From NCBI GenBank assembly GCA_051294375.1, contig CM119265.1, positions 13,322,124-13,386,123 on the forward strand: 64,000 nt of DNA, in the 5' to 3' direction. This stretch comes from Paraspadella gotoi. Lineage: Eukaryota > Animalia > Chaetognatha. The notes beneath the pieces were generated by a model. The model worked only from the letters and a program-made list of their open reading frames with translations, searched no databases and was not told where the DNA came from. The position numbers and the translations under genes were made by a program. Positions 1 through 64,000 of this stretch are shown piece by piece. How positions within the stretch are numbered: the stretch's first letter is position 1; the number at the start of each line of letters is the position of its first letter.

Positions 1-54
1 GAAGAAAATTTGAAGGAGACCGAGATACCGAATCCCTCGCACTCTTCGAGGCTT

Positions 55-85
<31 letters not shown>

Positions 86-3027
86 CGTCAGTCCGTCCGT
101 CTTTCAGAATATTAACGATCTTTCTTTATTTTTTCTTTCTTTATTTCTTTTTTTCTTTCTTTCTTTTTTTCTTTCTTTCTTCTTCTGTTCGTTCCTACGT
201 TCAAATTAAACTGTTTTTTTTTTTTTTTTACTATTTTGGTTAAATATAAACAATTTTACATAGTTCTTAATAGAAAAACGGCCCGAAACCGGTTGAAATT
301 TCGTCCTTGAAAAAAGGTTCGTAGGGGTTAGGGTCGGTTAGGCGTTAGCGAAAAAAAAGATTAAAAACGTGGAAGAGCAAAAGAAAGAAGAGTTAAAGTT
401 AGGGAAGGTGAAAGATGTGAGGAAGGGAAAGATGAACGAAACCCTACCACCTTTTCTCGCGGCCTAAAAATTATTTGGGAAAAGATGCAAATCACAGAGA
501 AACGAACGAATAAAAATGAAAACGGCAAAACGGCGGAAAACAAAGATAATAACTTTTAAAAGCAAAAAATCGAAGTCCCGGCAATCGCCGCCGATAGTAG
601 GGATGAAAGAATAGACAAAGCGTGACGTTGATTCCCTCGAATGACTTTTTCGGCAGATTGCAGAAAACTTATCAAAAAGACGGAATGCGGAATATCCGCT
701 CTCAGCTATTGGACACTTCCGTCGAGATTCCTTACGATTGACTCGCTTCGCTTCTCTGAACTGAAGTCAGGTTGAAAGTAAATATAGAACATTTCTTTTC
801 AACTAATCTTTCTCTTCGTCTCTGTTCCAGACTCATTGTCTGTCTGTTTATCTGTCTGACTGTCTTTCCGTCTGTCTGTCTCTATCTTTAATTATTCGAC
901 GCTCATTAAAAAAGGATTCCGTTATTTACTCATTACTTCCTTGAAGATTTGTAGCTTCTTCTTGTTTCAACAGCGACGAAAACATCGTTTCTAATCACAT
1001 TGCCAAAAACAAGCAACTGCGGAAGTTCACGTGCCAAGTATCGTTGGAAGAAAGATAACAGATTGCACAATAAAGCACAAAGAGGTTAAATCAGTAAAAA
1101 TGTCGATTTTCTATTTCTCCTGTAAAGATCTACGGGTCGTCGACTCCTGTCGCTCCTTGTAAGATTTTAGTGTCTGTTTGTCCGCATCGATTTGACATCC
1201 GATCGACAAAAGCAGAAGAAGGGAAGGAATTTAACACAATCGAAGAAATAGAAATAGAAAAGAGAAAAAAAAGAGATCAAGAGATTTACGTAATACGTTA
1301 CTATGGAAATCTTAGCGTTGATATTGAAGTGGCAAAAAAAAAAACCGCTAGGTATCACTCGAAGCAGACATATATCACTATATTTTTGGTAGTAGCCATA
1401 TCGGTATTGACCAGATGTAAATGAAAATCCAACCAGCAACAATGAAAAACTTTTGACGGCTTTCATAAACAGATCTGAAATTGAAAGTGGTTACTTCATT
1501 CGCGTTGCATCTTTAAAATTGTTTTATCTATTTATTTTCATCAACTTTTAACCAATCAAGTTTTCTGTTTTGTTTTCTGAGAAAAGATTCTGATTAAATT
1601 TCATTTTAATACGTATCTGTCTTTTTTTAAATTCAAGCAAAACTTGCAAGTTTGGTGGGCATTTAACCTTATAAATTAGTAATTATTAGCTAATTTATTG
1701 GCCAGAGTCATGCTGGGGTATGAAGACATAGGAATTCATATTACTTTCTCTCAAAGGGTTTGAATTTAGATACATTTTACGCCGATTTCTCCTGAAGTTT
1801 TATCAATCATTTCATTTTTTTTTCAAAAATATATATAAAAATTATCATATACTTTTATTTCAGTGAATTATTATAATAACTAAAATTAGAATGACAATCT
1901 TCTCTCTAAAAAAGAGATAGAATAGAGATTAATTCCCATCCAATAGAAGACGGGTCAAATTATAGTGACAAAAGAACAAAAGGGCAGAATGGAAAGATCA
2001 AGAAAAACTCCGACGTTTGTTTCTAAGAAAAGGAAACATGCGATGGGACGCAGCCAACATGCAATCGCGAGAAAGACATGCAGCCAATTTCATGTCAGAA
2101 TTCATGGGCCAAATATTTTGAAAGGCAGGAAGACGGGGTGGTCGAAAGGGAGGGGTGAAAAATGTAAGAGAGAAAGACTCAGTTATCAATTGTTATAATA
2201 ATATTATTATCTTTCCTATCGTTTAACATTTTACTACTTTCAAGAATGCTCCTTCTCGATCGCCCTCCTTTCCTTACCGGAACCTCGCCCGATCCGCTTC
2301 TCCTTTTTCCTCACGTCATCTTTACGAGAAGATTCCTCCAAATTCCCTTCTGAAATTATATTATTAAGAATAATATTGCAAGCGAATTATATTATAAATG
2401 TTAAATCAAACTGAACTAATGTGACATAATCATAAAGCACGTTTCCGCCGTCGCGTGGTCCGGACGCCGTTTGTTTGCCTCTCCTCCTCCTCCTCCTCCT
2501 CCTCCTCCTCCTCCTTCTTACTCATCCTCTTCAGTTCCGTCCAGCTCCTCATCTCTGCCTCATTGGTAAGGCAGTTCCATCGTCGATTCCTTACCTTTTT
2601 TCTCTCTCTCTCTCTCTCTCTCTATTTCACGAAGTAGGACGATCCGTTTCGCACAAGTTTATTAATTGGACCAAATCGTCTCTTTTTTCTTTTCTTCGCG
2701 GATAAATTCACTTCTTAATCCTTAATTCCTAATCGTTTGGCGAAGATAAAAAAAATCCAATTATAACAAAAGAAGCAATACATGAAACCACCTCATTATT
2801 ATGTTCTAATTCAAGTATCAATTAAACTAAAGAATTTAAAAATACATTAAAATGAAATCATAACCGATGCACGATTGGTCGACACTAAAAAAGCTGCTCT
2901 TCCGAAAATTATCGATGGAATTCACTTAATTATTTCGAAAAATGGCTGAAAAAAAAGGGAAATTGAAATTTAATATTATGGCAACAGCTGGGTTGCCTGT
3001 GATGCCCATTGGGATGGGGCATCTCAC

Positions 3028-3110
3028 TGTTGGCTTTGGGGGCTTCCGACCCTCAGTGACGCCTCCAGCCACTGGCGCGGTTACCCTATGACGGTCTCGC
3101 TTTGCCAACA
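3028..3110 (-). ncRNA. Twister ribozyme, type P5 permutation, in the 3' LTR (best-preserved copy of this family)
   Basis: Minus-strand RNA reads UGUUGGC AAA GCGA GA CC G UC AUAG GG U^AA CCGC GC CAGUGGC UGGAGGC GUCACUG AGGG UCGGAAGC CCCC AAA GCCAACA. It has P5 (7 bp), P2, short P1, P3 (7 bp), P4, conserved UAA, GA and AAGC, pseudoknot T1 (GG/CC) and T2 (GC/GC). One C.A mismatch in P2 and one in P4. Predicted cleavage between 3083 and 3082. Confidence 0.8.
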
Positions 3111-3337
3111 CAGAGGGAAGTCGTTAGGACTGTGGAGTGTGGATGGAACACTACGCCTGGGATGGTGTGTTCCCCCTCTGAGCCAATGGATTTGGCTGAA
3201 GGATGGTGGACGTGAGGCGGTGTGAATATACCGCCACAGGATTCCCGGGCCAAGACATCACTCAGGTTCCTAAAGCCTGAGAGGTGTCTGACAAGACTGT
3301 TACCATAGTGGGAGAGAGAGAGAGAGCGGGAGTTGTG

Positions 3338-3397
3338 GGGGCATAGGCGTTTGTCATAGCATACCCCAGGGGCATAGGCGTTTGTCGTAGCGTACCC
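3338..3397. repeat. 31-bp-period tandem duplication inside the element's internal region
   Basis: ggggcataggcgtttgtc(a/g)tagc(a/g)taccc occurs at 3338-3366 and 3369-3397. Confidence 0.9.
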
Positions 3398-3399
3398 TG

Positions 3400-3432
3400 A
3401 GAAGGTTGCGTGTTCGATAGTAGGGCTCACCA
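3400..3432 (-). promoter_or_regulatory. Primer-binding site complementary to the 3' part of tRNA-Trp
   Basis: The + strand reads agaaggttgcgtgttcgatagtagggctcacca. This resembles the 3' half of metazoan tRNA-Trp (AGAAGGTTGCGTGTTCAAATCACGTCGGGGTCACCA, recalled from memory) including the CCA end, and lies 2 nt from the LTR boundary. Confidence 0.75.
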
Positions 3433-3485
3433 CTTATGGCAACAGCCGGGTTGCCTGTGATGCCCATTGAGATGTGGCATCTCAC

Positions 3486-3568
3486 TGTTGGCTTTGGGGG
3501 CTTCCGACACTCAATGACGCCTCCAGTCACTGGCGCGGTTACCCTCGGACGGTCTCGCTTTGCCAATA
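3486..3568 (-). ncRNA. Twister ribozyme motif in the 5' LTR (partly degenerate)
   Basis: Same fold as 3028-3110, offset by 458 nt. Substitutions disrupt P4 (AGUG/CCCC) and the outer part of P5. UAA, GA, AAGC and both pseudoknots are retained. Confidence 0.65.
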
Positions 3569-4090
3569 CAGAGGGAAGTCGTTAGGACTGTGGAGTGTGG
3601 ATGGAACACTACGCCTGGGATGGTGTGTTCCCCCTCTGAGCGAATGGATTTGGCTGAAGGATGGTGAAAGTGAGGCGGTGTGAATATACCGCCACAATAT
3701 TTTCTTTGTTTTCGCCTCAAAAATTTTTTTTTTCGGTATGCGTTGCAAAAGCAGCCGGGTGACAAGAAACGGGCTATAGAGCGGAGAGGAGAAGAGAAAA
3801 AGCAACAATGAAAATGAAAAAAAAAATAATTAAAAAAAAATGTAAAAAAAAATCAGATGCAGTACGAGAAGAAAACGACGACGACGACGACGACGACCAT
3901 TTGAAAGGAAACAACAACTTCCTTTTGCGCAGGTTTGATAATGTCAGCTTTGACGACATCTATGTATTTTTTATTTTGACTACATTAGTCGTTTAGTTTT
4001 ATATTTTTAATATATTTCAACATTTTTAAAGGTAAATAAATGGAATCAAATAAATCAACAACTTAAATTTCGCTCATTTTTAAATTCAAT

Positions 4091-5264
<1,174 letters not shown>

Positions 5265-6547
5265 CCACGGCGTCAGAATTGAAGGCGTTACGAATTGGGA
5301 AGCTGCCCGCTGGCGAAGAGAGACAGATATGCTACGATGGAATTGTGTGAGTGCGATAGGGAGGGAGGGAAAAGGAAAAGAGGGAGAGAGAAAAAAGAAG
5401 AGAGAGAGAAAAAAGAAGAGAGAGAGAGAGAGCGAGAGCGAGAGTGAGAAGGGAAAGAAAAAGCGAAAGTGATTGAAAAGAGCTAAAGGGAGGGCGAGAG
5501 AGAGAAAGAAATATAGAAAAAAAAGAAAGAAAAAAAGAAAAAAAGAAAGAAAGAAAGAGGTAGAGAGAGAGAATGACAGACGGGAAAAAAAGAAAAGAGA
5601 AAGAGAGACAAACATATGCGAAAAATATAAAGGTAACTTGGAACGCTTTGGACGAATTCATCTAAAAAAAAAAAAAGAATGAACGAAACAGATTATGTGC
5701 ATCACCCAAGCCAGAGCTTCTCACTTGAGTCTTTTCGCCATCTCCAAGCCATTGACACAAAAAAAAACTTACAATTTACACTAACAAACTTTTAAAGCCC
5801 TCCTATCTTTCTTTTTTTCTTTCTTTCTTTCAGTGTCCTTCTCTCCTTCTCTAATCTTTTAATTCTGCAAAAAAAGGAGGATGAAAAAAATTGTCCTTTA
5901 TCTTTCCTTATTTCATTGTCAATGAGTTGATTAAACTCGTTCGAAGGAGACAAAAATGTCGTTCATTCAAATCTTATTTATTTTCCTTCGATAAACATTG
6001 GGTTTTATCTTTGAATTCGGTTGGGAAGGTCGCCGGGTTGACCCGAACATCTTTGCTATTCGCCGATTCCTTTTTCCCCCCCTTTTTTTCCATTTTTTAG
6101 ATAGATCTTATTTTTTTTCTTTATTCGACAGTTCGAAACAGAAAATCACAAAATTGACGACAAATGATGCTACTGATTGTTTTTTTTTTTTATTCACAGC
6201 TTAAATCTGTTTTGGTTTTTCGGATCTAATTTCGCCCTCAAAGCGATCAAACGGCAAACGTGCAAATCTCGATTGAAAAGAGAATTTAACTGATTAATTT
6301 TTTTGACGCTTTAAAAAACGGATATCGTATTTGAAGCGACATCAGCGCAGCGCCTCGCGGATGCTTTGCCGAATGCGGCGGAAAACGGAAAACTCTTAAC
6401 TGTAAACGCCGTCTTTTTCAAATTGCCAAATTCACGGGTGGCGCAACGCCACTTTTTTTTTTCGAAGAAAACTCCGCAGATGGCGCTCGGATTACCAACG
6501 CTCTCGATCGTCCGCTAGATCATAACAATAGACCAAAAGAGGTCGCG

Positions 6548-29935
<23,388 letters not shown>

Positions 29936-30486
29936 AATCTAGATTTAGAATCGTCTACCGATAGTGTCTTAATAGTTACGAGGCTCTTTTTAAAAATGAA
30001 TTGTTGTCTTGCAATGGTGATTAATGGCGCAACCGTAAAAACTCTATATTTGCGACAAAAGATTGATTTTGTGCAGTCGTTTTGTTTCGCTCTTGGTTTC
30101 TGTCGCGATTGTCCTTCTGTAATCTTTAAAAAATTCTTATTTATGTTTTACTCTTCGCGTTTGCTTTTTTAGTTTCATTTCAAATTTCATGATTGTTTTT
30201 TTTTTTTTTGACGAAATAGAAGAATGATGGGTGCAGTTTCATCTCTAACTCTAGCTCTTTCTCTTTTAGACAGAAAAAAAAAGAAGCTAAGTTTGCCTGT
30301 TTTATATGGTTTGGAAATTTACTTCGATAATGACTTTCGGACCACTTACGGACATAACCTCCCAAGAATGACGACACTCAAAGACTGAAATTAGCAGTAT
30401 AGGCTGCAAAAACCGAGAACTCAAATTAAATTCACCAGGAAAAAGTAAAGGGTGGCAACGAAGCAGAAGATCCTGTCTTACTAAAC

Positions 30487-30942
30487 TTACTCTTTTTTCG
30501 CCGGTCCTTTGACCTCCCCCCTCTTGAACGACACCATCGATCCGAGAAAGTCTCCCACGGATTCGCACAATCCCCGGATGTGGACGCGAAGAAGAACGTC
30601 GAAGAAAGAGACGTGTTGCGGGACGCGCTGACGGACGGGCGAGGCCGTCATGGATTTCCTCGGTTTCAGCCACAGAGAATTGGGAGAAGAGACGACGGGA
30701 AGATGATTCCTTCGAGCGGCGGCGCGTCGGAAGAAGCGAAGCACGTCGTCGTCCTCTTCCGAGTCTTCCTCGAACACCTCGTCTTCGTCTTCCATTTCTT
30801 CCTCTTCGTCTTCTCTCGGTTCACCTTCTTCATTTCCTCTCCTCCTCCTCTTCCTCCTCCTCCTCCTCGTCGAAAATGTCCATCCATCGGACGCGCTCGG
30901 CTCTCCTACGAATGTTGCGTGACTCCGCTGTCGTATCCACAA
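30487..30942 (-). other. Possible exon of an unidentified minus-strand gene (basic then acidic low-complexity peptide)
   Basis: GC-rich island with exon-like composition and an open frame RRRRRKRRRR...EDEEEEMEDEDE ending at a GTAAGT donor-like site. No recognisable domain. Confidence 0.3.
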
Positions 30943-31859
30943 TACTTTCCGACAAAATTGATCGAAACCTTTGGGTTGAGGGCGTCGGCGTTCGTATTCA
31001 TCGTCAAAGGCGTATTGTGGATGTTGAGCGTTTTTTGAAATCCGTGATGCACCTCGCTGGGACTTTCTTCGTCTGCATCTTCGTAGTGTTTTCTGAAGTT
31101 TTTAAGTGGAACAATACTTAATATATTTTTTATTTTATTATTTTTTTGCAATACATAATTCAATTTTAATATCGGGAAAAGTCAATTTTACCATTAGTAA
31201 ATATGTATCTAATAGTATCTATGATCAATTCTCTCACCTATTTTTTCGCGCTCTTCTTTTCGTGGCCGCGAGATATAGTGCTCCGGTTCGAACCCCACTC
31301 ATTTTCTGATTTATAAAGAAATAAAGAAAATTAATTTTAGTAAAAAAATTTGGGGGGAAAAAGCCAAAAATCAGTAGAGCTTTTATTTCTTGGTTTTAGG
31401 CACCAAAATGACTTCAATTAAAATCAATTAATTTGCGTCGCGAAATGACAATGAGGGCAGCCTCACAGCATCGGTGGAGGAAATGAAGGAAACCACGAAA
31501 ACGTGAACGTTAATCTCATTAACTCAGCAACGGTAGCATTTGGATTTTGTCTATGTCGAAAAATCGGATTAAAGACGAAAACTGTTTATAAAATTTTGTT
31601 TATAAATGACACTTTAACGGGTTAACTGATATCCTAGTTAATAGCGTGTATAGTGAGATTACAATTTGGAATATCCTATCGAACACTGATTCATATTTTA
31701 AGTCATTTTTCATAGTGTTAAATCTCTCTTTCTTGTAATGTAGGGTAGCCGCATCAACTGGGGGAGTCTAAAAATTTAAGCAGTGAGTACATGCTCAAAC
31801 GAACTATAGACATTTTTAAGAATACTTTCAATGACAAAAAAATTTCTAATATGGGCTCT

Positions 31860-32180
31860 ATACCCTAGTAATTAATTTTTAATATTATTTTAGATAGGAA
31901 AGACCAAAAATTTTTTTAGAATTTTTAAATTTTAAGACCAGATTCAGATAGCTCATAAAAAGTTGTCTACACAAAGTATAATTCTTTTTTAAATATTTCA
32001 TTTACGATTGTCTGTTCAAAATAAAAAACCATAAAAAATCATCATCATCTTTCGATCGATTTTATCAGTTTTTTTAGATTTTCACTTAGAACGTAAGTTT
32101 TAAAAGCTGTAATTATATTTCTTGTTTACTTTTTATGTTTCTATCAGAATCATCAAAAAAATTTAAGATTTAAAAAAAAT
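31860..32180 (+). repeat. AT-rich dispersed repeat, copy 1 (probable non-autonomous DNA-transposon remnant)
   Basis: Shares cagattca(g/a)atagct...aaagtt(g/a)tctacacaaagtataattctttttt and ctatcagaatca with the reverse complement of about 34790-35130. Confidence 0.65.
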
Positions 32181-33211
32181 ATTTTACTCTATATAGTAAT
32201 ATAATATTTTTAATTAGGCTCAGTACCCTTGAAGAAAGCATTTTTGAAAAAAATAATTTTAATACCATAATCTATGGTCATGATAGATTATTATTCGCTG
32301 TATACATTAGCATTTAAATTTCATCGGCTATGGCTACAAGTTGTTGTGTTTTTTTTTGTGATTTAAGTTAACGAAAGATTTTAAATGATAAAAAAAACGA
32401 TTTTTGTTGTGGTTTTTTTTTTGATTTAAGTTAAGAAAGATTTTAATGATACAAAAACCGATTTTTTATCCAATAAAATTAAATTCGAATCTTCATCAGC
32501 GTTTATTCACAAAGAGTCGAAACATGTCCGAATTTTATTTGAAGAAAAGTCGTTGTTGTTATCTAATTAAGAACTTCGTTTTTCTCAGTTATTTTCAAAA
32601 ATTGTTTAAAACATCTTTCTTATTTCGTTGGTGGGTTTTAGTCCACCATAGTATATGTTTTAACCCTACTTAACATAGTTTGGAACAAAGCCCAAATTTT
32701 CCCCAAATTTTCCCTCCTACAGCAATCGACTTTAAGCTTTAATATCAAACTACCTTTTGTTTTTCGACTATTAATTTTATCTTTGTCAGTTTAGCGGGCG
32801 ACTAAAAAACAAAGAATGCCCGAATCTGAACAAAAGACCAGTTACTTCTCGCTTCAAGATTTTGTTCGAATTTTCCTTCTCGCTTTCATACCCAGTTCCT
32901 CTGGTTATAGGCCCAGTGGAGCTGCTTCAATTTTATTTTGATTAAAGGTGCTAAGTGAATCACGCCCAATTCTTAAAAAGAGGGATATATTTACTGCAAT
33001 TTCGTCATCGCCGGTGCAATTTTATTGATTTTTTTAACGTCTCGAGTGAACATTTAGTATACATGAACCAGAAATTGGCTCTCGAAATTCTGGTTAAGAC
33101 GCTAACTAGATTAAAATAGATCCAATATGCACGAGAGCTCGGCCTTCCCGATGAATCACTTCGACCGAGATTCGCGAAGATGAAACATCTCTTCTGAGTT
33201 AAGATGTTTTG

Positions 33212-36102
33212 ATGTCGGAGAAGCCTTACGTCTCTTTCCCTCTCTTCCGTGCCAAATTCAACCGCCAAAAGCCTCAAACCCGAGCGATGAAGCGATCGGC
33301 CGCTTCTCACGGGATTTCTCTCCGCTTCTCGCCGGATAAACTTCATCGTCCCCACGTTATCGTTTCCATATTCGTTTCCATACTTATTTTTTGGACCTTC
33401 TTCTCGACCGCCGGCGCCGAAGGATCCAAATTGTTTCAGTGCAAAAAATCATCCGGACTTAACGTGGAACATCAGTTTCATTGTTGCTACACGGACAGGC
33501 AACCCGGCTGCAGCAATCTCTGCATTGAAAACAGCAGGGTTTGTGATGGTGAGGAATATAATAATAATATACCAATTTCATATATAATATATTGTATAAT
33601 AATATAATACGAATATAATACATTGTTCAATTACTAAGAAACGTTTGACAACCCACATCCGTTTTACCTGGACTAATCCTTTCCTTTCGAGGCGTTCCCG
33701 ATTGCCCGGACTCCCGGGACGAGTGGAGCTCCCTCTGCAGCCAACCTTGCGTGCTCGGCTATCACCAGTTCAAAGGCTTTGCCTGCCGCAAGACGTGGAA
33801 GAGATGCCTCACCTTCAACTTTTATTGCGACGAAGAAGTCGACTGCGGATCCGAGCAAGAGAAGGATGAGTCCGACGAAGCCGAGTGCGACTGTTTCTCT
33901 AACAGGGTGAGGTCGGCGGGAAAGGTAGACTTGTGGTTTAGGAGCAATGAATTATGAAATGGAAGGAAAAGAATATTTTGGTGATTTTTTGGACGTTCTA
34001 AAATTTTATATTGAGTCATTTAATCTCTGTCATTTATTCTTACTAGTTTTATAAATTTTTAATAATATTCTATTTTTTTATAGGAAAAACAGTTTTTAAA
34101 AGTCAAACAACGATTTTATTGACAAATAAGTCAGACATGTTTATTTATATTTATTTCAACGCTGATGAAGACTCTAAAACAAGAGTCGAAACATGTCCGA
34201 CTTATTTTTCAATAAAATCGTTGTTTGAATTTTTACAAAACTGTTTTTCCTAAAAATTCCTCAAACACAATGAAAAGAAAGTAAAACCAATACAATAATA
34301 TTATAATATTGATATTGATGTCGCTGTAATTGCATCGATTCATATATTTTCTAAATTTTATATCAGTCCTCATCTATTCCTCAATTGTTGATGAAATAAA
34401 ATCTAATTTCCCCCCTTTTTTTAGGATTGCCCATTTTTCGGAAATATTTCCGTCACTATCCCGCCTAAAATCGAAGACGCCGTCGACGACGACGATAGCG
34501 ACGACGAACGCGTCGTTCTCGTCGCCGTCGTCTGCATTATCGTCGTCCTCGTACTCGTCGTCGTCGGAATTTGCGCTTTTCTCGTCAAGAGACAATTGAG
34601 CAAAAGCGTCCTGGACGGAAAAAGGGAAGGGAGAGGAAACAACGTCAATAATAGAGGTAGCCGACCAAATTCAAATTTTAATGGAACAGCATTAAACTAA
34701 TCCTTATTGGTATCTAATTATTGTGTTAAAATATTTTTTACAAAAATGTTCCGAACCATGGTAATTTGCTAATTAATATTATTTTATTGCTATATAATGT
34801 CAAAAATTTTTTTGGATATTTTAAGTTTTTTAATTGATTCTGATAGAGCTTAAAAAGTTAAGCAAAAATATAATTACAACTTTTAAAATTTTGATTTTTA
34901 TTACTACAAAATTAGTAAATAAACTGCTAAAATCATCGGATGATATATTATGATGATTTTTTTAAGGTTTTTCTCAATTTAAACCCACTTATCATCAAAA
35001 TATTGAAAAAAGAATTATACTTTGTGTAGATAACTTTTCATAAGCTATTTGAATCTGCTTTAAAAATAAAAAATTCAAAAAAAAATTTTTACATTCCTAT
35101 CTATAAATAAATATTAAAAATTAAATTACTAATGCTTCTTGCATTTTAGAAAATTTTGCTCCATTGAAAGTTTTCTCAGAAATGTATGAAGTTTCATTTG
35201 AAAGGTTCCCAAATCAAACTTCTGACCCACCCCATTGACGAAGTTTGGCTCTATCAATAACCAGGTTCGTATTTCAGCCTCTTTTGGTTTCCTCTTTGGC
35301 GGGGAAAAAAAAAGAAACTGTGGCATGTGAAAAAAAAAAAAAAAAAAAAATTTCCCCTCTATTGACATTCATTCGACGTTGTTGTTTTTTTACGAAGATA
35401 AAGTCGTTGATCGATGGTGACATGTCCCCTGACCAAGTAAAATCAAAACAATAACAAAAAACCGAAAACAATACATATCACATCTAAGTCACGTTAGTCA
35501 CACGAACGCGGGCTTTTAATCGTCACGAAAATCTTCGAATTACTCTATATCAATTTGGCCCAAAAAAAAACAAAACAAAAACAAAAACAAATAAAAAAAT
35601 CACGAGAACGAATCAATCATTTTTATCCCTTGAATTCTGAGGGTTTAACTTTTAGAAGCGATAAAACCGTTAATGGAAAGAGATATGACGGTTTCGCTTC
35701 TCTACATTAATGTAAATGCGGGTGGTCGCCTTTGAAGTGGGAAGAGGAAGCGAAAGTTAAAAATATAGGGAAAATATGATTCATACAATGAATTAAAATA
35801 AAGTCGAATATTAAAAAAAAAACAACGATAAACATTCACCCATTCACAGGAGGACTGATCAGCAACGTGAACCTCCCCACTCCGATCTTCGCCAGCCCCT
35901 CTCGAACCCCCCACCCTCCCCTTTCCGTACCCCCGCCACGCCCACCACCCCCTCCGCCCCCTCGATTCGCGAGGATTCCCTATCGTCGCCGTTTGGCTCC
36001 CTGGCGTTGGGGGAGGAGCTGCTCGGGCCGACGACTATCGACGCTCCGCCATCTTACGAAGAGATCGTGGAGCTCTCTAGGAGCGCATCGAGAGTGAGTT
36101 AG
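33212..36102 (+). CDS. Single-pass membrane protein with two LDL-receptor class A repeats and a cytoplasmic PPxY motif (LDLRAD-like)
   Basis: Exons 33212-33548, 33692-33906, 34425-34656 and 35850-36102. They encode a signal-like hydrophobic segment, LDLa motifs CIENSRVCDGVPDCPDSRDE and FYCDEEVDCG...DESDEAEC, a TM helix VVLVAVVCIIVVLVLVVVGICAFLV, and a Pro-rich tail. APPSYEEIV is reached only via a 1-nt frameshift in the C-rich stretch near 35900-35960. Confidence 0.8.
34081..34252. repeat. Fold-back inverted repeat (about 62-bp arms) around the hammerhead motif
   Basis: 34081-34142 (taggaaaaacagtttt...cagacatgttt) is the near-perfect reverse complement of 34189-34252. Confidence 0.9.
34160..34199 (+). 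ncRNA. Minimal type I hammerhead ribozyme motif of the Penelope-like-element kind
   Basis: CG CTGATGA A GACTC taaaacaa GAGTC GAAA CATGTC CG: complete core, 5-bp stem II, palindromic ACATGT stem III, only a 2-bp stem I, and a downstream AATAAA. Confidence 0.7.
34790..35130 (-). repeat. AT-rich dispersed repeat, copy 2 (inverted relative to 31860-32180)
   Basis: Reverse-complement similarity to 31860-32180. Confidence 0.65.
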
Positions 36103-36495
36103 GATCAAAAAAAGGATCGGCGTCGCTCCAGCGAAGTCTCCGCTTGCGAGAAGAAAAAGGTCCAATTTTGAAGACGTGCGAAAAAGATGGTGAAATTTAG
36201 GTTGTTTTTGTTTTTTGTTTTTTTTATAACCTCGAGTATTTACATAGTTGATTTTTTTGAAAATCAGCGAGACAGCATTAACCAGTAATAAACGATATAC
36301 TTATACAATTACATTTTACAACAATCAGAACTTCCTTCGTCTTGACCAAAAATAGGCAACATCGCGCAGCAATTTCATTTCTTATTCGAATGAGAATTTA
36401 ATTACGTGAATAATCTCTCTCTACTGATTATTTAGGTATTTTTATTGAATTCAACTAAATCTTTAAAACCAATTTGTTAACATTTTTTTTAAAAT

Positions 36496-36566
<71 letters not shown>

Positions 36567-39500
36567 CTCTTTCTCTCCCTCTCTCTCTTTCTCTCTATTT
36601 CTTTCTTTCTCTCTTTCTTTCTTTATTTTTCTCTCCCTCTCTCTTTCTCTCTCTCTCTCTAAAATTATTAAATTAAATTTGTTTTCCTGTTGGAATTTAA
36701 TGACGTTTTAAAAAGGCCTTCACCATCACCATGTCATCCTATTTTGATTCTACATTCACTCTTTCGATAAATTTATAAAATCGTAGTATTTTTATATTTT
36801 AAATATTTTGTGGCATCGCGAGATACTGTATCAACGAAGGAGGAAAAAAGTGATAATGTGAGCTGTAATTTCTTTTCCATATTGTGGCATTTTACAACTG
36901 TACCCAATCTTAAAATGCTTTTCAATATAAATCTCTCGCGCGCTTTCCTTTTTTTACCGAATGTCAAGTGTTAATAATTTTATCCTTCTAGTCATCTAAC
37001 CTTCCGGCTCGAATGCCCATTTCCCAAATGACTTTTATTTCGTGCCCAACTCTTTAATCGAGTCTATTTAATTTTTTTTATTATGAAAAACAAATTCGGT
37101 TATAAATTCGCTGTATTTGAATTCATCTCTAAAAATCTCCGTTTTTCTTACTAATAACTTTTTAAAATTTAATGTTATGTCGTCGCGTTATTTGAGTAAA
37201 TATTTTTTTCTTAGAAACTGATCTCATTGTAAATGAATTCGACGTATTTTACGTTTAAAATTCAATACATTTTTAGTCTTTGTCGATCGTCTCTTTGAGG
37301 AGAGAGAGAGCGAGAGAGAGAGTGAGGTAGATCAACTCTTAGTGGAAGCGAAAGTTTGTATAAAAACATTTGCAAAGGAACAAAATTGTGGTTTTTATCT
37401 ACCTACAACGGAAACGTAAGTGCAATTTTACCTACAAACCGTCTAAAGAAGTTAAAAGAAAAAAAACCAGAATAAGAAAAGATCCAAATATATGTAAGAA
37501 AGAGGTGATTGAAAAAATTAACAAAAAAGTTAGAGAAGGAATGAAAGTTAATCATAATAGATCAGATGTTCTTCACAACCTCCGATAAGAGACTCTTCAA
37601 AATTCGAGCCTTTTAACCTTTTCACTCGTTTTATCTTGTGAATAGCGCGACCTGCAAGTTCTTAATCTGCGAAAGCTCAGGCGCCTTTTTTGGGTCTTGT
37701 TTTGGCTCAATTCGAACTGGATGACCCTTTAGCGACCCCGAACGAACTTGCCTCGCGTCACAAAAAAAAACCTTTAATTCCTTAACGTATTATTTTTTTT
37801 TTTAAATTGAAAACCTAATCTTAAATTCAACGTCTAAATTATAGAAAACATACTTTCTCTTTTTTATTTTCAAAACAGCTTTTAAAATCCTGAAATCCTT
37901 TTTCTCCACCGATTGCGTAGTAAAAATTTTTTTCACCTGCAATTATCGACGGTTACGAAACGTCAAGGACAAGTCGGACAAATTTTAAAGTCTCGACGTG
38001 GAAAAAAATATATAAATGTTTTTGAGTAGCTGTTCTAGAAGCAGTCTTAGAGTTTTTTCGCTTCAAAAAAAAAATCTACCTAGCATTCATTGTACTGTTG
38101 ATGCTGATGCAACCTAGGAAATTATCTTTCAATTATGATTTTAAACAGTAAAAAAAGTTGAGATAATTTTGAATAAAACTTTCGTAGTAAATGTCATCCA
38201 GCCTCATTTTTTTTCATGATATAATAATTTTTCAAATGCACAACAAATATCGAATAGCATTAGATTAAAACAAATGTCTGCAGTCATCGAGTTCCCAATA
38301 ACCGATTCTCCAATCATCATTGTCACTTCCATTTTCTTCGCCGTAACGTATTAGATTCCTGACTCCAGAGTGATGTAACTTAAGACCGAGTTACCCAGTT
38401 ACGCTCAACCGCAATTTGAAAAATCCTGTCGAGAAAATTTTATACAAAACGGGTTTCTCTCTGTCCCTTTCTGTGTCTCCCTTTCTCTGAATATTTGGTG
38501 ACACGTACAGAAATGAGAAAATTGATAAGGATTACCTTTTTCAAAGAAAAGTAAGAAGTAGCACAGCAGAAAGTTAGTCTGGGATATAGTTGAATTCGTT
38601 CTCTTTTTGAAAGAGTTCTTATTGAGATAAGGTTATTAAGTTTGAGAAAGTATGAAACAAATGTTTCATTTTTTAGCGTTAATTTACATGATATCCTGCA
38701 CTTAATAGTTATGCGCTTCATAAATAAAGAATCCTTTATTAAATTCGCCAGTCGCCACCTCCTACGATCGGCCCGCCATTCCAGGTGCGATTAATGACTA
38801 AATTGAAATTAATTTTAAAAAAAAATGCTTATGTAAGGCCAGAAAGAAAATCCTGTTTTATTCCTTTCTTATTTTTAATTCATTTCGTTACCCGTTGCGA
38901 CAACTTTTGCTTTTCAAACTCAAAATTCGTGGTTGCGTAACTTGACGAACCGGTTTCTTACAGAAAATTCTATCAATTCATTGTTTTTCTTCTTTCATTT
39001 TAAAATTTTTTTGAGTAAGAAAGCCAAGACGGAAACGAGTTGGAACGATGACGACGTGTTCTATTTCTAAGCAGGGAATCGGGTAGTTTTTATTGAATAA
39101 AAATAACCTTCTCTATAACATTAAATAATTTTGAGGTTACACACTTTCCGTCATTTTTATTTTGCGATATCCTTCTTGATTTATCTCCAACTGTTTTTTA
39201 CATATCCTTTTTAATTGTTCCTTCGTTATAGATTATTAATTATTCATTTTTTTTCTATCAATCAATCATTCTTTTAAAAACTTTGGTACTTTTTGCACTA
39301 CGCAGTTCTTGACGTAGCTTTTCAACACGATAATCTTTTTAAAATCATTTATTATTTTAAAAAGATACCGAAAAATATCCGACCGACAAAAAACCACATA
39401 AAATACTTACTAAGAAACTAAGCTTATTTCCGGGCTATATTAACGATAAGTCGTGGCATGCGGGGGAGAGGGCGGAGAGGCGCATATTAGACACAGAAGC

Positions 39501-40634
39501 CATGAAAATAAACATTAATATCGACGGACTTGCTGGGTTTTCCTTCGGGCATTGGCCTCATTAATCTGGTCTTTATTAAAGCGCTCTTAGAGACAGAGAT
39601 GAGTATATGGTGGTGACGACGACGGCGACGACGACGACGAAGACGTCTCTTTCTATTGCCAATCTTCATCGGGATTAAAAGAGTAATTAAAGTTCGGGCG
39701 AGAGAAATCCAACGCTTTCTGATTCTGATTCGTCCTTTCTCAAGATATTTATTTAGTTATTATTTATTTATAAATATATAATCAAAACTTATTTTCATGC
39801 AAAAGTTTAGCTTCTTAATAAACTTTTTAAAAGTTATATTTCAATGAGTTTTTTCTTAAAATATAAAACAAATGACATTCTGACGATCTTTCTAACCGAA
39901 ACGGATCCGCTTCATAAAAATTCTTTTTCTTTTTTTCCGACAACTCTCAAATTCTTAATAATCGTTACCAAAAATATTGACGACGACAACGACGACAACG
40001 TCGACGAGGACGACTCGGGGCGTTAACGCGCTTCGCCCATATTCCAGTTTTACCGAGAATAAGACGACAAATCGGGTTGAGGGGTGGAGTCACCTAAGAC
40101 GTTCGGGTGGAGTCCAAATTTTGGAAAATGTGACTTACCGGAGAAGAGAAAAGTCGATAAAGAAAAAAAAAAACTATTAGAACGACGTTTTGACAAACAT
40201 TTTCGCGATTTTCCGAGAAAGATATTATAACTTAAGAAAGTTGGACAAGGGAAATTTACATCCGGGGCTTAGTCGCTGCATGTTTTTTCTCGTGGTTTGG
40301 ACGAGGGCTTGGAGCGCGGATAACATTAGGAGAACTATAAAGGATAAAAAAACCATATTTTCATGAGTGCTTAAATTTTCATCTTGAACTTGACTGCTTA
40401 AATTTTCATCCTGTACATGACCATTGACCCTCGTACAATGCATTGCTGAGATTTTTTTAAATGTAATGTTGAATTAATTGAATTTAGTTATATTAATAGT
40501 CCCCATGACCTTAAAAAACAGGGAAAAAAGGAGAGAAAAAATAAAGAAAAAATCGAAATAAAAAAAACAAAAAAAATACACAGAAACGTATGAAGGAAAG
40601 AACGAAATAAATAGAAAGAAAGAAAGAAAGAAAA

Positions 40635-40686
<52 letters not shown>

Positions 40687-41044
40687 AAAAAAAGAACTAA
40701 AGAAAGAAAGAAACCAACCAACTCAACAACGTTCTTCGAATTCCAATCCCGATCAAAAAAGTCCTAATAAAATCAATTTGTAAAAAAAAAACAAACAAAA
40801 GAAAACAAAATCTCGTAAACAAAACTCGTAAAGAGTTCCTCGCCAAATCTTCCGCGATCGAAAACTATGGGCGTTATCTCCAACGAAAGATCGTTAAAGA
40901 GGAAGAACAAGAAATTGGGTGTTTCCTGCAAACTTCTCCCAAACTTGACCCCGTCTTCGAGTCTGGCAACGATCGGAGCCGCGTTGCCACGATTTCAACT
41001 TCGCTAACGGCGCGAAGATATTAAATTTGAACGAGATCCACATC

Positions 41045-41113
<69 letters not shown>

Positions 41114-41888
41114 CTATAGTCACGTTGCTTTTATTCAATCATAATTACGTATTAAATCTCGCTTCGTCTTTTACTCAATTCCTTTTCTTTTTTTCCTTCG
41201 AGGAATCGACTTCTCTCCCAAACTCGTCTTCCTACTTTTCATCGTCTCCTCTTCCTCCTCCCATCCCTTCTTCCTTTCTCAAAAAATGTGACACACTCTA
41301 TCTCTCTATCTCTCTCTCTCTCTCTCATTCATAAGACAAAAAAAGTTTTTACTCGAAAATCCATTTCTCCGATTTTTCAGTCACATTTTTCGGAGTTAAC
41401 GATTTCGTTCGGATCTCTCTCCCTCTATCCCTCTCTCTCGTGGAAATTATGATTTGAAGAAAAAAAATATAAAAAAAAAAAAACCTCATCTGCGAAAATC
41501 GGTTCCACGAGGCCTCTCTTTTTTTTTAATTTCCAAGGTAAGTTTTTATTGTCAAAACTGAATAAGGAGTCTCGTTGTAAAAATATTCGATGCTCTACTG
41601 GTCCGTCTGGTTTATTACTAAAGAAATCCGGGCAAATTATCATAAGAAAAAAAAACAATGTAACTTTTGTGTCGTTTAAATGTTTGCTTCAAAGACGACT
41701 TTGTTCGCGCATTTTGCAAATCTGGTTTGGTCACTCTTGCAAATTAGCATTTCATTTTTCTTCCATTCGTGACAAAGGTTCATTGTCCAGAATAAAGGAC
41801 AAATTAAGTCCTAAAACCGCGTTTTTTTAAAAAACGCTCTCTCACCAATATAAGTTATTTTTTAACAGTTATAAGTCAAAATTTTTTT

Positions 41889-41928
<40 letters not shown>

Positions 41929-42477
41929 TTTTTCGTTCTTTTAATTTATATTATATTTTTTTATATCTTTTTCTATCAGTTTATTAATTCTTTATCCTAT
42001 CTTTCCTTCATTTTTTTCCATTGCGTCCAGCGTTAGTTTCCGGTTATCAGGGTTTAACATAAGCGGATAAACAAAACTAATAAAATCCTTAAAATCCAAA
42101 TGGTCACGTGTTTCATGGAGGAATGCGGGCAAGAGTCACACATAGCTTTCGATCTCTGCCGATACAATATCTTTTTCGATCCTTAAACCGAACCATAATT
42201 TTTTTTTTGAAAAACAAGTTTTACATGATCATTGATCAAATATGATAACTTTGATAAGTGTGTCTTAGTTTTGTCTCGATACAAACGTTTTTTTTTCTGA
42301 AAAAGTCTTCAAATAAAATATTCCCCATGGTGTTTTCCCCCATGACCATTGATATCAGTGCTAATTTTAAATCGGTCAAATGCATCTTGATGTCTTCTAA
42401 CGTAATATTTTTTTTTCCATATTTTTTCTTCTTTAGAAATCGACATCATTCCAATGCGTTGAACTCAACTAACAAAT

Positions 42478-44100
42478 ATGAGTAAGTAGCTGTCACTACC
42501 ACATTAGAATAGTTACTTTGAATTATAAGTGGGCATAATAAATTATATGATATTAAACTTAATGAAAACTTCTTAGCTGGAACTTGGACCCAAACCTCGC
42601 GAGGCGACTTCGACGTCGAATCGCTGATCGACGTTGCAAATGCGACGAAGGAGAATCTGCCTGATGGATGGACCAAAGTCAGGTTGAAGATAATAACTTC
42701 CTTGCGATTCATACTTTTTTGATTTCTTCTTTTACTATCCACATCTTTCGATTTTATTGTTGTGTTGAGACTTTCTTGTCCTTGCGTTTATAGAATTATT
42801 TGTTTACAAACAAAAAACGGACTTGTTTCCACTCTAGTTTTTTCGATTCTTCATCAGCGCGTAATAAATTTTTGCTGTTTAAACAAACTAATGACAGTAT
42901 AAATTAAAAATCAATTTCAGTTCATATTTTTTTAAAAATATAAAACTGTTAATTTAATATCAATAGATTGAAAAAATATGATTTCTACAAACGCTACCTC
43001 ATCAAAAAATCATTTTTCTTTTTCTGTGTTTCTTCAATAGTTCTTTTTGTGGGTTCTTGTGTTTAAAGTCGCAACGATTATTTTGGAAATCGGAGCTTTT
43101 TCAGGATCCCTCTATTCGGGTTTTAAAACTTACCTACGTAATTAAAATTTCTCATCACCCAGATAATTTCGCCTAACGTGGACGAAATTAGTGATGTAAG
43201 AAATTTGATAAAATCAAGTTTAGAAAACGGGTTTCTTGGTTTTCTTCACGCACGGTTTAGAAACTAATATAATGAATATCGATTCGTGAATTTTATTTTT
43301 AAACCAAATAAGTTTTCCTAATATTTCAATTGGAATTTTGGTATTCCTCAGATTCAATATTTGTTTTTATGTATATAACTATTAAAATTTGTTTTAACTT
43401 TTAAAATCCGTTTTATTTTGTCACCTAATTTTATAATTTTAGACCCTCGAAAAATTTTAGTCGAGTTCATATCAGGATTTTTTTTTATAAAATCGATAAT
43501 TGCATAGAAAAACTCGACAGGCTGTATAGTAAGGCGGTGACAACATACCTATAACTTGTTAATAAAAAATTGTAAAATGAAAGTAACAAATTAGCATCTT
43601 TGTTCTTCAGGTCGAACGATTACGTTTGCTTCATTCACATCGCGTTTCATCCTCATCTCCTCGAATGCGCTTGGGACAAAATTGTCATGATTCAAAAATC
43701 TAAATTCCATTCAGGTGATGATTAAAGTCTCAATATTTATGCTAAATGAATATATTTTGCAAACAATACACGTACAACTTTTAGCTCCGCTTTCTTTTCT
43801 ACGTAGTATCTTTTTTTTTCCCTCCCTCACTTTTTCTCGATATCACACTTAATATCTTTATTACGCTTCCCTTTAAATTAATGGGGGCAGTGATTTCCAA
43901 GTTTTACAAATAAGTGCGAGAGTATTTACAAAGTGTCAACCCTGAACGGAAGGATTTTCGGTTGAATTATGAGGGCTCGTCGGGAAATAAAAAAAAAAAG
44001 GAAACGGAGAGAGAGAGAGAGAGATGAGAGGTGTGTTTTTCATGTAGTATCTTTTACTTTCTTTCAGAGGAAAAGAAGGATGTGTCGAAAAGAAAGAGAG

Positions 44101-44139
<39 letters not shown>

Positions 44140-44228
44140 GAAGAGAGAGAGGAGGAGAGAGAGAGAGAAGAAGAGAGAGGAGGTTTTTCATGAAATCGCG
44201 GAAAAGAAGGATGTGGCGAAAAGGAAAG

Positions 44229-44259
<31 letters not shown>

Positions 44260-44269
44260 GAGAGAGAGA

Positions 44270-44311
<42 letters not shown>

Positions 44312-44320
44312 GAAGAGGGA

Positions 44321-44355
<35 letters not shown>

Positions 44356-47150
44356 TTTTTCATGTATCTTTCTGCTTTCTTTCAGAGGACAAGCGAAAGT
44401 TCGATGTGACAGTGAAAACGGCGCTGAACAATCCTTTGGTGATTTTGGAGGAAAGCGGCGCCGACGAATTAAGCAAAGGATTCGTTTATGAGAAATCGGA
44501 GGTAAAGTTGATGAGTCTGTATGTCTGTGATATGCGTGTGCCTGTTTGAGAGGGCGAGGAAGACGTTTTGAAATAATATAAAATTAGAAAGAGGTAAACT
44601 AAATTGTTCTTGTTTAAACATTTTAAAAATTATAATTCACTGCAAATGGTTTTGAATGAATTTATTGTAATTAGATTTCATATTCTAAGTACTAATGTAC
44701 TAAGATACGAATGCAAATTGCTTTTTAATTGAGTAACAATAACCAAAAACTATCTTCAACCCGAACCACCCAAGGAACTCTTGAAGACATCCTCGGACGT
44801 GATGTCTCTGATCAGCCTCCGTGACGTTCCGGGTTACAACAAAAAATCGCGCGGAGATTCGTTTCGATCGTCGAATCGGGGATCGAGGAGTCCCGGAGGA
44901 AGAGGAGGGGGAGGTGCGGAAGAAGGGGGAGAAGGAAGAGTAGAGGAAAAAGAAAATGTTACCCGAGAGAGAAGTCCCGTCAGAAGAATAGAGACAGAAT
45001 ATCGTTCGCCGCAGAGATCTCCTACGCGGCATTTCTCCGAGCCTGCCTCTCAACAGCATCCTCAGCATCCATCCAATCAAATGCCCTTCCACAATCGCTC
45101 CCCTTCGTCAATAAGATCCTTCTACTATCCCGACACTCCCACCCTGAGTCCCACCGGCTCGTCGGAGGCCAGCTGTCCGGCGGCGACGAGGAGCGAAGAG
45201 CGGATTCTCCCTCGACATCCCGCGCCTTACCCGCCGCAGCATCCGCTGAAGGGCATGCTGAGGCAGCTTTCTCAGTTTCCCGGAGTGGTAGAGGGGCGGG
45301 TGGAGCCGGGTCGATCCTCGGAGTTGAGTGCCAGAGTAGAGTTTGGTCCTGAGTTCTGTCCCGGGAGCGAGACCGACTCCGCTTTGGATCTAAGCTCGAC
45401 GGGAAAAAGATCTTCACCAGCGTCGCCGCCGACGGCGCCCCCGCCGCGCGACAATTTCCAGCGCCGCTCGTCTGATTCTCTGGATCCGCCGCCGTTATCT
45501 CGTGTGCCTTTGGCTCCGCGGTTCCGCGCGCCGCCGCAGCCCTCGTCCCTCGTCGATCCCATGCCTTCCATGCCTTCGCCGAATTCCCTGCCAAACTCTT
45601 CGTCTCCGAGATACGTTCTTTCTCCGCCGGCGATATTTCCTCTGGGTTCCATGCCTTCGCCAGCCTCCATGCCCTCTCCGGCTTCTTTGCCATCACCGGC
45701 TTCCATGCCTTCACCCCGTTCCGTTCATTCTTCCGGGTCTCCGCCACCAGGGAGACACAACAACTCCTCGCCGACGCTCTCTTCAACCAAGGGCGGATCC
45801 CTCGCTTCTCCTCCTCCTCCTCTTCATCCTCTTCCTTCTCCCGCCGCCGATGAGGGGGATCTCCACGACTTTCCTCAACTGAAGAAGGCATTGACCGAAG
45901 GCGCCTTCGCCAACGTTCGCTCGACCGAGGATCGTTTTCCCGGCGTCGTCAAGTCTTTCCATCTTCCGGCAGTGAAGGAAATGCCGGAAAAACTCGGCCT
46001 CGTCGTCAACGAGGTCACAGGGAAAGGGTGAGTCTTCGGCGAGTTGTCAAAATTTCCTATTTGATATTTAATATTATTTTCTATTTAATATTTTTTTCTT
46101 TTGCAGTTACGAAAAACGCGTCCTCACCTACGTTCGGAAAACGGCAGAAGGTTCTGGCGAAAAGGTCATTTACGAACTTTGCCCGCCGGAAACTGTTCCT
46201 CCCACGTACGTGGCGTTTCCGGAAAAGGCCAAGACGGGCGACCTAGTCTCGCTGGATCTTCGCCGGGACAAGGTGGGTCCCGGCGCGGTGCTGTCCACCT
46301 ACCGATCCTGCCTCAAGTGTCCAGAATGTGAAAAAGTCTTCACGGGTCCCAAAGGACTCAAGCAGCACATCTCCTTCGTGCACAGAGGAGTCACTCAACC
46401 CTGGAAGTGCGAAGAGTGCGGAAAGCATTTCACGCTAAAGGTAAGATACAGCTTTCCCTTACTTTCTACAGATTGGAAAAATTTGTAATTATTTGCGATC
46501 AAAAACTCAGGCCAGTCTCAAACTCCACCGCAAGATTCACACGGGACAGAGAGAGTTCAAATGTGACGTCTGTTCCAAGACTTTCGTGCAGAAAGTGGGA
46601 TTGCAAGAACACATGCGAACCCACACCAAGATCAAACCCTATCAGTGTGGGGTCTGTGCGAGAAAGTTTACGCAAAAACACAGCCTCATCACTCACCTTC
46701 GTTTACACACTGGAGAGAAGGTAAGGTCGTGAGGTGGATATTTTCATTCATTCAGTGGAAGATTGGATTCTAATCAAGACCTTTCTCCTCCAGCCCTTTA
46801 ACTGCTCCGCCTGCAACAAGGACTTCACGTTCAAAAACTCGTACAGATGGCATCTTTTGAAATTCCACGCCAACGATTTGAAGAAGGCGGACATCGATCG
46901 ACTGCTGGACGACCCGGTTCTGAGCCTGCACCAGGTGGCGATGCAAGGGTCGAAGGAGGACTCGCCCTCGTCGCAGGTCGACGCCGGCTCATCCTCCAGC
47001 GAAGGTCCGGGGACGCCGCCGTCTCCGCCAAAAGGTTCGACTTCGTCTTCAGCATCCGAAGGCTCTGATCAAGAGGAAGGGGGACTGCAAATTGTAGAAG
47101 AGGAAGCGTCCGTCAGTCAGCCAAGTTTGAGGATGCTGCTGACAGCTTGA
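42478..47150 (+). CDS. C2H2 zinc-finger protein (five fingers, long Pro/Ser-rich region)
   Basis: Phase-consistent exons 42478-42481, 42577-42682, 43611-43714, 44386-44501, 44775-46027, 46107-46440, 46511-46720 and 46794-47150. Fingers CPECEKVF...HISFVH, CEECGKHF...HRKIH, CDVCSKTF...HMRTH, CGVCARKF...HLRLHTGEKPF and CSACNKDF...HLLKFH. The 5' exons are less certain. Confidence 0.88.
42816..42861 (-). ncRNA. Degenerate copy of the minimal hammerhead motif
   Basis: Minus strand CGCG CTGATGA A GAATC gaaaaaacta GAGTG GAAA CAAGTC CGTT is homologous to 34160-34199, with stem II broken. Confidence 0.5.
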
Positions 47151-47324
47151 AATCGTGACAACAAAAACCCCATAATTCCCGCTTCAAGGCGAAGTATTAG
47201 AAATAAAACTCATGATTTTTGTATAATGTATATTATACATTGTATAATGTAGTCTTTTCTAATTTGGACTTTCCATTTGCCTCGCAAGTCAGTGGGGCTT
47301 GTTTCTATCATGTTTATTAGATGC

Positions 47325-47506
47325 TGTGGCGAATCCCGTATAGCTTGGACCTTGGGGAAACTCAGATCGTCCCATTGGCTTGAACAGCTAAGTGCTCGTT
47401 CACCAACCTCACGGTCACGCCAGTGACGTGGGGTTGTCACTACAGGTCCAAAGCCCTGAGCGCCAGCTGTCGGGAGATGCATCACACATGTCCCCCCTTT
47501 GCCATA
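47325..47506 (+). mobile_element. Solo LTR of a diverged sister family (internally deleted) downstream of the zinc-finger stop codon
   Basis: Termini TGTGGC...GCCATA with 4-bp TSD ATGC (47321-47324 and 47507-47510). Retains the 3' half of the twister motif (CAC GC C AGTGAC...GTCACT A CAGG TCCAAAGC CCTG). Confidence 0.85.
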
Positions 47507-48326
47507 ATGCCATATTTTTGCTATGACACCCAACAATGTGTACATCAGTTATAACACCGGTTCAAACCGAATTCGGTATACTAGTAGTTGCCAGTTTTAT
47601 TCATTGCCATGTTTTTTAGCGGGTGAACAGGTATTTTCTTCCCAATTTTGTGGTAATTCGAATTTATTGTTATAATTTTTTTTTTTAATACGCGCTTACT
47701 ACGTCTACATCTTAAGCCGAAGGTCGTTGTTTAACTTTTATTTATCGTCTGTCTTGAAAGTTTTTTTTGTTCAATGAAAAAAACATTGTTTAATAAATAC
47801 ACATGATTCTTGTATTAACCCATCCAATGAATCATAGAGCTAGTGACAAACGTGCATAACAAGGCATCGCTATAACATTAATTTAAACTGAAAAAAAAAA
47901 AAACGCTGGAAAACATTCCGACAATGAACCTGGCAGAAAATGTTCAGGAAAGTTAGATGGCAACATGTGGAATGTTACTCAAGAGTCGAAACGGTCCTCA
48001 GGCTACTTCTACTTTGAAAATTACATCAAAAGAAGTTATCAACTGACGTAGATACAACTAAATGCTGCGAAACAAAATCATTAGATTTAAAAAAAAAAAG
48101 CGCCGGTGTAATGAATTAAATGAGGAAACAATGAAATGAGAGAGGCCGTCTTGTGAATTGCCTTGAGTGATACATTGAGCCTGACGGTTTCTTTGAGTGC
48201 TTCGGCGAATGATATCCAAATTGTGACTCAAACGCCAATGGAGCATCTTCCGTTGCTCGAACAAGAGCGAACGAGGCGCTCCGTATCGGCGAGAGAGTCA
48301 ACGGATCATCTTTAAGTACTCGTCGG

Positions 48327-49237
<911 letters not shown>

Positions 49238-51489
49238 TTAGTGGGATAGTTGATAGGATGATGGTCAGGAGACGAAAGTGGGGAGGAGAAAAAAAGAGGC
49301 CGAGACCTGAAGATGACGAAATTGAAGGATAAAATTTCAGTAATGCCATCAAAAATAATATTTATAATACGCTCACAGAAAGCTTAAAAGCTTTAATTCA
49401 AATAAATGTAAATGTAAATGTATTTTAGTACAAACTTCGTATTTTATCTCAATTAATGGTGATTTGTCATGATAACGCAACCTAGTAACAAATTACAACA
49501 TCAAATTTGAATTAGCCATTTACAAATGACTTACCGAGGTCTATTACATGTTATTTCATTTACGTCTAAGCCAACCAAATTTTGTTCCGTCTAAAATAGT
49601 AGTTTGGGCGACGTTTGTAAGACGCGCAAAAACTAAAAGTCCAGTTTTTACATTTTTTGAAGTAAAAATGTCTAGCAGTACAGTTAAAGGTAAGGGTAAT
49701 GGTGACAGACGCTACGATATTACGTGAGTTCGAAATTCAAGCCAAGTTTTATTGCGCAAAACTCTATAACAACCGTGACAATTTAAGTACAACGTAGAAC
49801 AAAGGAGTTGGGACGAATCTCTGAATAATCTTCATCATCATCATCATCATCTGTGAAGAAGAATCGTTACTCACTAACCAATAAGATCCAAGAATTTTTG
49901 ACAAGTTCGACTGACGAAGAGACGATTGGTCGAGGCAGAATGAATCGCGAAATAACAAAATTTATCGCGTCAGTATATTGAACACTGATGGTCGCCTTTA
50001 GATGGCGGGTTGAGCTGAACAAGGAAGAATATGAAAACAAAAGGGGCGACGGAGCAGCTGCACTCGGAAAGGAAGGCTTTTTAACAATTTTAAGAAGGAA
50101 GTAAGTAGATTATAAAACACCTGTAAATGTCCCTCGGCTTAATTCTTCAGGGACGCTACTAAGTTTTTAGACAACAGGCTCAGAAAATAAGATCAGGTTA
50201 AAAAAAAAATGGCAAACTCGCTTGGTCAATAAATACCAAATAGTTTCTACAGGGGATTTACAAAAAATACCGAAATAAAATCCAGTTCGGGCATTCAGTA
50301 ATAAACAAAGTTTCAAAACAAATAGACAAAGAGATACATAGAGTGGGAGATCGAGAGGAAGATCGTCGACCCCTTACTAGTCGCTTACATTTTCTTTGTC
50401 GTGGTTGTCGTCGTCGTCGTCATCGTCCTCAGGAACCTCATGAATATCGTCGCGACGTCTTGATCGTCGTCTCGATTAACCTTGTCGACTTCGATATCGT
50501 TTCCGTCGTCGTCGTCGTCTTCGTCGTCGTCGTCTTCCCCAAATTCGTCCCCGATCGATCCCTCCTTTGCGCTCCCCAGCCTCCTTTACTCACCCGCCAC
50601 GAAAATTGGCCGCGTCGTCAATCGCCCCGTTTATTTATAGTTCCACTCCCCGTCTCAACTTATTTTTTTCAATCTTGTTAAAAGAAGAAAATATCTCAGA
50701 ATTTGTTTTTCTCTTCAAATTTGTTTCCCTTTCCTGATCTTTATCTCTTTTCTCTCGACATCCTCATTACGCGTCCTATTTTTCGAGTCTCGCACTATCT
50801 TGTACCAATTGTGCTACTAATTTTTTAAAACATGACGCAACGAAAACATTAGCTCATTTCTTCATTAGCTGAGTACCAAAGAAAACTTTGTTCTACATCT
50901 AGAGGAAAAAAGATTTTGCATATAATAATCAAGGCACAAATTTTAGTCAGAGTTCTTTTAAATTGAAATGATTCAAAAAGTCTTGATTAGTTTATTTACA
51001 TTGAAATTTATATTAATATGTTTATCTAAAAGAAGTTAAAATCAATTTTTTTCCTGATTTGTTTGGTAGATTTTTTAAAGAAAGGCTGGTAATTATTCGT
51101 CCATTCCGTGTGGACGAGCAGCACGAATCCCCTTAAGGTGTTGTTTTCTCAGAGGCGAAACAACATGAATGATTTTAGAACGATGAACGTAATTTACCTC
51201 AAAAGATCGAGTGACGAACAGCCATATTTTGTTTTGATTTCTTTAAAACGCTGATTGCCCCTGTGGTTTGAGCAATATTCAATTTGTATATGCAAAGTTT
51301 TAAAAAATAATTTAAATCGAAAAAGTAAAATTAAACCTAAATTATTTTTTTCAAAGCAAATTTTTTTCAACATGAACTATCTACAGAATAATTTTGGAAT
51401 ACCCTAATTTATCAAATTTAACACTAAATAATATTCACAACATTACCAGTCTAATCAGATGTAACAATAACGTTTATTTACTAAATACG

Positions 51490-52349
51490 ATGAACGCGGC
51501 ATCGAACTTCCACGACTTAAGAAACATCCCTCAAACAAACATCGAGAACAAGGATGTAACCAAGCCCTCCTCAACCGTCGGTGACTCCGACGAATCACGT
51601 TTCGACTTCCTTTTAGACTTTGCCGAATTTACCAGCGACGCCGATGTCCACCTCTCTGGCGTTTCCCCGCTTCCAAACTTCGAGGGTCGAATCTCCGCTC
51701 ATCCGCCGCAGACGAAACCTTACTTCTGTCAAGGACCGATCGGAAAAAACGTGAGCCTTTCGGGAAACGATCGCATGAGCGCTGGAGAAAATAACGAGTC
51801 GACTGCGACGGAATTGAACGCCGTTTTTAACGGATCCTCGTCTTCGATTGAAAACGCCGTCTTTTCTCGCGATGACAGACAACATGTCTTTAATTCCATT
51901 TCGCCATCGCCAAAACTTCGTTCGACGCAAATCGGAGACCAGTTTTCAAATCGTTTGAATAATGAGTCGGTGGGCGTTGCTTGCTTCCGTCACGCTCCAG
52001 TCCTAGTCAAATGCCCCTATTGTGAGATGGTAGGAACCACGTTGTGCTTAAGCGAGAGCGGAACGTTAACTTGGCTAGTGTCGGGAACTTTGTGCGTGTT
52101 GGGGTGAGGAAAAAAAAAATTCTGAAAGTCTGCATTAGCCTTTTTTTAAACATATTTAAAATGTTTGTGTTAATTTACGCAACAGTTGAAATATCAACAC
52201 AATATGAATTCATATAATTTTTTTTGGTATATTTGATCCAGGTTGTGGGTGGGCTGCTGCTTCATTCCTTTTGCGTGGACTCCCTGAAAGATACTCTTCA
52301 TTACTGCTCTAAGTGTAAAAAACTTATTAGCAAATGTGAACGAATGTAG
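51490..52349 (+). CDS. LITAF-domain protein 1 (long divergent N-terminus)
   Basis: Exons 51490-52103 and 52242-52349: PVLVKCPYC...GTLTWLVSGTLCVLGLWVGCCFIPF(C)VDSLKDTLHYCSKC. One T is missing at about 52270; the duplicate copy at about 63200 has the extra T. Confidence 0.85.
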
Positions 52350-52695
52350 AAAGACACCTTTTTTTTCAGACTGACTATTTCACTTTTTGAATTCTTTTAT
52401 ACAGTATACACTGTGCTCATTTGTTTTATTTCAAAGTTTTCATCTGACTGATTCTCGGATCGAGAGCCAGCGGCTGCACGAAATCACATGCTCCTTTAAT
52501 CACCTGACGCTGTAGTTGTTGCTAAGAATACCAGTTTGACGTCAATCGCCCAAAGTTTTCTGCGTTTTCTTGATTTATTTTAACTTTTTTACCGTTTCTT
52601 CGCATAGGTTACATTAAAAAGTAACTAAAAACAGATTTAGAATTTTGTTCCGCGCTTCTATAAGCAATAAGAAACATCTCAACAACGCCGCCGCA

Positions 52696-53347
52696 ATGAC
52701 GACCGCTCCTCCGCCGTCTTACGCCTCCTCTGAGGGGAATGCTTATCCGGGTCCGCCTGGCACCAACGCTTACCCTATGGCCTACCCACCGGCCCCCGGG
52801 ATGGGAGGTCCTCCCTCGTACGATTCGAAACAAAGTTGGCAAATGCCGCCGCCTCCGCCGCCTGGTCACTTTCAGCCTGCTCCAGGAGCGCAAGGTGACA
52901 TTAACATTTTTATTGTAAATGTCTATTTTCTCGGATTGTGATCGTTCAAATACGCTTCTTCTTCAATAGGTGGCGTGACTGTGGTCGTGGCGAATCAGGG
53001 TATTCATAGTTTCCGTCCAGTCATCACCACTTGTCCTTTTTGCCGCCAGCAAATCACCACGGTTGTCGAATACGACACTGGCGGACTTACCTGGCTGGCG
53101 TGCGGCGGTCTCGCCATCATGGGGTGAGGAAAGAGGAACCTTTATTTCTGTGAAAATTTACCGAGAAACGTTAACATCTATAGTTTCGGCCTTTAAGTAT
53201 AAAAACTAAAGCTAATGATTGCTACGTTATGTCAACAGTTGTTGGCTAGGTTGCTGCCTGATTCCATTTTGCTTGGACGAATGCAAAGACGCGTCTCACA
53301 GTTGCCCTAGTTGCAAAAGCGTCATCACCAGAAATTCGAGGCTGTGA
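52696..53347 (+). CDS. LITAF/CDIP1-family protein 2
   Basis: Exons 52696-52894, 52970-53123 and 53239-53347. Two PPSY motifs, then PVITTCPFCRQQITTVVEYDTGGLTWLACGGLAIMGCWLGCCLIPFCLDECKDASHSCPSC. Confidence 0.93.
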
Positions 53348-54779
53348 ACTTGAAACGAAGATAAACGCCGCTCTTGTACAATACATACTTTTTTGCATTA
53401 TGCATTCCTCGTCGTACTTCGAACAATTTAACTAAAAGTAAACGTTGAGAAATTTCTCCAGTGTTTTATCCAAGTTTTTATGCTTTTTAATTGGGGTCAA
53501 ATTGATTTATAATTTTGTGCTTTTTTAACGTTTTTATCGCTTAATAAAATACTCTGTCTGAAATACATAATTTACTTCTATTTTGTGCTCTCTTTTCTGA
53601 GAGTGCCTCATTTATGTTCTTTCATCCAAGAATTTAATTTTAACCTCAATAATAAAGTAGTTACAAATTATAAATTTAACTTTAATTAAAATTCTAAAAA
53701 TGTGACGAACTAACAACCTTATACTATTGAACATTTCTGTATAAAAAAAAATATTATTAAATTTTACAATTTACGCAGTTGCCATATTTAATTATTTATA
53801 CATAGTACTAATCCAATAAATGTTAAAAATTTAAATAGTTTTTGTAAGATTTTTTTGCAGATTCGGATGAGTCATGAAGTTTTATAAAGAAAATTAACTC
53901 TTTTTAAAAATTATTTTATCAAGTTCGTCAAATATCAGGAAAAACCTATATATTAAGCTGAAAATTAAAATTTTATATGTTAAATATAGTTTTGTTAATT
54001 TTTCGTGAAAGCTCCAAGGCTACTATAAACATATGCAGTGTTTATAGTAATATGACCCGTTTTATCGATTACTATTTTAAAGTAAATATTCCAGAACTTC
54101 AAATCTCGCCGCAGCATTGTCATTATCACCACCACTGAGCAAAAGGCTGCTGCTGCTGCGCTGCTGGAATTTTGACATGCGACAACCACGTCTTGCTTTT
54201 GACGAATAATTGTGTGAAATTATTCTTGTTGCCATTCCGTCGGGTATCGTATGTAACTACTAAAAAAAAACTACCAAAAAAAAACTACCAAAAAAAACTA
54301 CTAAAAAGTAAAAAAAAAAAGTGATAAATCCCTCACTTCTCTTTTTCCGAATTCTAATGATTAAATTTCGGTAATAGAAAACCAGAAAAATGTTTCACTT
54401 TTTTGCCCGCCATAATTTGTTAACTTTGATTTTTAAAAAAATATTTAACAAAAACAAAAAACAACGTACAAAAATAATGGAAAAAATTAAAAACGAAGGA
54501 GTAAGAAATTAATGAAGAGATTGTCTTCAACTATATAAGTATATATTTATTTACATGCCTTACCAAGGAAATCAAACTATGACTATGACTATGCATCGTA
54601 GAATGTTTTTTTAAGTTATTACTAATGACTTCATCTTTATAATTTTCCATTCGAATTGAATTTCAATGCAGTTTGAAATCCGGTTTTCGAAATCTTTCCG
54701 AGTTAAACCCGCTCGTGTAGTGGTTTACAGTCGGCAGCAGCATAGCCCGGGGAANNNNNNNNNNNNNNNNNNNNNNNNN

Positions 54780-57700
54780 AAAGAGAGAGATAAATGTACT
54801 AGTGACCAATGCAAATTGCTTTTTAATTGAGATAACAATAACAAAAACTATCTTCAACCCGACCAACCCAATGGAACTCTTGAAAGACAGTCCTCGGCAC
54901 GTGATGTCTCTGATCAGCCTCCGTGACGTTCGCGGGTTACAACAAAAAAATCGTCGCGGAGATTCGTGTTCGATCGTCGAATTCGGGGATTCGAGGAGTC
55001 CCGCGGAGGAAAAGAGGAGGGGGAGGTGCGGAAGAAAAGGGGAGAAGGAAGAGTAAGAAGGAAAAAGAAAATGTTACCCGAGAGAGAAGTCCCGTCAGAA
55101 GAAAGAGACCAGAAATACTCGTTCGCCGCAGAGATCTCCTACGCGGCATTTCTCCGAGCCTGCCCTCTCAATCAGCATTCCTCAGACATACCATCCCAAT
55201 CAAAATGCCCTTCCACAATCGCTCCCCTTCGTCAAAAAGAATCCTTCTACTAACCAGACACTCCACCCCTGAGTCACACCGGCTCGTTCGGAGGCCAGCT
55301 GTCCGGCGGCGACCGAGGAGCGGAAAGAAGCGGCATTCTCCTCGACATCCCGCGCCTTAACCCGCCGCAGCATCCGTGAAGGGCATTGCTGAGGGCAGGC
55401 TTTCCTCAGTTTCACCAGGAGTGGTAAGAGGGGGCGGGTGAGCCGGGTCGATCCTCCGAGTTGCAGTGGCCAGAGTAGAGTTTTGGTCCCTGAGTTCTGT
55501 CCCGGGAGCGAGACCGACTCCGCTTTGGGAATCTAAAGCTCGACGGGAAAAGATCTTCAGCCAGCGTCGCCGCGCGGCGCCCCCCGCCGCGCGAACCAAT
55601 TTCCAGCGCCGGCATCGTCTGATTCTCTGGAAGGCCGCCGCCGTTATCTCGTGTGCCTTTGGCTCAGCGGTTACCGCGCGCCGCCCGCAGCCCTCGTCCC
55701 CGTCGATCCCATGCCTTCCATGCCTTCACCGATCCCTCCAAACTCTTCGTCTCCCGAGATACGTTTCTTTCTATTCCGGCCGGCGATATTTCCTCTGGTT
55801 CCATCCTTGGCACAGCCTCCATGCCTCTCTCCGGCTTCTTTGCCATCAGCCGGCGTCCATGCCTTCACCCCGTTCCGTTCATCTTCCGGGTCTCCGCCAC
55901 CATGTTTGGAGACACAACAACTCCTCGCGACGCTCTTCTTCAACCAAGGGCGGATCATCGCTCTCTCCTCCTCCTCTTCATCCTCAATTCCTTCTCCCGC
56001 CGCCGATGAGGGGGATCCTCCACACTTTCCTCACTGAAAGAAGGCATTGACCGAAGGCGCCTTCGCCAACCGTTCGCCTCCGAGACCGAGGACTCGTTTT
56101 CCCGGCGTCGTCAAGTCTTTCCAATCTTCCGGCAGTGAAAGGAAATGCCGGAAAAACTCGGCCTCCGTCGTCAACGAAGGTCACAGGGAAAGGGTGAGTC
56201 TTACGGCGAGTTGTCAAAATTTCCTATTTGATATTTAATATTATTTTCTATTTAATATTTTTTTGCTTTTGGGGCAGTTACGAAAACGCGTCCTCACCTA
56301 CCGTTTCGGAAAAAACGGCATAAAAAGAAAAGGTTCTGGCGAAAAGGTCATTTACGAAACTTTCGCCCGCCGGAAACTGTTCCTGCCCACGTAACGTGGC
56401 GTTTCCGGAAAAAAAGGCCAAGACGGGCGACCATAGTCTCGCTGGATGCTTTCGCCGGACAAGGTGGGTCCCGGCGGCGTTGCTGTCCACCTAACCCGAT
56501 CCTGCCTCAAGTTGTGCCCAGAATGTGAAAAAGTCTTCACGGGTCACAAAACACGACTCAAGCAGGCACATCCTCGTGCAACAGAGGAGTCACTCAACCC
56601 TGGAAGTGCGAAGAGTGCGGAAGCATTTTCACGCTAAAAGGTAAAGATACAGCTTTCCCCTACTTTCATAGAGATTTGAAAATTTGTAAAATTATTTGCG
56701 ATCTCAAAACTCAGGCCAGTCTCAACGTCCACCGCAAGATTCACAGCGGGAAGACAAAGAGAGTTCCAAATCGTGACGTCCCTGTTCCAAGACTTTCGTG
56801 CAGAAAAGTGGGAATTGCAAGAATCACATGCGAACCCACACACAAGATCAAACGCCTATCAAATGTGGGGTCTGTGCGCAGAAAGTTTACGGCCAAAAAC
56901 ACAGCCTCAATGCAACTCACCTTCGTTTACAGACTGGAGAGAAGGTAAGGTCGTGAGGTGGAATTTCATCTCATTCCAAGTGGAAGATTGGATTCTAATC
57001 AAAGAAACCTTTCCTCCTCCACCCTATTAACCTGCTCGCGCCTGCAACAAGACTTCACGTTCAAAAACTCGTAACAGATGGCAATCTTTTGAAATTCCAT
57101 CGCCATAACGATTTTGAAAGAAGGCGGACATCGATCGACTGGCTGGACGACCCGGTTCTGAGCCTGCAAACCAGGTGGCGATGCAAGGGTCGAAAGGAAG
57201 GACTAGCCCTCGTCGCAAGGTCGACGCGCCGGATCATCCTGCCAGCGAAGGTCCGGAGCGCCGCCGCTTCCGCCAAAAGGTTCGACCTTCGTCTTTCCAA
57301 AGCATCCGAAAGGCTCTGATCAAAGAGGAAGGGGGGACTCACAATTGTAGAAGAGGAAGGCGGTCCGTCCAGTAGCCAAGTTGAAGGAATGCTGCTGACA
57401 GCTGAAAATCCGTGACAAACAAAAACCCCATAATTCCCCGCTTCAAGGCGAAGTATTAGAAATAAAAAACCTCATGATTTTGTATAATTGTAGTCTTTTC
57501 TAATTTGGACTTATACATTTGCATCGGCGAGTCCAGTGGGGCTTGTTTCTCATCATGTTTATTAGTATGCAGTGGCGAAATCCTAAATTCACCTCCGCGA
57601 TAGCTTGGACTTAGTGAAACTCACGATACGTCCCGCATTGGCTTGGACAGCTTAAGTACTCGTTCACCACCGTGAGTTCCGGGTTCATCTCTTGCGCTCA

Positions 57701-60700
57701 AAGGTCAACGCTGTTAAAAGTGTGATGGTGTCGGCCATAAACACGCCAGTTGACTTGGGGTTGTCACTACAGTCCAAAGCCCTGACGCCAAGCTGTCGGG
57801 AGCCTGCATCACACCAGTCCTTTGCCAATAATGCCATAATTTTTGCTATGACACCCCAACAATGTGTACTCAGTTATAACCAACCGGTTTCAAACCGATT
57901 CGGTATACTAGTAAGTTGCCAAGTTTTTATTCATTGCCAATGTTTTTTAAGCGGTGAACCAGGTATTTTTCCTTCCAATTTGTGGTAATTCGAATTTATT
58001 GTTTAATTTTTTTTTTAAAATAAGCGACTTACTACGTCCTAACATCTTAAGCCGAAGGTCGTTGTTTAACTTTTATTTATCGTCTGTCTGAAAAAAGTTT
58101 TTTTTTGTTCAACTGAAAAAAAAAACATGTTTTAATAAAATACACACATGATCTTGTATTAACCCATCCAATATGACATCACTAGAGCTAGTGACAAACG
58201 TGCATAACAAGGCATGCGCTAATAAACATTATTTAAACTGAAAAAAAAAAAAAAAAAACGCTGGACACAATCGACAATGAACCTGGCACAGAAAATGTTC
58301 ACGGAAAGTAGATGGCAAAATGTGGAACATGTTACTTCAAGAGTCGAAACGGGTACTCAGGCTACTTCTTTACTTTGAAAATTACACATCAAAAGAAGTT
58401 AATCACTGACGTAAGATACAACTAACATGCTGCGATAACAAAATCATTAAGCTTTAAAAAAAAAAAGCGCCGATGTAATGATTAAAATGAGGAAACAATT
58501 GAAATGAGAGAGGCCCGTCTTGTGAAATTGCCTTGAGTCGACACATTGAGCCTGACGGTTTCTTTGAGTGCTTCGGCGAATGATATGCCAAATTGTGACT
58601 CAAAACGCCAATGGAGGCATCTTTCCGTTGCTCGAACAAAGAGGCGACGAGGCGCTCCTATCGGCGAGAAGAGTCAACGGATGGATCTTTAAGTACTCGT
58701 CCGGGTCAACGCGAACGTTTCTTGCGCCGCGTAGACCAGTAGAGGTAACCATAGTCGTCGACCTCGTTGTCGTAGACCTCCGGCCAAGCTCGTCGGAGTT
58801 GGACACGCAATTGCTCTGGTCGTCTGACGAGGAGAAAAACCGCCTGAAGGTGGGAAGATGAGCGGTTTTGTTTATGAGGAAGCAAGTGAATGAAGGGAAG
58901 AGAGTGAGTAACGTAAAGATAAATAATATCAAAGGTAATTTGTTTGATTGATATAGTGTGAAATTAATGTTTAGCGCTTGACATTCAAATTGCTTATTTG
59001 TATTAGTTTAAAAGCTTAAAAAAGTTTAATTTTTCGCGGTTAAATAAAAAAAATATTTCAAAACTGAAAAAGATAGGAAAACAAAGTTAGAATTAATAAC
59101 AAAATATAAAAACACTTACTTGGTTAGGGGTGAAGCTCCAGCCGGCGTCGAATAATTTTTCACAAGTTCGCTCAACGTTTAAAGTTATCTGAGAAAAAAT
59201 TAAACATGTTTGTTTTCGATTTACAAATATTGATGTGATAGCGTGACTTAAATGCATGGATCTGTTTTAATTTATTCCGTGATTCATTGATTTTTTTTAA
59301 ATCGATTAGACTTTTGGATTGCTTGATTGATAAAAATCACTTATTCGATGGGATTGATGCGATCGATTGACAGGTCTCCCGAAATTAAAGTGTGATGAAA
59401 TCGAGCAAAAGATGGATTTGCACCCATTCCTTTCTCCCCCACTCACACGGGCACCAAAAACTTGGTCTTACCAAAAATGGGGCAATTGATTCTCGGCCCA
59501 CGAAGTTTTCGTATCGATGGAATGACGGGGATTTTGTCAAAGGCATAGAGGTGGCGGAATATCCTCCCACGTCCGCGCGACGCGTCTTCGAAAGCTGCGT
59601 CGACTGCTTTGAAGACTTCTTCGGGCACAAGCGCCATCTCAGATGGAGAAGTTCGTCCGCGGGCGTGACAGGGGGCGGGCTTAAGTGGAATAGTTGATAG
59701 GGTGATGTTCAGGAACGAAAAGTGGGAGAAAGAAAAAAAGAAGCCGAGAACCCTGAAAGAAGACGAAATTGAAGGAATAAAAATTTCAGTAATGCCCTCA
59801 AAAAATAATATTTATAATACGCCTCACAGAAGCTTAAAAGCTTTAATCAAATAAACTGTAAAATGTATTTTGGTAACATAGCTTCGTATTTATCTTCAAT
59901 TAATGGTGATTTGGTCATGATAACCGCACCTAGTAACAAATACACACAATTTGAAATTAGCCATTATACAAATGACTTACCCGAGGTCCTATTACATGTT
60001 ATTTCATTTAACCGTCTAAGCCAATCAAATTTTTGTTACCGTCTAAAATACGTAGTTTGGGCTACGTTTGTAAGACCGCAAAAACATAAAAAGCTCCAGT
60101 TTTTAACATTTTTTGAAGTAAAAATGTCTAGCAGTAAAGCAGTTTTAAAGGTAAGGGTTAAATGGTGACAGAACGCTAACGAATATACGGTGGTTTGAAA
60201 TTCAGCCTAAAGTTTTCTTTGCGCAAGACATCTATAACAACCGTGGACACATTTTAATACAACGTAGAACAAAAGGAGTTTGGGAACGATCTCTGAATAA
60301 TATCTTCATCATCATGCATCATCTGTGAAGAAAAATCGTTACTCACTAACCAATAAGATCCAAGAATTTTTGACAAGGTTCGACTGGACGAAGAGACGAT
60401 TGGTCGAGGCAGAAATGAATCCGGCGAAATAACAAAATTTATCGCGTCAGTATATTGAACATCTATGGTCGCCTTTTAGATGGCGGGTTGAGCCTGAACA
60501 AGGAAGAATATGAAAACAAACAAGGGGCGACGGAGCAGCTGCACTAGGAAAGATAGGCTTTTTAAAAAAATTTTAAGCAAGGAAGTAAATAGATTATAAA
60601 ATGTCCCTCGCTCCAATTTTTCTAAGGGACGCTAATAAGTTTTTAAGACAAACAAGGCTGCAGAAAAATAAGAATCAGGTTTAAAAAAAAAATGGCAAAC

Positions 60701-63700
60701 TCGCATTGGTCAATAAAATACCAAAAATAGTTTTCTAGCACGGGGATTTACAAAAAAATACGAAAATAAAACTCAATAGAGTTCGGGCATTCCAGTAATA
60801 AAACAAAGTTTCAAACAAATAGACAAAGACGATACATAGAGTGGCACGATCGAGAGGCAGAATCGTCGACACCTTACTAGTCCGCTTTACATTTTCTGTC
60901 TGTACGTGGACAGCTCCGTGTTTGTCGTCGTCGGTCGTCCTCGGTCGTCGTCCTCAGGAACCGTCATGAATATAGCGTCAGCGCACGTCTTGATCGGTCG
61001 TCTCGATGTAAGCCTTGGGGAGTCCTCGGAGACCGGGGGGAACCCGTTCGATATCGAAGATTTGGGGATAGTTATCGAGCGAAGACGAAATCGCGAATCC
61101 GGACTCGCGCGAGTCGTGCATAATACGGCCGAATATTCGAGAATCGGTTCTCGCGCACCAAGTGTCGTACACTCCGATCGAGTATCCGCTCCTAATCTGC
61201 AGCTCCCACAAGCCTCGAACTTGTGATCCGCAGCACGCAAACGTCCATACGCAATAATTGGAGGCTTCGCTGAGTATCCAACGACCTGAAACAGCACCGT
61301 CATCTAGTAACTGATAAACTAGCTTCCACTGAGGTCCACCCGTCACTCAGACAGTTAAATAATGTTTTATCAATCTGTGTAAGAGCAGAGAGAAACCTAA
61401 TGATACTGGAGCAAAGAGAGTTGTTCTGTTACGTCTACATAAGTTTGGCCGCTTTCCCGAATGATCTTTCATCCCTCTTTTCTCATCTGACCATTCCATT
61501 AGCGCGTTACCCTATTCTTTTTGAAGTCGAGCGCACTATCTTGTACCGAAGATTGTGCTATCTATGTTAATTTAAAACACACACGCTAACGAATAAGCAT
61601 TAAGTAATTCATTTCTTCACATTAGCTGACTGTAGGCGCGAAAAGATGAAACTCTTCGTTCTACCACGATAGCAGAGGAAGCGATAAAGTTGATTGATTT
61701 GCGTACAATATTATCAGATGAGTCTAAAAATTTTAAGTCAGTAAATCTTTTCCTAAATTGAAATGATATTAAAACTAAGAGTAATTGAAATTTAATTAAA
61801 ATTTATTTCATTATTTAGTGTATTTATCTTTAAAGAAGTTAAAATCAATTTTTACACAGCGATTGTGTTGTGTGATTACTCTCTTTTAAAGAGACAGTGC
61901 TGGTAAGTATATTCGTATACATTCCGTGTGGAGCGCTAGCGTCACGAGGTCTTAGCTGTTGTGACTTTTCTCAAGAGGACGAAACAACATGAAATGATTT
62001 TAGAATGCGATGAGAACGATAAGTTGGAACCTCAGAAAGATCGAGTAGCAAAGCAGCTCAATATTTTTGTTTTGATTCTACTTTAAAGCGTCTGATTGCC
62101 CCTAGTGTTGAGGCAATAATTCACTTTGTATATGCAAAGTTTTAAAAGATAAAGATGTGTAAATCGCGAAAAAGTGAAAATTAATAACGCCTAATTATGT
62201 GTTATTTCAAAAGCAAATTTTATCTTTGACATATAATCTACAGAATAGATTTGGAATAGCACCCCTAATTTATCAAATTCTACGACTAATAACTATTCAC
62301 AACATTCACCAAGCTAATCGATGTATAACATAACGGTTCATGTTACTAAAATACGATGAACGCGCATCGAACTTCCACGACCTTAAAGAACATCCTCAAA
62401 AACACTCGCAGAACAAGGAGTAACACAGCCCTCCTCAACACGTCAGTCGGTGACTCACGAAGATTCCGTTTCGACTTCCTTTTAGACTTTGCCGAATTTT
62501 ACCAGCGACGCCAGATGTTCACTCTCTGGGATTTCCCGCTGTCCAACTTCGAGGGTCTAAAAGAATTCCGCTCATCCGACGCAACGACGGAAACCTTACT
62601 TCCTGGTCAAAGGACCGATCGAAAAAAACGTGAGCCCTTTCGGAACGATCGCATGAAGCGCTGGAAGAAAATAAACGAGTCGAGACTGCGACGCGATTGG
62701 ACGCCGTTTTTAGAGCGGATCCTCGTCTCGATTAGAGGTGACACAGCCCGTCTTGTTCTCCGCGGTCGACAGACACATGTCTCTGTACATCCATATTTCG
62801 CCATGCCAAAGCTTCGTGTCGACAGCAAATCGGAGACCAGTTTCCAAATCGTTTGAATATCGTAGTGTGTCGGTCTTGGCGCGTGCTTGCTTCCGATCAC
62901 GCATCCAGTCCTTGTCAAAATGCCCCTATTGTGAGATGGAGGATACCACGTTTGTGTTAAGCGAGAGCGGAACCGTTACTTGGCTAGTGCTCGGGAAACT
63001 TTTGATGCGTGTTGTGGGTGAGAAAAAAAAAAAAAATTCTGAAAGTCTGGCATTATGCCTATTTTTTAACATAATTTAAAATGTTTGTTGTTAATCTTAA
63101 ACCACAGTTGAAATCATCAACACGATATGAAATTCTATAATTCTTTTTTGTATAATTTGATCCCAGGTTGTCGGGTCGGGCTTGCTGCTTCATTTCCTTT
63201 TTGCGTGACTCCCTGAAAGATATCTCTTCATTACCTGGCTTTAAGCTGTTAAAAAACTTATTAGCAAAATGTGAACGGAATGTATGAAAGACACACGTTT
63301 TTTTCAGCTGACATATTTACACTTTTTTGAAACTTCTTGATACATATACTCGATGTGCTCATTTGTTTTATTTAAAGTTTTCATCTGATCTGATTTCTCG
63401 GATCGGCGAGACCAGCGGCTGCACGAAATACATGCTCCTTTATACCTGACGCGTGGTGTATGTTGTTGCTAGAATACCTTTGCTATTAGACGTCAATCGC
63501 CCACAAAGTTTTCTTAGCCGTTTCTTGAATTTATTTTACCTTGTTTATCGTTTCATTCGAGTAGGTTACATAGACAAATGTAACTAAAAAATCAGCATTT
63601 AGACATTTTAGTTCCGCGCTTCTAATAAGCAATAATGAAAATCTCAACAAACGCGCGCCGCAAGATGGACGACCGCTGCCCCCCGCAGTCCTTAACGCCT

Positions 63701-64000
63701 CCTCTGAGGGAATCGCTTTATCGCGGGTCGCCTGGCACCAACGCGTTACCCCTATGGCCTACCCCACCGGCCCCAGGGATGGGAGGTCCTTCCCCTCGTA
63801 CGATTCGAAACAAAGTGGCAAATCGCCGCCGCCTCCGCCGCCTGGTCACGTTTCAGCCTGCATCCAGAGAAAGAGCGCAAGGTGACATATACATTGTTTA
63901 TTGTCAATGTTCTATTTTCCTCGGGATTGTGATGCGGTCCAGAATACGCTTCTTCTTCAATAGGTGGCGTGGACCTGTGGTCGTGCGCGAATCAGGGATT
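54780..64000 (+). other. Error-rich duplicate of about 44690-53000 (zinc finger, LC3 and LITAF genes); probable uncorrected long read of the other haplotype
   Basis: Collinear with 44.7-53.0 kb including introns, with dense insertion-biased 1-nt errors that worsen towards the end. Starts after a 25-N gap. Carries a few discrete larger indels that look allelic. Confidence 0.85.
57571..57830 (+). mobile_element. Full-length (about 260 bp) allele of the sister-family solo LTR, with complete twister motif at about 57710-57793
   Basis: Same flanks as 47325-47506 but with about 80 extra nt. Reads AAA GUGU GA UG G UG UCGGC CA U^AA ACAC GC C AGU(U)GAC...GUCACU A CAG(G) UCCAAAGC CCUG. Confidence 0.75.

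What the first reader, a model, noticed from the sequence alone, without database searches (positions are those of the whole stretch)
2977..3696. Candidate animal LTR 'retrozyme' whose LTRs encode a twister ribozyme
Seen: a 720-bp non-coding element with two 262-bp LTRs, a 4-bp TSD and a tRNA primer site, and in each LTR a sequence that folds as a type P5 twister ribozyme in the sense orientation defined by the primer site. Known: plant retrozymes are non-autonomous LTR elements with 4-bp TSDs and a hammerhead in each LTR, whose double self-cleavage yields circular RNAs. Described animal retrozymes are non-LTR hammerhead repeats, and eukaryotic twisters have been linked mainly to non-LTR elements. 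Inference: cleavage in both LTRs (3541/3540 and 3083/3082) would release a 458-nt monomer that could circularise and be copied by a Ty3/gypsy-type helper. I do not know of a described twister-bearing LTR element, but I cannot search the literature.
Basis: partly seen in the sequence, partly recalled or inferred. Interest (0 to 1): 0.93.

Follow-up and report, generated by a model that had tools for sequence, protein, structure and literature searches.

The report
Animal mini-retrotransposon with twister ribozyme
A small, protein-free, many-copy jumping element in an animal genome carries in each terminal repeat a sequence predicted to fold as an atypical self-cutting twister RNA; if it does cut (untested), it would be an animal counterpart of the plant 'retrozymes', which use a different ribozyme and spread through RNA circles.

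Summary
The element is real: 2977-3696 (- strand), two 262-bp LTRs (250/262 identical), ATAT target duplication, 196-bp non-coding interior. A solo LTR with its own 4-bp duplication lies at 12805-13059. Contigs of two DNA runs leave the LTR ends into many different flanks, so it is a dispersed family. Ends (TGT...ATA), tRNA-Trp primer site and 4-bp TSD are CsRn1-clade Ty3/gypsy signatures, pointing to the likely helper. The 3' LTR holds every twister core segment in type-P5 order, both pseudoknots pairing; 0 of 20,000 shuffles match; its unusual T1 pairing recurs in a phage twister. Against: Rfam gives only a weak twister-P1 fragment and no P5 hit; my own model misses it; P2 and P4 carry A-C mismatches, P1 is two pairs, and a rival fold is 9 kcal/mol better. 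This copy's 5' ribozyme and the solo LTR's are damaged. Cutting, transcription and circles are untested. Ten literature searches and this scan's notes showed no twister-bearing LTR element. Verdict: TRIM with a probable atypical twister; retrozyme cycle plausible, unproven.

The parts
2973..2976 (.). target-site duplication ATAT (left)
2977..3238 (-). 3' LTR, 262 bp, TGT...ATA; no AATAAA/ATTAAA/AGTAAA; TATATT at LTR position 9
3029..3109 (-). type-P5 twister-like motif, most complete copy: P5a 3109-3104, AAA, P2b 3100-3097, GA 3096-3095 (predicted catalytic G 3096), T1b 3094-3092, P1 hairpin 3091-3084, U^AA 3083-3081, P2a 3080-3077, GC 3076-3075, P3 3074-3054, P4/L4 3053-3038, AAA, P5b 3034-3029
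   Evidence: compared with PMC8501958 Table 1 and Rfam RF02684 consensus
3082..3083 (-). predicted cleavage site U^A in the 3' LTR
   Evidence: inferred from twister anatomy; untested
3239..3434 (-). 196-bp non-coding interior with a short (CT)n run and a 31-bp two-copy repeat (about 3338-3398)
3242..3246 (-). 5-nt purine run three bases before the 3' LTR; weak polypurine-tract candidate
   Evidence: sequence
3400..3416 (-). 17-nt exact complement of the variable loop and T-arm part of tRNA-Trp; second half of a likely bipartite primer site
   Evidence: matches 17 of the 19 bases of the wheat fragment tRF-Trp-CCA-1-1 in PMC8722339
3421..3432 (-). primer-binding site for tRNA-Trp, CsRn1-clade type
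   Evidence: 11 of 12 bases fit the site given in PMC2582038
3435..3696 (-). 5' LTR, 262 bp
3487..3567 (-). twister-like motif of the 5' LTR; P4 pair broken at 3509, P5 pair broken at 3567; predicted site 3541/3540
   Evidence: both places read otherwise in a large share of contigs laid there
3697..3700 (.). target-site duplication ATAT (right)
12805..13059 (-). solo LTR of the same family (93% identical, 7-bp deletion), own TSD ACAG (12801-12804, 13060-13063), in an intron of a cadherin gene, antisense to it; its twister motif (12937-12857) has P2 and T2 broken

Best explanation
This is a many-copy, non-coding miniature LTR retrotransposon (TRIM) of an animal, likely mobilised by a CsRn1-clade Ty3/gypsy element, whose LTR carries a predicted, atypical type-P5 twister ribozyme that would cut transcripts of intact copies once per LTR. 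Shown: LTRs, 4-bp TSDs, solo LTR, dispersed family, tRNA-Trp primer site, twister core segments with both pseudoknots pairing. Inferred: a transcript through both LTRs is cut at U^AA (LTR position 156/157) into a ~458-nt unit with 5'-OH and 2',3'-cyclic phosphate and no terminal repeat; a host ligase would close it into a circle; tRNA-Trp would prime on the bipartite site and the helper's reverse transcriptase would copy round the circle without strand transfer; the helper's integrase would insert the DNA with a 4-bp duplication. The weak P1, the two A-C mismatches and the more stable rival fold would make cutting slow and would keep the ribozyme shut in the finished RNA. The window's own copy is aged (LTRs 4.7% apart) and its 5' ribozyme is probably inactive.
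For: Anatomy. Dispersed family: 9,683 and 3,252 contigs laid in DNA runs X2 and X5; loose ends with AT-rich, low-agreement flanks at the LTR ends (X2: 56 at 2977, 95+38 at 3238/3239, 41+41 at 3434/3435; X5: 51, 90+33, 33+36). CsRn1 signatures. Twister core UAA, GC, GU..AAGC, GA, AAA all in place, T1 3 of 3 and T2 2 of 2 Watson-Crick, P3 7 pairs and P5 6 pairs where twisters have them; P2, P4 and T1 differ from the Rfam P5 consensus by double-sided changes that keep pairing; the same T1 letters occur in a phage twister, L205, Rfam twister-P1 48.3 bits, E 5.7e-10. Chance excluded. Among the 40 of 83 variant rows shown, the only family-wide variant inside the core (3038-3103) lies in the P3 loop (3063); the rest there are private to this window's LTRs, while about 15 variant places lie in the other 196 bp (weak: 43 rows hidden). 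LTR lacks a common poly(A) hexamer. The 458-nt unit folds better than 100 of 100 shuffles, z -3.2. Plant retrozymes also hold their ribozyme in a blocked fold (PMC4918200 passage).
Against: No Rfam Twister-P5 hit; only a twister-P1 fragment, 15.9 bits (gathering 67.2), E 0.41 at best, 14.0 bits for the solo LTR. A model from 26 phage P5 twisters found none of the three LTRs among its 7 weak hits (the model is biased: T1 fixed by my search pattern, long P1, P3 as insertion). 0 of 26 phage P5 twisters have a mismatch at the P2 pair next to the catalytic G or at the base of P4; all three LTRs here have both, and these places are not among the shown variant rows. The nested twister fold is 9.1 kcal/mol above the best fold in the 3' LTR core (median 2.9, maximum 9.2 in the phage set; pseudoknots not scored) and 18.0 and 12.7 in the other two copies. 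Prefix folding shows an early hairpin that hides P2b and the GA. Two of three copies in the window are damaged. The purine tract is weak. No evidence of cleavage, of a circle or of the helper was obtained.
Confidence: 0.48

Rival explanations
1. Ordinary TRIM with a captured, now inert twister relic: the LTR once took up a twister, the motif has decayed (two A-C mismatches, minimal P1) and the element transposes by the normal linear LTR route.
For: Covariance models miss it; mismatches absent from 26 of 26 phage P5 twisters and a 9 kcal/mol gap; animal TRIMs are known to carry captured small-RNA pieces in their LTRs (Helenus, Ajax; PMC10886601 parts 1-4).
Against: All catalytic and pseudoknot positions are intact in the 3' LTR; shown variants avoid the core; a diverged contig in X9 (record 20, 18 differences in 150 bases) keeps just the twister half of the LTR.
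Confidence: 0.25
2. Active but slow twister that only sets the 3' end: transcription starts upstream of the cut in the 5' LTR, many RNAs escape the first cut, cleavage in the 3' LTR replaces polyadenylation, and the linear RNA keeps a ~115-nt repeat for ordinary strand transfer; no circle is needed.
For: TATATT at LTR position 9, upstream of the cut at 156/157, and no common poly(A) hexamer in the LTR; weakened stems and a rival fold predict partial cutting.
Against: Identical ribozymes in both LTRs should cut both ends at similar rates; in plant LTR retrozymes the same layout yields circles (PMC4918200 Discussion); tandem twisters give circles in mammalian cells (passage in PMC7229834).
Confidence: 0.2
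3. Chance resemblance: a G+C-rich, hairpin-rich LTR that happens to contain twister-like words.
For: The descriptor was written after seeing the element; about 2.6e-4 chance hits per 64-kb window would add up over a very large scan; no covariance model supports it.
Against: 0 of 20,000 LTR shuffles; P3, P5 and the AA sit at the twister positions, joint extra chance about 2e-6; both pseudoknots pair, with a T1 variant seen in a natural twister.
Confidence: 0.07

Closest known systems
Plant LTR retrozymes (Cervera, Urbina and de la Pena 2016, PMC4918200)
   Same: Non-coding, two LTRs each with a self-cleaving motif, 4-bp TSD, primer site, solo LTRs, gypsy-type helper, G+C above 55% (56% here), structured unit RNA
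   Different: Animal host; twister (type P5) instead of type III hammerhead; tRNA-Trp/CsRn1-type ends instead of tRNA-Met; smaller (262-bp LTR, 458-nt unit against ~300-400-bp LTRs and 600-1000-nt circles); cleavage and circles not shown
Animal TRIMs, including Helenus and Ajax (Kojima 2024, PMC10886601)
   Same: Under 1 kb, two LTRs, primer site, no ORF, 4-bp TSD and gypsy helper as in animal Helenus, a small structured RNA inside the LTR
   Different: The LTR insert is ribozyme-like, not tRNA- or 5S-derived (ARAGORN and Rfam find neither)
CsRn1-clade Ty3/gypsy elements (PwRn1, AgCR; PMC2582038)
   Same: TGT...ATA ends, TGGTGAG/CCCC-type tRNA-Trp site, 4-bp TSD
   Different: No gag or pol here; no ribozyme is mentioned in the passages read
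Type-P5 twister ribozyme (Rfam RF02684)
   Same: Order of segments, all conserved core letters, both pseudoknots
   Different: T1 CGG/CCG instead of CCC/GGG; P1 two pairs instead of about eight; A-C at the first P2 pair and at the base of P4; scores below any threshold
Twister variants of Schistosoma Perere-3 (PMC8501958) and animal non-LTR retrozymes (PMC7229834; bioRxiv 10.64898/2026.07.22.740005)
   Same: Self-cleaving motif tied to an animal retroelement
   Different: Those are non-LTR: one P1-type twister at the 5' end of an RTE element, or type I hammerheads in tandem repeats without LTR, PBS or PPT

Membership tests
TRIM (non-autonomous miniature LTR retrotransposon) | under 1 kb, two LTRs, no coding capacity | tested here: met
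   720 bp, 262-bp LTRs; longest stop-free frame 115 codons, none across the interior suggests gag/pol
TRIM (non-autonomous miniature LTR retrotransposon) | TSD, primer site, dispersed copies and solo LTRs | tested here: met
TRIM (non-autonomous miniature LTR retrotransposon) | polypurine tract before the 3' LTR | tested here: inconclusive
   only 5 purines, 3246-3242
Partner of CsRn1-clade Ty3/gypsy | tRNA-Trp primer site, TGT...ATA or TGT...AAA ends, 4-bp TSD | tested here: met
   an ...AAA end variant shows in a joint of run X9
Partner of CsRn1-clade Ty3/gypsy | autonomous element with CHCC Gag sharing these ends in the host genome | not testable with these tools
   no genome held
Twister ribozyme, type P5 | conserved core letters in P5 order (GA, UAA, GC, GU..AAGC) | tested here: met
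   3' and 5' LTR; solo LTR has lost the C of GC
Twister ribozyme, type P5 | pseudoknots T1 and T2 | tested here: met
   3 of 3 and 2 of 2 Watson-Crick pairs; same T1 letters in phage twister L205
Twister ribozyme, type P5 | fully paired P1, P2 and P4 | tested here: inconclusive
   P2 3 of 4, P4 3 of 4, P1 2 pairs; 0 of 26 phage examples have these two mismatches; PMC8501958 says P1 typically has at least two pairs
Twister ribozyme, type P5 | score at the Rfam RF02684 gathering threshold | tested here: not met
   no P5 match listed; weak P1 fragment only; own model also negative
Twister ribozyme, type P5 | self-cleavage at U^A | not testable with these tools
   bench assay needed
LTR retrozyme | hammerhead (type III) in each LTR | tested here: not met
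   no hammerhead family among the Rfam matches to E 10; so not a member as defined, at most an analogue
LTR retrozyme | LTR/PBS/4-bp TSD layout with a self-cleaving motif in each LTR, sense to the primer site | tested here: met
   (motif predicted, activity untested)
LTR retrozyme | unit-length circular RNA in vivo | not testable with these tools
   only assembled contigs were served, which cannot show ends, strand or circles
Non-LTR retrozyme | tandem repeats with type I hammerhead, no LTR/PBS/PPT | tested here: not met
   definition from PMC7229834 passages
Helenus / Ajax (TRIMp3) | tRNA- or 5S-derived sequence inside the LTR | tested here: not met
   ARAGORN 0 genes; no tRNA or 5S match

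The most novel reading that the evidence does not exclude
The twister LTR is shared with longer, possibly autonomous CsRn1-clade elements (other interiors are joined to the same LTR and primer site), so that a whole animal Ty3/gypsy family, helper included, has its RNA ends made by a twister and is reverse-transcribed from circles: the first animal LTR retrozyme system and the first LTR elements with a twister.
Probability: 0.15. Interest if true: 0.93.

Novelty: new variant of a known kind. Interest (0 to 1): 0.76.

Why it matters
Papers read here, up to a July 2026 preprint, place LTR retrozymes in plants with hammerheads and describe animal retrozymes as non-LTR; eukaryotic twisters have a proposed role only at the 5' end of RTE elements. 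An animal TRIM with a working twister in its LTRs would show that the ribozyme-in-LTR, circle-template route arose independently with another ribozyme class and another helper clade, would give the rare P5 permutation a biological role, and would add a natural small circular RNA to the discussion of viroid-like RNA origins. One in vitro transcription decides the first step.

Tried and rejected
No genome is held for this window, so copies and helper could not be collected. Run search: 12 runs listed in 5 studies; no RNA holder listed; X9 and X10 are only guessed to be RNA. X9 (592 contigs laid) covers the element deeply, but it may be DNA and contigs cannot show ends, strand or level, so nothing is concluded on expression; X9, X10 and X5 give almost no cover of the unique flank, which proves nothing. 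X10 (organism B) gave 2 contigs of depth 2-6, 8 differences in 256 bases: read as carry-over or ingested DNA, not as a second host. No empty-site allele was seen among the 15 of 127 joints shown. Summed contig depth (7-8e5 over the interior against 231-339 on the left flank in X2) is not a copy number by the tool's own warning. Relatives in public collections: 84 viral loci and 7 metagenome loci for twister-core patterns gave no BLAST match to the element; 5 viral loci for the LTR-end/primer word were short chance matches; 1 of 30 viral and 0 convincing of 120 prokaryotic loci for the T1 variant parsed as twisters (two weak parses dropped). Rfam on the 35-base primer region alone: 0 matches; the viral match to the T-arm word was not a tRNA. 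A protein search with a zinc-finger exon found nothing, so the host is placed only as an animal (cadherin, PCDH15-like, C2H2 and LITAF domains among 4 of 17 frames scanned). Earlier findings of this scan: none by sequence or place; two hammerhead notes by words, unrelated. Rejected: Helenus/Ajax, non-LTR retrozyme, protein-coding element, assembly artefact (independent solo LTR with its own TSD; family present in other samples).
Full report
Observation. The element is as described. It spans 2977-3696, with LTRs at 2977-3238 and 3435-3696 (262 bp each, 250 identical; K2P 0.047), ATAT on both sides and a 196-bp interior; G+C is 56% against 41% for the window. On the - strand the LTR runs TGT...ATA and is followed after two bases by TGGTGAGCCC. 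The longest stop-free frame is 115 codons. Pfam hits in 4 of 17 frames scanned (cadherin, PCDH15-like, C2H2, LITAF) place the host among animals.

Family. No genome is held. Twelve public runs hold the sequence; four were laid on 2660-3790. In DNA runs X2 and X5, from two studies, 9,683 and 3,252 contigs fit. They leave the reference exactly at the LTR ends into AT-rich flanks with 42-46% agreement (X2: 56 at 2977, 95+38 at 3238/3239, 41+41 at 3434/3435; X5: 51, 90+33, 33+36), the mark of many independent insertions. X2 may be related to the assembled sample; X5 is from another study. The window's copy differs from most contigs at several places in both LTRs and the interior, so it is an aged copy. 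Other interiors are joined to the same LTR and primer site at 3404.

Helper. PMC2582038 (passages and the section on structural features) gives three signatures of CsRn1-clade Ty3/gypsy elements: 4-bp TSD, ends TGT...AAA or TGT...ATA, and the tRNA-Trp site TGGTGAG/CCCCGT/A. The element meets all three (11 of 12 bases of the site). In addition 3400-3416 matches 17 bases of a listed tRNA-Trp fragment (PMC8722339, one passage), so the primer site is likely bipartite. The purine tract is only 5 nt. The helper itself was not seen.

The ribozyme motif, for. Against the segment table of PMC8501958 (section read) and the Rfam Twister-P5 consensus, the 3' LTR parses as P5a GUUGGC, AAA, P2b GCGA, GA, T1b CCG, P1 hairpin, U^AA, P2a CCGC, GC, a 7-pair P3, P4 with loop (AGG GUCGGAAGCC CCC), AAA, P5b GCCAAC. 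T1 pairs 3 of 3 and T2 2 of 2. The paired positions of P2, P4 and T1 differ from the consensus largely by double-sided changes that keep pairing. The T1 variant is natural: of 30 viral loci fetched with it, one (L205) is a fully paired type-P1 twister, 48.3 bits, E 5.7e-10. A descriptor hits only the 3' LTR in the window, 0 of 20,000 LTR shuffles and none of 30 window shuffles; analytic chance is about 1e-6 per LTR or 2.6e-4 per window, before a further factor of about 2e-6 for P3, P5 and the AA. The descriptor was written with the element in view. Of the 40 variant rows shown (43 hidden), those in the core are private to this window's LTRs except one in the P3 loop, whereas about 15 fall in the other 196 bp; a weak hint of constraint.

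The ribozyme motif, against. Rfam lists no Twister-P5 match; the best is a twister-P1 fragment, 15.9 bits against a gathering score of 67.2 (E 9.9, 0.41; 14.0 bits for the solo LTR). Overlapping clan matches are dropped by the tool, so a still weaker P5 match may be hidden. As a positive control, 12 of 20 viral loci sent (of 78 fetched) matched Twister-P5 at 36-63 bits. A model built from 26 such phage twisters did not find the LTRs; it is biased by my search pattern, has a long P1 and treats P3 as an insertion. All three LTRs have an A-C mismatch at the P2 pair next to the catalytic G and at the base of P4; 0 of the 26 do (one duplicate parse dropped). P1 has two pairs. The nested twister fold lies 9.1 kcal/mol above the best fold of the 3' LTR core (phage median 2.9, maximum 9.2; pseudoknots unscored), 18.0 for the 5' LTR and 12.7 for the solo LTR; P3 and P5 form with probability near 1, P1, P2 and P4 near 0 in the nested ensemble. 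The 5' LTR has a further broken P4 pair at 3509 and the solo LTR has P2 and T2 broken. I therefore file it as twister-derived (about 0.9) and atypical, with activity of intact copies at about 0.65, not as a proven member.

Mechanism. Most likely (0.48): the retrozyme route as set out in the Discussion of PMC4918200, transferred to a twister. Cutting in both LTRs gives a 458-nt unit (3540-3083) without a terminal repeat, which can only be copied fully from a circle or multimer; tRNA-Trp primes, a CsRn1-type helper supplies RT and integrase. The unit is more structured than 100 of 100 shuffles (z -3.2) and the LTR has no common poly(A) hexamer. Steps shown: anatomy, mobility marks, motif. Steps inferred: transcription, cutting, ligation, helper identity. 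Rivals: inert relic in an ordinary TRIM (0.25); slow ribozyme that only sets the 3' end of a linear RNA (0.20); chance (0.07). This window's copy probably cannot release the unit itself.

Comparison and novelty. It is a TRIM by every testable criterion but the weak purine tract. It works like, if active, a plant LTR retrozyme, but fails that family's hammerhead criterion. Ten searches of the held library (combinations of twister, ribozyme, LTR, retrozyme, TRIM, gypsy, type-P5, Metaviridae, CsRn1) listed no twister-bearing LTR element. What I saw: passages of PMC7761336, PMC6154101, PMC6765202, PMC12471100, PMC13725137, PMC7229834, bioRxiv 10.64898/2026.07.22.740005, bioRxiv 10.1101/2022.07.19.500677, PMC10085705; passages plus one section of PMC8501958, PMC4918200, PMC2582038; parts 1-4 of 6 of PMC10886601. 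They place LTR retrozymes in plants, animal retrozymes among non-LTR elements, and twisters at RTE 5' ends; PMC8501958 notes LTR RT domains within 10 kb of 1.6% of Schistosoma twister variants, without placing them in LTRs. I did not see the original twister paper or its lists, Repbase/Dfam, or any supplements, which could hold such an element unremarked. This scan's earlier notes hold nothing similar.

Verdict. Observation confirmed; interpretation partly supported. New variant of a known kind: an animal, CsRn1-type TRIM with a probable atypical P5 twister in its LTR. Interest 0.76, resting on an untested cut.

Noticed in passing
window 12805-13059: Solo LTR of the same family with TSD ACAG inside a cadherin intron (exon 12538-12698 on +), antisense to the gene; a sense-oriented active ribozyme would cut the pre-mRNA. 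One case only.
   Followed up: partly
window 3400-3432: Primer region is bipartite: 12-nt acceptor-end site plus a 17-nt exact complement of the tRNA-Trp variable loop and T-arm. Extended primer contacts of this kind in Ty1/Ty3 and retroviruses are recalled, not checked.
   Followed up: partly
window 3404 (table 7): Contigs in X9, X10 and X5 share LTR, primer site and T-arm complement but continue into a different interior (up to 218 bases seen): other families or the helper.
   Followed up: no
window 2979-3128 (X9 record 20; joint 3366 to 2979): A 1,998-base contig of depth 214 matches only the twister half of the LTR (18 differences); a joint shows a variant primer site and an ...AAA LTR end. 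Suggests a diverged subfamily.
   Followed up: no
window 2977 and 3238 (table 7): Flanks at LTR ends are AT-rich and tend to begin ATAT in three runs, hinting at a target preference; PMC2582038 reports none for CsRn1-type elements.
   Followed up: no
window 3131-3137: The 7-bp deletion of the solo LTR is a common family variant (52 contigs in X2, 26 in X5).
   Followed up: no
window about 14500-20200 vs 20600-26450; about 44700-52100 vs 54900-62900: Long near-duplicates with many small indels and frameshifts: probably uncollapsed, error-prone haplotypes; some differences within the element may be assembly errors.
   Followed up: no
L205:147-215 (-): Phage-contig type-P1 twister with the rare T1 pairing CGG/CCG (Rfam 48.3 bits, below the 67.2 gathering score).
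   Followed up: yes
window 6335-29964, 44733-47150, 51376-52107: Host genes: cadherin with a PCDH15-like domain, C2H2 zinc-finger gene, LITAF-domain gene.
   Followed up: partly
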